Assembly: GCA_963727625.1 (NCBI GenBank)
Contig: CAVSHR010000012.1
Span: forward strand, 32,001 to 96,000
Length of the DNA: 64,000 nucleotides
Source of the DNA: an uncultured delta proteobacterium
Lineage (GTDB): Bacteria > Desulfobacterota > Binatia > UBA9968
Direction: 5' to 3'
The position numbers and the translations under genes were made by a program. Below, piece after piece: positions 1 through 64,000 of this stretch. Numbering within the stretch: the first letter of the stretch is position 1; every line of letters starts with the position of its first letter. The notes under the pieces are model-generated. The model did no database searches and was not told the origin of the DNA. It saw only the letters and a program-made list of their open reading frames with translations.

Positions 1-1286
1 TAGGCGCGCTTCTCCATCGGCACGTAGTCCCGCGGCTCTGCGCCTAAATAGATCTGCTTCGGGCGGGCCAGCTTCTGATCGGGATCGGTCAACATCTCTT
101 CCCATTGGGCAATCCAGCCGGCGGTGCGAGGTATCGCGAACAGCACCGGAAACATATCCATCGGCAGACCCATCGACTGGTAAATCAACCCCGAATAGAA
201 GTCGACGTTGGGATAAAGCTTGCGCTTGATGAAATACTCATCCTCCAGCGCTATCCGTTCCAGCTCCAGGGCGATGTCGAGCAAGGGATTGCGCCCTTTG
301 ACTTCAAACACTTGGTCGGCGATCTCTTTGATGATCTTGGCGCGCGGATCGTAGTTCTTATAGACCCGGTGACCGAAGCCCATTAAGCGCCCCTCGCCGC
401 CTTTCACCTTTTTGATGAATTCGGGAACCTTGTCCTTGGAGCCGATCGCCATGAGCATGCGGAGCACGGCTTCGTTGGCGCCGCCGTGCAGCGGCCCGTA
501 GAGCGCCGCAGCCGCGGCCGCGACAGAAGAATACGGATCGACGTGGGAACTGCCGACGCTGCGCATTGCGTTAGCGCTGCAGTTCTGCTCATGGTCGGCG
601 TGCAGAATAAAGAGAATGTCAAGCGCCCTCTCGAGCACCGGATGCGGTTTGTATTTGAGCTCGGTCATCTTGAACAGCATATTGAGAAAGTTACCGGTGT
701 AGCTCAGGTCGTTATCCGGATAAGAAAAGGGTAGGCCTAAGCTGTGCCGATAGGCAAAGGCCGCCAGCGTCGGCATTTTGCTGATCAGCCGGTACGTTTG
801 CTCGCGCCGAGAAGCCGCATCGAATATCTTCTTCGCATCCGGATAGAAGGTCGACAGGGCCCCTGCCGTACTGACCAAGATCCCCATGGGATGGGCATCA
901 TGGTGAAATCCGTCTATGAGTTTTTTGATATTTTCGTGGATAATAGAGTGATAAGTGATGTTGTGCGTCCAGTCTTCGAGTTGCGACTTGTTTGGTAGCT
1001 CGCCGTTGAGTATTAAATACGCGGTTTCCAAATAGCTGCTTTTCTCAGCGATCTGTTCGATCGGATAGCCGCGATAGCGCAGGATGCCGCGATCGCCGTC
1101 GATGTACGTGACCTTGCTCTGGCAAGAGGCGGTATTCATGAAACCTGGGTCGTAACTGACGATTCCGTCGTCTTCGCTGACTTTGATTTGAAATAAGTCG
1201 GTAGCCTTGATGGCGCCGTTTTTGATTGGAATCTCGTACTGTTTGCCGGTCCGGTTATCAATTATTGTCAATGTGTCTGAAGCCAT
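1..1286 (-). CDS. gltA: Citrate synthase (type II); stop codon cut by the window edge, so absent from the ORF track
   Basis: Manual minus-strand translation from ATG 1286: MASDTLTIIDNRTGKQYEIPIKNGAIKATDLFQIKVSEDDGIVSYDPGFMNTASCQSKVTYIDGDRGILRYRGYPIEQ... ending ARPKQIYLGAEPRDYVPMEKRA; first two bases of the stop at 2-1; GAAAGG RBS upstream. Confidence 0.95.
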   Translation of the reverse strand, partial: MASDTLTIIDNRTGKQYEIPIKNGAIKATDLFQIKVSEDDGIVSYDPGFMNTASCQSKVTYIDGDRGILRYRGYPIEQIAEKSSYLETAYLILNGELPNKSQLEDWTHNITYHSIIHENIKKLIDGFHHDAHPMGILVSTAGALSTFYPDAKKIFDAASRREQTYRLISKMPTLAAFAYRHSLGLPFSYPDNDLSYTGNFLNMLFKMTELKYKPHPVLERALDILFILHADHEQNCSANAMRSVGSSHVDPYSSVAAAAAALYGPLHGGANEAVLRMLMAIGSKDKVPEFIKKVKGGEGRLMGFGHRVYKNYDPRAKIIKEIADQVFEVKGRNPLLDIALELERIALEDEYFIKRKLYPNVDFYSGLIYQSMGLPMDMFPVLFAIPRTAGWIAQWEEMLTDPDQKLARPKQIYLGAEPRDYVPMEKRA

Positions 1287-1366
1287 CGTATCAACCTTTC
1301 GCCTCTACCTTAGGCACGTCCCTTTTTAGACCATCGCCCTGTCCCGGTCAACTCCGCCCGCCGCGG

Positions 1367-1816
1367 TCAGAGCGCAATCCGCCAGGCGATCTCCCAGCGC
1401 GCCGGCGATTTATAGCAGCACACAAGGGTCGCCGGTAAAAATTCCACCACCGTCCGCTCGGGATCGCCTAGGACCAGCACCGCCGCGAGCCGGCTCAACA
1501 ACGGCAAGTGGCTGACCACCAGAATCGGTTCTTCGGCGGCTTCCAGCTCCGCCTTTGCGATCGCCGGATCATCATTGGGCGCTAATCCGGCAAGAGACGC
1601 GACCCCGAAAACCGGCTTTACATATTCCGCCATGATCGCCGCGGTCTCTTGTGCTCGCAAAATCCCGGAATGATAAATGCAGGAAATATGCGCCCCGCGC
1701 TCAAGCGTGGTCCGTGCGATGTCCTCGACGCTTTGACGCCCCTGCCGCGACAGCGGGCGCTCCGGGTTCTCCGTCGCGGCGACGGCGTCGCCGTGGCGCA
1801 TCAAATAACAATTCAC
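1367..1816 (-). CDS. sixA: Phosphohistidine phosphatase SixA
   Basis: RHG motif (LMRHGDA), HSGILRAQETA, VSHLP; 149 aa. Confidence 0.88.
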   Translation of the reverse strand: MNCYLMRHGDAVAATENPERPLSRQGRQSVEDIARTTLERGAHISCIYHSGILRAQETAAIMAEYVKPVFGVASLAGLAPNDDPAIAKAELEAAEEPILVVSHLPLLSRLAAVLVLGDPERTVVEFLPATLVCCYKSPARWEIAWRIAL

Positions 1817-2014
1817 AACTGGTTAGCACCTCGCGACCCGCGTCGTAGGAAGACGGATGCGAACTCCGGCGACAGGCATTGCCGCATGCGGTCATCAGTG
1901 ACCTCGAACGCTCTCTCGCTTACTTCTTTCAGTCGCGGTTGCAAAAGACCGTTGTTCATATAGTATGCACTTCAGAAATTTGCAATCTTTTCATGCGACT
2001 CGCGTTCGGACGCC

Positions 2015-2743
2015 GTGATCGAATTTCACAAGGTTAACAAATGGTTCGGCTCGCTTCACGTCCTTAAAGATATCGCTCTCAAGATTGAAGCGGGCAACGT
2101 GGTGGTGGTCTGCGGCCCGAGCGGCAGCGGCAAGAGCACCCTGATCCGCTGCATCAACCGCCTCGAAACAATTCAGTCCGGCGACATCATCATTGACGGC
2201 CAGTCGCTCTGCGACCCTCGGCTGGACGCGGCAAAGCTGCGCGCCGACGTCGGCATGGTTTTTCAATCGTTCAATCTTTATCCGCACATGACGGTGCTGC
2301 AAAATATAACGTTGGCGCCGATAAAGGTGAAAGGCCTGTCTAAAAGCGAAGCCGAAAAGATCGCCGGCGAACTTTTGGATCGGGTCGGGATTCCGGACAA
2401 GGCCGGCGCGTATCCGGCCAACCTTTCGGGTGGACAACAGCAGCGCGTCGCCATTGCGCGCGCGCTCGCGATGAAACCGAAGGTGATGCTTTTTGACGAA
2501 CCCACGTCAGCCCTCGACCCGGAAATGATCAATGAAGTCCTGGAAGTCATGACCGACCTGGCGCGCGATGGGATGACGATGGTCGTGGTGACCCACGAAA
2601 TGGGGTTTGCCCGCCGCGTCGCTCATCGGGTGATCTTCATGGATCAGGGGCAAATCATCGAAGCCAACGAACCGGAGAAATTCTTTGCCGCCCCGGAATC
2701 GCCGCGCGCACAGCAGTTTTTGAGTAAAATTCTTTCGCACTGA
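2015..2743 (+). CDS. Polar amino-acid ABC transporter ATP-binding protein (GlnQ/GltL family)
   Basis: Walker [30 protein letters not shown]. Confidence 0.95.
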
Positions 2744-2753
2744 GGAGATCGCC

Positions 2754-3614
2754 ATGAAACACCCCCTACTTTTCGCCTGCCTTGCCGTAATGTTTTCGGT
2801 CGGCAGCACGGGTCTCGCCCGCGCCGAAAATACTCTGGAGAAAATCGCCAAAAGCGGCACTCTGACCATCGGCACACGCCGGGGGTCGCCGCCCTTCGCC
2901 TATGTCAATAGGAACAACGAGTGGGTCGGTTTCTCCATCGACTTGGTCGAAAAGGCAGTCCTGCCGTCGCTCAATAAAAAACTCAACAAGCAAATCAAAC
3001 TGGAGAAAAAAGAGTCGACGCCGCAAACACGGATTCCGCTGCTCTCGGCGAACGCCGTCGATCTCATCGCCGAAACCATGACCGACACGCAATCGCGCCG
3101 CGAAAGCGTCGACTTCAGTTTGACGTTTTTTGTCACCGGCGCGCAGTTTCTCGTGAAAAAGGGCAGCCCTATCAAAGGCATCCAATCGATTGCCAACCGA
3201 CGCATCGCGGCCCAGCAAGGCTCGACCAACGCAAAAATCATTCGCGAGCGCGTGCCCACCGCCAAGCTTCTCGAATTTCCCGACCAACCGGCTGCGTTTC
3301 AAGCGTTGGCGCAGGGCCAAGTGCAGGCCTACACCAATGACGGCATCCAGCTCGCGGGGCTGCGCGCAAAGGCACGTCGGCCCGACGAGTGGGCCGTGGT
3401 CGGCGAGTTTTTTTCCTACGAGCCCTACGGAATGGCGATGCGCAAAAACGACTCCGACTTTCGCCAGGTGGTCAACGTCAGTTTGATGGACGCCATCGCT
3501 TCAGGCCTCTATTTCCAGATTTACGACAAGTGGTTCGGGCCAAAAGGCGAAGTGCCCTACCCGCTATCCGGTGAGACCAAGCGTTTTCTGCAGATGCAGG
3601 TCGTGCCCAAGTAA
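2754..3614 (+). CDS. Amino-acid ABC transporter substrate-binding protein (GltI-like, SBP family 3)
   Basis: Signal peptide; TLEKIAKSG, PPFAY, GFSIDL, RESVDFS, EPYGMAMRKND. Confidence 0.92.
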   Translation: MKHPLLFACLAVMFSVGSTGLARAENTLEKIAKSGTLTIGTRRGSPPFAYVNRNNEWVGFSIDLVEKAVLPSLNKKLNKQIKLEKKESTPQTRIPLLSANAVDLIAETMTDTQSRRESVDFSLTFFVTGAQFLVKKGSPIKGIQSIANRRIAAQQGSTNAKIIRERVPTAKLLEFPDQPAAFQALAQGQVQAYTNDGIQLAGLRAKARRPDEWAVVGEFFSYEPYGMAMRKNDSDFRQVVNVSLMDAIASGLYFQIYDKWFGPKGEVPYPLSGETKRFLQMQVVPK

Positions 3615-3616
3615 CA

Positions 3617-3695
3617 AGAGGCAACAGGCATCCGGCAAGAGGCAATAGTAAGAATTAAGGTTTGCAATCTTCGGCTCTTGCCTATTGCCATTTTC
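3617..3695. repeat. Intergenic 7-nt periodic imperfect palindrome
   Basis: AGAGGCA ACAGGCA TCCGGCA AGAGGCA ATAG ... CTCTTGC CTATTGC between binding-protein and permease genes. Confidence 0.7.
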
Positions 3696-3700
3696 CCGGA

Positions 3701-4426
3701 ATGACTTATCAATTCGATTGGAGCGTTCTGTGGAGCGGCCAAACCGGCACTTGGCTCTGGCAGGGCGTGTTGATTACCTTGGAACTCTCCAGCCTTGGCT
3801 GGCTGGTCGCAATTGCGCTCGGCGTCGTTTCCGGCGCGCTGCGCACCGCGCCGGTAGCGCCGCTGCGCTGGCTTGCCGCCGCCTACGTCGAATTTTTTCG
3901 TAACGTCCCATTGCTCGTATGGATGTTTTTTTGGTACTTCGGCATGCCGCCGTTATTGCCGACAGGATTGCGCGAGTGGCTTTTAGATCATGGCGCCGAG
4001 TTCTGGGCCGGCGTGTGCGCGCTCGGGGTTTACCACGGCGCGCGATTATCCGAAGTCCTTCGCGCCGGCATCCGTTCGATTCCGAAAACTCAGTTTGAGG
4101 CCGCGCTCTCGACCGGACTGACGGTACTTCAGGCGTACCGCTTGATCATCATTCCCATCGCCCTGAGGTTGATCGTTCCGCCGGCGACCAACGAAACTCT
4201 CAATCTACTGAAAAATTCGTCCGTTGCTCTGACCATCGGCGTCGCCGAGCTGACCTTTCAAACCCGTCAGATCGAAACCTACACGGCCAAGGCCTTCGAG
4301 GCGCTGGCCGCCGGAACGTTGATCTACCTGGCGCTTTGCCTCGCCATCGCCGCCATCATGGCGCGGGTAGAGCACCGCGTGGCGATACCGGGATTGATCG
4401 CCCAGAGACGAACCGGGGAGGCATGA
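3701..4426 (+). CDS. Amino-acid ABC transporter permease (HisM/GltJ type)
   Basis: Likely start ATG 3701 (MTYQFDWS); YVEFFRNVPLL, EVLRAGIRSIP, LLKNSS. Confidence 0.92.
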   Translation: MTYQFDWSVLWSGQTGTWLWQGVLITLELSSLGWLVAIALGVVSGALRTAPVAPLRWLAAAYVEFFRNVPLLVWMFFWYFGMPPLLPTGLREWLLDHGAEFWAGVCALGVYHGARLSEVLRAGIRSIPKTQFEAALSTGLTVLQAYRLIIIPIALRLIVPPATNETLNLLKNSSVALTIGVAELTFQTRQIETYTAKAFEALAAGTLIYLALCLAIAAIMARVEHRVAIPGLIAQRRTGEA

Positions 4427-4427
4427 A

Positions 4428-5108
4428 ATGGATTTCCATGTCATCACCGATAACTTCTCGTTTCTCATGCTCCAGGGCTTTATTGGTTTCGGCTCCTTCG
4501 CCGGCGGCACGCTGCGCCTGGCACTGCCGGCCATCGTCCTGGGTTTCTTTCTCGGCACGGCGATCGGCCTTGCGCGCCTGTCAGGCGCTGCGTGGCTCAG
4601 CCTGCCGGCAAAAATTTACGTCGAATTGTTCCGCGGCGTCCCGTTGGTGATGGTGATCTTCTGGTTCTGGTTCATCATTCCCGCGCTGCTCGGTAAATCC
4701 CTGCCCGAATACAGCGTCGCGCTGACCGCCTTCGTCGTTTTTGAAGCGGCCTACCTGGCGGAAATTATTCGCGCGGGCATCCAGTCGGTGCCCCGCGGCC
4801 AGGTCGAAGCCGCCACGGCGACGGGGCTGAACCGCGCGTCGATGATGCGCTTTGTAATTCTGCCCCAAGCTCTGCGCAACATGATCCCCGCGCTGGTTAC
4901 ACAGTTCATTGTCTTGCTCAAAGACACATCACTGGCGTCGATCATCGGCTACGTCGATCTCACCAAAGCAGCGCAAATCGTCAATAATCGCGAGATCCGT
5001 CCGTTCGAGCTCTATCTATTTATCGCCGTCATCTATTGGCTCTGCAGTTTCGCCATGTCCAGTTACGCCAAGAGATGGGAACGAGGCGCCGGGCAAAGCA
5101 CGGCATGA
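4428..5108 (+). CDS. Amino-acid ABC transporter permease (HisM/GltK type)
   Basis: YVELFRGVPL, AEIIRAGIQSVPRGQ, LLKDTSL. Confidence 0.92.
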   Translation: MDFHVITDNFSFLMLQGFIGFGSFAGGTLRLALPAIVLGFFLGTAIGLARLSGAAWLSLPAKIYVELFRGVPLVMVIFWFWFIIPALLGKSLPEYSVALTAFVVFEAAYLAEIIRAGIQSVPRGQVEAATATGLNRASMMRFVILPQALRNMIPALVTQFIVLLKDTSLASIIGYVDLTKAAQIVNNREIRPFELYLFIAVIYWLCSFAMSSYAKRWERGAGQSTA

Positions 5109-5273
5109 TGACGACAACTTGATGATTTCCGGCGCGCGACAATTTCACGCATATCCCTGTTGACGGATTCGGCGGCACTGCGGTAAGTTTTGAATTATAG
5201 CTAACCTGGATTGATCGTCGCGGGAAAAATCAACCCGTCCCGCATGCGGCGCTGTCCCTCGATTACCGGTCCG

Positions 5274-6224
5274 ATGCTTTTCTTAAAAAACACGCCCATC
5301 AACCGAATCCTATCGATCCAGGAGATGATCGAGGCGATCGAGGATACCCTCAAGGAAGTTGCTCTGGGCCGCGGATTTGAGTTGCCGCGGCGCAGAATCC
5401 ATCATCCCAACCGAATGATTTTCGGTCTCTTACCCGGTTCAGTCCATGGCGTCATGGGAGCCTATCTGCAAACCGATCTCGACCGGCAACTGCACCATGA
5501 AACCGTCATCCTCTACAGCGTAGAGACCGGAGAACCTTTGATTTTGTTTCAAGACTGCTCGATCAACGAATATCGAACCGGCGCCGCTGGTGCACTCGGC
5601 GCAAAGCATCTAGCCCGCCCGAACGCGAACCGGGTCGCGGTCCTTGGCAGCGCGATTCATGCGCAAACTCAACTTGCGGCCGTTGCTGCCGTCAGAGATT
5701 TAACGGAGGTCGAGATCTATAGCCCCACGCTTGCGCATCGGCTCGAATTCGCGGCGAAAATGAGCGGCGCGCTGGAGATCGCCGTGGTTCCGGTATCGAC
5801 GGCTCAAGAAGCCGTCGATGGCGCCGATATTGTTATTGTCGCCACCGACGCAAGGACGCCGGTCATCGACGGCGACTGGCTCAAACCGGGAACTCACGTG
5901 ACCTCGATTGCCAACGGCGACAAGACGCGCACCAGACAAGAAATCGACGAAGAAACGATTCAGCGCGCCGATCCGATCTTCGTCACCTCCAAGGAAACCC
6001 TGTGCGTCAATGAGAGCGATATTTTTCGCGCGGTGCGCGACAAACTGATCTCCTGGGAACGGGTGCATGAGATATCCAGATTGCTGCTTGGCGAAGCAGC
6101 CGGTCGGACAAACGATAAACAGATTACGCTATTCAAGCTCCAGGGGACGGGTATCATGGATGTAGCCGTCGGCCGCCGCGCCTATGAAAAACTCAAGGAC
6201 AGCGATCTGGCGCAGCGCATCTGA
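5274..6224 (+). CDS. Ornithine cyclodeaminase / mu-crystallin family protein
   Basis: RTGAAGALG, ADIVIVAT, WLKPGTHV, GRTNDKQITLFK, GTGIMDVAV; start uncertain (5211-5274). Confidence 0.85.
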   Translation: MLFLKNTPINRILSIQEMIEAIEDTLKEVALGRGFELPRRRIHHPNRMIFGLLPGSVHGVMGAYLQTDLDRQLHHETVILYSVETGEPLILFQDCSINEYRTGAAGALGAKHLARPNANRVAVLGSAIHAQTQLAAVAAVRDLTEVEIYSPTLAHRLEFAAKMSGALEIAVVPVSTAQEAVDGADIVIVATDARTPVIDGDWLKPGTHVTSIANGDKTRTRQEIDEETIQRADPIFVTSKETLCVNESDIFRAVRDKLISWERVHEISRLLLGEAAGRTNDKQITLFKLQGTGIMDVAVGRRAYEKLKDSDLAQRI

Positions 6225-6251
6225 CGGCTCTTACGCAATCAGGAGCAGTGC

Positions 6252-7667
6252 ATGGCCCACTATGACATGTTAGTGATCGGTTCCGGTCCCGCCGGCCAAA
6301 AGGCGGCGATTCAAGCCGCCAAGGTCGGCAAGAAAGTCGGCATCATCGAGCGCAAGAAAGTCGCCGGCGGCATTTGCATCAACATCGGCACCATCCCCAG
6401 CAAATCGCTGCGCGAAGCGGTCATGTTTCTATCCGGATTTCGCCAGCGCAACCTCTACGGCGCGAGTTACCGGGTGAAGAAAGACATCACTTTCGAAGAT
6501 CTGGCCCAGCGTTGCGATCACGTGGTCAAAGCCGAGCAAGAAATCATCCAGAATCAATTGATCAGAAACTCCGTCGAATTCATCATCGGCACCGCCTCCC
6601 TGCTCGATCCGCACCGCATCCTCATCAACCAGGAAAACGAATCCAACGAGCATACCGCCGATTATATCGTGATCGCGGTGGGCACCGAGCCCGCGCGCCC
6701 GGCGAACATTCCCTTCGATGGCGAAACCATTATCGACAGCGACGGCCTGCTTTCGCTCAAACGGCTACCGAGATCCTTGACTATCGTCGGCGGGGGCGTC
6801 ATCGGTTGCGAATATGCGTCGATCCTGGCTACTCTGGGAATTCCAGTGGTGCTGGTCGAGCGACGGCCCCGGCTGCTCGAGTTCGTCGACAGCGAGATCA
6901 TCGAAGCCTTGCAATACCAAATGCGCAACATCGGCGTCACCCTGCGCTTCAACGAAGAGGTGGTCGGCATCGAGAAATCTGCCGAAGGCTCGGTGGCGAT
7001 TCATTTGAAGAGCGGCAAAAAGATCAGCGCTCCGCTACTGGTTTACTCCATCGGCCGGGTTGGCGCGACGAAAAACTTGAACCTGGAGAGCGTCGACATT
7101 CCAACCGACTCGCGGGGCAGGATCAAAGTGAACGGGAATTTTCAGACCCCAGCCCCACATATTTACGCCGTTGGCGACGTCATCGGATTTCCGGCGCTCG
7201 CCTCGACTTCTATGCAGCAAGGACGTCACGCCGCCTGCCACGCCTTCGGCCTGAGCTGCGATACTTTCAGCCATCTGCTACCCTACGGCATCTATACGAT
7301 TCCGGAAATTTCCATGGTCGGCCGCAACGAAGACGAACTGACGCGCGACGGCATCCCCTACGAAATCGGCGTCGCGCGTTACCGCGAGATCGCCCGAGGC
7401 CAACTGATCGGCGATACCGTGGGCATGCTCAAACTCCTCTTTCACTCCGAGACCCGAGAACTGCTCGGCGTCCACGTGATCGGCGAAGGAGCCACCGAAT
7501 TGATACACATAGGCCAGGCCGTGATCGCCCACGGCGGCAAGCTCGATTACTTTGTCGACACGGTGTTTAATTACCCGACGCTGGCGGAGTGTTACAAGGT
7601 GGCGGCGCTTGCGGCGCTGAACAAATTCCCGCTCGACGGCGCCGCGTGCAATCTTGCGCCGCACTGA
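6252..7667 (+). CDS. sthA: Soluble pyridine nucleotide transhydrogenase (SthA/UdhA)
   Basis: IGSGPAG, GGICINIGTIPSK (single-Cys form), GIYTIPEIS, FNYPTLAECYKVAA; AGGAG RBS. Confidence 0.92.
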   Translation: MAHYDMLVIGSGPAGQKAAIQAAKVGKKVGIIERKKVAGGICINIGTIPSKSLREAVMFLSGFRQRNLYGASYRVKKDITFEDLAQRCDHVVKAEQEIIQNQLIRNSVEFIIGTASLLDPHRILINQENESNEHTADYIVIAVGTEPARPANIPFDGETIIDSDGLLSLKRLPRSLTIVGGGVIGCEYASILATLGIPVVLVERRPRLLEFVDSEIIEALQYQMRNIGVTLRFNEEVVGIEKSAEGSVAIHLKSGKKISAPLLVYSIGRVGATKNLNLESVDIPTDSRGRIKVNGNFQTPAPHIYAVGDVIGFPALASTSMQQGRHAACHAFGLSCDTFSHLLPYGIYTIPEISMVGRNEDELTRDGIPYEIGVARYREIARGQLIGDTVGMLKLLFHSETRELLGVHVIGEGATELIHIGQAVIAHGGKLDYFVDTVFNYPTLAECYKVAALAALNKFPLDGAACNLAPH

Positions 7668-7706
7668 GATCGTCGGATTCGCGATTAAGCCTGGCAACTC
7701 ACTTCT

Positions 7707-8108
7707 TCATCCCATAGTCGAAACTTTAAAAGGGTGAATCTTATAGATAACGCGGACCTCGCCCGGCGCGCGATGGGGATATTTCTCTTTGCCGAGGTAT
7801 TTTTTTGCCATCACATCGATATGCGCATCCGCGCCGTTCTCGGTGATCTCGACGACTTCGCCTCGGATCGCCAGATAGCGATAGGCATTGTCCGGATCTT
7901 GGATCGACAACGCGATACGCTTGTCGCGCCGCAAGTTCTTATCCTTGAGCCTCCCCTTCGCCGAATTGAGCCAGACCAGAGCCCCGTCGTAATCGCACCA
8001 AACCGGCGTGACCTGCGGACTGCCATCCGGCATCAGCGTGGCAACATGGGCGAAAGCGCTCTTCGTAAAAAGATCTTTGAACGAATCGGGAATAACTGCG
8101 TTCGCCAT
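7707..8108 (-). CDS. PPOX-class (split beta-barrel) putative F420-dependent oxidoreductase
   Basis: AHVATLMPDGSPQVTPVW, KDKNLRRDKRIALSI, YLAIRG, AKKYLG. Confidence 0.85.
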   Translation of the reverse strand: MANAVIPDSFKDLFTKSAFAHVATLMPDGSPQVTPVWCDYDGALVWLNSAKGRLKDKNLRRDKRIALSIQDPDNAYRYLAIRGEVVEITENGADAHIDVMAKKYLGKEKYPHRAPGEVRVIYKIHPFKVSTMG

Positions 8109-8139
8109 AACTCATCTCCTTTCAAAACAAGAAATGATC

Positions 8140-8787
8140 TCAGCAAAAATTTTCCGCTAGCTGGCGCAGATCATCGATCAAAAGATCCGGCCCCGCGGCG
8201 ATCAGTTCGTCTTTGTCGCCCAAGCCAAAGGTAACGCCGCAAGTAATGACCCCGGCCCGCTTCCCCGCTTCCACGTCGGTATTGCCGTCGCCGACCATAA
8301 CCGCGCCGGCGGCCGGCACCTCGAAGCGCTGCAATACCGCGTTCAGAAGCGCCGGATGCGGTTTTTTCTCCGCCGCGCTGTCGCCTCCTAAAATCATATC
8401 AAACTCGTCTTCCACGCCTAAACCGCGCAACACCGCCACGACCAACCGGTGGATTTTGTTGCTGACCACGACGCGCCGCTTGCCGCGAAAATGCGCCAGC
8501 ACCTCGCGTGCTCCGGGGTAGAGCACCGTTCGGTCGAGCAGATGTTTTTCGTAGCGATCGAGGAAGACACGCATCACTGCGAGAAAATGCGCGGGGCTTT
8601 CTTCGGGCAACGAATGCTGGAGCAAATGCTCCACGCCGCGCCCGACGTGATCGCAAACCTGCCGCTCGTCCAGCGGCGCAAGTTTGAAATGCGTCCGGGT
8701 AAAATTAACGGCATCGGCCAAGTCGTGGCCGGTATCCGCCAGAGTGCCGTCGAGGTCGAACATGATAAGATCCAGTCGCCTTTTCAT
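8140..8787 (-). CDS. HAD-IA hydrolase, phosphoglycolate phosphatase-like
   Basis: FDLDGTLAD, VSNK, KKPHP, MVGDGNTD. Confidence 0.85.
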   Translation of the reverse strand: MKRRLDLIMFDLDGTLADTGHDLADAVNFTRTHFKLAPLDERQVCDHVGRGVEHLLQHSLPEESPAHFLAVMRVFLDRYEKHLLDRTVLYPGAREVLAHFRGKRRVVVSNKIHRLVVAVLRGLGVEDEFDMILGGDSAAEKKPHPALLNAVLQRFEVPAAGAVMVGDGNTDVEAGKRAGVITCGVTFGLGDKDELIAAGPDLLIDDLRQLAENFC

Positions 8788-8913
8788 TGCGGCTGATTGA
8801 AATTGAAATATCCGGCGAAGTCAACGCGGCGGCAACTCTTTACACGAGGCCGGGCAAGTGTTGTAGGTTAGCGCCAGTCGGGCGATTGGAAACAGTTGAC
8901 GTGGAGGTTGCTC

Positions 8914-9330
8914 ATGAAGCGAATTTTTAACTAGCTTGTTTTCGTATTGGCGTCCACTTTCATTGGGTTGGTGGCACAGCTCACCTCGGCCGCAGATAAA
9001 CTAAATACCTCTTACATCTCGACGACGCCCGGCTCGTCCTCGGTCCTCTGGGTTGCAAAAGAAGCAAAGATCTTTGACAAGCACGGCATCGACGCGACGG
9101 TGATTTTTATTTCCGGGAGCATCCGCGACATTCAGCCGATTCTCGCCGGCGAGATCCCGATTGGCGAAGGCGGCGGGGCCTGGACTGGCTAGCGCACAAC
9201 TCGCCGGCTGGCGGCGCCATCCAGCGCATGGTGGCGCTGCAGAAAGGCATCGTCAACTTCACCGTCGTCACCGAAGCCGGCAAAGCGCTGGCCGAAAGCC
9301 TCGGCTACCCGACCGTCGTTGATATCGTCA
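8914..9330 (+). pseudogene. Degraded ABC transporter substrate-binding protein (NitT/TauT, NMT1-like)
   Basis: GGAGG RBS, ATG 8914 MKRIFN then in-frame TAG 8932-8934, continuing LVFVLAS...LWVAKEAKIFDKHGIDATVIFISG; later fragment ALQKGIVNFTVV in another frame; far shorter than a full SBP. Confidence 0.7.
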
Positions 9331-9356
9331 CGGAAATCCGATCGGACAGAAACGTA

Positions 9357-9393
9357 TTGGACGATTTGAACATTTTGAACGGCTTGAACGGTT
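9357..9393. repeat. Four imperfect 9-nt tandem units just downstream of the grdA stop
   Basis: TTGGACGAT TTGAACATT TTGAACGGC TTGAACGGT. Confidence 0.6.
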
Positions 9394-9849
9394 TTAGATT
9401 TTGTCCCGCGCCGCTTGCAGCACTTCATGCATCGGTTCGACATCGATCACCAGCGCGGACAGCTGCAATTTTTCCTCGCGCAATTGCTCCGGCACGTCCG
9501 ACATGACCTCTTCTTCGAGGACGTGATAAACGGGAATTTTAAGCGCCAAGCCCGCCAGCGGACCGGCATAACTCGGATCCCCTTGCGTCACGGTTTCGGC
9601 AAAGACCTCGACGCCGTTCGCTTCGCCGTTGCCCAACACCACGGTTAAATTTTCCGGACCATACTGGTCCGCCAGGCGCTTGATAACTCCTTGGTTCTCG
9701 AAGTTCATCGCGCCCGCGGCGGTTCAAACAAAACATTCGGTGGCTTGGAAGACGACCTCGTAACCGGCGCCCTCGAGACATTCCGCGATCACAGGGCCCG
9801 GCACGCCGTCCCGTTCGCCAATGGCGATGATTTTTTTGCCTTTTTGCAT
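9394..9849 (-). CDS. grdA: Glycine/sarcosine/betaine reductase selenoprotein A (151 aa, Sec42)
   Basis: ATG 9849 with GGAGG RBS: [44 protein letters not shown](9726-9724)[11 protein letters not shown]...[17 protein letters not shown]; matches the GrdA signature ECFVUTAAGAM; ORF track shows only the part after UGA. Confidence 0.93.
9675..9714 (-). promoter_or_regulatory. Candidate bacterial SECIS hairpin of grdA
   Basis: mRNA GGCGC-GAU(G)AACUUC-[loop GAGAACCAA]-GGAGUU-AUC(AA)-GCGCC; loop starts with G, 24 nt after UGA; folded by eye only. Confidence 0.6.
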
Positions 9850-9859
9850 TCGACCTCCG

Positions 9860-11293
9860 CTAAACTTCATTGCGATCCACTAAGAAAGAGCAACCGTCCG
9901 ACAACTGCGTCATGCGGCCGAGAAAGAGACTACCTTTGGCGATCAACAGGGCGTGGCGAATCCTGCCAGCGCGCAGATGATCGAGTGCGTGGCCCAGGTA
10001 AACGATTGCCGAGGGGATATGCCCCTGGGTCGGCGCATAACCGGGCATGCCGCGGGTGCGCACGAAATCCTCCATCTGGTTCTTTTGAATCTGCCCGCGC
10101 ATGACCGCCAGCGCCGCCAGGGTTAAGTAATTGGTGCGCGGCACATCACCGCTCCCCGACGGAACGGTGATCTCCGGATTGTGCAGTTCGACGCCGTAAC
10201 GGTCCACATCGGTCAATTTCATGCCGAGCTTGGCCAAGGGTTTTTCCGCCAAATATTCCGCCATCGCCTGCGGCGAGGCGCCGGCGCGGACCGGATGGAA
10301 AGCGACGGAATCGAGACGCATGCTCGGCTGGTTCGGTTTAGCCGGCGCCAAGATTGCGGCGAAGCTGCCGAGCATGTCTTCGAGAACCGGCATGTTGTTT
10401 TTCAAGTGGGAATCGAATTTCATGCCCAATTTGGCCAGAGATCCGCCGGCGACGACCGCGACTCTGTTCGCGATGCCTGCTTGAATCATACTGGCGCCAT
10501 GCACCATCGCGTACATCGGTCCGGCGCAAAACGCCTTGGTATCGCAACCCGATGCGTTGACGCAACCAACGTCCTCGGCGATCGCCTTGGCCAAGTTGCC
10601 GCCGCCGCGGTTGTAACGATCCCCGACCGCTTCTTCGGAGCAACTGATGACAAAATCGATTTCCTCCGCCTGAAGATCAAGCGCGCGCAGCACGTTGCGC
10701 AGCGAATGCGCGGCGGTCACTTTAGCGGCGAGATTTTCGAGCAACACTTCCGGAACTAAATTGGCGTCCTCGTCATGCCCCGACTCGAAAGCGCCCACTA
10801 CTTCGTCGCCGTCGTAGAGAGGCAGCGCGCCTTTATCGCAGAGCGATCGGATTTCTTGCTGCGAGCGCAGCCGCGGCGTCCGGCCGATCGCGTGGCGCGC
10901 CCCCTGTTCGCCAAACCATTTCTCCTCCAACGCGACCAGGTCGAATTGATCTGCCCCGGCGAGCAAAGCATAAAATTGGGCCTGGTCGACGAGATCGCCG
11001 AATCGGCCTTGTGGTGTCGCCCCCTCTATCAGTTTCTCGTACCAGGGCTTGGCGATCTCGGCCAATTGCTCCGGCGCGATATTTCCGATGTAAACTTGGT
11101 GCGGCGCATACGCGGTCGCCGCGGCGAAATCCCGCAGCCGTTTTGACAACTGTTCTCTCAGCTCCGGCCGCGCTTGCAGCTCCCGCTGCGGTTTCGAACC
11201 AAAACGCACGAGATCCGGCACATGGGTCAGCGAATAAGAAACACCACCAATGCCAATGCGTACGGCCTGCAAATTCAATCCTTTCGTACTCAC
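9860..11293 (-). CDS. grdC: Glycine/sarcosine/betaine reductase component C subunit GrdC (FabH-like fold)
   Basis: [70 protein letters not shown]; 10 nt upstream of grdA. Confidence 0.9.
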
Positions 11294-11322
11294 GCCCGTC
11301 GTCTAATGCCTGATGCCTGTCT

Positions 11323-11877
11323 TTAACCCGTAAACGCGTGATGTTTCAAGAACAGCTCGGCGTCCGGCGAACCGAAAAACACCAAGCGCACCTCTGTGAG
11401 GCTGTGATCGCGGGATAGAAACCGTTCGATAGCGCGCGAAGAAACGCTTGCCGCTTCGCTCATCGGGTAGCCGTAAACGCCGGTCGAGATCGCCGGGAAG
11501 GCGATCGTCTTCAAACCCTTCGCGACCGCCAGAGCCAATGAATTGAGGTAACATGCCGCCAGGAGATCCGCCTTCTCCCGGCCACCTCCCCCGTAAACCG
11601 GACCGACGGTATGGATGACATGCCTGGCAGTCAAATTTCCGCCTGTGGTGACCACCGCTTGGCCGGTGGGCAGGCCGTCGGGATATTGCGTCCGGCGAAT
11701 TTCGTTGCACGCCTCCAGGATCGCCCGGCCGCCAGCCCGATGAATTGCGCCGTCGACCCCGCCTCCGCCCATCAATGTGCGGTTCGCCGCATTGACGATC
11801 CCATCGACGTTTTCCTTGGTAATATCGCCGATTGTGACGCAGACACGACCCTGTAAAAAATTTCGCAATGCATCCAT
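11323..11877 (-). CDS. Macro domain protein (YmdB-like O-acetyl-ADP-ribose deacetylase)
   Basis: GDIT, IVNAAN, GGGGVDGAIHRAGG, VIHTVGP, AFPAISTGVYGYP; ATG 11877 with AGGAG RBS (track ORF over-extended). Confidence 0.9.
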   Translation of the reverse strand: MDALRNFLQGRVCVTIGDITKENVDGIVNAANRTLMGGGGVDGAIHRAGGRAILEACNEIRRTQYPDGLPTGQAVVTTGGNLTARHVIHTVGPVYGGGGREKADLLAACYLNSLALAVAKGLKTIAFPAISTGVYGYPMSEAASVSSRAIERFLSRDHSLTEVRLVFFGSPDAELFLKHHAFTG

Positions 11878-12102
11878 GGAAACTCCTGGTTGATACTTGG
11901 TATTTGGAAGAATCACAAATTTGCCGCAAAAGTCTTTCCCGGCGTCACGAAAACGAAAATCACAGCAAGGGTGCCCCTCGGTACACGCACTTTTCGCACC
12001 TAACCTCTCTTTCGGACCTCGGTTTGGCAATTCCCTTGACTCTTCGGCGAGATTCAAGACAAAGTACGGTACCGGCGTTATACCACGGTTGCGAGGCTTC
12101 CG

Positions 12103-13068
12103 ATGATCATCAACTGTGTAGCTTATCAGAACGGCCGCAAGCTCGCCGATATTTCCGTAAATGAAATTCGTACTTACACCAGCCGTCCCGATTGTTTCGT
12201 CTGGGTGGCGCTCAAGGATCCCGATCCCGCCGAGCTCCAGGCGATGCGGGACGAGTTCGACTTGCATGATCTCGCCGTGGAAGACGCGCAGCATGGCCAC
12301 CAGCGCCCTAAGGTCGACGAATATGATCACTCGCTGTTCGCCGTCTTGCACTTGATCGAGACGCATGACGACGAGCTACGCGTCGGCGAAGTCGCGATAT
12401 TTGCCGGAATTCGCTATGTGCTTTCCGTGCGTTCGCGCGCCGAGAGCGGCTTCACCGATGTGCGCGCCCGCTGCGAGCGGGAACCCGAGCTCTTGAGCCA
12501 TGGATCGGGCTACGTGCTCTACGCGCTAATGGACGCGGTGGTCGATCGTTATTTTCCAGTCCTCGACAGCATTGAATCCGCCATCGAAGACATCGAGGAA
12601 CGCATTTTCGCCGATCAGCCCGCGCGAGAGAGCATCGAGGCGCTCTACAGCATGAAACGCAAATTGATGGTTCTCAAACATGCCACCGAGCCATTGCTGG
12701 AGGCCACGGGCAAGCTCTTTGCCGGCCGGGTGCCGCAACTCTGCGCCGATCTGCAGGATTATTTTCGTGACGTGTACGATCACTTGCTCCGACTCAACCA
12801 AGCGGTCGACAGCCTGCGCGACATGGTGACCACCGCCATCTCGGTGACGATTTCGTTGATCTCGATTCAGGAAAACGAAGTGACCAAGAAGCTCGCCTCC
12901 TACGCCGCGCTGGTTGCAGTGCCCACGCTGATCGCCGGAGTTTACGGCATGAATTTTCAAATGATGCCGGAATTGAGCTGGATCTGGGGCTATCCGCTGA
13001 CTCTGGCCGTGATGGGCGGGATCGACATCTACCTTTTCTTCCGCTTTCGCCGCGCCCACTGGCTTTAG
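12103..13068 (+). CDS. corA: Magnesium/cobalt transporter CorA
   Basis: HQRPK, YFRDVYDH, PTLIAGVYGMNF, MPEL. Confidence 0.93.
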   Translation: MIINCVAYQNGRKLADISVNEIRTYTSRPDCFVWVALKDPDPAELQAMRDEFDLHDLAVEDAQHGHQRPKVDEYDHSLFAVLHLIETHDDELRVGEVAIFAGIRYVLSVRSRAESGFTDVRARCEREPELLSHGSGYVLYALMDAVVDRYFPVLDSIESAIEDIEERIFADQPARESIEALYSMKRKLMVLKHATEPLLEATGKLFAGRVPQLCADLQDYFRDVYDHLLRLNQAVDSLRDMVTTAISVTISLISIQENEVTKKLASYAALVAVPTLIAGVYGMNFQMMPELSWIWGYPLTLAVMGGIDIYLFFRFRRAHWL

Positions 13069-13122
13069 CAGCCAAGGCCCGCGAAATTTGCGCGCAGCGC
13101 GCCAAACGCCGCTTACTCGATG

Positions 13123-13857
13123 TTAGCCCGGAGGCGCAAGTTCCTGCAGTGCCGGTAAGAGTTCGTCAAAGCTTCGGATCACCGTCTTGGGTTGCGCCGC
13201 CCGCAAGGTTTCTTCATCGTTGTAGGCGTGCTCGGTCATAAACGCTACGGGAAGAACTTCCAGGTAGGTGTCGCCGACCTTGCAGCCATGGGCATTGTTG
13301 CCGGCCTTCAAATAAGTCGCCGTTCCGCTCAACAAAACCACGCGCATATGCTGAGGCCGGTGCTTGCGGTAGAGATAGTAAATTCCCTGCTCCTTGGCGT
13401 AGTAGGTTTCATCGCGGTCGATGATCTCGTCGAAGTAGCTGCCGATACCAGCTTTCTCCATCGCCTGATGCTTATAGCGCCGCCCGCCCGTCGTCATGAG
13501 GATATTTCGCAGGCCCGCTTTTTTTGTTTCTTTCAGCGATTGTTCAATGCCCGGTATGAACTCCGGCGGATTGACATCGAAGCCCTGCTTCTGCGCGATT
13601 GCAAGCGCTTGACGGCGGATCTCGACCCGCTTCGCTTCGTTAAACTGCAGGCTGCGATCCTTCTCGTATTCTTTGGCGAAGATCAGCGGAATGAGAAACA
13701 GATCGAAGGGTCCGTCGGCGACTTTTCTCAGCTGTTCGAAAGCGAGCGGTTTTAGACCGTAGCGCGGCAAAAGCTCGTTGGCGATCACCTGCACACGGCG
13801 AATATCGGTCTCCACCGTGTCTGACATCGTGCGCACCAAGAAAGTTTCAACTGACAT
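13123..13857 (-). CDS. HAD-fold protein lacking canonical catalytic Asp motifs
   Basis: GIGSYFDEII, LRAAQPKTVIRSFDEL and overall HAD-like layout; DxD position reads RTMSD. Confidence 0.6.
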   Translation of the reverse strand: MSVETFLVRTMSDTVETDIRRVQVIANELLPRYGLKPLAFEQLRKVADGPFDLFLIPLIFAKEYEKDRSLQFNEAKRVEIRRQALAIAQKQGFDVNPPEFIPGIEQSLKETKKAGLRNILMTTGGRRYKHQAMEKAGIGSYFDEIIDRDETYYAKEQGIYYLYRKHRPQHMRVVLLSGTATYLKAGNNAHGCKVGDTYLEVLPVAFMTEHAYNDEETLRAAQPKTVIRSFDELLPALQELAPPG

Positions 13858-13991
13858 GGCGCTGCCCTCCCACAGAGGGGATCCTAGTCAAAGGAGAGTA
13901 ATGAGACAAGGGTTAAACAATTCCAAATCACCGAATTAGCAATCACCGCCTGCCCATAGTTGTGGAATCTAGAATTTTGCATTGCGACGGT

Positions 13992-14279
13992 CTAGCTCGC
14001 ATCCCCGGGTGCTTCAAACGGCAGACGATATTTGCGCCCGGAATTGCATTTCTTGCAACTTGACACCAGGTTGCCTTTGGTCGATTTGCCGCCGCGGACA
14101 ATCGGCACCAGGTGATCCATGGTCAAATCCCCCGGCACAAACTTAGCGCCGCAATGATGGCATAGGCCGGCGGCGCGCTTGCGCTTCCACCATTGGCTGG
14201 AGCGCAGCTCGCGCGCTTTCTGCCGTTCGCGGCGGATTTGCTCTTCGGAGACTTCGATTAGAAAGGGGTCGGCTTGCAC
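13992..14279 (-). CDS. Stand-alone HNH endonuclease
   Basis: CHHC, LTMDHLVPIVRGG, NLVSSCKKCN. Confidence 0.88.
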   Translation of the reverse strand: MQADPFLIEVSEEQIRRERQKARELRSSQWWKRKRAAGLCHHCGAKFVPGDLTMDHLVPIVRGGKSTKGNLVSSCKKCNSGRKYRLPFEAPGDAS

Positions 14280-14286
14280 AATAATT

Positions 14287-14484
14287 TTATTTTAGTTTGT
14301 ACCAGTGCCTTAGGTTCTTGAGGTAAACACCAAAGGCGGCGGCGACCAACAGATAAAGGCCGCTTCGCGCCGCGGCCCAGAATTCGCCGCTATGGGAGTA
14401 GTTTTGCCACTCCCAGAAGGCGAAGAAAATAAAAAAAACCGTCGCGCTGCCGATCAGGATCTTATGCGCCGTAATCAGTCGCAT
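14287..14484 (-). CDS. Small two-TM membrane protein, unknown function
   Basis: MRLITAHKILIG..., two hydrophobic segments; upstream of HNH gene on same strand. Confidence 0.6.
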   Translation of the reverse strand: MRLITAHKILIGSATVFFIFFAFWEWQNYSHSGEFWAAARSGLYLLVAAAFGVYLKNLRHWYKLK

Positions 14485-14601
14485 TCCACTAATACTGAAG
14501 CATAAGCGATCCACCCGGCGCAAGGGCGAGCGCTTTCACCGCGTTGCGCCTGCGAGAATCTTGGTATAGCTGTTTCAGACGGCCAAAGGAGGAAACCTGC
14601 C

Positions 14602-14982
14602 ATGAACAAAGAAGTCGTCAGCACGGCTAAGGCGCCCAAAGCCATCGGTCCCTATGAACAGGCGATCCTAGTCGGCGAGTTCGTCTACGCCTCCGGGCAG
14701 ATCCCGCTCGATCCGAAAACCGGCAACCTCGTCGAAGGCGGTACCGCCGTTCAAACCCGGCAAGTGATGGAGAATCTCAAAGCGGTCCTCGAGGCTGCCG
14801 GCTCGTCTTTCGATCGAGTCGTCAAAACAACGGTGTTTTTGAAAAACATCGGCGACTTCGCGGCCATGAACGAGGTCTATACGGAATATCTCGGCAAGGC
14901 CAAACCGGCCCGTTCCACCGTTGCGGTGGCGGATTTGCCGCGTGGCGCGCTGGTCGAGATCGATTTAGTCGCGTTGGCCTAA
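14602..14982 (+). CDS. ridA: RidA / YjgF family enamine-imine deaminase
   Basis: APKAIGPY, SGQIP, VVKTTVFL, PARSTV, LVEID; AGGAGG RBS. Confidence 0.9.
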   Translation: MNKEVVSTAKAPKAIGPYEQAILVGEFVYASGQIPLDPKTGNLVEGGTAVQTRQVMENLKAVLEAAGSSFDRVVKTTVFLKNIGDFAAMNEVYTEYLGKAKPARSTVAVADLPRGALVEIDLVALA

Positions 14983-14996
14983 CATAGGCGCGCCGA

Positions 14997-15566
14997 TCAA
15001 ACTCCCAAAACCATTCGCACCAAGCTTTGCAGCACGAGTTTCGCCGCATCGGTGAGACTCGTGCCGACAACGTCGCCATCTTCCTCTGCGCCGCGCGGAT
15101 AGGCGAATATTCCTTTGGTCCCGGTCACCACCCAGGATTTCGGATCGGTGTACACTTGCGGCAAGGCCGCCACGAGCTTGGCGCCGCCCATTTTCTTCAC
15201 GCGGGTGTCTTTTTGATATTCCTTGTAGCGGCGGAACTGGCCGCGATTGAGCCACAGGCCGTCACAGTGTCGGCAACGGCGCAGTTGAATCTCTTTTGGC
15301 AGAATCGGGTCGGCAAATATCTCCAGCTTGTCGGCGCAGCGCGGGCAATACAGTTTTTTTTGTGGCTGGCGCATCTTTTCCCGCAGCAAATCTTCGTCCA
15401 AGGGGTCCAAGCGATCGGCTTCGTCGGGGTCGATAGGAAACAGCTCCCACTTGTCGCACCAAATGCCGCCGCATTTGCCGCACTGGTCGAGTTGAATGAG
15501 CGTGCCGGGCGTCGCTCGAGCTACCACTTCGGCCATCTCTCGCTCGCATTGGGGGCAGTTCAGCAA
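14997..15566 (-). CDS. Tandem zf-TFIIB-type zinc-ribbon protein
   Basis: Two repeats: CPQC..CGKCGGIWCD and CPRC..CRHCDGLWLN. Confidence 0.8.
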   Translation of the reverse strand: MLNCPQCEREMAEVVARATPGTLIQLDQCGKCGGIWCDKWELFPIDPDEADRLDPLDEDLLREKMRQPQKKLYCPRCADKLEIFADPILPKEIQLRRCRHCDGLWLNRGQFRRYKEYQKDTRVKKMGGAKLVAALPQVYTDPKSWVVTGTKGIFAYPRGAEEDGDVVGTSLTDAAKLVLQSLVRMVLGV

Positions 15567-15568
15567 AA

Positions 15569-16579
15569 TTACCGGCTCCCACCGATGGATTGAACGAATG
15601 ATCCTGGCGCCACGCTCGGCGCCAGGCCGGCCATCCGATACAGAAGCGCGATGCGGCGCTCGATCGGCGGATGGCTGGCGAGAAAATCCGCCAGTTTGCC
15701 GTCCCTTTCATCCACCCGCCGGCGCAGCGGATTGACCAAAAACAGATGCGCCGTGCCGCGCGTGGCTTTGTGAAACGGCATCGTCTCGTCGCGGATTTTT
15801 TCCAAGGCCCGCGCCAGCCCGCGCGGGTTGCGCGTGTACTGGGCGGCCGTGGCATCCGCGAGATATTCCCTTTGACGCGATACTGCCATGGCCAAGAGCC
15901 GCGCGATCAGCGGCGATAACGCAATCAAGAGCAGCACCGGCATGAACACGAGGGGATTTTTCCGGCCAAAACGGCGCCCTGTGCGCGAGCTATAAAAGCC
16001 GCGCCGGCCCCAATCGGCGAGGATGGCGATTCCGCCCAAGAGAATGCTCACCAGGGTCATCAGTAAAACGTCATCGTTGCGGATATGGGAGATCTCATGC
16101 GCCACCACACCCTGGGTTTGCTCTCGGTCCAGCGCCGTCAACAGCCCGCTGGTCACGCAGATTGCGGCGTTCTTGTCGTTGGTGCCCGTCGCCAAGGCGT
16201 TGGGCGCCGGGTCATAGATCACAAATACCCGCGGCATCGGCGAGCCCGACGCCAGCGCCATCTCGGTGACGATGTTATGTAACTCGCGATGCTCGGGAAT
16301 CGCCAAGCTGAGCTTCTCCGCGCCCAGGGATGAGATAATGATGTCGCTGCCGCCGTAATATGCCGTGAGCGTCATGAAGGTCGCCAGGGCCAGAGAAACA
16401 ATCGTCGCGATCGGGAACGCCGGCCCCGCCGGCGTGAACGCGTCGAAATAGAGGTAGTCGATGGCGCCGCCGATCAACAGAAAGAATAGGATGAAAAGCG
16501 CCACCAGCGCCGCACTCCAGCGCTGGTTATAAACCTGGCGGGCGACGAAATCCAAGGCTTGCGGCGAGTCCAGTGGCAA
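15569..16579 (-). CDS. M48 (HtpX-like) membrane zinc metalloprotease
   Basis: PNALATG, AHEISH (HExxH), SRQREYLAD, SHPPIERRI. Confidence 0.9.
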   Translation of the reverse strand: MPLDSPQALDFVARQVYNQRWSAALVALFILFFLLIGGAIDYLYFDAFTPAGPAFPIATIVSLALATFMTLTAYYGGSDIIISSLGAEKLSLAIPEHRELHNIVTEMALASGSPMPRVFVIYDPAPNALATGTNDKNAAICVTSGLLTALDREQTQGVVAHEISHIRNDDVLLMTLVSILLGGIAILADWGRRGFYSSRTGRRFGRKNPLVFMPVLLLIALSPLIARLLAMAVSRQREYLADATAAQYTRNPRGLARALEKIRDETMPFHKATRGTAHLFLVNPLRRRVDERDGKLADFLASHPPIERRIALLYRMAGLAPSVAPGSFVQSIGGSR

Positions 16580-16591
16580 GACTCCCAGAGC

Positions 16592-17149
16592 TTAACGACC
16601 GAGCGAGAGATTTACCTGCGGCACTGTTTTTTCCGCCGCCGCTACCTCGAAGATTTCACTGGGCTTGAAGCCGAAAAAACCGGCCAACATGTTCGACGGA
16701 AAGACCTGTTGCTTGGTGTTATATTGCGTCACCAGATCGTTGTAGTACTGGCGCGCAAAGGAGATCTGATTTTCAGTGGTGGTCAGCTCCTCTTGCAGGT
16801 CCAAAACGTTTTTGCTGGCCTTGAGCTCCGGGTAATTCTCCATCAATGCAAAGACTTTGCCGAGGGATTCGGTCAGCGCGTTCTGGGCCTCGGCGGTTGC
16901 CTTGACGCCCCGTGACGCCATCGCTTGGCTGCGTGCTTCGATGACCTTTTGCAACGTGTCCTGCTCGTACTGCATGTAGCCCTTGACGGTCTCGACGAGA
17001 TTCGGAATCAAATCGTAGCGCCGTTTGAGCTGCACGTCGATTTGCCCCCAAGCGTTTTGAATTCTCAGCCGCAGCGCCGTGAGCCCGTTGTAGGTGGAAA
17101 TGATCCAGATCCCGAGCACGAAGATGATCGCCCAGAAGATAAAGATCAT
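16592..17149 (-). CDS. lemA: LemA family protein
   Basis: QLKRRYDLIPNLVETVKGY, ENYPELKA, RQYYN. Confidence 0.93.
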   Translation of the reverse strand: MIFIFWAIIFVLGIWIISTYNGLTALRLRIQNAWGQIDVQLKRRYDLIPNLVETVKGYMQYEQDTLQKVIEARSQAMASRGVKATAEAQNALTESLGKVFALMENYPELKASKNVLDLQEELTTTENQISFARQYYNDLVTQYNTKQQVFPSNMLAGFFGFKPSEIFEVAAAEKTVPQVNLSLGR

Positions 17150-18174
17150 AACGCGCGCGCTCCCGTCATTTCGTCGTAAAATAAGATGGCCTTGCTCACG
17201 TCGCGCACCCGCGCCGCGCCGGTCATGGTCATGACTCGCTGCATCTCCTCGGCAAAAATGGCGAATACACGTTCGACTGCCGGCGCGCCGAACGCGCCTA
17301 CGCCCCAGGCAACTGGCCGGCCGATGAGCACCGCCTCCGCTCCCAGCGCGAGTGCCTTGACAATGTCGCCGCCGCTGCGAATACCGCTGTCGAGCAACAC
17401 CGGCACCTTTCTGCCGGCGGCGTCGACGACTTCCGGCATCGCTTCGAGCGCCGAGCGGTTAAAGTCGAGGATGCGTCCGCCGTGATTGGAAACCACCAGC
17501 GCATCGGCGCCGGCGCCGATGGCGGCGCGGGCGTCATCGGCGCCCATGATCCCTTTGACGACCACCGGCAGCTTTACTTGCTGTTTCATCCACTCGATAT
17601 CCTTCAGCGTCGATTTATGACCCTTGCGCGGTTTGCCGTCTTTGGTCGAGAGCGGCACTTCATCGCCGATCTTGACCGGCCGCACCGTGTCCATGGTGAT
17701 GCCCACCGCGGCGTATCCGAGATCTTCGGATAATTTGGCGTACTGGGATACTTCTTCTTTGCCGCGGTTCATGTAGGCCATGAACACCAGCGGTGATTTG
17801 GCCGCGTCGCGCCAATCTTTGGGGTTGAACTTGGCGGCCTGGCTGACGAACATCATCGCGCCCGCGCTCGCCGTGCCCTCCGCCACCTGTCGCTCAGCGT
17901 CTTCGCCGATCAAGCTGAAACTTCCCACCGGCGCGGTGATTGCTGGAATCGGCAACTTGTGGCCGAACAGTTCGATGGAAATATCCGGATCGGAAACGTC
18001 GTGAAATATTTTCTGGCGAAACAGATACCGGCGAAACGCGCGCGGGTTACGATGAAACGTCGCTCTGGTTTCAGCGGCGCCGTTGAAGTGTTTCCAGGCT
18101 TCGGCGGGCGTTTTCTGGCGCATGATCTTTTGCAGATCGCGCAGGCCCATTTGCTCGAGCGGTTTTTCAGTCAT
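17146..18174 (-). CDS. FMN-dependent alpha-hydroxy-acid oxidase/dehydrogenase family protein
   Basis: TAPVG, VVKGI, VSNHGGR, DSGIRSGGDIVKALALGA, IGRP; likely start ATG 18174. Confidence 0.88.
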   Translation of the reverse strand: MTEKPLEQMGLRDLQKIMRQKTPAEAWKHFNGAAETRATFHRNPRAFRRYLFRQKIFHDVSDPDISIELFGHKLPIPAITAPVGSFSLIGEDAERQVAEGTASAGAMMFVSQAAKFNPKDWRDAAKSPLVFMAYMNRGKEEVSQYAKLSEDLGYAAVGITMDTVRPVKIGDEVPLSTKDGKPRKGHKSTLKDIEWMKQQVKLPVVVKGIMGADDARAAIGAGADALVVSNHGGRILDFNRSALEAMPEVVDAAGRKVPVLLDSGIRSGGDIVKALALGAEAVLIGRPVAWGVGAFGAPAVERVFAIFAEEMQRVMTMTGAARVRDVSKAILFYDEMTGARAL

Positions 18175-18181
18175 GACCACC

Positions 18182-19033
18182 TCAGTTCGGCGAAGCGATT
18201 TCCCAGCAGTTGGTCCCGGGGTCCCGGAAATAAAACGACGCCGACCCATCGGTTTGGTTGAGTGGCGACAACTCGTTGATTCCAAGCGCCTGACCCGAGT
18301 CGGTCAACTCCCAATGAGCCTCAAGCACCGTCGCCTTGGACTCGACCGTCAAGGTGTTGCGGAAGTTCGGCGAAAAGACTTTTGGATTCTCGCGCAGGGC
18401 GCAAACGATGTAAGTCTTCGTGCTCGGATGCTTCACGTAGATCACGTGACTGCTGAAACGGTGCACTTCTAGGTTCAATACGTCGGTATAAAAATGCTTG
18501 CTGACTTCCATGTCGCGGGAAACCAACGTCCCGTGGGTGAAAGCCTGCGGCACATAACCGCGGCCGGGGAAGCGCTGTTCAGGATAGATATCTTCCCAAT
18601 GTGGTTTTTTCACCCCGCCGAATTTTTGCGCCGCGGCTTCCTTGCGCGAAAAATCTTCGTAGCACTCGATTTCCCAGCCGTTGGTTCCCGGTTCGACGAA
18701 ATAGCAGGAATAGGAACCGTGGCTCCAGGTCGGTTTGCCAATCGCGCCGAGCTTGTATTCGGCTTTACGAGCGCTGAGGTAATCGTAGGCCCGGTCGACT
18801 TCTTCCGTGGTCATCACGCGTACGCCCCAGTGATTGTGCATCGGTTTGGCTGGAGCATCGGGCCCCGCTTCATGAAGCACGAGCAGCCAAGGCGAATTGG
18901 GGTGTTTGAGCGTCGCCTCGCCGGGTTTTTCAGAGATCTTCTCGAATGCCAACAAGTCGATCATCACGGCCATGGACTCCCGCAAATTACGGCATTCCAT
19001 ATGAGTGGCGGAAAGTGCGGCAGGCTTGATCAT
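18182..19033 (-). CDS. Two-domain VOC (glyoxalase/bleomycin-resistance) protein
   Basis: Duplicated motifs YFVEPGTNGWEI / YFRDPGTNCWEI; HWG, THGTL. Confidence 0.82.
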   Translation of the reverse strand: MIKPAALSATHMECRNLRESMAVMIDLLAFEKISEKPGEATLKHPNSPWLLVLHEAGPDAPAKPMHNHWGVRVMTTEEVDRAYDYLSARKAEYKLGAIGKPTWSHGSYSCYFVEPGTNGWEIECYEDFSRKEAAAQKFGGVKKPHWEDIYPEQRFPGRGYVPQAFTHGTLVSRDMEVSKHFYTDVLNLEVHRFSSHVIYVKHPSTKTYIVCALRENPKVFSPNFRNTLTVESKATVLEAHWELTDSGQALGINELSPLNQTDGSASFYFRDPGTNCWEIASPN

Positions 19034-19190
19034 GACAATCCTCTCGGACGATGGAGTCTATAATTTTTTGAAATCTACAGCGGTAGCCCTAACCTGTCAA
19101 ATCGACTCTATCCGGAAATTACGTCAGGACAGAGTCTCCCTGAGCGAAGCGAACGGCCTTAATCGACCCTTCCTGCAGCGTAAATTCATC

Positions 19191-19219
19191 TTGACACCAA
19201 CCGGGCTTTTACTTAGATT
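19191..19219 (+). promoter_or_regulatory. Candidate sigma70 promoter
   Basis: TTGACA-17 bp-TAGATT. Confidence 0.5.
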
Positions 19220-19305
19220 CGCGCAGTTTTGCCGCGGGTTCCGAACAAGCCCGGCAATCGAACCAAGCAGGAGAGCAAGATCCGGCGAACTACTAGCGTC
19301 CGTCC

Positions 19306-19515
19306 GTGTTGCCGCCTGGGACGCCGAAGGACCGGATCCAGATACTCCGCAAAGCGTTCATGGACACAACCCAAAATGCCGAGTTTCTCGCCGAGGCGAA
19401 AAAAGCAAAGTTAGACATCAATCCGGACGACGATGCCACTCTGGAGCAAAACGTGAAAGATATTTTAAAACTTGATCGGGCCCTTGTAGCGAAGCTAAAG
19501 AAGATTTTGAAGTAA
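19306..19515 (+). pseudogene. C-terminal remnant of a TctC/Bug tripartite tricarboxylate transporter binding protein
   Basis: PPGTPKDRIQILRKAF...EFLAEAKKAKLDINP; N-terminal part absent. Confidence 0.7.
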
Positions 19516-19590
19516 CCGTCCCGCAGAGACTGCGATCCTGAACGGACCGAAGGAACTCGCTCCGCCGAGCGACGAAGGAGCAAACCAGCC

Positions 19591-20798
19591 ATGCCGGATT
19601 TCAAACTGATTTCCGCCGACAGCCACGTCAACGAACCGCCAGCCGCCTGGGAGCGCGTGCAAAAGCTATACGGCGATCGCGCGCCAAGAGTAGCCAAGGA
19701 TCCTCCCGGCGTTCCCAAAGGCATCTGGCTCCTCATCGACGGCCTACCACCGGTCGGCTTGTCGCATTACTCGAAGGGGCTCGTGGTCACCAAGAACAAA
19801 GGCATCTCCGAAGTCGAGCAGGAAAAACATTTCGAAACCATCCGCTTCAACGAATATTTTCGTTACGAAGATTATCCGGGAGGCTGGGAACCCGCTGCCC
19901 GTATAAAAGACCAGGAGACCGACGGCGTCGAAGCGGAAGTGCTCTTCTCCAGCGCTGCGCGCCAGCTCTATAGCATCACCGACGAACCCTTTCAGCGCGC
20001 CATTTTTGGCTCGTACAATGCCTGGCTCCATGAATTTTGCAGCCACAACCCAAAACGGCTCATCGGCTTGGCGACGCTGTCGATCTTGGACATCGAGCAC
20101 ACGGTCGCGGACATCTATGAATACGCCAAACTCGGTTTTCGCGGCGTGCAAATCCCTACTCGAATCCGAGATAGTGGCTACTATGAAGCCAAGTACGAGC
20201 CAATGTGGGCGACGCTGGAAGAAACCGGCATGATCGTAAACGTTCACACGAGCGCGACCCAAGGCGTCGCGCGCACGCACTACGAAGGGCCGCGCGAGGT
20301 CGATCCAAAAAAACAAAGCCTCGGCTTCGCCACCAAGCAAGCGCCGGCGCAGCAATTCCTCGGCAACATGATTCTGTCCGGCGTCTTCGACCGTCATCCC
20401 TAAACTCAAAGTCGTCTGCGCCGAGTTCGACGTCCGGCTGGGTCGCCAACCTAGTGCAGCAGGTCGACTACTGGTTCGGCCGCGCCAGCACCTTCGACGC
20501 CGAGAAAAATATCAACAAGCTCCCGCCCAGTGAGTATTTCAAACGAAACTCTTTCTTCACCTATCAAGATGACCGTGCCGGAGTATTGACGACGTTCGTG
20601 TACGGCGAGGATAATTTCCTCTGGGCGAGCGACTACCCCCATGGTGTCACCACTTGGCCAAACTCACAAGCGACCATCGATCGAAATTGCGCCGGGATCG
20701 ATCGGGCGGTCAAGAGCAAATTGAACCGCGACAACGTCGCCAAGCTTTATCGTTTGACGGATGGAGTATTGCATTGGACGGGTTTAAAAAATTTTTGA
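19591..20798 (+). pseudogene. Amidohydrolase_2 family protein with two +1 frameshifts
   Basis: ISADSHVNEPP ... GVFDRHP, then CCC-T-AAA and GTC-C-GGC single-base insertions (~20401, ~20435) restore KLKVVCAEFDV-GWV...LWASDYPH. Confidence 0.85.
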
Positions 20799-20800
20799 AC

Positions 20801-20926
20801 AAACGGCACAAAAAGATCTCAGATGCGAGGCGTGCGATGAATCGACGAGCGGAGGCGTAGGCATGAAGCACGTTGGAGCGAGGCGGTCGAACGGACCTGA
20901 AGCAGGTGAGTTTTTTTAAGCAGTCT
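20801..20926. mobile_element. Possible degenerate MITE-like element
   Basis: Imperfect terminal inverted repeats AAACGGCACAAAAA / TTTTTAAGCAGTCT (10/14 match) around a non-coding ~100 bp core. Confidence 0.35.
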
Positions 20927-20938
20927 GCCGGGGGAATC

Positions 20939-21157
20939 ATGAAAATCACGATTGATCGCACCAAATGCGACGGCTACGCCAAATGCGTCCAAGCCGCGCC
21001 CAAAGTGTTCCGACTCGATGCCAAGATGATCGCCGAAGTCATCGACCCCAAGGCCGACACCGACGAGAAAATTCTCCTCACGGCGAAAATCTGCCCGACG
21101 AAAGCAATTGTTTTGGAAGAAGAAGCGACGGGCAAGAGGATTTTTCCGTCGGAATAA
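20939..21157 (+). CDS. Single-cluster ferredoxin (Fer4_13/15 type, probably 3Fe-4S)
   Basis: MKITIDRTKCDGYAKCVQAAPKVF...CPTKAI. Confidence 0.85.
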   Translation: MKITIDRTKCDGYAKCVQAAPKVFRLDAKMIAEVIDPKADTDEKILLTAKICPTKAIVLEEEATGKRIFPSE

Positions 21158-21159
21158 TC

Positions 21160-21666
21160 TGTTGCGCCATCGGCACGGGGAGAAATCTAGCTTACTATCC
21201 GAGCGATTGCCGCATCATCGCTCTGGATCTCAGCAGCGAAATGTTAAAAGTTGCTCGAAACAAAGCAGCAAAGCTATCGGCGCACGTCTCTTTCGTATTG
21301 ACAGGTGGCGAAACTCTTCCTTTTCGGGATGGCCGGTTTGACACGGTAGTCACTTCCCTCTCAACCAGCACCTTTCCCGATCCCGTGGCGGCGCTTAAGA
21401 AAATCAAACGCGTTTGTCACCCGGCAGGAAAAGTTCTTCTGCTGGAACACGGCCGCAGCGATCGCGAGCGGCTTAGCCGCTGGCAGGATCGCCACGCGGA
21501 CCCGATCGCTAAACAGCTTGGCTGTCATTGGAACCGTGAACCCCTCGCCATGGTGCTCAAAGCTGGCTTAAACGTGAGGCGCGCGCGTCGGCTTTCCCTG
21601 GCATTTTCTATCAAATCGAAGCTGCGCCGGGATCCATCGAGCCAAGCTTTGAGATATCCGCGTTGA
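21160..21666 (+). pseudogene. 5'-truncated class I SAM methyltransferase
   Basis: AIGTGRNL, LDLSSEML, LPFRDGRFDTVV, LLLEHG, GCHWNR; no N-terminus; frameshift near 3' end. Confidence 0.75.
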
Positions 21667-21683
21667 GCTGGTAAATGATTCCT

Positions 21684-22322
21684 ATGGACCCGTGTTGTGA
21701 AGCCAAAGAAGAAGAACCGAGAGTCCTGCGCGGCAAGCAGAAAACCGTTCTCACGCTCGTTTTGATTATCAATGCGGTTCTCTTCGTTATCGAGGCGGGT
21801 GCCGGATTCATGGCACATTCGACGGCGCTGCTCGCCGACTCAGTTGATATGTTCGGCGATTCACTGGTGTACGGCTTTAGCCTTTAGTTTCTTTGGCGCA
21901 GCGCGGCATGGAAAGCGACGGTTGCCATGGTGAAAGGAACCGTCATGGCCGTGTTCGGCGTCGGGGTGCTGGCGCAGGGCATTTACAAGCTCATGACGAG
22001 CAGTTTGCCTAGCGCCGAAACCATGGGTTTCGTAGGGATTTTGGTTCTCGTCGGCAATGCGGTTTGTTTTCTCGTGCTCGTTCGCCATCGCTCCGACGAC
22101 CTCAACATGCGTTCCACGTGGCTATGCTCGCGGAACGACATCGTCGCTAATCTGGCGGTGTTGGCGGCGGCGATCGGCGTAAAGGTGTTTGACGCGAGCT
22201 GGCCGGATATCCTGGTCGGAGGCGCCATCTCCGGATTGTTTCTAAAGGGAGCCTTCACGGTCATTCACGAATCGTATTTGGAGCTGCGGGTCTTGAGATC
22301 CCAATCGTTAACCGCCGCGTAG
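21684..22322 (+). pseudogene. Cation diffusion facilitator-type (Co/Zn/Cd) transporter with in-frame TAG
   Basis: STALLADSVDM, YGFSL-TAG(21885-21887)-FLWR, DLNMRSTWLCSRND, WPDI; both track ORFs are in one frame. Confidence 0.8.
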
Positions 22323-22344
22323 TGATGATAACGGAGAGTATCGA

Positions 22345-22797
22345 ATGGATAGACGGAATTTTCTCATCAAAGGACTGCTTGCGGCGGGTACTGCCACGTT
22401 GACCGGCTGGCGAGGATCTGAGGCGGCGGAACACCGCTATCGATTGGCGCCAGAACGTGTGTTGCCGATGGATATTGCGAAGGCTCCCGCCGAGGTGCGC
22501 GAGGCCTACCGATTCGCGATCGTCAATCGTGACTCCCTCCGGTACATCCCGTGTTACTGTGGCTGCGGCGCCGACGGGCATACAAGCAATGCCTCCTGCT
22601 ATCTCAAGGATAGCTCGACTACTTCGCAGCCGATCTTTGATCGAATGAGCCTCGGCTGAGGCATCTGCATCGGCATCACGCGTGACCTGATAAAGATGAT
22701 GGATCAAGGCAAAGATCTCAGAGCAATGCGCGCGCAGATCGATAGGACTTACAGTAAATACGGGCCACCCACGCCGACGCCTCCGGTGCCGCGTTAG
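22345..22797 (+). CDS. PCYCGC-motif exported protein, candidate selenoprotein (UxxC), 150 aa
   Basis: Twin-Arg-like MDRRNFL; IPCYCGC, HTSNASCY; FDRMSLG-UGA(22657-22659)-GICIGITRD...YGPPTPTPPVPR-TAG; frame stays open with family-like C-terminus. Confidence 0.75.
22662..22698 (+). promoter_or_regulatory. Candidate SECIS hairpin after the PCYCGC UGA
   Basis: CAUCU-GC-AUCGG-CA-UCA-[CGCG]-UGA-C-CUGAU-AA-AGAUG; apical loop 19 nt after UGA; folded by eye. Confidence 0.4.
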
Positions 22798-22821
22798 CTG
22801 TAGTTGCCAACGTGTGTGAAG

Positions 22822-23061
22822 TCACGGCTGGACTATTTTGTTTTCCACCGCACAGTTTCGTTCTAGCCACTCGCCATAAATGATTAATCCTAAGAAAATC
22901 ACCATTGCCGCCAACAGCGCGTAGTCGAGATAACCTGTCGCACCCGCTAGGCCGAGAGCGCCAAACAGAACGATCAGGACTGGAGTCACGCAACAGATGA
23001 CCGCAATGATGCCGCCGATCACCCCCGTCGTGATCAATCGGTTTCCGCGGTTTGACGGCAT
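22822..23061 (-). CDS. merF: MerF-like mercury/heavy-metal transport protein
   Basis: GVIGGIIAVICCVTPVLIVLFGALGL...GYLDYALL. Confidence 0.75.
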   Translation of the reverse strand: MPSNRGNRLITTGVIGGIIAVICCVTPVLIVLFGALGLAGATGYLDYALLAAMVIFLGLIIYGEWLERNCAVENKIVQP

Positions 23062-23274
23062 TATTCTCTCCTCAACGAGTTTGCTTCTTGCACCTGCGGG
23101 CAAGGAACATCGCCGTACGAACAGAAAATACGAGCAAGTCCCCTCCTTGGCTTTGAGCAAGTTTCCGCAGCCCGCGCATTCATGAAAAAAAAGACGATAG
23201 TCGGTGGGCATCGATAGTCGTTCGACATGACCGCAGGCCGGGCGCGTAGCCCGTGATTCTGCGATAGTTTCCAT
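23061..23274 (-). pseudogene. GDCCVxC-family small metal-binding protein, frameshifted
   Basis: METIAES..ACGH..MPTD..FFHECAGCGNLLKAKEG then frameshift to IFCSYGDVPCP. Confidence 0.7.
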
Positions 23275-23401
23275 CTCTGATTCTTTCTGCTCCCGATGCC
23301 CGTGCATTGTTGGCGGCGGCAGTTTCGCCCGCGCGCGGCCATGAGCGGCACTAGGCTCTTGGACGGTCGAGCGAGAGAGCCTAGCCCCCCCAACGTCGAG
23401 A

Positions 23402-23588
23402 TTAGGTGTCGTTCAATTCGCCGGACCGCACGCGAGCGACCGGATCAATTCCATTCGGCGTGCGTGTGCTCCCGCGGGTCTTCTCCGCCTCGCCGATGGT
23501 GACGGCTTCGTCCGTGATCTCCACAGCCCGGCAACCGCCGCAAGCGGGACAGAGAGTTACTTGATTGCTCTGTCCATCTTGCTTCATC
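23402..23588 (-). pseudogene. Small Cys-motif hypothetical protein, frameshifted
   Basis: VTLCPACGGCRAVEITDEAVTIGE...EWN...RVRSGEL split across frames. Confidence 0.45.
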
Positions 23589-23779
23589 TCGTCCCAGGTT
23601 GAAGTACAATTTAAGCTCAAGGGACGTCGGGAATACCAAGCCGTTGCGGGAAGCCCCGCGGCAACAATCACATGCTTTGCTCGAAAATTTAATCAACCAA
23701 CCACAAAGAATCAACGATAGCCTCTTTTTTCATTCCGATCTCCCTCTCCTTTCGATTCTTCACGACACTGTTTCATTCG

Positions 23780-24009
23780 CCACCAGCCATAAACGCCCAC
23801 GAGCAAACAAATCAACGCCAAAGGTAAAAACACTCAATAGAGGTAAGGTATTTTGGTAAGGTATCAAGGTCAAGGTATAATAGACGCGAGGCCAAGAATG
23901 CCGGCCCTACGACGAGTATCGGCGTGAAGCAGCATACGGCCGCTATGATCGCTCCCCATAGGCCTCCCTTGTAGCATCTGGCGGCGTTCTGCAATGAGTT
24001 ATTTGCCAT
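23780..24009 (-). pseudogene. Second, degraded MerF-like gene
   Basis: GGLWGAIIAAVCCFTPILVVG then frame disruption. Confidence 0.6.
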
Positions 24010-24039
24010 GGCCGTTTTCTTCCATGTTCCGGTTCGCGT

Positions 24040-24352
24040 TTGGTTATCGCGCGTGCCTGAAATCCTGCCTCGACAACAGCGTGAATCATCTTTAGACGGT
24101 CACTTGGCTGGGATCGTCAAGTGACAACGGCTTGCTTTTCAGTAAAACTCACTTCTGCCTTTCTTGACTCCCTTGAGCCCCTCCAGGGCCACCCGTACGG
24201 TTACGGGGCAGGCCCCTCAGGTCATTCCCTCGACCCTGAGAATTGCAGTGGTAGGCGTTTCAGATTATCACCAGCGTAAATTGGGAGCACATTACGCGGT
24301 GATTAGCGGGGCGCACAACAGCGCTCTCGAAGGCTACGCGTTTATTTTTCAT
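24040..24352 (-). pseudogene. MerP/HMA-domain protein with GMT-UGA-GAC, frameshifted downstream (not in ORF track)
   Basis: Manual translation TTAILRVEGMT-UGA(24219-24217)-GACPVTVRVALEGLKGVKK, then after indels AEVSF..KQAVVT..DP..MIHAVVEAGF. Confidence 0.7.
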
Positions 24353-24733
24353 ACGAATCCTCCGATGGGTTACATTGAGCTGCTGCAAAACTTCCGACGT
24401 GGAAAATTGGAAACGCGTCGAGAATGATAGCGACGCTCACGACAATTGTGGCAATTAACAAAAGAGCGAGATTGGTTTTGCGGCCCACGAACTTGCAGCC
24501 GAGACTGTTACACCACCATTTCTCGCAAAAATAGAGCAGGTAACCCATGGCAACCCCGAGGACTCCCGTCGGTAGAAAATCCCCGGATACTGCATGGTCA
24601 CCATCATGAAAGCTCCGCTTCCCAAGCCTAGAGCGACAATCGCCAGCGGCAAAAGACAGCAGAGCGAGGCGACAATCGCCGCCGAGAAACTAACGAGGCC
24701 GGCTTTAAGACTGTTAAAAATCATCACTCGCAA
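24342..24733 (-). pseudogene. MerT-like transporter, frameshifted
   Basis: AAIVASLCCLLPLAIVALGLG in one frame; GYLLYF..CNSLGCK..NLALLLIAT in the next. Confidence 0.65.
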
Positions 24734-24828
24734 TAGGGCTCATGCCAACGTCTGTTCCGGAACCGATGATTTTCGTATCCGCACCGGCGATCACGCGGAC
24801 CCGCCTGCCTTCACCTCGTTTCAACTCC

Positions 24829-24860
24829 ATGCTACAGGTTAAAGTAGAGTTTAAGGTCAA
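24829..24860 (-). promoter_or_regulatory. MerR-family long-spacer promoter/operator for the merT-like cluster
   Basis: Minus strand TTGACC-20 bp (TTAAACTCTACTTTAACCTG, dyad TTAAA/TTTAA)-TAGCAT, divergent from the MerR gene. Confidence 0.7.
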
Positions 24861-24874
24861 GGGGGTAACGGTCG

Positions 24875-25261
24875 ATGATGCCTTCGGTGAGGTTGCCCGA
24901 TCAGTCGGCGTGCGCACATGGCGATCCGCTACTACGAGACGCAAGGAATTATTCACCCGCGCTGCGCTGTGTAAACGGCTATCGGTTCTATCGCGATGAT
25001 GCCGTCAATCTACTGGCGTTCGTCAAACGCGCTCAGTCATTGGGACTGACGCTGAAAGAAATCAAATCATTATTGAGATTGAACTGTAACGACCGGGGAC
25101 GCTGTAACCAGGCGAAACGGTTGGCACGGGAATACATACAAGAGATCGATCGAACGATCGGAGAATTGCAGCGGCTTCGCAGCGAGCTTCAGGGATTATC
25201 GAAACGCAAAGTGCGCCGGCCTGCTAAGAACGAAATTTGTCCGATCATCGAAGCGGCATGA
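24875..25261 (+). pseudogene. Heavy-metal MerR-family regulator with frameshifted HTH
   Basis: GEVARSVGV and AIRYYE in shifted frames; NGYRFY..FVKRAQSLGLTLKEI..C..ICPIIE. Confidence 0.8.
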
Positions 25262-25316
25262 ATTCGTGATCGCGACGAGTTGCCGCTGGTAGCGATCAAC
25301 GACCCCGTGCGACGAC

Positions 25317-25727
25317 TTATTGCCCGACGAACAACCGCCATGCGATCCAGCCCAGCCAACTAATGGCCGTGATCCAGATGAGCACAATTACGATTATCAC
25401 CTTATAGTTGCGCGGCAACTTGGCGGAGACGGTCGCACGTGATCGCGCCTTACACTCTTGCCAGACATGATCTGGAATCATTTTTATTGCCACGGCGATC
25501 CCTAAGGGCACGAGTATAAGATCATCGAGGTAACCCAGTACCGGAATGAAATCCGGGATCAGATCCACCGGGCTCAACGCGTAAACCACGACCACGCCGA
25601 TGATGACCTTCGCCAGCCATGGAGCCCTTGGGTCGCGCGAGGCAAGGTAAAGAGCATAAACGTCTTGCTTGAGCTCTTTGGCGCGGGCTTTCCATCGTTT
25701 CCACATGTTATCGTCGGCCGTCCTCAT
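25317..25727 (-). CDS. YkvA / DUF1232 membrane protein
   Basis: YALSPVDLIPDFIPVLGYLDD. Confidence 0.88.
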   Translation of the reverse strand: MRTADDNMWKRWKARAKELKQDVYALYLASRDPRAPWLAKVIIGVVVVYALSPVDLIPDFIPVLGYLDDLILVPLGIAVAIKMIPDHVWQECKARSRATVSAKLPRNYKVIIVIVLIWITAISWLGWIAWRLFVGQ

Positions 25728-26410
25728 GGGGCGGCAGCACTAATCGGTAACCGATACCGGTTTCGGTCCTAATCAATTTCATTGGAGCACGCGCTACCTC
25801 GATTTTCTTGCGTAAGTGGGTCATATACACCCGCAAATACTGAGATTGCTCTTCGGCATTGGGTCCCCAGACTTCACGAAGTAAATGCTTATGAGTTATG
25901 ACCTTGCCTGCGTGTTGCGCCAACACTCTTAAGAGGGCGTATTCCGTCGCAGTGAGCCTAACCTCCTTATCGCTGACAGTGACCGTGCGGCTTGTGAAAT
26001 TGATTGCCAAATGGCCCGCCTGAAATAGCGGCTCCTCCAACCGACCATCGCGCGACGTTGAATCGCCCGCAGTCGAGCCAGCAGTTCGCGCGATTGAAAA
26101 GGTTTCGTGACGTAGTCGTCAGCTCCGTTGTCGAGTGCCGCGACCTTGTCGTCAGCCCCTCCCTGACCGAGAGAACCAAGACGGGCACTCTGCTCCATTC
26201 CCGCAGGCGCTTTAAGACCTCGGTGCCGTCCAGGTCCGGCAATGCCAAGTCGAGCAGGACCACGTCCGGCCTTCGGCTGGCGATATCGAGCAAACCCTGA
26301 CGTGCATTTTCTGACTCGAAAACCTGATATTCACTCTCCAAGACAACGCGAAGCAATCTGCGAATTTGTCGCTCGTCATCGATGACGAGCGCTGTGGGCA
26401 GGTCAGTCAA
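25708..26410 (-). pseudogene. KdpE-like OmpR-family response regulator, frameshifted
   Basis: [23 protein letters not shown] / [19 protein letters not shown] / LTATEY..YLRVYMTHLRKK..TETGIGYR in three frames. Confidence 0.85.
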
Positions 26411-27932
26411 GCCGGCTCCTCCAAAAGTTCGCCGTGAAAGGTTTCCACTGGAATCATGGTGATGAATTTCGCACCGCACGGGTCCCGATTCATGGCTGGG
26501 ATGCTCCCGCCATGAGCACGCACAAAGCCTTCAACGATGGCCAAGCCCAGCCCTGCGCCTCCCGAAGGGGCATCTTTCCCGCGATAGAATGCTTCGAACA
26601 TTCTCTCGATCTCGGATTCGCACATTCCTTTCCTTGATCTTCTACCGATAATTCCAGGCAATTGTTATCGACTTGCGCCGAGATGACGATCTCGCTTCCT
26701 AACGGGCTTGAAAACGCGGCGTTTATCAGCAGATTGCAGAGAGCTTGTTCTAAAAGCGCCTGATCGATTTTCACCATCGGCAAATTTTCTTCGAAATCAG
26801 CGACGACACGATGCTCTCTCAAGCTGTCCTCGGCCAACGCGATCGCCGCCTCGACAAGTTCGCCCACGTCGCACCAGTCGAGCCTGGGCTTGACCGTCCC
26901 CGATTCATCTGGCTCATGTTGAGAAGATTGTCGATGACGCGCTGCAAGCGCCCTAATGCCGATTGAACTTCCTCCACGGTCAATTGGATTTTGTTGTCCG
27001 CCAATCGGCCGCCCGCGAGCGCATCAAACCGGTCCGAATGGCCGCGAGAGGAGTTTTCAATTCATGCGAAACGCTCTGCAAAATCACCCGGTGGAGCTGT
27101 GCCGATGCTTCGAGAATCTCCGCGTGCTTGAGCGCGGCGAGCAGGTGATCGCGCTCAAGAATGCTTCCGATCAGCACCGCCAAGGTCTGCAATAGCTCTT
27201 TCGCCGCACGATCCAAACTTTTGTTCGCCGAAGGCTTCAGAACGAGCACTCCCATAATCGCCGTGCGCGCCTGCAGGGGACAATACAAGGCGCCGTCGCC
27301 AGGCATCGTCGGGAGATTATTTTCGGTCGGCCGGGACTCGCCGAATAGCCGCTGTGCCGCCCTCAGCGCCTTTTCGTCGACTGCAAGGAACCGGCCTCGT
27401 GCGGTTCGGAAGACAGTGTGTGATCGTTCAGACGAAGCAATAGTGCCACACGGCTGGCGAAAAGCGTTTCAATCAACGTGACAGCAGCGCGGAGACCGCT
27501 ATCGCGATCCAGCGCGAGGCCAGCCTGCCAAACCAATTCGTATAAAACGCGTGTCCGGTGTTCTTTCTGGAGATCCAGAATCTGATTGGCCCGCAATCGA
27601 CTGGTCAAATGCCCATCGCAAGCGCTACCACAAAGAACATCGCAAAGTGCATCACATCTTCGACCGTGGCGATGTAGAAGAAAGCGCGGCGGTATAAACA
27701 AGAAATTCCACAGCAACGCGCAGGCGGCGCCGATGAACAGAACGGTCCAGCGGGAGAAGTTCAGGCCGGCGAAGACGACCAGCAGGAGATAGAGAAGCGC
27801 GACGGTGACATAGCCGGTCACGGAAACGATCGCCAACGCGATGGCTGTCGTCACGGCAAGAGAAATCGACGCAAGGGCGACCTCGCGAAGATGGCCGGTT
27901 GGAAAACCTGGTTTGAGGAGCAATGCGCTCAT
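26407..27932 (-). pseudogene. KdpD-like sensor histidine kinase (DUF4118 TM, HisKA, HATPase), multiple frameshifts
   Basis: WNFLFIPPRF; SVSHELKTPL; LLEQALCNLLINA; GAGLGLAIV spread over several ORFs. Confidence 0.85.
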
Positions 27933-28099
27933 GGCCTCCGCTCGGTTTGGACGACAACTGAGCCTTATGAGTCTACCGTTTAGGAGATGCGATGTTAATC
28001 GCGATCAAGACTGCCACTCCGATTTTAGCGTTATTTTAATGTTTAGGGACCGGCTTTTAATTGGTCTGCATCCATCGTTCCCGGCTAATCTAGAGATCT

Positions 28100-28615
28100 A
28101 TGCTGGGAGTCGGTCCGCTTGCGCAGCCCGTTGGTTCGCACACCGTGCGCCGAATCGCGCATCCGACGTGCCTTACCGACGCTTCGGATAACGCCCTCGA
28201 ATGGGCGGAGCATCTCGCCCAGACTAGCCATGCCGAGTTGCTTTTGTTGCACGTCGCCCCTCCTCCCACACCCATCTTCGAAGCGGAATCCCCGGAAAAA
28301 CGGCGCGCGGAACTGCAGCTGTCGCTGCTACTCGCTCAAGCCAAATTGAAGGGTCTTCGTGCCAGGGGGTTCATCCTCTGCGGATCCGGGTCGATCGGCC
28401 GCCAAATCGAGAACGCTGCGCGACTTGAGCGGGTGGACATGATTGTCATGGGAACGAATGGACGAACCGGATTGTCCAGGCTGCTCGTCGGAAGCGTTGC
28501 CTCCCGGGTGGTTTCACGAGCGCGGTGTCCCGTCCTGATTATTCCGAGCCGATTGGCCGCACCACCGACGCTTACCGTCTTAGACGCAATCTCCGATACG
28601 CATGGAGGTCGATGA
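28100..28615 (+). CDS. Universal stress protein
   Basis: LLLLHV, DMIVMGTNGRTGLSRLLVGSVASRVV..CPVL. Confidence 0.82.
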   Translation: MLGVGPLAQPVGSHTVRRIAHPTCLTDASDNALEWAEHLAQTSHAELLLLHVAPPPTPIFEAESPEKRRAELQLSLLLAQAKLKGLRARGFILCGSGSIGRQIENAARLERVDMIVMGTNGRTGLSRLLVGSVASRVVSRARCPVLIIPSRLAAPPTLTVLDAISDTHGGR

Positions 28616-28618
28616 CGC

Positions 28619-30474
28619 GTGGAAACATCGCATTCGACGCGGCCCCGGAACGTGGACTGGAAACGAGCGGCTGCCCTTCTTTACGGAGATTGGGGAACGA
28701 GCAAGGCCTATGTTCCCGGTCTGGCTTTCTCCTTGGCGCTCTATGGCTCTTTTTGGTTTGTGCTTGCCGTCAGCGCATTGACTGCTTTGGTCGGCATCAA
28801 CTATATCTGGATTTGCAAATATTTTCCCGAAGGCGGCGGCGTCTACTCATCCGCCAAGGCCCACTCGCGCAATCTCGCCCTCCTCGGCGGATTTCTGCTC
28901 GTGGCCGATTACATCGTTACGGCGTCGCTCAGTTGCTATGATGCGTTCCTCTACTTGGGTTTTAGCTTCGAAGACGCCAAACGCTGGTCGATTCTTGCCA
29001 TATTTATCATTGGAACCATTAACTTCTTCGGGCCGAGGCAATCCGGCGGCATAGCGGTAGTCCTGGGAATCGTAACGGTCGCGGTTCTAGGATTACTCGC
29101 ATTGGCGAGCATCCCCCACATTCCAACGGCCATCGCTCATCTGGAAGCGCCCCATCGCGATCCGATTCACTGGTGGACTTCCTTCGTCGGCGTCATTCTC
29201 GCGCTTTCTGGAGTCGAGGCCATTGCCAATACCACGGGACTGATGCAACTCGACCCAGGCTCGACTCCTGCCAAGCCAAAAGTCGCCATCACCTCGCGCA
29301 AAGCGATCATCCCCGTGATGTTCGAGGTCTGTTTGTTTACAGCCCTTTTCGGCCTGGTCATGAACGCGATTCCCGCCATGCAGGCCAACGACCACGTGGG
29401 AGACATGCTTCGTTTCCTGGGACAGAAATTTGTCGACGAGCCCCTGCAAAACTTCCCCGGCCTGGCTTGGATCGGGACAGCCAGACTTTTCTCTTCCATC
29501 GTAGGCCTCGTCATCGCCCTGCTCTTGCTGAGCGCGGTCAATACGGCGATCGTCGATCTCGTCAGCGTGCTCTATCTCATGTCAAAAGACGGAGAAATGC
29601 CTCAGCCTTTTTCCGTTTTGAATAAATTTGGAGTGCCCTGGATACTGCTGTTGATCGCCATGTTGGCGCCCATCCTGGTAATCGATATCCAGAGCGGCGA
29701 GAATGCTTTACACGGGCTAGCGGAAATGTATGCGATCGGCGTGGTCGGCGCGATCACCGTCAATCTCGGTTCTTCCGCGTTTAACCGGAACCTCCCCATG
29801 CTGGGTCATGAGCGAATAGTGATGAGAGGAAGTTTTTTCATCCTCGCCGCCGTCGAAATCAGCATTGCCGTCACCAAACCTCCCGCTCTGCTTTTTGCCG
29901 CGACCGTGGTCGGCGTGGGGTTTGCCGCGCGGGCGATGCATAAAGGAATCGTCGTTCCGCCTCGGTTCCAGGACTCGATCGAACGCTACCTTCCCAAAAT
30001 TGCGGCGAGTCGTCAGGCGAAAAATATCGCGGAGATGGAGCGAGCCAGGATCATGGCCCAAGTCGGCTCGCAACACCCGGTGAAGGCGGTCATGGTGGCC
30101 GCCCGCGAAATTGTCGGCACTTTGCAGTTTGCCGTAGACGAAGCCCGTCTCCATAACGCGAAATTATATGTGCTCTTTGTCCGTTCCGTTTTCACACGGA
30201 TCCCAGTGGGACATAGGGCCGAGACCGATCCCGAGGCGTTAGCAGTTTTTGGTGCCCTTAGATCAATTGCAGACGGGATCGAATTAATTCCGATCATGCC
30301 GTGAGCGATGATCCCGGATGGACGATCCTCGATCATGCCGCTATGAACGGAGTGGACATGCTGATCCTGGGTCATTCCCGGCGATACGCGGTCACCCGAC
30401 TGCTGCGGGGCAATGTGATTCAGCAGGTGGCGGCCAATCTTCCAGAAGAGATACGGCTTGTGATTGTCGGATAG
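28619..30474 (+). pseudogene. APC-superfamily transporter with Kup-like motif and C-terminal USP domain; -1 frameshift near 30297
   Basis: LLYGDWGTSKAY, ALSGVEAIAN, LLSAVNTA, MYAIGVVG; after ATC-AT-GCC the other frame gives AVSDDPGWTILDHAA..GVDMLILG..LLRGNVI..LPEEIRLVIVG-TAG. Confidence 0.8.
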
Positions 30475-30599
30475 CGGCGAGGCATCGAAAAAAAAGAAAT
30501 ACCATTCGGGCATTTTCACGTGCGATCAGAGAACGGTTTCGCGACTGACCGCCGCTGGCCGCTTGCATTGATCCGGTCTATGCCGATCTCCAAAAGCGA

Positions 30600-30979
30600 T
30601 TAACGCGGTCCGTTCTTCAGCGCGTTTATGATCGCAAACGTTTTTACGCTCATCGTCGTCACGCGAATGAGCAGGTCGATGACTTTTTCTTTGTAGTCGG
30701 CGAAGGGCTAGGTGTTGAATTTCTCACGGATGGTCGGGCCCTTGGGTTTCTTTTCTTTGTTGGATCGGTCGAGAAACCATTCGAGCGCCGAGCGGCTGCA
30801 AGCCGGTAATCCTGAGCTTCGCTAGAGATACCAGAGACAAAATTCAGGTCGCGCGAGCACACCCAGCCCTTGAGCAGGTCTTTGAACGCTTCACGGACAA
30901 CGGATTCGCGGCCGGTGGCGGAGACGTTGCGCAGGCCTTGAAGCTGGTTGGGGTACTGTTGAATCAGAACCTGGCTCAT
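30600..30979 (-). pseudogene. Internally deleted type ISP restriction-modification gene
   Basis: N-terminus MSQVLIQQY..RESVVREAFKDLLKGW joined to C-terminus DYRL..RSALEWFLD..KEKKPKGPTIREKFNT*PFADYKEKVIDLL..VTTMSVKT. Confidence 0.75.
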
Positions 30980-31215
30980 CGAAGAGCGATTATATACTCA
31001 TCTTGCGCGATTTGCCGATTTCTTGGTCGGCTGGTCTCGAGGTATGGCGGGCGCGCCGAGCGCTAAGCCATCTCAGCCAGCAGCCTGCCGTGTTCCGCAG
31101 CGGCTGGCGCACGCGAAGCCGTTTTCCCAGCACTGCGTCACCCCCGCCACGGATTCCTGCCCCCCGCGCATCAAGCAGTGCCAAGTCGCTGCGTTCCCAG
31201 GTATTTCTCGCTCCC

Positions 31216-31929
31216 TTACATTTCCGGAACGGTTTCCGGATACACCTGTCCCGAATTGCTGATTTTAAACACATAGATTAAGCCGGGCTTTAGTTTGGAA
31301 TAAATTGCGCTTCCGTAGATCGCTTGAATCCCGAGTTGCTTCAATTTTTGCGGATCATTGGATAATTCCCAGATCGCGTTCCAAAAAGTTTGCCGATCTT
31401 TCAAGCGCAATTTTTCCAACAGGCCTTTATATCTCACGGGTTCTTGACCGGCCACTTCGATCGGATAACCCGTATTGGGCGCCATATCCTCGCCGTAGAC
31501 TCGCCGCCACAAATAAAGAGATCGCTCTTTCCCGTCTATGATCAATTGACTGCCGAATTTCACGATCAAGGCGTCGAAATGAACGACATCGCCGTCAATG
31601 GTATATTCCTTTTCGAGAATTCGATTCGATTGGTCATCTCTGGCTGTTTCGACGAATTTTAGAGTTGTTTGCAAATTGCCGTCTTTACGCTCTTGCTTGA
31701 TGACTTTAGCGTAGCCGATTTGATCCTCCTCTGTAAGTCGCGCCAAAGATTCCTTGAGCTGTTTATTTTCCGTCAACAACTCAGCGATAGTCTTGACACC
31801 GAAATAACCCGTTGCGGCGATAATTCCCACAACGATGAACGCCATGATCACGACAACTTTGACAAACACATTTCCTCTCTCTGTTCCTTTTAATTTAAGT
31901 TTCATTGCTCGCTTCTCATAATTATCCAT
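31216..31929 (-). CDS. Hypothetical protein with N-terminal membrane anchor and coiled coil; lower GC
   Basis: Single hydrophobic segment then soluble domain; start uncertain. Confidence 0.65.
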   Translation of the reverse strand: MDNYEKRAMKLKLKGTERGNVFVKVVVIMAFIVVGIIAATGYFGVKTIAELLTENKQLKESLARLTEEDQIGYAKVIKQERKDGNLQTTLKFVETARDDQSNRILEKEYTIDGDVVHFDALIVKFGSQLIIDGKERSLYLWRRVYGEDMAPNTGYPIEVAGQEPVRYKGLLEKLRLKDRQTFWNAIWELSNDPQKLKQLGIQAIYGSAIYSKLKPGLIYVFKISNSGQVYPETVPEM

Positions 31930-32212
31930 TGATCGCCGTTTGACTCGTTCCGCGTCCCACGCGATCTTAGGACACCCAGGGCTTTGAGGCAGCTCGGCCA
32001 TCATCCCTCGCAGACTGAAATCATCGCCTAAAATTCTTCGCTCTTCCCATGCCGCACGTTGTTAAAGAGCGGCATCCCCCCGATCCCGTCGGGCGGCATC
32101 TTGAGCAGCTTGCAATCAGAGTTTTCGAAGCATTCGGGCTACCTGCGTGTAACGGCCGCATTCAGATATCTGCGAGTTCAGCATCCGACGGATTCTATAA
32201 AACTGGAAAATC

Positions 32213-32848
32213 TTAGAAGAAGGAAATATTCACGGCGCTATGGAAAAGGCCCATGTGCAGAGCGAAGACAAACCATTGCCAGCGAATGAGCCGCGCAGCA
32301 ATTTTTTCCGGTGCCAAATTACGCCGTCGCAATCTGAGTAGCCGATTGAGCTTACGACCTTTGGAAATGATCTTTCGAGCGACCGCGCCCAAGCCTATCT
32401 CCACCAGAAAATGAAATTGCTCTCCGAGATCTTCCGGTTCCATGCCATACTTCGACAACACCTTGGTGATGCTCGGCCGCTCCGATATGGGGATGATCCG
32501 GCGCTCGGTTTCTTTGTGAGCCGCGAGCAGTGCGTCATCGCAAAGATCAATATCAGATGAAATCCAGGGAGCGCGGAAAGTCGTAAAATAACCCAGCTTG
32601 CGCCGAGCCACCAGAACTGCCGCCGGCTTTGAGATCAGGGCGTAGAAAAAAGACAATACGAACGAAGCGACGCCGACTCGCCATGCAAAAAAGATGAATC
32701 CAAAAAGCAATAGGCTTACCCAGACGCCACCGAGCACGACATCGGCCAAGACCTTCTTGCGACTACGCAAGTGACCGTTCAGAACCCATAAAAAACCCGT
32801 CGTGAGTAGCCCGGCCTGAAGAAGAAGTATTGAAACATAACCTTTCAT
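32213..32848 (-). CDS. Hypothetical membrane protein
   Basis: Three N-terminal hydrophobic segments; 211 aa; no recognised family. Confidence 0.5.
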   Translation of the reverse strand: MKGYVSILLLQAGLLTTGFLWVLNGHLRSRKKVLADVVLGGVWVSLLLFGFIFFAWRVGVASFVLSFFYALISKPAAVLVARRKLGYFTTFRAPWISSDIDLCDDALLAAHKETERRIIPISERPSITKVLSKYGMEPEDLGEQFHFLVEIGLGAVARKIISKGRKLNRLLRLRRRNLAPEKIAARLIRWQWFVFALHMGLFHSAVNISFF

Positions 32849-32883
32849 GATGTCGCACCCTGCTACGTTCTTAATGCAATGGC

Positions 32884-33447
32884 CTATTTTTCCGCCTGCT
32901 TATCCCGCACCGCCTGAATGTCTTCCAGGCAACTTGCGCACATATAGGCCGCGTGGGGCAGGAAGATCAACTCATCGGTCTCGCGCGGCTCCATGCAGAT
33001 GCCGCAGAGGCGATTCTCTTTGGCTTTCGCTTTGGCTTTCGCCGATTTGGCTTCGGACTCTTCGCCGCTTTCGGTATCCTCGGCTATGATATTCTTGCAA
33101 AGCTCGACGCACTCGTCACAAATATGCACCGACGGGCCGGCGACGAGCTTGCGCACTTCGGTTTGATGCTTGCCGCAGAACGAGCAAGCAACATGCTTGG
33201 CCTCGTCGTCAAACTTCGGTACGTGGGCGTCCCAATCATCGCCGAGTGCTTTCTTGAGCGTTTCTTCCAGCGCCGTGCCGATTTGCTGCAACTGCCGGGC
33301 GATTTCGCCGCGCTTGGGCGCGCTCTTGGAGTCGAGAAACCTGGCGGCCGCCTGTTGAAACAACCTCAAAGCCGCGCCGTACCTTTGGTCGTTAACCAAA
33401 TCAGCGCATTCGACGAAACCAAATTTGGACGGCTTAGTTGCCATCAA
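32884..33447 (-). CDS. Protein with ClpX C4 zinc finger and a second Cys4 finger
   Basis: [26 protein letters not shown]; CGICME..YMCASC; no AAA domain. Confidence 0.8.
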
Positions 33448-33898
33448 ACTCCCCCCTTTCGTTCTACGCCACCGCTTCCGGATCGGCGACGAACTCGATC
33501 AGCAGATACTGACTGTACACGACCCCAAAGTTAAAGATATACCGGCCGCCATAGATGACGATCGGTCCGCTGCTTTAATCGCGTTCGCGTGGGCGAAGCC
33601 GGCGCGCGTCTGCGCGGCAAAAAGCTCGGGTTAAATCTTCTCAAAACAGGCGCGGTGGTACGGCGGCCGGGCGGGACTCAGCGGCGTCGCTCCGGCTGGC
33701 ATTTCCTCGCCCTGACCAAATGAGGACGATATCGTCGCGGCGCGACACCAAAAGCGCTCGATCTTGTGCGCCTCAAGATCACGGCGGTTGGCCATCAGCG
33801 TGAAAATCGCCGCGCTGGCAGGGACTAGCGAGCAAATCAAGATCGCGGGAATGCTCCAGGCGCACAATTCGGCGAATCTGTGCAGCGACAGCATCCGA

Positions 33899-34645
33899 TC
33901 AAAGCATTACCGTGCCGCAGTTGATATTGTAGGCTTGACCGGTAATGTAAGCCGCGGCGTCGCTGGCGAGGAACAGGATCGGCCCGGCGATATCTTCGGG
34001 TTGGAGCACATGGCCGAGCGGCGTGGCGCGCAAGCGCGCCATCACCTCGTCTTCCGATCGGTGGCGGCGCGGCATGTTGGTATTCGCCGAGCCGGGGCAA
34101 ATGGCGTTGACCGTGATGCCGTCGGGGCCGAGCTCGCGCGCCAGCGCTTTGACAAAACCGATAATGCCGGCTTTGGACGCCGCATAGTCGGCAAACTCGC
34201 GCGCGCCGGTGTGGGCGATGGACGATGCGATACTGATGATGCGGCCGCTCTTCTGTCGGCGCATCGCCGGGACGAAGCCCCGTGCGCAAAGAAAGTTACC
34301 GCCTAAATTGACGTTCATCGTGCGATCCCAATCTTCCTCGCTCTTGCTCACCACCGGCGCCTTGAGATAGGTGCCGGCATCGTTGACCAGAATATCGACG
34401 CGGCCGAAGCGCTCGAATGTCCGATCCGCGAGCCGCTGCACCGACGTTTCGCTGGCGACGTTGGTTTCCACCGCGATCGCTTCGGCGCCGAGATTCTGAA
34501 CCTCCGTTGCGACGCCATGGGCCTTGTCCGCTTGTAAATCCGCCACCACGACCTTCGCGCCTTCGCGACCCATGCCGAGGGCGATGGCGCGGCCGATGCC
34601 TTGAGCACCACCGGTGATCACCGCAACTTTGTTCTGTAAGCGCAT
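33899..34645 (-). CDS. SDR family oxidoreductase (FabG-like)
   Basis: TGGAQGIG, LVNDAG, YAASK, NAICPG; real start ATG 34645. Confidence 0.9.
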   Translation of the reverse strand: MRLQNKVAVITGGAQGIGRAIALGMGREGAKVVVADLQADKAHGVATEVQNLGAEAIAVETNVASETSVQRLADRTFERFGRVDILVNDAGTYLKAPVVSKSEEDWDRTMNVNLGGNFLCARGFVPAMRRQKSGRIISIASSIAHTGAREFADYAASKAGIIGFVKALARELGPDGITVNAICPGSANTNMPRRHRSEDEVMARLRATPLGHVLQPEDIAGPILFLASDAAAYITGQAYNINCGTVML

Positions 34646-34647
34646 GG

Positions 34648-35385
34648 CTAGACCAGCCCTCCGTTGCAATGAAATAGCTGGCCGGTGATCGCCTCGCTCT
34701 CTGCTGTGGTGAGAAAATAATACAACTCGGCGAGATCCTCCGGCGTCGCGGTCCGTCCGAGCGGAATCGCCGCATGCCAGCGCTGTTTGCGCGCCTCGGG
34801 AGTTTCCTTTTCCATGACCCGCGGCGTGTCGGTCGGTCCGGGCGCCACGGTGTTGACCCGGATCCTGTCCGGCGCCAGCTCCAGCGCCAAACTCTTGGTG
34901 AAGGCGATGATGCCGGCTTTGGCGGCCGAATAGGGAACGCGCAGTGCCGAACCGGTGACGCCGTAATTCGAAGCCGTGTTGAGAATCCGCCCGGCCTTCT
35001 GCCGTTGCATATGCGGTGCCACCTCGCGGCACATGAGAAAAGTGCCCTTCAAGTTGGTGTCGATGACCTTGCGCCATTCTGCCCATGTGAAATCCTCGAT
35101 GCGCTTGGTGAAAAAACTGCCGCCGGCGAGGTTGACCAAAACATCGATGCGGCCGAAACGCTGCGCCACGTCGGTGACCACCGCTGTCACTTCTCGCGCG
35201 ACCGTGACATCGACTGAAAGCGCCTCAGCCTTGCCGCCGGCATCGGCAATCTCGCCGCGCACCTGCTCCGCCGCGGCGTGATCATAATCGGCCACCACCA
35301 CGTTCATCCCCGCCGCCGCCAGGCGCTGCGCAACCGCCCTGCCAATGCCGTTGCCACCGCCGCTGATCAGTGCAACTGAATTCAC
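34648..35385 (-). CDS. SDR family oxidoreductase
   Basis: SGGGNGIG, LVNLAG, YSAAK, NTVAPG. Confidence 0.9.
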   Translation of the reverse strand: MNSVALISGGGNGIGRAVAQRLAAAGMNVVVADYDHAAAEQVRGEIADAGGKAEALSVDVTVAREVTAVVTDVAQRFGRIDVLVNLAGGSFFTKRIEDFTWAEWRKVIDTNLKGTFLMCREVAPHMQRQKAGRILNTASNYGVTGSALRVPYSAAKAGIIAFTKSLALELAPDRIRVNTVAPGPTDTPRVMEKETPEARKQRWHAAIPLGRTATPEDLAELYYFLTTAESEAITGQLFHCNGGLV

Positions 35386-37175
35386 GACTGTTCCCCTCCT
35401 CCGTCCGCAGAATAAATTGTGTCGATCTGACTACGATAAAGCGCGGCGACGAGCTGGCGGTCGATCTTGATTTTTTGAAAGACATTGACACTGCGCACCG
35501 CCGCGGGAAAATCCGCGGGCATGAGCGCGATCTTGCGAATTTTCTCGTAGTGCTCGAGACGCTCGTTGATGGCGTCGATTTGGCGCCACAGCAAGGTTTC
35601 GATTTCGCTGTCGGACAACCCGGCCTCGTCGCACTGGAGCGCTGCGGCGATGGCCCGTCGGTCAGGCACGATCAACGCGGCGAGGAACGGCCGGCGGTCG
35701 CCGAGCAATACCGCTTGGCGTATGCAGGGTTCATCTTCCAATTGCAGCTCGATAAAGCCCGGGTAGATATTCGATCCTTCGGAGCAATAGAAAACATCCT
35801 TCTTTCGGCCGATGATGCGCAGGGAACCGTCCGGATCGAGCGCGCCGAGATCGCCGGTGTGAAACCAACCCTCGGCGTCGAACACTTCCCGGGTCGCCTC
35901 GGGATCGTGAAAATAGCCGGGCGAAACCGTCGGGCCGCGCACGAGGATTTCGGCATCGGCGGCGATGCACACTTCGACGTTGGGAAAAGGCTTGCCGAGA
36001 CTGCCGGGGCGATTCTCGCCGATGCCGCAGAGGGTTACGCCGCCGCATTCGGTCGAGCCGTAGGAGCCGATCAAGGGGATGCCGGCTATTTCGAAGAAGC
36101 GCATGATCCGCGGCGGCATCGCGGCGCCGCTGTAGGAGATATATTTGATCCGCCCGCCGAGCGACGCGCGCACCGATTCTTTCAGGGTGCCGCGGTGGGA
36201 TTCGAATTGCCCGCTTTCGCTTTGGCTGAGCCCTTGCTTGTTATTTTTTACATCGAGCGCTTCGATGTCGCGCCAAAACCGGCGGTTCTGCCCGCGGTCG
36301 AGGATGCCGTTCCAGATCCGTTCCATGACCCGCGGCACCAGAGCCATCGCGGTGCCGGCCAAAGCTTCGACGACATCGAGATCGAGCTCCAGCTCGGTGG
36401 CCTCGATGAGCGCGGTGCTCCGGCCGATCACCGCGCTCTTGAGAAAACCGAAGCGGCCGAGCAGATGATTGAGACTGAGCACGACGAGAAATAATTCCTC
36501 CGGCCTGGCGACCGCGATCTCCCCCCCGTTAGTGATGTTGGAAAGCAGATTGTCCTGCGTTCGCATGACGCCCTTGGGCTCGCCGGTCGAGCCTGAAGTA
36601 TACATGATCGTCGCCAAATCGTTAGGCTGGACCGAACCGAGAATCTCGCCGAGACGATGCGAATCGACCGCCTTGCCCCGTTCAACCAGTTGGTTAAACG
36701 ACAGCGTGCCGGGCAATTCCGCGTCGGGCTGGTGCATCACGAATATCTGCGCCAATGCCGGCAACTGGCCTTGCAAATTCATCAAGCGCCGCACCGCCGC
36801 GGCGTCCTGCACGAACGCGGCCCGGCAACGCGAGTGAGTGAGCACCTTGAATAGCAGGCCATCAGACATGGACGGCGAGACCACCACGTTGGGCAAGCCG
36901 CCCGCCAGGGTCGCCAGATCAGCGCACAACCAGGGCAAGCTGTTTTCGCCGATGATCGCGACTGCGTCGCCGGGAGCGAGGCGAAGGTCGTATAGCGCCA
37001 GCAAAAGGCTTTGCGTCAGCGCGCCGAATTCGCGCCAGGAGACGGTCTCGAAACGATCCCTTTTTTGCAACTTGACGCAGAGGCGATCGCCAAGCTCATT
37101 AACCCTCTGGAAGAAAATCCGGCCGATATGCCGGCTCGGCGGTGCTGAGTAGTTCTGCGCGGTTGGTGAATTCAT
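35382..37175 (-). CDS. AMP-dependent long-chain acyl-CoA synthetase-like ligase
   Basis: YTSGSTGEPKG, YGSTE, WFHTGDLG, GRKKD. Confidence 0.88.
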   Translation of the reverse strand: MNSPTAQNYSAPPSRHIGRIFFQRVNELGDRLCVKLQKRDRFETVSWREFGALTQSLLLALYDLRLAPGDAVAIIGENSLPWLCADLATLAGGLPNVVVSPSMSDGLLFKVLTHSRCRAAFVQDAAAVRRLMNLQGQLPALAQIFVMHQPDAELPGTLSFNQLVERGKAVDSHRLGEILGSVQPNDLATIMYTSGSTGEPKGVMRTQDNLLSNITNGGEIAVARPEELFLVVLSLNHLLGRFGFLKSAVIGRSTALIEATELELDLDVVEALAGTAMALVPRVMERIWNGILDRGQNRRFWRDIEALDVKNNKQGLSQSESGQFESHRGTLKESVRASLGGRIKYISYSGAAMPPRIMRFFEIAGIPLIGSYGSTECGGVTLCGIGENRPGSLGKPFPNVEVCIAADAEILVRGPTVSPGYFHDPEATREVFDAEGWFHTGDLGALDPDGSLRIIGRKKDVFYCSEGSNIYPGFIELQLEDEPCIRQAVLLGDRRPFLAALIVPDRRAIAAALQCDEAGLSDSEIETLLWRQIDAINERLEHYEKIRKIALMPADFPAAVRSVNVFQKIKIDRQLVAALYRSQIDTIYSADGGGEQS

Positions 37176-38545
37176 AGCGGTGTGAAATGCGCCGGGTCAT
37201 ATTTGCCGCGGCTCGGCTCTTCGATCCGTCTAAGGCCTTTGATACCGGTTCGGTTGGCGTGGGCGTAGAGCAGCGCCTCCGCCACATCGTTAAGGTGGCC
37301 ACATAAGTACTTGCGCGCCGGTACGGCGAGACGCAACAGCTCTATGCCTCGCGCACTCTGGCTTGGCGCCGGCGGCGCTCCCTTGGTCAAACGAACCCCG
37401 GCTATTCGATAGACAAACGCCGCCAATGCTTCAGCCGGAAAGTTTTCCGGACCGAGATGCGGCAGAAACTCTTTCACGTCGATAAACACGCCATGTCCGC
37501 CCGCCGGATGCACCAGGGGCACGCTGCCGTTCAACCGGCGCCAGAGGTAACCCACCTGCCCGACCCGATGGGCGATGTACGACTCGGCCGAGAAAATATC
37601 TTCGAGCGCAGCAGTCAAGAGCTCCATCGCGCCACCCGATAACTGCGCGCCGTCGAGAAAACACTGCATGGCGGCTTTTCGATAGCGGGCTTCATCCCGG
37701 GTCATGATCAAACCGCCAGACGAGACCAATAAGTCTTTGAGCGCACTCATGGTGCAGCCATCGGCCTGCGCGCAGGTCTCCTCGACGATTTCGCGAATCG
37801 CGCGGTTTTGATATCCGGCTTCTCGCTCTCTGATGAGAAAACTGTTCTCAAGAATGCGGCAGGCGTCGAGAAAAACCGGAATTCTACAAGCCGCGGCGAT
37901 GGCTCGGACCGCTTTGAGGTTGGCCAAAGATACCGGCTGACCGCCGCAGGCATTGACGCCGAGCTCGATGTAAATGCAGCTGACCTTGCCGGCGCCATGT
38001 TCGGCGATAACGGCGCGCAATTTTTTCAGATCGAGATTACCCTTGAAAGGCTCTTCCGACGTGAGATCATGAGCCGCGCCGCCGATCACGTCGACGACGC
38101 CGGCACCGTTCATTTCGATATGGCTTCGAGTCGACGGAAACAGCATGTTGCCGGCCACCACGCCGCCGGGTTTCACATTGAGCTTTGCCCAGATGCGCTC
38201 CGCCGCCCGGCCTTGGGTGATCGGAATCACGAAGGGAAAACCGAAAATTCCTTTCACCGCGCCGGCCAGCCGAGCCAACGCGCTGCTGCCTTCGGCCGCC
38301 AAGCCCATGCCGGGTTCGACGAACTTTGCGCCCGTCAAAACCGTGAGTTGGTTGGTGCTAAGCGAACTGACACCACTGTCGGTACTGAGATCGACGTAAA
38401 TCAACTCCTGGGGGATCAGCTCAGTATTGTAATAAGCGGCGCCGAGCGCCGCTTGGCGCTCGGCCAAGGTCGTTTGGCGCAGCGGACGCACCGCAGCGAT
38501 TTCGTAGGGCACGGAGAAAGTTACGCTGAGCGAATTGCTTCCCAT
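37172..38545 (-). CDS. Divergent tryptophanase / tyrosine phenol-lyase-like PLP enzyme (beta-eliminating lyase family)
   Basis: DLSTDSG, QGRAAE, FKGNLD, GGQPVSLAN, DACRILEN, MSALKD, GGHGVFID, RLAVP; likely start ATG 38545 (GGAG RBS). Confidence 0.85.
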   Translation of the reverse strand: MGSNSLSVTFSVPYEIAAVRPLRQTTLAERQAALGAAYYNTELIPQELIYVDLSTDSGVSSLSTNQLTVLTGAKFVEPGMGLAAEGSSALARLAGAVKGIFGFPFVIPITQGRAAERIWAKLNVKPGGVVAGNMLFPSTRSHIEMNGAGVVDVIGGAAHDLTSEEPFKGNLDLKKLRAVIAEHGAGKVSCIYIELGVNACGGQPVSLANLKAVRAIAAACRIPVFLDACRILENSFLIREREAGYQNRAIREIVEETCAQADGCTMSALKDLLVSSGGLIMTRDEARYRKAAMQCFLDGAQLSGGAMELLTAALEDIFSAESYIAHRVGQVGYLWRRLNGSVPLVHPAGGHGVFIDVKEFLPHLGPENFPAEALAAFVYRIAGVRLTKGAPPAPSQSARGIELLRLAVPARKYLCGHLNDVAEALLYAHANRTGIKGLRRIEEPSRGKYDPAHFTPL

Positions 38546-38622
38546 TTCTTTGCACTCCCGGATCGGATCAACGTCTGCATTAGCATGAAATGAGAACAAC
38601 CAAAATAACAACCGGTTGTGGC

Positions 38623-39435
38623 TTAGGAATTCCCCTGCGCCGCCGGCGGCTGGCGCTGCCCTTGGCGCGCCCGCAGTAGCGACATGGCACGGTGCACCAT
38701 CTTCCGTTCGGTGGCAAACTTGAGCAGCTCGATCGCCTCCTCGATGGGGAACCAGCGCGCGTCGTCGGCCTCGTGATCATGATCGCGTACGTCACCTTTG
38801 AGATAACGCAAAAGAAAAAAGTGCACCCGCTTATTGATTCGCACTGCGTTATCGCCCTTGGTTTTGTCCCGATAGGAATAACGAATCTCGCCCAATTTCC
38901 GAATCAGCTTGCCTTCCAGGCCGGTCTCTTCGCGCACCTCGCGCATCGCCGCCTGTTCATCCCGCTCGCCCTCCTCAACATGGCCTTTGGGCAGCCCCCA
39001 ACGATGGCGCACGTAAATCAGGGCGATTTCATAGTCGTCGGCGTTACGCCGGTAGATCACGCCGCCGGCCGAGACTTCGCTGACCGTACGGATATTGTCG
39101 TCCTTCGCAGCAGTATTGTTGGGTACTTGAGCGCGTAGCCAGCCCAGATAACCGGCGCTGCCGGCGATAACCGGCAGTGCGATAATCTCAGGAACCGAAT
39201 AGCTATGCAGCGCCCGGATGCGCTTCTCCAACGCGGGGAACACCTCTTTGCGGGTTTTGATGATTAGTAACTCCTCGTCGTTCTGCTCCACCTGGCCCTG
39301 CCATCGATACACCGATCGTACCGATTGGATGCGGTTGACGCAGGCGGCGAGCTTTTCCCCGACCAGCGTCTGGGCCAGATGCTCCGCCTCTTCGGCCGAT
39401 CCGGCAGTCACGTAAACGACGATTAATTCATTCAT
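38623..39435 (-). CDS. CutA - NUDIX hydrolase fusion
   Basis: LAACVN, SVYRWQG, HSYSVPEII (CutA) then PKGHVEEGERDEQAAMREVREETG (Nudix box) in one ORF. Confidence 0.85.
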   Translation of the reverse strand: MNELIVVYVTAGSAEEAEHLAQTLVGEKLAACVNRIQSVRSVYRWQGQVEQNDEELLIIKTRKEVFPALEKRIRALHSYSVPEIIALPVIAGSAGYLGWLRAQVPNNTAAKDDNIRTVSEVSAGGVIYRRNADDYEIALIYVRHRWGLPKGHVEEGERDEQAAMREVREETGLEGKLIRKLGEIRYSYRDKTKGDNAVRINKRVHFFLLRYLKGDVRDHDHEADDARWFPIEEAIELLKFATERKMVHRAMSLLRARQGQRQPPAAQGNS

Positions 39436-39529
39436 TGTAGCGATTTTATAACCGCCCTTCGGCAGCAGTCAATGAACCAGCCGACAAGTAGCTTGCCTGT
39501 TGTCTACTCTCTGAATTAACTTAAATTCA

Positions 39530-40249
39530 ATGAATACCAAAGAGGACCTCCGCAATCGGGTCTGGAAGCTTTTACAGGAACAAAGAGCCGCCCGATTTCC
39601 CGGGGCGGTGGGAAGGATTCCCAATTTTGTAGGCGCTGAAGCCTGCGCTAAATTGCTGGCCGAAACCCCCCACTGGCAAGCCGCGAAAGCTTTAAAGATC
39701 AATCCCGACTCGCCGCAGCGCGCCATCCGGCAAAGAGCCTTGGCCGACGGCAAAATCGTTTACATGGCGGTGCCGCGCCTGCGCAGTGAAAAGCCGTTCA
39801 TCGAGCTCGATCCAGAAAAACTCAAATGCTCACCCTATGCCGCTTCGTCGATCAAAGGCGCGAGCCAACACGGCCGCCCGGTTGGATTGAATGAAATGAA
39901 AAGCATTGATCTCGTCGTGTGCGGCTCCGTCGCCGTCAATCGCCAAGGTGCGCGGGTCGGCAAAGGCGGCGGTTATTCCGATCTGGAGTTCGCCCTATTG
40001 ACGGAAAGAAAAAAGATCACAGGCGTCATACCGATCGTCACCTCCGTGCATCCTCTGCAGATCGTCGAGCAGCCGATACCGATGACTGACCATGACATCC
40101 CGCTCACCGCCGTCGTCACGCCGAGCGAAATTATCGAAATGAGGACACGCTTGCCACGCCCCAAAGGGATTTATTGGAAGCTGTTGCCGCAAGATAAAAT
40201 CGACGCCATTCCGGTGCTGAAACGGGCTCAACCGCGATCCGCCGTCTGA
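39530..40249 (+). CDS. 5-formyltetrahydrofolate cyclo-ligase family protein (MTHFSD-like)
   Basis: GRIPNFVGA, NPDSPQ, GARVGKGGGYSDLE, HDIPL. Confidence 0.85.
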   Translation: MNTKEDLRNRVWKLLQEQRAARFPGAVGRIPNFVGAEACAKLLAETPHWQAAKALKINPDSPQRAIRQRALADGKIVYMAVPRLRSEKPFIELDPEKLKCSPYAASSIKGASQHGRPVGLNEMKSIDLVVCGSVAVNRQGARVGKGGGYSDLEFALLTERKKITGVIPIVTSVHPLQIVEQPIPMTDHDIPLTAVVTPSEIIEMRTRLPRPKGIYWKLLPQDKIDAIPVLKRAQPRSAV

Positions 40250-40319
40250 GTCGAGCTGCGGTTGAAGCCCTTTTCCATCTATGTTTATGTTAGCTCAATA
40301 AAATTAAGGAATGACGACT

Positions 40320-40709
40320 ATGGCTACCGTAAATATCGACTTTGCCAAGGGCAACGGTCTAGTGCCCGTGATCGTGCAAGACTATCAAACGCGCGACGTG
40401 CTGATGGTCGCTTACATGAACGAAGAGGCCTGGGAAAAAACCAAGGAAACCGGCAAGGCCCACTACTATAGCCGGTCGCGCCAGGGCCCTTGGTTCAAAG
40501 GCGAGGAGTCGGGCCATTTTCAGGAAGTCAAAGACGCGTTTATCGACTGCGACAACGACACGATTCTGCTCCAAGTCAATCAGATCGGCGGCGCCGCCTG
40601 CCACGAAGGCTACCGCAGCTGCTTCTTCCGCCAGCGCACCGACGGCGACTGGAAAATCATCGCGGACCGAGTGTTTGATCCTAAAGAAGTCTACAAAAAA
40701 TCAACATGA
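40320..40709 (+). CDS. hisI: Phosphoribosyl-AMP cyclohydrolase
   Basis: [28 protein letters not shown]. Confidence 0.95.
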
Positions 40710-40742
40710 AAGACGGTTAAAGGGTTTCAAGGTTGCAGATCT

Positions 40743-41642
40743 ATGGAAGCTAATCGAGAATTAAAACTAGGAATTCCCAAGGGGAGCCTCGAACAGATGA
40801 CCATCGAGCTCTTCAAGAAGTCAGGCTGGAAAATTTCAGCCTCAAGCCGCAGCTACTTCCCCTCTATCGACGATCCAACCATCCGCTGCAGCTTGGCCCG
40901 GCCGCAGGAAATGTCGCGCTACGTGGAGATGGGGACGCTGGATGTCGCCATTACTGGCAAAGATTGGACGATTGAGAACAATTCAGACGTGCACGTCGTT
41001 TGCGAAATGGTCTACTCAAAAACCAGTTTTCGCCCGACGCGCTGGGTCATCGCGGTACCGCAAAATTCACCGATCAAAAAGCTCGAAGATCTCAAGGGCA
41101 AAAGGATCTCCACGGAGATGGTGAATTTCACCAAGCGCTACTTCAGGGAACGAAACATTTCCGTCGAAGTCGAATTTTCCTGGGGCGCTACGGAGGCCAA
41201 AGCGGCCGAAGGGCTCGTCGATGCGATCGTCGAGGTCACGGAAACAGGCAGCACGATCCGTGCCGCCGGACTCCATATCATCCATGAGATGATGGAATCT
41301 TGCCCGCAGCTCATCGCCAATAAGCAATCCTGGCAAGACCCATGGAAGCGATCCAAGATCGAGCAGATCAAACTCTTGTTGCTGGGCGCGCTGTCCGCCG
41401 AAGCCAAGGTCGGCATCAAGCTCAACGTGGCGGAAGCGAATTTGGAAAAAATCGTCGAGCTGATCCCGAGTATCACCGCACCGACCATTGCGACCCTTCA
41501 CCCTTCGCCCAATTTAAAAGGCGTCAAGTGGTATTCGATTGAGAGCGTACTCGATGAAGCGAAAGTGAGAGATCTAATTCCGCAGCTGATTCAGAACGGC
41601 GCGGTGGGCATTATCGAATACCCGCTGAATAAAATTATTTAA
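40743..41642 (+). CDS. hisG: ATP phosphoribosyltransferase (long form)
   Basis: [30 protein letters not shown]-terminal HisG_C domain. Confidence 0.95.
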
Positions 41643-41693
41643 GACCGACGTCAGGTTTGAGGGAAAGACTAGAGCGAAAGCGAATCATTCTCG

Positions 41694-43067
41694 CTATTGC
41701 CTTATGCCTGCTGCCTGTTGCCTTTCTGCTTGGCCATCGCGCCAGAGAAAATAATCCTTTGCGATTTCCGGGAAAAGCGCATAGCTCAGGACATCCTCTT
41801 CGCTGCGCGCGAGGTTGCCGGCTTCTTTGCGCGCGTGTTCCAGCCCCGGTTTAAGCAGATCGGCGGGCCGGCAATTGATCGGCTGTTTTTTCCCGAGGAC
41901 TTTTTCTTTCATCTCTGCGCTGATCGCTCCCGGCGGTTCGCCATACAGACCCATGACGTAATTGCGGGTTTCCATGGCGACCACCGAGTAACGTTTCCCC
42001 GTCATCACGTTTAACGCCGCTTGGGAGCCGACGATCTGGCTGGTTGGGGTCACCAGCGGCGGGTAACCGAGATCCTTGCGCACTTGCGGCATCTCGGCAA
42101 GCACCGCATCGAGCTTGTCTTCTGCCTTCTGTTGGCGCAGCTGCGCGACCAGATTGGACAGCATGCCACCGGGAATCTGCGAGATCAAAACATCCGTTTT
42201 GATCTGATTATTGACCGGGCTTTCGAACTCCGCGTAGTTGCGCCGCACGGCGTAAAAATACTCGGCGATTTTGCCGAGCTTTCCGAGGTCGAGACCGGTA
42301 TCATGGGGCGTGTCTTTGAGCGCCGCCACGACCTGCTCGGTGGCCGGCTGGGAAGCCCCCTGCGAAAACGGCGCAATAGCGGTATCGAGGATATCAGCGC
42401 CGGCGTCAATCGCCGTGACATAATTCATCGGCGAGAGTCCCGCCGTGCAGTGCGAATGGAGATGTAGAGGCAAGGCGATTCGCGACTTGATTTTTTTGAT
42501 GATGTCGCCGGCCGCGTAGGGTGCGAGCATGCCGGCCATGTCCTTAAGGCAAATAATCTGCACGCCCATGTCGGCGAGTTTTTCGGCGACTCGCAGAAAA
42601 TAGTCCGGTGAATGCACCGGGCTGACCGTGTAGCAGACCGTGCCTTCGACCAGCTTGCCGGCTTTGAGTGCCGCCTCGATGGCGGTTCTCATGTTGCGGA
42701 CGTCGTTCATGGCATCGAAAATCCGGAATATATCGATGCCGTTAGCCGCCGCGCGCGCGACAAACGTTTGGACAATGTCGTCGGGATAGTTGCGATAGCC
42801 GACCACGTTCTGGCCGCGCAAGAGCATTTGAAAGCGCGTCTTGGGCATGGCCCCGCGGAGCTTGCGCAGGCGCTCCCAGGGGTCTTCTTTGAGAAATCGC
42901 AAGGTCGCGTCGAAGGTCGCGCCGCCCCAGGTTTCCAGTGACCAATAACCGATATCATCGAGCTGGGCGGCAATCGGCAGCATGTCTTCGGTGCGCATGC
43001 GCGTTGCGACTAGGCACTGGTGCGCGTCGCGCAGCACGGTTTCCATGATCTCGATTTTTCCCGCCAT
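41694..43067 (-). CDS. Pyruvate/oxaloacetate carboxyltransferase (PycB/OadA/5S-like) without biotinyl domain
   Basis: LRDAHQ, WGGATFD, LRGQN, KDMAG, HSH, PGGMLSN, PLVTPTSQIVG; no AMKM domain. Confidence 0.9.
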   Translation of the reverse strand: MAGKIEIMETVLRDAHQCLVATRMRTEDMLPIAAQLDDIGYWSLETWGGATFDATLRFLKEDPWERLRKLRGAMPKTRFQMLLRGQNVVGYRNYPDDIVQTFVARAAANGIDIFRIFDAMNDVRNMRTAIEAALKAGKLVEGTVCYTVSPVHSPDYFLRVAEKLADMGVQIICLKDMAGMLAPYAAGDIIKKIKSRIALPLHLHSHCTAGLSPMNYVTAIDAGADILDTAIAPFSQGASQPATEQVVAALKDTPHDTGLDLGKLGKIAEYFYAVRRNYAEFESPVNNQIKTDVLISQIPGGMLSNLVAQLRQQKAEDKLDAVLAEMPQVRKDLGYPPLVTPTSQIVGSQAALNVMTGKRYSVVAMETRNYVMGLYGEPPGAISAEMKEKVLGKKQPINCRPADLLKPGLEHARKEAGNLARSEEDVLSYALFPEIAKDYFLWRDGQAERQQAAGIRQ

Positions 43068-43091
43068 GCTCGAATGCCTCCTTAGGGTCGG

Positions 43092-43637
43092 CTAATCGTA
43101 GATCTCGCCTTGCTTCTCTTCCAGGCGATCTTTTTCCTTGTTATCGATCACGTAAAGCCCATCAACTTGCTTGATTTTGGTGATGTCGTAAAAATATTCC
43201 GACCTCTCCAGGCCATCATCGAACTCGTACATCTTGATGGCGTCCCAGGGACAGATTTTTTTATCCAAGCGGTCTTCCGACTCGGTGCCGATCAGTTGCA
43301 GCTGAAAACGCTTGGGCACCGCGTCCGGCGCCACCGGTTTGCGATTGCTGTCGAAAAACCGGTTGTTGTATTCGTAAAATACTTCCCCGGTCTCTTTGTG
43401 CTGCTGAATCTTGGTGAGGTCGTCGCTATAGCACATCTGGCAGCCGATGCACTTGTCATTGTCGACGAACACCCGGTAGGGTTTGAGCCCGCCTTGCGGC
43501 AGCTCTTCATACAGCAGGTTGATGCAGCCGTCCACCGGGCAGTGCGCTTCGCACAATGGCGAGCCCGCACAGCTCGAGCAGTTTTCATCCATCACCGCCA
43601 GCAAAGCGGTTCCTTTGCGTTTTTTTTCTTCAGCCAT
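43092..43637 (-). CDS. 2x[4Fe-4S] ferredoxin-like protein with a long insertion
   Basis: CSSCAGSPLCEAHCP and CIGCQMC ... ICPWDAI; start ATG 43637. Confidence 0.8.
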   Translation of the reverse strand: MAEEKKRKGTALLAVMDENCSSCAGSPLCEAHCPVDGCINLLYEELPQGGLKPYRVFVDNDKCIGCQMCYSDDLTKIQQHKETGEVFYEYNNRFFDSNRKPVAPDAVPKRFQLQLIGTESEDRLDKKICPWDAIKMYEFDDGLERSEYFYDITKIKQVDGLYVIDNKEKDRLEEKQGEIYD

Positions 43638-44451
43638 TGGCTTCCGTCCTCGCTTTCCTAAACCGTGCCCGAAGGGCGAGCGCAATCGCCATTGTGAGCA
43701 GCACCCACCAGTAGCGAATCAAGCCGATGCGGCCCCATTCCAGCCAGTAAACAAAATTCGGCGAGCGGGAAATCAACTCGCTCAGCGCCTGCTGCGCGCC
43801 GGCATAATCGCGCGACTCGCGCCGCGACTGCGCCAGTCCATAGAGCGCGCCGTCATCACGAGGATCGAGCTTGAGCGCCGCCTCAAAGTCGCGTCGCGCG
43901 TCGGCCCACTTATCCTGCTCGGCAAAAATCCCGCCGCGGGTGGTTAGAGCCGCTGCATAAGCAGGTTTTTTCTCCAGCGCCGTGTTCAAGCTCGCCAAAG
44001 CTTCGGCGAGCTTGCCCTGGCGCTTTTGCGCCACTGCGAGGTTGACATAGGCATCCGCCAGTTCCGGATGCAGCTCGATGATTTTTCGGTATTCGGTGAT
44101 CGCCGCGTCAGCGTCGCCGCGCACCTCCAACTCGATCCAAGCCAGAAAAGTCCTCGCGTCGATATGTTGCGGATTTAACGCGATCGCTCGCTTGGCCGCC
44201 AACACCGCCCCCTGCGGATCGCGCAACCGCAGCATGGACATCCCTAGGAACAGCTGCAAGTCCGCATCGTTCGGATAGTCTTTCAGCAGTTCTTCAAATT
44301 CAGATTTCGCCGCGGCCGCCCTGCCCTCGGCCAGGTCTTTGCGCGCTTGTTGCCATCGCTGATCGCTCGGTAGTGGGGAGTTGGTTTCGGCGGCGTTAGA
44401 CAGGCCAATGCTGATGAGGAGGGCCAGAACAACCAGCCACGCCCTCACCAT
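43630..44451 (-). CDS. Exported TPR protein with C-terminal TM segment
   Basis: Signal peptide, repeated TPR-like helices, YWWVLLTMAIALAL. Confidence 0.82.
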   Translation of the reverse strand: MVRAWLVVLALLISIGLSNAAETNSPLPSDQRWQQARKDLAEGRAAAAKSEFEELLKDYPNDADLQLFLGMSMLRLRDPQGAVLAAKRAIALNPQHIDARTFLAWIELEVRGDADAAITEYRKIIELHPELADAYVNLAVAQKRQGKLAEALASLNTALEKKPAYAAALTTRGGIFAEQDKWADARRDFEAALKLDPRDDGALYGLAQSRRESRDYAGAQQALSELISRSPNFVYWLEWGRIGLIRYWWVLLTMAIALALRARFRKARTEANG

Positions 44452-44454
44452 TGA

Positions 44455-44640
44455 CTATTTCCACATTTCATTCGGGATCTCGTCTTCTTTGCCTTCTTCG
44501 ATCAACTTGTCGTTCCTAAAGGCCTCGCGCAGCCCAAGCCAAGTGAAGAAGATGACGAGAATCAACATCCCGACGATCGGAATATTGTCGGGTTTAGTGA
44601 CGATTTCGAGAAAATTATGTAGGCCGCTTGATTCTTCCAT
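44455..44640 (-). CDS. Small single-TM protein with KPDNIPIVG motif
   Basis: 61 aa; first gene of the TPR-ferredoxin-carboxyltransferase run; AGGTG RBS-like site. Confidence 0.7.
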   Translation of the reverse strand: MEESSGLHNFLEIVTKPDNIPIVGMLILVIFFTWLGLREAFRNDKLIEEGKEDEIPNEMWK

Positions 44641-44674
44641 AAGTCTTAAGCACCTGTAAAATCATGTTTTTTAA

Positions 44675-44703
44675 AAACTATTAGAATACCGCTGTAAAGT
44701 CAA
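44675..44703 (-). promoter_or_regulatory. Candidate sigma70 promoter for the 44640->41694 operon
   Basis: Minus strand TTGACT-17 bp-TAGTTT in an AT-rich gap. Confidence 0.5.
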
Positions 44704-44740
44704 TAAAGTCACCCATGAAGCCACGCACTTAATCAGTCGG

Positions 44741-46324
44741 TCAATGCTGCTGCGTATGGCCGCGTCCATGCTCGGTGTGGCGGAAGATCAGCGACTTGAT
44801 CACCACCGGCACCGCTTTGGCATCGGGCAACTCCTGGCCGATATCGATAAAATCAAAGTCTTTCAAATCGATCCCGTCAATGGAAATAATCCCGGCGCCG
44901 GGTATCAGCTCGCGTTCGATGATGTTGCCCATCAGCTTGGCGATATCGGCGTCAAAGACCAGCACCAGCGGCTGACCGTTGTCGATATGCTCCTTCATCG
45001 CTTCGACCAGACCCTCGGCGAGCGTGCGAATCAATGGATAGGAGGGGCCAAGCTCCCAACGAATCGCGAGCGCCACGGTACGCTCGACATCGTCGGCGTC
45101 GAAGCGCTGCAGCGCCCGCTCCACCGCGGCTTTGATTTCCGCTGCGGTGATCGATTCGGTCTGTTCGATTTGCGGTGTCACCACCTGCAAATTGCGCAGC
45201 GGCAACAAATCAGGGTGAGATAGGTAAATCGTATTGCCGCTCACCTGAACGGTATATTGCGACGCGCCGATGACGGTGGCGCGGATGCGAACGTCGGCCG
45301 GACGTAGCGGGATATTGCCGCCACCGAGCTGATTGACCCTGGCCCTAACCTTTTTGCCCAGTTGAATACCCAGATCGCCCAGATTGCGTTTCTCGTAGCC
45401 GTAGACAAACTCCGATACGCCGCCGGAAAACATGACCGCGTGAATCGGATCGGAAAATTCGAGATTCGGCGTGAGCAGGAGATTCTCCACTTCGGTCGTG
45501 AGCTTACCCCGCTCAAGGACCTGAAACAGCGAATCGCACAGCACCTGGGAAAACTTGTCTTTCTCAACGTCGCTGATAGTGCCGCCCAAGGCGAGATTTT
45601 CAATGCCCGCCATCTTGGCGATTTTGAGCGCGGTGTCCTCGAGCCGGTTGATTTTGCCGCGCTCGTCCATGGCGATGAGCCGCGCGCCCAATTCCACCGC
45701 GCAGGTGTCGATCACCCGGCCGCCCTGGACGATGGCAATCTTGCAGGTGCCGCCGCCGATATCGACGTTCATCACGGTGAAATCGCCGCCCTCGTGGTAG
45801 GTCATGTGCACGGCACCCGAGCCGTAAGCAGCCAGGATCGCTTCGAGGTTATGGCCCGCCGTAGCGCAGACGAATTTCCCCGCCTCAGCTGAGAAAAGCG
45901 CAGCGATCGCTTCGGCATTTTTCTTTTTTGCCGCCTCGCCCGTGACGATGATCGCCCCGGTATCGATGTCCTCCGGCGTCAGATTTGCCTTCTGATACGC
46001 TTCATGGATGAAATCACCGAGCTTGTTGGTGTCGATGGTGGTCTTGTCGACGTATGGAGTCAAGAGAATCGGCGATTCATAAATAATTTCACGATTGATC
46101 ACGACAAAGCGGCTCGACAGGGCGACCCCCTGGCGGCGCAGCGTCAAACGGGAAAAGATCAAGTGTGATGTGGATGAGCCGATATCGATGCCGACCGAAT
46201 TGAGCGTAATCCGCTCGGAACGCCACATCGGATGGTTTTCATCCATGGCAGCTTCATCATCTTCATCAAAGTCGTCGTCATGTCCCTCATGGAGGCGCAA
46301 AGCCTCCGTTTGCAAATTGTCCAT
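44741..46324 (-). CDS. EutA-family (ethanolamine ammonia-lyase reactivase-like) ASKHA ATPase
   Basis: SVGIDIGSSTSHLIFS, GAIIVTGEAA, FVCATAG, NVDIGGGT, IRATVIGA, VPVVIKSLIF; likely start ATG 46324. Confidence 0.85.
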   Translation of the reverse strand: MDNLQTEALRLHEGHDDDFDEDDEAAMDENHPMWRSERITLNSVGIDIGSSTSHLIFSRLTLRRQGVALSSRFVVINREIIYESPILLTPYVDKTTIDTNKLGDFIHEAYQKANLTPEDIDTGAIIVTGEAAKKKNAEAIAALFSAEAGKFVCATAGHNLEAILAAYGSGAVHMTYHEGGDFTVMNVDIGGGTCKIAIVQGGRVIDTCAVELGARLIAMDERGKINRLEDTALKIAKMAGIENLALGGTISDVEKDKFSQVLCDSLFQVLERGKLTTEVENLLLTPNLEFSDPIHAVMFSGGVSEFVYGYEKRNLGDLGIQLGKKVRARVNQLGGGNIPLRPADVRIRATVIGASQYTVQVSGNTIYLSHPDLLPLRNLQVVTPQIEQTESITAAEIKAAVERALQRFDADDVERTVALAIRWELGPSYPLIRTLAEGLVEAMKEHIDNGQPLVLVFDADIAKLMGNIIERELIPGAGIISIDGIDLKDFDFIDIGQELPDAKAVPVVIKSLIFRHTEHGRGHTQQH

Positions 46325-46468
46325 GCTCGCAGTGAATTCCTTTCTTCCTGGCGCTTGTGTATCGAATTTGCATAGCATAAGAGTTTCGCTCTTGCCACCG
46401 GCGAAACCCGCCGCGGCGGGATGGACAAGGTGCTTTTTCGGCGATAAGATGCCGGCAATTCGAAGACT

Positions 46469-49400
46469 ATGGGACAAGAGGAATATCAAGAGCTGTCCTC
46501 GTTCCTGAAGCGCTTCATCCGGCGCCTCAAACTTCTCCAAGGTCTCGAGGGACTTTGCCTGACGGCGATCTGCGCCCTGCTCTTGCTCGCTCTCGGTCCG
46601 GGCGTCTTCGAGCTAAAAAACCTCTTTCCTTACGCGCCCCTGGCCTACAGCTTCGTCACCGCTGTCGTGCTCGCAGCAGTGGTCAGCTGGTCGCTTTTCC
46701 GATTATTGCGCCGACTTTCGCAGGAGCGCGCGGCGTTTTACATCGAGCAAAAGCAGCCCAAGTTACGCAATAATCTGATCAACTCGCTGCAGCTCTACCC
46801 GCAGGTTAGCGAAGCGAAAAACGCCCCGGGTTTCTCCGCGTCGATGGTGCTGGCGCTGTTGCGCACGACGCGCCATCAGGTGGCGACGCTCAAAATGGAT
46901 CAGCTCATCGACAGCCAGAGGCTCAAGGCTGGCTTGCGCTTGTTCGTATTATTATTGATGCCCGTAACGGCGATGCTGTTATTCAATCCGGCTTGGGTGG
47001 GGGGAACGATCAGCATGTTGACCCGTCCCCTCGATCACCTACCGCCAAGTCAAACGACCATCGCGATCGAGCCCCGGGGACTTCGCGTCGTGCGCGGCGC
47101 GCCGGTGACCATTCAAGCCGCCACCTCCGGCGCTATCCCCGAGTCGTTGGAATTGGTCACCTGGACCGGAATCAACGAACACGGTGAAGTTATCGGCGCG
47201 GAAAAAATTCCCATGGAAAAACTCGGCGGGGGCAAATTCACCGCCAAAATCGCGCGCCTGGAAAAATCCTTGCGCTACCGCGCTGTCACCGGCGCTTTTA
47301 CATCGGCCACCTATGCCGCCGAAGCGGTCGATGCGCCGGAGATCGCCAACGTCCGGTTGATCCTGTATCCGCCGGCCTATACCGCCTTGGGATCGGTGTC
47401 GGTACCGGAAGGCAGCGTCGAAGGGCTCAGGGGCTCGACTCTGCACCTCAACGCAGTCACGACCCAAGACGTGGTGAAGGCCGAGATCGTCATGGACGAC
47501 GGCAAAAAAATCCCGCTCAAAATCGCCGGGCGTAAACTGCAAGCTAACTTGGTGCTGTTTCAATCCCAGTCCTACCGAATCTTGGTGGAAGATGCCCATG
47601 GCTTTCGCAACTCGCCGATCACCTACGAGCTGAGGGTCAAACCCGACGGTTTTCCCACCGTCGAGCTGTTGCAACCGACCGCCGACTTAGAGGTCAACGG
47701 TGACGAAATCTTAGCGCTGGAATACGGCGCGCGCGACGATTTCGGCATCGCCGAGGTCGCTTTGGTCGTCAAGGTCGGCGACCGAGAGGACAAAATCAGC
47801 CTGCAGAAAGGCGACGGCAAACGGCTTATCGTGCGCGATCAGTACAAATGGGATCTCGGCCGGCTGGCCTTGCGCGACGGCGAGGAAGCGATCTTTTTTC
47901 TGCAGGTTTATGACAATGACACGATCTCCGGGCCGAAGATCGGCATATCCAACTCGGTGCGCCTGAAGCTCAAGAATCTCAAGGGCGAGCATCAACAACT
48001 GGCCGAGATGGTCAACGACTTGAACCGCCGCATGGTTGATCTGTTGGCCGACCATCTGGAAACGCCTGTGCCGGGTGAAAAACCGCTCACCGCGGCGCAG
48101 GCAATGGAGAAAAAGTTCGAGCAAAATCTTGCGGAGGCGCTCAAGCGCACTGAAGAGGTCATGGCTCGCACCGAGAAGGATCGCATGTCCGATTTTGCCA
48201 CCTGGACTGATCTCCAAGCGCTGAAGCGCAATTTGGAATTCACCAAGGACGAGCTGTTGCGCAAACAGGAGCGGGCGGAGACCAACAACGACAAACTCAA
48301 AGCCCGCGACGACATCGCCGCGGAACTGGAGCGCATGTCGCTTTTGTCCGAAGATATCGGCAAACGGATGAAGGCCCAAGAGCTCGCTTCGACGGCCCAA
48401 GATCTGGCGCGCACCCAAGAGCGCTTGATGGACGCTTTGGACAAGCTTCAGACCGGCGACAAGAACCTCGACGCGATCATGAAGCAGATCGCCGAGATGT
48501 CGAAAACCCTCGACGCGCTGCAACGGGCAGCGTCGCAGCTCGCCCAACAGATGCCCGACGATTTCATGAACCCCGAAGCGATGCAGGGGCTGGGCTTCAA
48601 CGACATGCAGCGCGCCCTCGACGAAATCCGCAAGAAGCTCCAAGCCGGCGACATCGAAGGCGCGCGCCAGCTGGCCAGGGAGTTATTCAACCAGATGGCG
48701 CAGATGGTCGCCGCGCTGCAGAACGCCCAGCGTTCGGCGATGGCCTCGGGCATGGGCCGCATGCAGGGCGAGATGCAGCGCCAGAGCAACGAGCTGCAGG
48801 AGATCGCGCGCGAGCAGCAAGAGATCCTGGTCAAGACCGAAGGAGTCAAGAATTCCGCCTTGAGCGAGCGTGACGCCGCGCTCAAAAACAGGCTTGAGCG
48901 CTTTCTTGAGAAAGCAGTGGCGGAGCTGGGCCAGTTGACCGAGCAGTTTCCCGACCGCGAAGGGCCTGACGATCCCAGCCTGCTGGCGAATATGGACGAT
49001 GCGACGATGAATTCGCTGCTTAAGAACCTCATCGCCAAGCTGAGCAATAAAGATTTCCCCGGTTTCAAAGAAGGTGAAGGTTTCACCCGCAAAGAATTGG
49101 CCAAGAAACGCAGCGCCGCTCAGGAGCCGCGCGCTCAGCGCGCCGAAAAGAGCCTCGATAGCATCAAGGCCAATCTCGAATCGCTGCTGGGCGAACCGGT
49201 CCGGGCGCTGAACGACGCCGAAAAGCGCGAGCTGCGTGATCTGGCGCACCGCCAGGACGTTCTGAGGGAGCGTACCAACGAGCTCCATGAAAAGCTCGAA
49301 TCGCTGTTTCAGCTGTTTCCCCAGCTTGATCCGAAAATCGTTCAAAACATCGGCGAAGCGGGCAAGTCCATGGGCAGCGCGCATAATCGCCTCGGCCAGC

Positions 49401-49783
49401 TCGATGCGCCCGGCGCCGTGCCGCCCGAACAGAGCGCGCTGGAGCGCCTGTCGCAGTCGCAGCAGCAGATGCAATCATCGATGCAACAGATGGCGCAGCG
49501 CGGCCAGCTCGGCAATATGCCGGTGACCCGGCTGTTCCGCCGAGGCGGGCGCTTTCTTCCCTATGGATCGATGATGCCCCTGCCCGGCATGCCGCAGTTT
49601 CCTGAGTTTGAAATCGAAAACGGCTTTACCGGATTGGACACCGAAAAATTCCGCTTGCCGGGCAAGGACGAATACAAGGCGCCGCGCAATTTCCGCGAAG
49701 AAATCCTAGAATCGCTCAAGCAGGGCGTGCCACCGCAAATGAAAGAACAGATCGAGCGCTATTTCAAAAATCTTTCCGAGTGA
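46469..49783 (+). CDS. DUF4175-like large membrane-anchored coiled-coil protein
   Basis: N-terminal TMs, PPAYT, ARDDFGI, DNDTISGPK, Gln/Met-rich coiled coil, C-terminal ERYFKNL. Confidence 0.8.
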   Translation: MGQEEYQELSSFLKRFIRRLKLLQGLEGLCLTAICALLLLALGPGVFELKNLFPYAPLAYSFVTAVVLAAVVSWSLFRLLRRLSQERAAFYIEQKQPKLRNNLINSLQLYPQVSEAKNAPGFSASMVLALLRTTRHQVATLKMDQLIDSQRLKAGLRLFVLLLMPVTAMLLFNPAWVGGTISMLTRPLDHLPPSQTTIAIEPRGLRVVRGAPVTIQAATSGAIPESLELVTWTGINEHGEVIGAEKIPMEKLGGGKFTAKIARLEKSLRYRAVTGAFTSATYAAEAVDAPEIANVRLILYPPAYTALGSVSVPEGSVEGLRGSTLHLNAVTTQDVVKAEIVMDDGKKIPLKIAGRKLQANLVLFQSQSYRILVEDAHGFRNSPITYELRVKPDGFPTVELLQPTADLEVNGDEILALEYGARDDFGIAEVALVVKVGDREDKISLQKGDGKRLIVRDQYKWDLGRLALRDGEEAIFFLQVYDNDTISGPKIGISNSVRLKLKNLKGEHQQLAEMVNDLNRRMVDLLADHLETPVPGEKPLTAAQAMEKKFEQNLAEALKRTEEVMARTEKDRMSDFATWTDLQALKRNLEFTKDELLRKQERAETNNDKLKARDDIAAELERMSLLSEDIGKRMKAQELASTAQDLARTQERLMDALDKLQTGDKNLDAIMKQIAEMSKTLDALQRAASQLAQQMPDDFMNPEAMQGLGFNDMQRALDEIRKKLQAGDIEGARQLARELFNQMAQMVAALQNAQRSAMASGMGRMQGEMQRQSNELQEIAREQQEILVKTEGVKNSALSERDAALKNRLERFLEKAVAELGQLTEQFPDREGPDDPSLLANMDDATMNSLLKNLIAKLSNKDFPGFKEGEGFTRKELAKKRSAAQEPRAQRAEKSLDSIKANLESLLGEPVRALNDAEKRELRDLAHRQDVLRERTNELHEKLESLFQLFPQLDPKIVQNIGEAGKSMGSAHNRLGQLDAPGAVPPEQSALERLSQSQQQMQSSMQQMAQRGQLGNMPVTRLFRRGGRFLPYGSMMPLPGMPQFPEFEIENGFTGLDTEKFRLPGKDEYKAPRNFREEILESLKQGVPPQMKEQIERYFKNLSE

Positions 49784-49790
49784 TTTCCCG

Positions 49791-51380
49791 TTGAAGTATC
49801 GATTGTCGCTTTTCCCCGCTCTTTTGATCGGCTTGTTTTTGACGGTTCAGGCGCGTAGCGCCGAGGTCGATCCGAAGTTCAAGGCGGGCGAGGAACTGCT
49901 CGACGCCTGGCGCATTGCGCAGGCCGAAGAGGCCGCCGCCCAAGCCTTGAAGGAAAATCCCAAGTCCGCCGACGCCCTGGATTTCGACGCCCGGGTAAAG
50001 TTTTATCAAGGCCGCTATGCCGAGGCGCTGGCAGTGCTCGAGCGCGCCCTGGCGATCGACTCATCGAGCCAGCGGCGCCAGGCGCTCAAGCTCTTCAGCC
50101 AGCTCACCCTTGATGTGCACAAGAACTTGAAACGCTTCGAGAGCGCCCATTTCATCTTGTTCCTCGACGATAAGCGCGACGGCATCCTGGCGCCTCTGGC
50201 GCTCGACGCCCTGGAAAAGAGCTATCAAGCCACCGGCGCGGAGCTTGGCTATTATCCGAAAGAAAAAGTGCGCGTCGAGATCGCTCCCGACGCCACCAGC
50301 TTCAACGCCATCTCGACCCTGTCACTGCGCGACATCGAAGAGACCGGCGCCGTCGGCATCTGTAAGTTCAACAAGCTGATGATCATTTCGCCGCGCGCCT
50401 TGAGCTTCGGTTACCGCTGGCTCGATTCGCTCAGCCATGAATACCAACACTATGCCATCGTCGGCCTGAGCAATAATCAAGCGCCGATCTGGCTGCATGA
50501 GGGCATGGCGCGCTTTTACGAAACCCGCTGGCGCAAACCGGCGCCGCCGGCCGACGCCGCCGAGGATTATCTCACACCGGCCAATCAGACGCTGCTGGTG
50601 CACGCGCTGGCCAAGAATGAATTCGTCGGCTTCAAAAAGATGGAGCCGTCCTTGATCCATCTCGACACGCCGGAGCAGGTTCAGCTCGCCTACGCGGAAG
50701 CCGCTTCGGCGGTGGATTTTATCAATCAGAGCAAAGGGCGCTCCGGCATCCGCGAGCTGCTCGGCACGCTCAACGACAAGCCCACGCCGCAAGCCATCGA
50801 GCAAGTCTACGGCCTGTCCTTCGACGCCTTCGAAACGAAGTGGAAAGGTTTTCTCAAAGCCAAGGGGCTTAAAGAAATCGAGGGCAGCCGGGTGCGCCGA
50901 CTGAAAGTCAAAAAAGACGGCCGCGAAGACGAGGACGTGGTGGAGCTCCGAGAAATTCAATCCGCGGTGGCGCGCAACCGCACCCATCTGGCGGATCAGT
51001 TGCTCGAACGGGGGCGCACGGTGGCCGCCGCCAACGAGTATCAACGCGCCTTGCAGGTGAGCCCGTACTCGCCGATCATTCTCAACAAGCTCGGCCGGGT
51101 GATGATCGCGATGAATCGCCCCGACGAGGCCCTGCCGCTGTTCAAGAAATCCTTAGACGTTGACCCGGACAATGCCAACGCCTACGTGCAATTGGGCCGC
51201 ACCTATTACGCGACGAAGAATTTCAAGGAGAGCCGCGCCGCCCTCGAAGAAGCGATTCAGATCAATCCGTTCAACCCGCTGATCTACCGTTTGCTGACCG
51301 AAGCCTACGCAGCGCTCGGCGAGCAGGAGAAGGCTCGGCTCGCCAAGGCCACTCTGGACCGGCTCGTCGCCGCGAATTAA
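49791..51380 (+). CDS. TPR protein with peptidase MA-like (gluzincin) domain
   Basis: LSHEYQH, PIWLHEG; flanking TPR repeats; signal peptide. Confidence 0.82.
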   Translation: MKYRLSLFPALLIGLFLTVQARSAEVDPKFKAGEELLDAWRIAQAEEAAAQALKENPKSADALDFDARVKFYQGRYAEALAVLERALAIDSSSQRRQALKLFSQLTLDVHKNLKRFESAHFILFLDDKRDGILAPLALDALEKSYQATGAELGYYPKEKVRVEIAPDATSFNAISTLSLRDIEETGAVGICKFNKLMIISPRALSFGYRWLDSLSHEYQHYAIVGLSNNQAPIWLHEGMARFYETRWRKPAPPADAAEDYLTPANQTLLVHALAKNEFVGFKKMEPSLIHLDTPEQVQLAYAEAASAVDFINQSKGRSGIRELLGTLNDKPTPQAIEQVYGLSFDAFETKWKGFLKAKGLKEIEGSRVRRLKVKKDGREDEDVVELREIQSAVARNRTHLADQLLERGRTVAAANEYQRALQVSPYSPIILNKLGRVMIAMNRPDEALPLFKKSLDVDPDNANAYVQLGRTYYATKNFKESRAALEEAIQINPFNPLIYRLLTEAYAALGEQEKARLAKATLDRLVAAN

Positions 51381-51395
51381 TACAGAAAAAAAAGG

Positions 51396-52430
<1,035 letters not shown>

Positions 52431-52495
52431 GATTCCAGATTACAGATTCAAAATTCCAACTCCCGATGCAATCTGGAATCTGTAATTTAGCATTC
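52431..52495. repeat. Intergenic 7-nt periodic palindrome
   Basis: GATTCCA GATTACA GATTCAA AATTCCA ... ATCTGGA ATCTGTA ATTTAGC. Confidence 0.7.
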
Positions 52496-53011
52496 TTGAA
52501 AATACTTTTCCCCGGCCGCTGTCAAACTCTTTTCATCTGCGGCATCGAGGTACGCGGCGGTGCCGAATTTCAGCGGCGCACTCAAGAGGCGCTCGCGCTC
52601 TTGCAGCCATTGCCTGAGTTCGCGCTCATCCGCGCCCATCTCGGCCTGATACGCCAGGGTCAGCGAAGCGGCATGCGAGCCTGGGCAAAGCCGCCGACTT
52701 TCACCGTCGGCGCGCCGACGTGGAACCATTCTGCGCCGTGGTACGCCGGCGCGATCGCCCACGATGCCTATCATGCCAAACTCTACCGGGACGTGAAACT
52801 TGCCCATCCGGCGGTGGAACCCCATGCCGATGCCTGGACCGGTGCGGCGGCAGAGAAAGCCTGCTTGGCGTTTCAGCGCCAAGTGTTGGCGGCCCTCCAC
52901 GCCGCGCCGTCGGTCATCGAGTACGTCGAAGCGCACGATCGAAATCCCACCTATCAAGGCCGCAACCAGGGCTGGAGAGGCCGGCTAGATTATCTCAAAC
53001 GCTGGTGGTAG
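52466..53011 (+). CDS. Hypothetical protein with zincin-like HDxxH motif
   Basis: YAGAIAHDAYH..E..C; start uncertain; sits between moxR and DUF58. Confidence 0.6.
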   Translation: MQSGICNLAFLKILFPGRCQTLFICGIEVRGGAEFQRRTQEALALLQPLPEFALIRAHLGLIRQGQRSGMRAWAKPPTFTVGAPTWNHSAPWYAGAIAHDAYHAKLYRDVKLAHPAVEPHADAWTGAAAEKACLAFQRQVLAALHAAPSVIEYVEAHDRNPTYQGRNQGWRGRLDYLKRWW

Positions 53012-53109
53012 AGGTGAGCCAATGAGAGCCGGTGAATTCGAGAATCGAAATTTATAAACAGCCGCTCTCGAACAGCGCTCATCCATCATCGACGATCATC
53101 ATTAAAAAC

Positions 53110-54000
53110 ATGGCCGACGCCGACAAAAATTATTTCGATCCCAAGGTTCTCGCGGGGATTTCAAACCTTTATCTGCGCGCCCGCTGGGTGGTTGAAGGGA
53201 TGATGTCGGGCATCCATAGAAGCCGCGCCAAAGGTTTCAGCGTCGAGTTCGAAGAACACCGCGAGTATTCGCCGGGCGACGAAATCCGCCGCATCGACTG
53301 GAAGGCGCTGGGCAAGTTCGACCGCTATTTCATCAAAGAGTACGAAGACGAAACCAACCTGCGCGCTTTCCTGTTGCTCGACGCCAGCGCGTCGATGAAC
53401 TACGCCTCAAACGGGGTTACGAAATTCGATTACGCCTGCACGCTGACGGCGTCGCTCGCCTATCTGATTCTCAGGCAGCAAGACGCGGCCGGCGTGGTGA
53501 TCTTCTCCGATCGCATTGACACTTTCATTCCGCCGCGCGCCAAGCGCGATTATCTGATGCAGATCCTTCACGCCCTGGAGAAGCGCCACCCCGGCGGTGA
53601 AACCAACGTAGGCAAAATTCTCGACGACATCGCCGGCCAGGTCAAACGGCGCGGCCTGATCGTTTTGGTCTCTGATCTGCTCGACGAGCCGGCGGAGATT
53701 CTCAAGGGCCTGCGCCAGTTTCGCTTTAAAGGCAACGACGTGATCGTCTTTCACCTGCTCGATCCGGCGGAGCTCAACTTGCCCTTTGACGGCAATATTT
53801 TGTTCGAAGATCTGGAAGCGGCAAGTTTACAGGTCGTCACCGACCCGCGCGCGATCCGCGCAACCTACCAGCAGGTGGTGCAGGAGTTCATCACCGACAT
53901 GCGCAAGCAATGTCATGACGACGCCATCGATTATCAATTGATCTCGACAGCGACACCGTTGGACCAGGCCCTGGCGAGCTATTTAAGCTGGAGAGGCTGA
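53110..54000 (+). CDS. DUF58 domain protein
   Basis: GFSVEFEEHREYSPGD, IDWK, LDASASM, VSDLLD. Confidence 0.92.
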   Translation: MADADKNYFDPKVLAGISNLYLRARWVVEGMMSGIHRSRAKGFSVEFEEHREYSPGDEIRRIDWKALGKFDRYFIKEYEDETNLRAFLLLDASASMNYASNGVTKFDYACTLTASLAYLILRQQDAAGVVIFSDRIDTFIPPRAKRDYLMQILHALEKRHPGGETNVGKILDDIAGQVKRRGLIVLVSDLLDEPAEILKGLRQFRFKGNDVIVFHLLDPAELNLPFDGNILFEDLEAASLQVVTDPRAIRATYQQVVQEFITDMRKQCHDDAIDYQLISTATPLDQALASYLSWRG

Positions 54001-54005
54001 GGCGC

Positions 54006-56102
54006 ATGTCGGTTTTTTTTCTCTATCCGGCGTTTCTGTTCGGCCTGCTCGCGGCGTCGCTGCCGGTATTGATACACCTTTTGAATCGACGCCGGCTGCA
54101 GCGCATTCGCTTTCCCGCGGTACGCTTCATCCTGCTGTCGCAAAAGCGCATTTCGCGCAGCTACCGTCTGCGTCACTGGTTGCTGCTAGCGCTCCGCACC
54201 CTGGCGGTCATTCTGCTCGTGCTGTTGCTCGCCAATCCGATTTTTCAAACCGGTGCCGGACTATTCGCAGGCAGCGGTTCAGTCTCGGCGGTGCTCTTGT
54301 TGGACAATTCGTTGAGCATGACCTGGAGCGGCGACGGCAACGGCTTTAAACAGGCCAAGGACGCCGCCCGGTTGTTGATCTCCGCGCTCGATGAAGGCGA
54401 TCGCGCCGCGCTTTTGCCGACCAATATCAGCGGCAAAGAAGTGTTTCGACTCAAGAGCCAGAAAAACGTACTGTCGCGCGAGCTCGACGCGATCGAGATC
54501 GCCGACGGCACGGCCGATTGGCCGGCCGCCCTCGACAAAGCCTACGAATTGTTAAGTGCGCCGGCCGGACAAAAAGAAATTCGCTTGATCACCGATATGG
54601 GGCTTACCGGCTGGGATCAATTTTCCGTGGCAGCGCTCAAACGGGTCGATCCGTCGATCCCGATCAAATTGCTCCGCGTCGGCCGCAAACAGAAACCGCT
54701 CAACGGCAGTATCAAGGAAATCCGCCTAGCCGGCCAGGGCGTCGGCGTTGACATTCCGCTCCGAATTGAAGCGAGTTTGAGCAATTTTGCCGACCAGGAA
54801 ATCAAGGATATTTTGGTGCAGCTAAATATCGACGGCCAGAGCAAGGAACAAAAACTCGCCACGGTGCCGCCCAAAGGGGAGACCACGGTGAATTTTCAGA
54901 CCCGCGTGAGCCAAGCGGGCGCACATAGGGGTGCGGTGATTCTCAAGAAAAACGGGCTCGCCGGCAATCGAGTTGCCAATTTCACTCTCGACGCCCAAGA
55001 CAAACTTAAAGTGCTGGTCGTCGACGGCGATCCGCAGACTGCGCTAGTGCAGAGCGAGAGTTTTTTTCTGAGCCGCGCGCTCAATCCCTCGGGCGAGCGC
55101 GACTCGTCGCTTTTTCTGCCCACGGTGATCGTCCCCGACGGCCTCAACGCAGCCGCGCTGGATCCCTACCAAGTGGTATTTTTATGCAATGTCGCTACCC
55201 TGCCGGACGCTTTCGTCGCCAAGCTGCAAATCTTCGTGCGCCAGGGCGGCGGTTTGCTCATCTACGGCGGCGATAAGCTGCAAGCCGGGAGCTACAATCA
55301 GAAATTGGCGCAGATTGTACCCGCCGAGCTGCGCGAGAAAAAAACCGGCCCGGAAGCCAACGGCGAAAAGGTCGCCAAACTCGATGTCACCCATCCGGCG
55401 CTGCAGATTTTTAGCGATCCGATTTTGCTCGAATCGCTCAAGTCCGCGCGGGTCTGGGGCTACACGCGCGCAGTCGCCCGCGGCAGAGCGCCTCTCATGG
55501 CGCTTGCCAACGGCGACCCGCTGCTGCTCGAACAGAGCGTCGGCAGCGGTAAAGTGATGCTGATCACCACCACGGCCGACCGCGATTGGACCGATTTGCC
55601 GTTGAAAACCGTCTATCTGCCGTTGCTGCAATCGCTCACGCAGTATCTTGCCGGCGGCAAGCGCGGCCGCTTAGACCCTGGTATTGTCGTCGGCACGGCG
55701 AAAGAAATCGCCCTGCCGCCGGCGTTGGTCGGCAAAACCTTGCGGGTGATCAAACCGAACAAGCAAGCCAGCGAAGTGCCGATCGTCGGCGTGAAAGAGC
55801 GCGCCGTCGCAACCATCACCGACAACGATCGCGCCGGCATCTATCGACTGGCATTTCCCGCCGGGGGCGAAAAGGACACGGCGGTAACGCCGCTTTACGC
55901 CGCCAATTCGCCGTTTCTTGAATCCCGCCTGGAGGAGATCGGCGAACGGGCGTTGCAAGCCAAGCTGGCGCCGATCCGCGCCGAAGTCATTCCCGTCGAG
56001 GCGATCAAGGAAGGCGGCAAGCGCACCGATCTGGCGCTTCCCCTGCTCGCGATGCTGATTGTAACTCTGCTGCTCGAAGGCTGGTTGGGTCAAAGATTTT
56101 AG
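54006..56102 (+). CDS. BatA N-terminal double-TM + vWA domain protein
   Basis: LPVLIHLLNRR..FPAVRF, LDNSLSM (MIDAS), C-terminal LLLEGWL. Confidence 0.88.
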   Translation: MSVFFLYPAFLFGLLAASLPVLIHLLNRRRLQRIRFPAVRFILLSQKRISRSYRLRHWLLLALRTLAVILLVLLLANPIFQTGAGLFAGSGSVSAVLLLDNSLSMTWSGDGNGFKQAKDAARLLISALDEGDRAALLPTNISGKEVFRLKSQKNVLSRELDAIEIADGTADWPAALDKAYELLSAPAGQKEIRLITDMGLTGWDQFSVAALKRVDPSIPIKLLRVGRKQKPLNGSIKEIRLAGQGVGVDIPLRIEASLSNFADQEIKDILVQLNIDGQSKEQKLATVPPKGETTVNFQTRVSQAGAHRGAVILKKNGLAGNRVANFTLDAQDKLKVLVVDGDPQTALVQSESFFLSRALNPSGERDSSLFLPTVIVPDGLNAAALDPYQVVFLCNVATLPDAFVAKLQIFVRQGGGLLIYGGDKLQAGSYNQKLAQIVPAELREKKTGPEANGEKVAKLDVTHPALQIFSDPILLESLKSARVWGYTRAVARGRAPLMALANGDPLLLEQSVGSGKVMLITTTADRDWTDLPLKTVYLPLLQSLTQYLAGGKRGRLDPGIVVGTAKEIALPPALVGKTLRVIKPNKQASEVPIVGVKERAVATITDNDRAGIYRLAFPAGGEKDTAVTPLYAANSPFLESRLEEIGERALQAKLAPIRAEVIPVEAIKEGGKRTDLALPLLAMLIVTLLLEGWLGQRF

Positions 56103-56183
56103 AAATTCAAAATTAAAAGTGAAAAATTTAAAAGACGAACATTTGCGAGCGCTTTTTAACTTTGAATTTTTAATCTTCAACTC
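56102..56183. repeat. AT-rich intergenic 7-nt periodic palindrome
   Basis: AAATTCA AAATTAA AAGTGAA AAATTTA ... TTTTAAC TTTGAAT TTTTAAT CTTCAAC. Confidence 0.7.
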
Positions 56184-56186
56184 TTT

Positions 56187-56957
56187 ATGAACCGTCGCAT
56201 TTTCATCCGGATGCTTGCTCAAGGCTTCCTCGGCACCACGTTGTTCCCGCGCGTCTCCAAAGCTGCCCAATCGAGTGACAATCGCCGGCTGCAGTTCGTT
56301 TTTGCCCAGATCAAATATCGCGGCGGCGATTGGAACCCGCATCCGCTTTCGGTGGCGCCGTTGATGGAAGAGCTTATGGCCCGGACCAGTGTCGAAGCCG
56401 CACCGGCCCGCCGGGAAGTGACTTTGACCGATCGCGACCTGTTCAACTATCCGTTTCTTTATCTCACAGGAAAATACGAGTTCGATCCGTTCAGCCCCGA
56501 AGAAATCGAAACCCTGCGCCGCTTTCTCTCTTACGGCGGTTTCCTGTTGATCGACGACGCGCTGGGCCAGCAGCGCTACGGCTTCGATAAGGCCGTGCGG
56601 CGCGAGATCCAGCGGGTCTTTCCGGGCAATGATTTCAAGCGCCTCCCGGCCGGCCATGCCGCCCTGCGCAGTTATTATTTGCTGCGCCGCATCGGCGGTC
56701 TGCGAATCGTCAGCCCGACGCTCGACGCTATCGCCGTCGGCAATTCCACGCCGGTTATTTATTGCCAAAACGATCTCGGCGGCGCCTGGGAGCGCGACCA
56801 GTCGGGACAATTTATCAACGCCTGCACTCCCGGCGGCGAAGCGCAGCGACGCGATGCTTTTCACCTGGGCATCAATCTCGTTCTCTACGCCATGACCGAG
56901 AACTACAAAGAAGATCTGATCCACGTTCCGTTCATTCGTAAAAGGCTCACCCGGTAA
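56187..56957 (+). CDS. DUF4159 domain protein (Tat-like signal)
   Basis: MNRRIF; YPFLYLTG, GGFLLIDD, NDLGGAW, GINLVLYAMT. Confidence 0.85.
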   Translation: MNRRIFIRMLAQGFLGTTLFPRVSKAAQSSDNRRLQFVFAQIKYRGGDWNPHPLSVAPLMEELMARTSVEAAPARREVTLTDRDLFNYPFLYLTGKYEFDPFSPEEIETLRRFLSYGGFLLIDDALGQQRYGFDKAVRREIQRVFPGNDFKRLPAGHAALRSYYLLRRIGGLRIVSPTLDAIAVGNSTPVIYCQNDLGGAWERDQSGQFINACTPGGEAQRRDAFHLGINLVLYAMTENYKEDLIHVPFIRKRLTR

Positions 56958-56960
56958 GTC

Positions 56961-59222
56961 ATGCAGGATCTCTATTTCATCGGCACGCTGCCCTGGTGGT
57001 TGATCGCCCTCGTCGCCATCGGCACCACGGCGTTGTTGGCCCAGCAGTTTCTCGGACTCAAGCGCCGCCTGCCGCTCAGTCAGAGTGGCGTGCTCACGCT
57101 CTTGCGCGCGCTTGTCTACGCCGGTCTGATTTTTTTCCTGCTCGGGCCGGCGCTGATCGACCGGCGCACGACCAAGTTGCGCCGGCCGTTGACCGTGCTC
57201 ATCGACAGCTCGCAGAGCATGGCGTTTCCGGCGAAATCCAAAACCGCGCCCCGGGAAAAAACGCCGATGAGCCGGCTCGACGCCGTGCGCGAAAAACTTA
57301 CCGCCGGGAAAGAGCCGCTGATCGAAAAGCTCAATCGCGACTACGATCTGCGCCTGATTCGCTTCGGCACCAGCTTGGAGCCCATCGCCCCGGGAAGCTT
57401 GGCCGGCCTGCAGCCGCAGGATCCGGGAACCCGGCTGCTCGAGCTGCTGCAAAGCGCCGCGCGCGACGGCAGTGCTCAATCCGCCGTCGTCGTGTTTACC
57501 GACGGCATCACTAACGGCGACCAGAAATCCCTCGCCGGCATGGCGCCGCTGCCTGTGCCGGTGTTCGCGGTCGGCGTCGGCGAGACCGAAGGCTTCATCG
57601 ACGTGCGCATCGCCAAGCTCGGCGCGCCTGAGTTTGCTTTCCGCAGCCGCGAATTCAAAATCGATTTGACGATCCGGGCGTCCGGCATGAAAGGCAAAAC
57701 CGTCCCGCTGTTATTCAATCGCGGCAAAAACCTAATTACCTCCCGGCCGATCGCCATCGATGCCGACGTATTCGAACACAAATTGACCCTCTCCTTCACG
57801 CCGAAAGAGCTCGGCACCTACAGTTTTTCAGTCGGCATTCCGGCGCAATCCGGCGAGCAAATCACCCAGAACAACCAGAAAGCGTTCAAGGTCGAGGTGC
57901 AACGGGACAAAATCCGCGTGCTGACTTTGTCCGGCTCGCCGTCCTGGAACTACCGCTTTCTGCGCATGGCGATGAAACAGGACCCGCTGATCGAGCTGGT
58001 GTCGTTTGTATTCTTGCGCACGCCCACCGACACGGTGGACGTGCCGGAGAACCAACTCAGCCTGATTCCCTTTCCCATCGACGATATCTTTCTCGAGGAG
58101 TTGAAGAACTTCGACGTGATTTTCTTCGACGATTTTTCCCATCGCGCTTATTTTAACCCGGTGTATCTCGAGCGGGTCAGAGACTTCGTGCGCGATGGCG
58201 GCGGGCTCGCCATGCTCGGCGGCACGCGCGGTTTCGACAGCGGCGGCTACGCCGACAGTGCGTTGAAGGAAGTGCTGCCGGTCGAATTGGACGGCAAAGG
58301 GAGCTTCGAGACGCGCACGCCGTTACACGCGGTATTGACCCCCGCCGGTAAGGCCCATCCGATCACCCGCCTGCTAGCAGATCCCAAGGCGAACGAGGAG
58401 GCCTGGCGCAAGCTGCCTGCGCTGACAGGGATGAACCGGGTGCGCGGCGTGCGCGGCGAAACCCTGCTCACGGTCGGTGGCTCGGACGCCTCGAGCAACG
58501 CGCCGCTGCTTGCTGTCGGCCGCTTCGGCAAGGGCAGAACGCTGGCCTTGATGACGGATGACTCCTGGCGTTGGAACTTCATCGCCGTCGGCAACAAGGA
58601 AACCCCGCAGCATCATTTGAAGCTCATGCGCCAGGCGGTGCGCTGGCTCGCCCAGGAGCCGTCCTTCGAACAGGTGCGGTTGCAACCGGTCGCCCATGCC
58701 CAACCAGGCGAAAAGGTCGCCCTCAAGCTGCGTGTGTTGAAAGACGATTTCACTCCGACGCGCCAGGCTTCGGTGCAACTTCGCGTCTTCACTCCCGAGG
58801 GCGAGCCCATTCCCGTTCCTGCCGGTGCCGATGCCGAAGAGGGCGATTACAGCGGCGAATTCACGCCCACGCGGGAAGGCAGCTACCGCGTGGAAGCGGA
58901 AGCCAGTCTAGGCGGCAAAGTGCTGGGTAAAGATAGAACCAGTTTCACCGCCGCCTATTTCTACGGAGAAGCCGACGATGGCCGGCCGCATCTCGACCTG
59001 CTCAAGCAAATCGCCGAGTCGAGCAAAGGCGAATACATCCCGATCGCCGAATGGAACGAAAAGTCGCTGGAGAAAATCGCCGCGCGATTGGAAAGCGTTG
59101 CGCCTTCCGACATCGTCGAGCAACGTCAAACCCGGTTGTGGAACAATTTCTGGCCGTTCGCGATCATCCTCGCGTTGCTCAGCGTCGAATGGTGGATGAG
59201 AAGGAAGTGGGGGCTGATTTAG
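56961..59222 (+). CDS. Membrane protein with vWA-like and class I glutamine amidotransferase-like domains
   Basis: IDSSQSM, FTDG, GGGLAMLGG, VLPVE, GKGR, SWRW, VEWWMRRKWG. Confidence 0.85.
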   Translation: MQDLYFIGTLPWWLIALVAIGTTALLAQQFLGLKRRLPLSQSGVLTLLRALVYAGLIFFLLGPALIDRRTTKLRRPLTVLIDSSQSMAFPAKSKTAPREKTPMSRLDAVREKLTAGKEPLIEKLNRDYDLRLIRFGTSLEPIAPGSLAGLQPQDPGTRLLELLQSAARDGSAQSAVVVFTDGITNGDQKSLAGMAPLPVPVFAVGVGETEGFIDVRIAKLGAPEFAFRSREFKIDLTIRASGMKGKTVPLLFNRGKNLITSRPIAIDADVFEHKLTLSFTPKELGTYSFSVGIPAQSGEQITQNNQKAFKVEVQRDKIRVLTLSGSPSWNYRFLRMAMKQDPLIELVSFVFLRTPTDTVDVPENQLSLIPFPIDDIFLEELKNFDVIFFDDFSHRAYFNPVYLERVRDFVRDGGGLAMLGGTRGFDSGGYADSALKEVLPVELDGKGSFETRTPLHAVLTPAGKAHPITRLLADPKANEEAWRKLPALTGMNRVRGVRGETLLTVGGSDASSNAPLLAVGRFGKGRTLALMTDDSWRWNFIAVGNKETPQHHLKLMRQAVRWLAQEPSFEQVRLQPVAHAQPGEKVALKLRVLKDDFTPTRQASVQLRVFTPEGEPIPVPAGADAEEGDYSGEFTPTREGSYRVEAEASLGGKVLGKDRTSFTAAYFYGEADDGRPHLDLLKQIAESSKGEYIPIAEWNEKSLEKIAARLESVAPSDIVEQRQTRLWNNFWPFAIILALLSVEWWMRRKWGLI

Positions 59223-59281
59223 TCACGAGTGACGAGTGCTGAGACTGAGTTAGGAATTTTCGGATTTTCAATTCATAATTT
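59221..59281. repeat. Intergenic ~7-nt periodic sequence
   Basis: AGTCACG AGTGACG AGTGCTG AGACTG AGT... following the GATase-like gene stop. Confidence 0.5.
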
Positions 59282-59311
59282 CGCCAAAACTGAAGCCATA
59301 GACAAAAGTCC

Positions 59312-60121
59312 ATGATCGTGCCGAGCAATCGACGCATAGTCATTCGAATGAAATGGCTAGTTGTCGCGATGTTGATCGTAACGCCGCGGCTTGCGTGGAG
59401 CTTCTGCCACGAGCTCGACGTTGTTCAAGGCAAGATTTTCCGTGCCGCCGCCGGACCGGCGCCGGCGGTGGCCATCGAGTGGTTCGGCCACTCGACTTTT
59501 CAAATCACGTCGTCAAAGGGCACGCGGGTGCTCACCGATCCGCACGGTGCGTTCGACCTGCCCCACCCCACTTTGCCGCAACATATTGTCACCACGAGCC
59601 ACCAGCACGGCCCGCACAGCGCCGTCGAAATGGCGCTGGGCACGCCGGCCATTTTGCACGGCCTCACGCCGAGCGGGGATAACTGGAAAAAAATCTCAAC
59701 GACGATCCGCGACGTTTCGGTTTACGTCGTGCCGGCGTACCATGACAAGAGCCACGGCCTGCAGCGCGGCAAGAATGCGATCTTTGTTTTTCGCATCGAC
59801 GATATCTGCATCGCTCATCTGGGCGACCTCGGCCACCTGCTTACGCCCGATCAGCTCAAGATGATGGGCAAGATCGATATTTTGCTTGTGCCCATCGCCG
59901 GCGGCTATTACACCGTCACGCCGGCCGAAGCGCGCGAAGTCACCAAGCAGGTCAATCCCAAGATCGCCATCCCGATGCATTTTTGGTGGGAGCAGGCCGT
60001 GCAGCAGTACACCCAAGGCATGACCAGAGTCAAAATGCTCAGCACGCCGGTGCTAAAAATCTCCAAGCCGGAATTGCCAAAACCGATCGAGACGATCGTG
60101 TTGCCCTGGGGGCAACGGTAA
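59312..60121 (+). CDS. Exported MBL-fold metallo-hydrolase
   Basis: WFGHSTF, TDP, SHQHGPH, AYHD, HLGDLG, IPMH. Confidence 0.85.
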   Translation: MIVPSNRRIVIRMKWLVVAMLIVTPRLAWSFCHELDVVQGKIFRAAAGPAPAVAIEWFGHSTFQITSSKGTRVLTDPHGAFDLPHPTLPQHIVTTSHQHGPHSAVEMALGTPAILHGLTPSGDNWKKISTTIRDVSVYVVPAYHDKSHGLQRGKNAIFVFRIDDICIAHLGDLGHLLTPDQLKMMGKIDILLVPIAGGYYTVTPAEAREVTKQVNPKIAIPMHFWWEQAVQQYTQGMTRVKMLSTPVLKISKPELPKPIETIVLPWGQR

Positions 60122-60457
60122 ATGTTTTCGCGGATCTGAAGATTCGCGCGGCGGAAACACCTCGCGCCCAGAACCGAGGGCTCCAACGCTTGCGAGCAAG
60201 TGAAATTTAAATTTAAAGAAGCCGGCTCCCCTATTCTGGTTCCGACCTCGCGGTTCCAGGGCGTCAGTGTTCGCCCAATTTGCGTGTTCATTGGAAATGA
60301 ACAAACGTATTTCAGTGAACAATCGAGGGCGTTTCGACGGCGATGTGAAGGTTCTGGCTTCGACGGGCGAATGATTGCGAGCGTGGAGCGGCCCGAAACG
60401 CGATGATTGTTAGGAAAGCAAGGCCGGCCTTAATATGCCCCCTCGGCAGTGGAGCAC

Positions 60458-60787
60458 CTACGATAAATCTTTTGTCTTCTGCTCGAACTCCTCTTTATTG
60501 ATCTCACCGCGCGCGTAGCGCTCGCGCAAGATCGTCAATGCCGAATCCGGCCGCGACGATCGTCCCTTAAACAGTAACCAGCGGAGACCCACAACAAAGC
60601 CGACGATTACCAGTACCCAGAACAACAACATCATCAGCATCATGCCGATCGCCCAGGCTCCCGACCACATCGGATGCATCTCCCAATGCCACTCGTAAAA
60701 GCGCGCCTGGGCAAAAACCGGGAATGCTTGGGCAAGCATACTCATCGGTAACAGAAATACCCACATTAGCTTATTCATGTTTTTCAT
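60458..60787 (-). CDS. SHOCT domain membrane protein
   Basis: ALTILRERYARGEINKEEFE after a Met/Trp-rich TM. Confidence 0.85.
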   Translation of the reverse strand: MKNMNKLMWVFLLPMSMLAQAFPVFAQARFYEWHWEMHPMWSGAWAIGMMLMMLLFWVLVIVGFVVGLRWLLFKGRSSRPDSALTILRERYARGEINKEEFEQKTKDLS

Positions 60788-61238
60788 CGCCTCGTTTCGA
60801 TGCTTAGCCGGGCCAATCTATCAGAACCAGGTTGCTCAGGGTGAGCACATTGGACCGGCCACGAGCACGGCCGATACTCCAGCGCGAACAGGTTCGGCGC
60901 CAACCGAATCGGCCAACCATGGTATTCGGTTGGATTCATACTTCGGAAAACCTCGTCAATGAATCAAGGCCGAACCCTGGCACGCCGTGGCTAATCGGTG
61001 ACTATCAGGCACGGTAGCTGAGATTCTTCACCAAAGCTGCGGCCAAGACAAAAAGACGAGGGGGATGATAACCGCAACCAGCGGGCTAGCTGAAATTCCG
61101 GTAAGAACCCCTAACGTCAGGGCTAACAAAAAAGTCCCAAAGTAAAACCATAAAAACTGCGTGCGCATACGAACCTCCAGTGCGTCCTATGCTTGCATTG
61201 CCGCCAGTCTTACCCGTCTTTCCTCAAGCAATTGGTAT

Positions 61239-64000
61239 TCACGCCGCCGCCCATATCTCAGACAGCAGCTCCGCCTGCTCCAGCACCGTCTGGGTGGCCT
61301 TTTCCTGTTTGTCTGGCGGATAACCGTATTTGCGCAGGATACGCTTGACGATGACGCGGAGCTGGGCGCGGACGTTTTCGCGAACCGTCCAGTCGATTGT
61401 CACATTCTTTTTTACTGTCTCGACCAACTCGCGAGCGATTTTAACCAGCGTCGGTTCGCCGAGCACCTTGACCGCACTGTCGTTGACCTCCAGGGCGTCG
61501 TAAAAAGCCAGCTCGTCTTCACTCAGATGCAGCTCTTCACCGCGCGCATTTGCTTTGCGCATGTCTTTGGCGAGCTGAATCAGCTCCTCGATCACCTGGG
61601 CAGTCTCGATGGCGCGGTTTTGGTACTTGCGCACCGCTTGTTCGAGAAGCTCGGCAAAGGAGCGTGCTTGGACGACGTTGCGCCGAGCACGAGTTTTGAT
61701 CTCGCCCGATAAAAGTTTACGCAGTAGTTCCACCGCCAGATTTCGCTGCGGCATGCTGTGCACCTCGGCGAGAAACTCATCGGAGAGGATCGAGATATCC
61801 GGTTTCTTGAGACCGGCAGTGGCAAAGATATCCACCACTTCGTCGGATGCGACCGCCTTGGAGATGATTTGGCGAATGGCGTGATCGAGTTCTTCGTCGG
61901 TCTTGCGGTCACCCGGCGTGCCCTTGGCCAACACCGCCCGAACCGCCTGAAAGAACCCAACGTCGTCACGAATGCGCAGCGCCTTCTCACGCGGCACCGC
62001 CAGCGCGAAGGCGCTGGAAAGGTCCGTGACGGCCCGCAACAGACGAGCCTTGCCGTCGTTAAGTGCCAGGATATGCTCTTGCGCGGCCGGCAGCACCGAC
62101 AGGCGCTCCTGCGGTTTGCCGGTGATCCAATGCGACCAATCGAAGCCGTGAAAAAGACCGCGGCAAATCTCGTAGTGCTTCATCAGAGCCGCCACAGCCT
62201 CGTCCTGATCGAGCGCGGTCTTACCGGTGCCGCCGCTTTCGGTGTAGGTCACCAGCGCCTTCTTGAGTTCGTCGGCGAGGCCGAGGTAGTCGACGACCAA
62301 ACCGCCCGGCTTGTCTTTGAAGACCCGGTTCACGCGCGCGATGGCTTGCATGAGACCGTGACCGCGCATCGGCTTGTCGACATACATGGTGTGCAGGCTC
62401 GGCGCATCGAAGCCGGTGAGCCACATATCGCGCACGATGACGATCTTGAAGGGATCTTTCGGGTCGCGAAACCGGAGCGCCATGTCTTCGCGCCGCTTCT
62501 TGTTCCTGATATGTCCCTGCCAGTCCAGCGGATCGGCGGCGGCTCCGGTCATAATCACCTTCATTGAGCCGGTTTCATCCGACTCACCGTGCCACTCCGG
62601 CCGCAGTGCCGCGATCTCGCGGTACAGCTCCACGCAGATGCGCCGGCTCATACAAACGATCATCGCCTTGCCGTCCATCGTCGCCAGGCGGTTCTCGAAG
62701 TGCTCCACCAGGTCGCGGGCGATGAGCTTGAGGCGATTTTCCGAGCCGACCACGGCTTCCAGTTGTGCCCACTTGGTCTTGAGCTTCTCTTTGCGCTCGA
62801 CTTCTTCGCCCTCGGTGACCTCTTCGAACTCGGGGTCGATTTTGGGACGTTCGGATTCTTTTAGTTGGAGTTTGGCGAGCCGGCTCTCGTAGTAGATCGG
62901 CACCGTGGCGCCGTCGACCACCGCCCGCTGGATGTCGTAGACGCTGATGTACTCGCCGAAGACCGCGCGGGTGTTGGCGTCGGTCTTCTCGATGGGCGTG
63001 CCGGTGAAACCTATAAACGACGCATTCGGCAGGGCATCGCGCATGTGTCGTGCAAAGCCGTCGATGAAGTCGTACTGGCTGCGATGCGCCTCGTCGGCAA
63101 TCACGACGATATTGCGCCGGTTTGAGACCACCGGATGGCGGTCGCCTTTCTCCTCGGGGAAGAATTTTTGGATCGTTGTGAAGACCACGCCCCCCGAGGC
63201 TACCTTCAGTTTCTCGCGCAGGTCGGCGCGGTCCGCCGCCTGTACCGGTGGCTGGCGGAGCAGTTCCTGACAGCGGGCGAAGGTGCCGAAAAGTTGATCG
63301 TCGAGGTCGTTGCGGTCGGTGAGCACGACGATAGTCGGGTTCTCCATCGCCGGGTGCAGGATCACGCGGCCTGCGTAGAAGGCCATCGTCAGGCTCTTAC
63401 CGGAACCCTGGGTGTGCCAGACTACGCCGACGCGCCGATCGCCGGGATCGCCTCCAGGTCGTCTCCCGGACTCGTATTTTCCCGGCGTCTCGCCCGATCG
63501 ATCCGCCGCGCTACGAGCCGCGCGCAGCGTCTCTTCCACAGCTACGTTGACCGCGTGGAACTGGTGGTAGCCCGCCATCTTCTTGGTGAGCTTGTCGCCG
63601 CCCTCGTCCTCGAACACGATGAAATGCCGCACCAGGTCGAGGAATCGACGCTTGTCGAATACGCCTTCGAGCACGACTTGCAGTTCGGCCAGGTTCGCCG
63701 CCGCATCCTCGCGTCCGCCAATCGTGCGCCAAGGTTTGAACCATTCCTTACCCGCACCGAGCGTGCCGATGCGCGCCTGCGTGCCGTCGGAGATAATCAG
63801 TGCCGCATTAGTCGTAAAGAGCGCAGGGATTTGAGCCTGATAGGTCTGGAGTTGCTGATACGCGCTCCAGATCGTCGCGTTCTCATCGGCCGGGTTCTTG
63901 AGTTCGATCACCGCCAGCGGCAGCCCGTTGACGAATAGCACAACGTCCGGCCGGCGCGTGTGCTGCCCCTCGGCCACGGTAAACTGATTGACGACCAGCC
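61239..64000 (-). CDS. hsdR: Type I restriction endonuclease subunit R (5' end outside window)
   Basis: [56 protein letters not shown]-terminal KYGYPP. Confidence 0.95.

Follow-up and report, generated by a model that had tools for sequence, protein, structure and literature searches.

The four-gene operon at positions 33,899 to 38,545 of the window (the whole 64,000-nt stretch of DNA that was analysed) is a composite of two modules, and we propose, tentatively, that its PLP enzyme is a β-lyase for heteroatom-linked substituents working with the adjacent ligase. The first module is a lineage-restricted pair, the PLP enzyme and an adenylate-forming ligase, whose genes are inherited and lost as a unit and, in other lineages, are joined in fusions. 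The second, an older pair of short-chain dehydrogenases (SDR1 and SDR2), lies downstream of a CutA-Nudix gene at an unchanged site, whether the first module is there or not.

The operon consists of four tightly packed, co-directional minus-strand ORFs encoding a non-canonical PLP enzyme of the tyrosine phenol-lyase (TPL)/tryptophanase family (457 aa; 37172..38545), an adenylate-forming, long-chain acyl-CoA synthetase-type ligase (597 aa; 35382..37175) and two classical short-chain dehydrogenases, SDR1 (245 aa, with a GTG start; 34648..35385) and SDR2 (248 aa; 33899..34645). The PLP stop and the ligase start share an ATGA overlap (37172..37175), the ligase stop and the SDR1 start share a GTGA overlap (35382..35385), and 2 nt (34647-34646) separate the SDR1 stop from the SDR2 start. 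The first-pass annotation had described four coupled genes joined in this way, and this arrangement is real: the genes are translationally coupled. A Shine-Dalgarno-like GGGAG read from the minus strand (38555..38559) lies 9 nt before the PLP ATG at 38545, which was taken as the start; the 457-aa orthologues give no support to an in-frame TTG at 38611. A longer ORF of 395 aa for SDR2 overlaps SDR1 and was discarded. Similar junctions are found in related loci, where the PLP-to-ligase spacing is −4 in 23 of 29 (+2 in five and −14 in one), the ligase-to-SDR1 spacing is −4 in 18 of 20 and the SDR1-to-SDR2 distance is at most 11 nt in 28 of 30.

Upstream of the PLP gene, at a distance of 77 nt, lies a co-directional gene for a CutA1-Nudix fusion (270 aa; 38623..39435, minus strand; PF03091, 125.3 bits, and PF00293, 83.2 bits). 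Synteny of related loci shows it to be a conserved neighbour on the left side of the site, both where the PLP enzyme and ligase are present and where they are absent; in other genera CutA and Nudix match separately. No permease or leader peptide adjoins the PLP gene, so that the absence of a TnaB/TutB permease and leader noted at first pass holds there, and an APC-type permease gene that lies 3.6 kb beyond SDR2 (28619-30304, plus strand) has no match in the comparison with 55 related loci. The flanks of the operon are housekeeping genes. Near the operon we found no sulfur-carrier, thioacid-using or cysteine-supply gene, nor any carrier protein, exporter or tailoring genes.

The PLP enzyme falls within the β-eliminating lyase family (PF01212, 146.8 bits against a cut-off of 27; Beta_elim_lyase E-value 1.1e-42) and passes the NCBIfam 'tryptophanase' subfamily model NF009709 (378.7 against 285). 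Its scores are half of the cut-offs or less for the equivalogs, both that of tyrosine phenol-lyase (TIGR02618, 361.5 bits against 720.7) and those of tryptophanase (TIGR02617, 296.9 against 825.8; NF053783, 291.7 against 750). The earlier suggestion of an atypical tnaA/tpl-family enzyme without a transporter partner is supported. The closest solved relative is the TPL structure 1c7g (E = 3.3e-92, approximately 40% identity over the full length). The enzyme shares the fold of TPL and TnaA, and the residues predicted to bind the cofactor and the α-carboxylate, among them the PLP lysine, the pyridine-N aspartate and the phosphate ligands, are all retained: K257, D214, R217, N185, R100, S254, F123 and R404 of 1c7g correspond to K270, D227, R230, N198, R113, S267, F136 and R405. 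Of these, K270, D227, R230, N198, R113 and S267 do not vary across 23 orthologues.

The remainder of the active site differs. Thr124, Arg381, Phe448 and Phe449, which presumably form the phenol pocket of TPL, are replaced by P137, K388, Y449 and D450; Lys256 has become L269, and Met288 has become A300 with a deletion of four residues. We take Tyr71 to be the general acid and Glu69 the cation ligand of TPL, an assignment that PMC3870968 backs in part. In HMMER alignments to 1c7g and 1tpl these positions are occupied by A84 and L82, respectively, and in MAFFT alignments Glu69 or Tyr71 is present in 0 of 13 non-canonical rows compared to 6 of 6 canonical rows. Where the canonical GDEAYAG loop would be, the window enzyme carries EPGMGLAAEG, in a loop that is 7-8 residues longer and conserved across the 23 orthologues. 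Judged from these features the protein is neither a tyrosine phenol-lyase nor a tryptophanase, and it is paired with a ligase rather than with the permease or leader peptide of those systems. The LnmJ domain of the leinamycin system is a cysteine C-S lyase. According to PMC3870968, TPL-like domains embedded in polyketide synthases, such as LnmJ, also belong to the TPL family and also lack the Cγ-protonating tyrosine. These PKS/NRPS domains (PDB 9cen, 'polyketide synthase protein', matches at E = 1e-27) are far more distant and use carrier-protein-bound intermediates in megasynthases, whereas the window enzyme is a protein on its own in which the equivalent of the α-carboxylate residue Arg404 is kept.

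The second protein of the module is predicted to be an ANL adenylate-forming enzyme of the long-chain acyl-CoA synthetase type. It combines an AMP-binding domain (PF00501, 194.4 bits, E = 3.4e-57) with the C-terminal domain AMP-binding_C_3 (PF23562, 48.6 bits, E = 1.3e-12). Across 21 orthologues there is no variation in the segments T193-G202, Y372-E376, G436-D442 and G456-D460 or in the lysines K568 and K570; here we assign the ANL core motifs, namely a P-loop-like TSGSTGxPKG, YGxTE, GWxxTGD, GRxKD and the C-terminal lysine. In architecture and core motifs the protein resembles the FadD11/ACSL-type synthetases and the A domains of carboxylic acid reductases. It is not a FadD11 equivalog, however, because its score against the top NCBIfam model, FadD11 (NF038343), is 180.9 against a cut-off of 950. 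It forms a clade of its own: orthologues (at least 57% identity) adjoin the PLP gene only, while other paralogues reach at most 34%.

Orthologues of the PLP enzyme, which the databases name 'tyrosine phenol-lyase' or 'tryptophanase', came only from a single lineage of family rank, which carries the label Candidatus Binatia. The host is termed a soil bacterium. In 39 related loci the PLP orthologue is complete and the flank measures 1 kb or more, and the ligase gene lies directly downstream in 37 of them, counts that are not independent because all orthologous loci belong to one family with conserved synteny. Two loci (L034 and L154) have an intact PLP gene and no ligase. Independent support for the pairing is limited to joint losses and three rare fusion proteins. 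Of the 37 genomes of the family, 25 have both genes and eight neither, while one has the PLP gene only, two have ligase remnants only and one has remnants of both. In a tree of SDR1 and SDR2 the six rows without PLP enzyme and ligase are scattered and require six changes, at least four of them forced by starred branches. Thus, the two genes were lost together at least four times. Loci with all four genes sit on the deepest branches of the same tree.

The fusion proteins P0143 (1036 aa), P0255 (1026 aa) and P0235 (790 aa) join Beta_elim_lyase to AMP-binding (with AMP-binding_C_3) in the same order as the window genes. As in the window, their PLP parts lack Glu69 and Tyr71 and their ligase parts carry AMP-binding_C_3 and have FadD11 as best NCBIfam model. 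P0143 shares 38% identity with the window PLP enzyme and 31% with the window ligase, aligned from end to end. The fusions are nonetheless rare and branch outside the window clade, with PLP parts 31-39% identical to the window enzyme and ligase domains 25-31% identical to the window ligase, no nearer than generic paralogues (30-34%); each is a singleton cluster in which the fusion could in principle reflect a missed stop. None contains an SDR domain. A different set of TPL-like domains without Glu69 and Tyr71 is fused to ThiF/E1-like domains (P0171, P0180, P0193, P0194 and P0228, with P0385 as a further case from precomputed Pfam annotation) and does not share the clade of the window enzyme. 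The link to an acyl-activating enzyme seen at first pass therefore holds wherever orthologues were found, apart from the two loci above, and the proposal that it would fall if orthologues proved unlinked elsewhere fails for the ligase, given this linkage and the fusions; the link to the SDRs is not constant.

The two SDRs (PF13561, 218.9 and 212.7 bits for SDR1 and SDR2, respectively; adh_short_C2 E-values 9.3e-65 and 7.5e-63; PF00106, 200.5 bits for SDR1) pass broad subfamily models only. SDR1 scores 230 against a cut-off of 222 for the FabG-like subfamily NF009466 and SDR2 228.2 against 215 for NF005559, and both are below the cut-off of 297.75 for the FabG equivalog TIGR01830 (215.6 and 219.6). 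Their translations contain the motifs YSAAK and YAASK, read for the catalytic Ser-Tyr-Lys residues, as well as GGGNGIG and GGAQGIG, read for the Rossmann Gly motif. SDR2 is approximately 40% identical to SDR1 and accompanies it in all loci with enough flank. In both proteins an aspartate ends β-strand 2. An aspartate at this position of SDRs goes with a preference for NAD, which suggests that the two are NAD-dependent dehydrogenases rather than ketoreductases. The pair is kept at the same site, with SDR1 directly after CutA-Nudix, in 7 of 7 loci without the PLP gene (two of them from unpublished genomes). Both SDRs are present in 23 of the 28 PLP-bearing loci with enough flank and missing from five. 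Three assemblies that keep the PLP enzyme and ligase (G034, G032 and G351) contain no SDR1 orthologue anywhere, their best matches being at most 41% identical compared to at least 66% for orthologues. The SDR pair has been at the site for longer than the PLP-ligase module and is separable from it, and the earlier placement of the SDRs in the same pathway is left unsupported by this distribution.

In the mechanism we favour, the intact cofactor and α-carboxylate residues would let the PLP enzyme bind a free L-amino acid as an external aldimine. With alanine in place of Tyr71, leucine in place of the cation ligand Glu69 and pocket residues changed or smaller, the enzyme would be unable to protonate an aromatic leaving group. 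Loss of that protonation makes elimination of a larger, C-S- or C-O-linked β-substituent, yielding pyruvate and ammonia, the most likely reaction. The ligase would then turn the carboxylic acid of the released substituent into an acyl-AMP or acyl-CoA. The direction we prefer, as a preference and not a result, is catabolic, with the freed acid passing to β-oxidation-type metabolism. Where present, the SDR pair may oxidise hydroxyls of the same or a related compound and would be dispensable; its functional tie to the ligase is possible because the 4-nt overlap recurs in 18 of 20 four-gene loci. A release-then-activate route needs no fusion, which counts against this reading.

A labile intermediate would better account for the physical fusions, and this is a point in favour of a sulfur transfer, which we nevertheless consider unlikely. 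Here the ligase would adenylate an acid, the thiol of L-cysteine would attack the acyl-adenylate or acyl-CoA to give an S-acyl-cysteine, and the lyase would cut the Cβ-S bond to release a thiocarboxylic acid, pyruvate and ammonia; the cysteine may already be on PLP, shielding its amine from an S-to-N acyl shift. ThiF-type enzymes produce thiocarboxylates via acyl-adenylates, and the TPL-like domains without Glu69 and Tyr71 are fused to two unrelated adenylating superfamilies, ANL and ThiF/E1-like. The same logic, adenylation followed by an L-cysteine S-adduct and a PLP C-S lyase that leaves the sulfur behind, was demonstrated experimentally for YcfA-YcfC of 6-thioguanine biosynthesis (PMC12494993). 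The likeness is one of logic only, as YcfA and YcfC are an AANH-like ATPase and a cysteine-desulfurase-like lyase acting on a guanine nucleotide, whereas those of the window are members of the ANL and TPL families. Moreover, the ThiF fusions lie in another clade than the window enzyme, the neighbourhood holds no sulfur-carrier, thioacid-using or cysteine-supply gene, and the ligase, with all motifs present, resembles an ordinary CoA ligase. The broader proposal that Tyr71-less TPL-family lyases and their ANL or ThiF/E1-like partners constitute a class of enzymes, so far unrecognised, that insert sulfur in a cysteine-dependent way is decidedly unlikely; in it, PLP-bound cysteine would capture an adenylated carboxylate and C-S cleavage would leave a thiocarboxylate, in this case a fatty or other thioacid made without a sulfur-carrier protein or persulfide relay.

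That all four genes form one pathway, with the SDRs reducing or oxidising a PLP/ligase intermediate, agrees with the tight packing, the recurrent ligase/SDR1 overlap, the presence of both SDRs in most PLP-bearing loci with enough flank and the deep branching of four-gene loci. It is made improbable by the seven PLP-less sites with SDR1 directly after CutA-Nudix, the five PLP-bearing loci without SDRs, the distant SDR1 matches in the three assemblies and the SDR-free fusion proteins. Amino-lipid or non-proteinogenic amino-acid metabolism, as suggested at first pass, is a possibility. A biosynthetic role, in which β-replacement or an aldol or Claisen-type reaction would link an amino acid with an acyl group that the ligase provides and give a lipo-amino acid or non-proteinogenic amino acid, is equally doubtful. 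The pairing of an acid-activating enzyme with a PLP enzyme is familiar from biosynthesis (pimeloyl-CoA synthetase and BioF are an example), TPL-family enzymes are reversible, as in L-DOPA synthesis, and the substitutions seen against 1c7g enlarge the pocket. Against this, we know of no TPL-fold member that condenses acyl groups, no carrier protein, exporter or tailoring genes are nearby, the flanks are housekeeping genes and the module has been lost repeatedly. An ordinary tyrosine phenol-lyase or tryptophanase beside unrelated fatty-acid genes is very improbable: it matches the database names and the TPL structures that are the best solved relatives, but conflicts with the low equivalog scores, the replacement of Tyr71, Glu69 and the aromatic-pocket residues, the confinement of the ligase orthologue to the PLP-gene neighbourhood, the joint losses and the existence of the fusion proteins.

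The literature searched contained no description of the function of the PLP-ligase two-enzyme module. The locus illustrates that tight, overlapping operons can be composites, and its pathway cannot simply be read from the four-gene string because the SDR pair was established there earlier. Hundreds of such proteins carry the database label 'tyrosine phenol-lyase' or 'tryptophanase', and predictions of phenol or indole formation from such genomes would be wrong because the defining residue is missing. The fusions of Tyr71-less domains to ThiF-type enzymes hint at a wider theme that combines carboxylate adenylation with a PLP β-lyase.

The four genes lie on the minus strand of the window and begin with that of the PLP enzyme (38545–37172, 457 aa, the length also of its orthologues), whose ATG at 38545 is preceded by GGGAG at 38559–38555. 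The ligase gene (37175–35382, 597 aa), SDR1 (35385–34648, 245 aa, GTG start) and SDR2 (34645–33899, 248 aa) follow. The stop codon of the PLP gene and the start of the ligase gene share ATGA, the ligase gene overlaps SDR1 in the same way at GTGA, and two bases separate SDR1 from SDR2; the coordinates read from the sequence thus agree with the co-directional arrangement, overlaps and gap described in the first-pass annotation, and Pfam and NCBIfam confirmed the family assignments. Upstream of the PLP gene, 77 nt away, is a 270-aa ORF in which CutA1 and Nudix are fused (38623–39435, minus strand). The fusion is a single ORF in the window and the closest genomes; in genera elsewhere in the family, as on many metagenome contigs, CutA1 and Nudix are two separate matches or ORFs (CutA1 stands alone, for example, at L051, 6161–6490). 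The other flanking genes are housekeeping genes, namely those for 5-formyl-THF cyclo-ligase, HisI, HisG, an oxaloacetate-decarboxylase-type carboxylase subunit, a TPR protein and a EutA-like protein (44741–46540, minus strand; ethanolamine utilisation reactivase family, no other eut genes being seen in the part examined). Neither an aromatic amino-acid permease nor a leader peptide was found beside the PLP gene, as the annotation had also stated. An APC-family amino-acid permease is encoded 3.6 kb past SDR2 (28619–30304, plus strand); related loci do not conserve this gene in the vicinity of the cluster.

Downstream of SDR2 is a gene for a 187-aa protein (32884–33447, minus strand) that has a C4 zinc finger of the ClpX type (PF06689, 73.9 bits) and no ATPase domain, whose position is conserved in most related loci; the 87-aa ORF between the two (33631–33894, minus strand) has no family match and is not conserved. 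Neither promoter-like sites (3 versus 2.0 expected from shuffles) nor terminator-like sites (9 versus 8.5) rose above shuffled sequence, and base composition gave no clear sign of transfer, with GC3 values of 0.69–0.76 for the four genes versus 0.65–0.72 for most neighbours.

We mapped the window genes onto 55 related loci, which are kin in conserved synteny. Full PLP orthologues were present in 41 of these, and in 37 of the 39 with at least 1 kb of downstream sequence the ligase gene directly follows; it is absent at the remaining two (L034 and L154). Ligase orthologues (at least 57% identity) were found only beside the PLP gene, every other match being at or below 34%. Among 37 genomes of the window's family, 25 contain both genes, 8 neither, 1 the PLP gene only and 2 ligase remnants only (a truncated gene and one at a contig edge); in the last genome small remnants of both persist. 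The PLP enzyme and the ligase are evolutionarily coupled, and the linkage to the ligase gene expected for PLP orthologues elsewhere was recovered by this comparison. The ligase motifs are invariant among orthologues, and the protein is apparently competent as an adenylate-forming enzyme. Matches fell into two to three pieces at 5 loci, and a contig end cuts the ligase at 3 loci. The broken PLP or ligase matches at L055, L056 and L145 may reflect frameshifts or assembly errors. At individual sites, the ligase is cut to residues 117–594 with no PLP gene (L141, genome G023), small remnants of both genes persist (L057, G007), or the PLP gene is intact and the ligase cleanly missing (L034, G018).

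The SDR pair behaves differently, and the four genes are two modules. Both SDR genes are present in 23 of the 28 PLP-bearing loci with at least 3.3 kb downstream; the five loci lacking them are L051, L052, L145, L152 and L154, and in two of these the place of the SDR genes is taken by a gene of the glyoxalase family or one for an FMN-dependent dehydrogenase. Conversely, SDR1 directly follows CutA-Nudix at all seven syntenic sites that lack the PLP gene, two of them from unpublished genomes; the gene always found to the left of the SDR pair is that of CutA1-Nudix and not the PLP gene. Three assemblies (G034, G032 and G351; completeness 97, 82 and 100) carry the PLP and ligase genes with no SDR genes nearby, and no SDR1 orthologue was found anywhere in them, the best match being at most 41% versus at least 66% for orthologues. 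The first-pass annotation had treated all four genes as one candidate pathway in which the PLP enzyme, an acyl-activating enzyme and the SDRs act jointly; the PLP-ligase link in that claim is supported, and the membership of the SDRs is not, given the PLP-less sites that keep SDR1 and the PLP loci without SDRs. The SDR pair presumably has a function independent of the PLP-ligase module. Both proteins have an Asp at the end of β-strand 2 (VVVADYD and VVVADLQ), which we take to indicate NAD-linked dehydrogenases. Where they are present, the SDRs are likely co-expressed with the PLP enzyme and ligase, because the overlap spacing is conserved (ligase-SDR1 spacing of −4 in 18 of 20 loci).

In a tree of SDR1 and SDR2 from 30 loci, the 6 loci without the PLP and ligase genes are scattered and require 6 changes, and well-supported branches force 4 or more of these. 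All four genes are present on the deepest branches; the root is set at the midpoint only, and the direction of change is accordingly an inference. This pattern, together with the decay remnants, suggests that the four genes stood together ancestrally and that the PLP and ligase genes were lost jointly several times.

The PLP enzyme scores above the cut-off of a broad NCBIfam subfamily model (378.7 versus 285), and its best solved relatives are tyrosine phenol-lyase (TPL) structures (3.3e-92). The equivalog models for TPL (361.5 versus 720.7) and tryptophanase (296.9 versus 825.8) rejected both identities; by these scores the protein is a member of the TPL/tryptophanase family yet neither enzyme. 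A search of the ESM Atlas returned generic TPL/tryptophanase clusters only. For residue mapping we counted along the 1tpl chain in a HMMER alignment, which reproduced the literature numbers of Lys257, Asn185, Asp214 and Arg404. The TPL residues that we take to bind the cofactor and α-carboxylate are all kept: Lys257 as K270, Asp214 as D227, Arg217 as R230, Asn185 as N198, Gln98 and Arg100 as Q111 and R113, Ser254 as S267, Phe123 as F136 and Arg404 as R405. Those that presumably act on or touch the aromatic leaving group are changed: Tyr71 to A84, Glu69 to L82, Lys256 to L269, Thr124 to P137, Phe448/Phe449 to Y449/D450 and, at less certain positions, Met288 to A300, beside a 4-residue deletion, and Arg381 to K388. 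The columns for M288, M379 and R381 in a MAFFT alignment conflict with the HMMER alignment, which we used, and these three positions are less certain. A longer loop, EPGMGLAAEG, conserved across 23 orthologues, stands in place of the canonical GDEAYAG. In a mixed alignment Glu69 and Tyr71 occur in all 6 canonical rows, and neither occurs in any of 13 non-canonical rows. We infer that the enzyme would bind a free L-amino acid on PLP and that C–C cleavage of Tyr or Trp would be beyond it. Several of the substituted residues are smaller than those of TPL, suggesting that the pocket is enlarged. A published account confirms the residue roles in part, and in it PKS-embedded TPL-like domains, that of LnmJ included, are also described as lacking the Cγ-protonating Tyr (PMC3870968).

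More than 120 clusters are 66–100% identical to the window PLP enzyme, with JGI and NCBI names of 'tyrosine phenol-lyase' or 'tryptophanase [Candidatus Binatia bacterium]'. Clustering at 50% leaves one full-length representative of the clade (P0121, 62%), and the next relatives are P0131 at 47% and others at or below 43%. Among 61 related genomes searched, 27 of 36 from the window's family gave PLP matches (one a 36% paralogue, one a fragment), and none of the 24 from the order's two other families did; across 401 sampled genomes of the phylum, matches above 40% were confined to the window's family. In a quick tree the window clade fell with P0131, P0133, P0136, P0138 and P0139 into a clade of 9 rows (SH-aLRT 99), and canonical TPL/TnaA proteins formed another of 27 rows (SH-aLRT 99). 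Among the matches listed, a profile search of genome contigs gave 2 loci of the clade and 78 canonical TPL/TnaA loci (37–42% identity). A metagenome search with P0131 gave 20 loci, 19 of them window-clade orthologues (57–64% to the window PLP enzyme) and one a 35% relative.

A profile-free search of representatives revealed single chains in which a Beta_elim_lyase domain precedes an AMP-binding domain, 3 among the 150 best: P0143 (1036 aa) and P0255 (1026 aa), both with AMP-binding_C_3, and the truncated P0235 (790 aa). In P0143 the lyase part shares 38% identity with the window enzyme, lacks Tyr71, has Pro in place of Thr124 and carries the PLP-lysine motif SAAKD (SALKD in the window enzyme, SGKKD in TPL). 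The ligase part of P0143 is 31% identical to the window ligase over residues 1 to 588 and shares FadD11 as best NCBIfam model. These fusions with ligases of the adenylate-forming (ANL) superfamily branch outside the window clade in the quick tree, which argues that the PLP-ligase association extends beyond one lineage. Each is a singleton cluster, and generic paralogues resemble the window ligase at least as closely as the ligase parts of the fusions do. A word-based search for longer forms listed 114 proteins, mostly tandem double-TPL, and the ANL fusions were not among them.

Such tandem proteins (~870–930 aa; P0123–P0129, P0281–P0377) are common, their named sources including Myxococcota and 'Candidatus Eisenbacteria'. 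In the rows examined, the GDEAYAG loop is retained in the N-terminal half, which has often lost the PLP lysine and further cofactor residues; in the C-terminal half these cofactor residues are retained and Tyr71 is lost. The whole looks like a built-in heterodimer, each half giving part of a site. Further TPL-like fusions contain nitroreductase (P0169), hemerythrin (P0175) or GmrSD_N (P0176) domains, and the 3002-aa P0151 a guanylate-kinase-like domain.

We propose that the PLP enzyme would eliminate a heteroatom-linked β-substituent and that the ligase would handle a carboxylic acid belonging to that substituent. The main rival reverses this order, with adenylation, capture by cysteine and then C–S cleavage leaving a thioacid. 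This is the logic shown experimentally for YcfA–YcfC, the adenylating enzyme and PLP-dependent C–S lyase of 6-thioguanine biosynthesis (PMC12494993). The reversed order would also account for adenylating enzymes of two superfamilies being fused to such lyases, since a ThiF/E1-type domain is N-terminal to a Tyr71-less TPL-like domain in P0171, P0180, P0193, P0194, P0228 and P0385 (one of them named 'beta-eliminating lyase-related protein [Anaerolineae bacterium]'), an architecture suggestive of thiocarboxylate chemistry. However, the first five of these sit in a different clade from the window enzyme in the quick tree, and we consider the reversed order improbable for the window pair.

By their sequences the PLP enzyme and the ligase both belong to known superfamilies; the open-access main texts searched held no description of a TPL-like/ligase pair or of a Tyr71-less clade with an obligatory ligase partner. 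As far as seen, the module is confined to one family, with rare fusions elsewhere. With moderate to low confidence we prefer a catabolic order, in which cleavage by the PLP enzyme would come first and activation by the ligase second, because of the type of ligase, the generally catabolic nature of the lyase family and the accessory, repeatedly lost character of the module.
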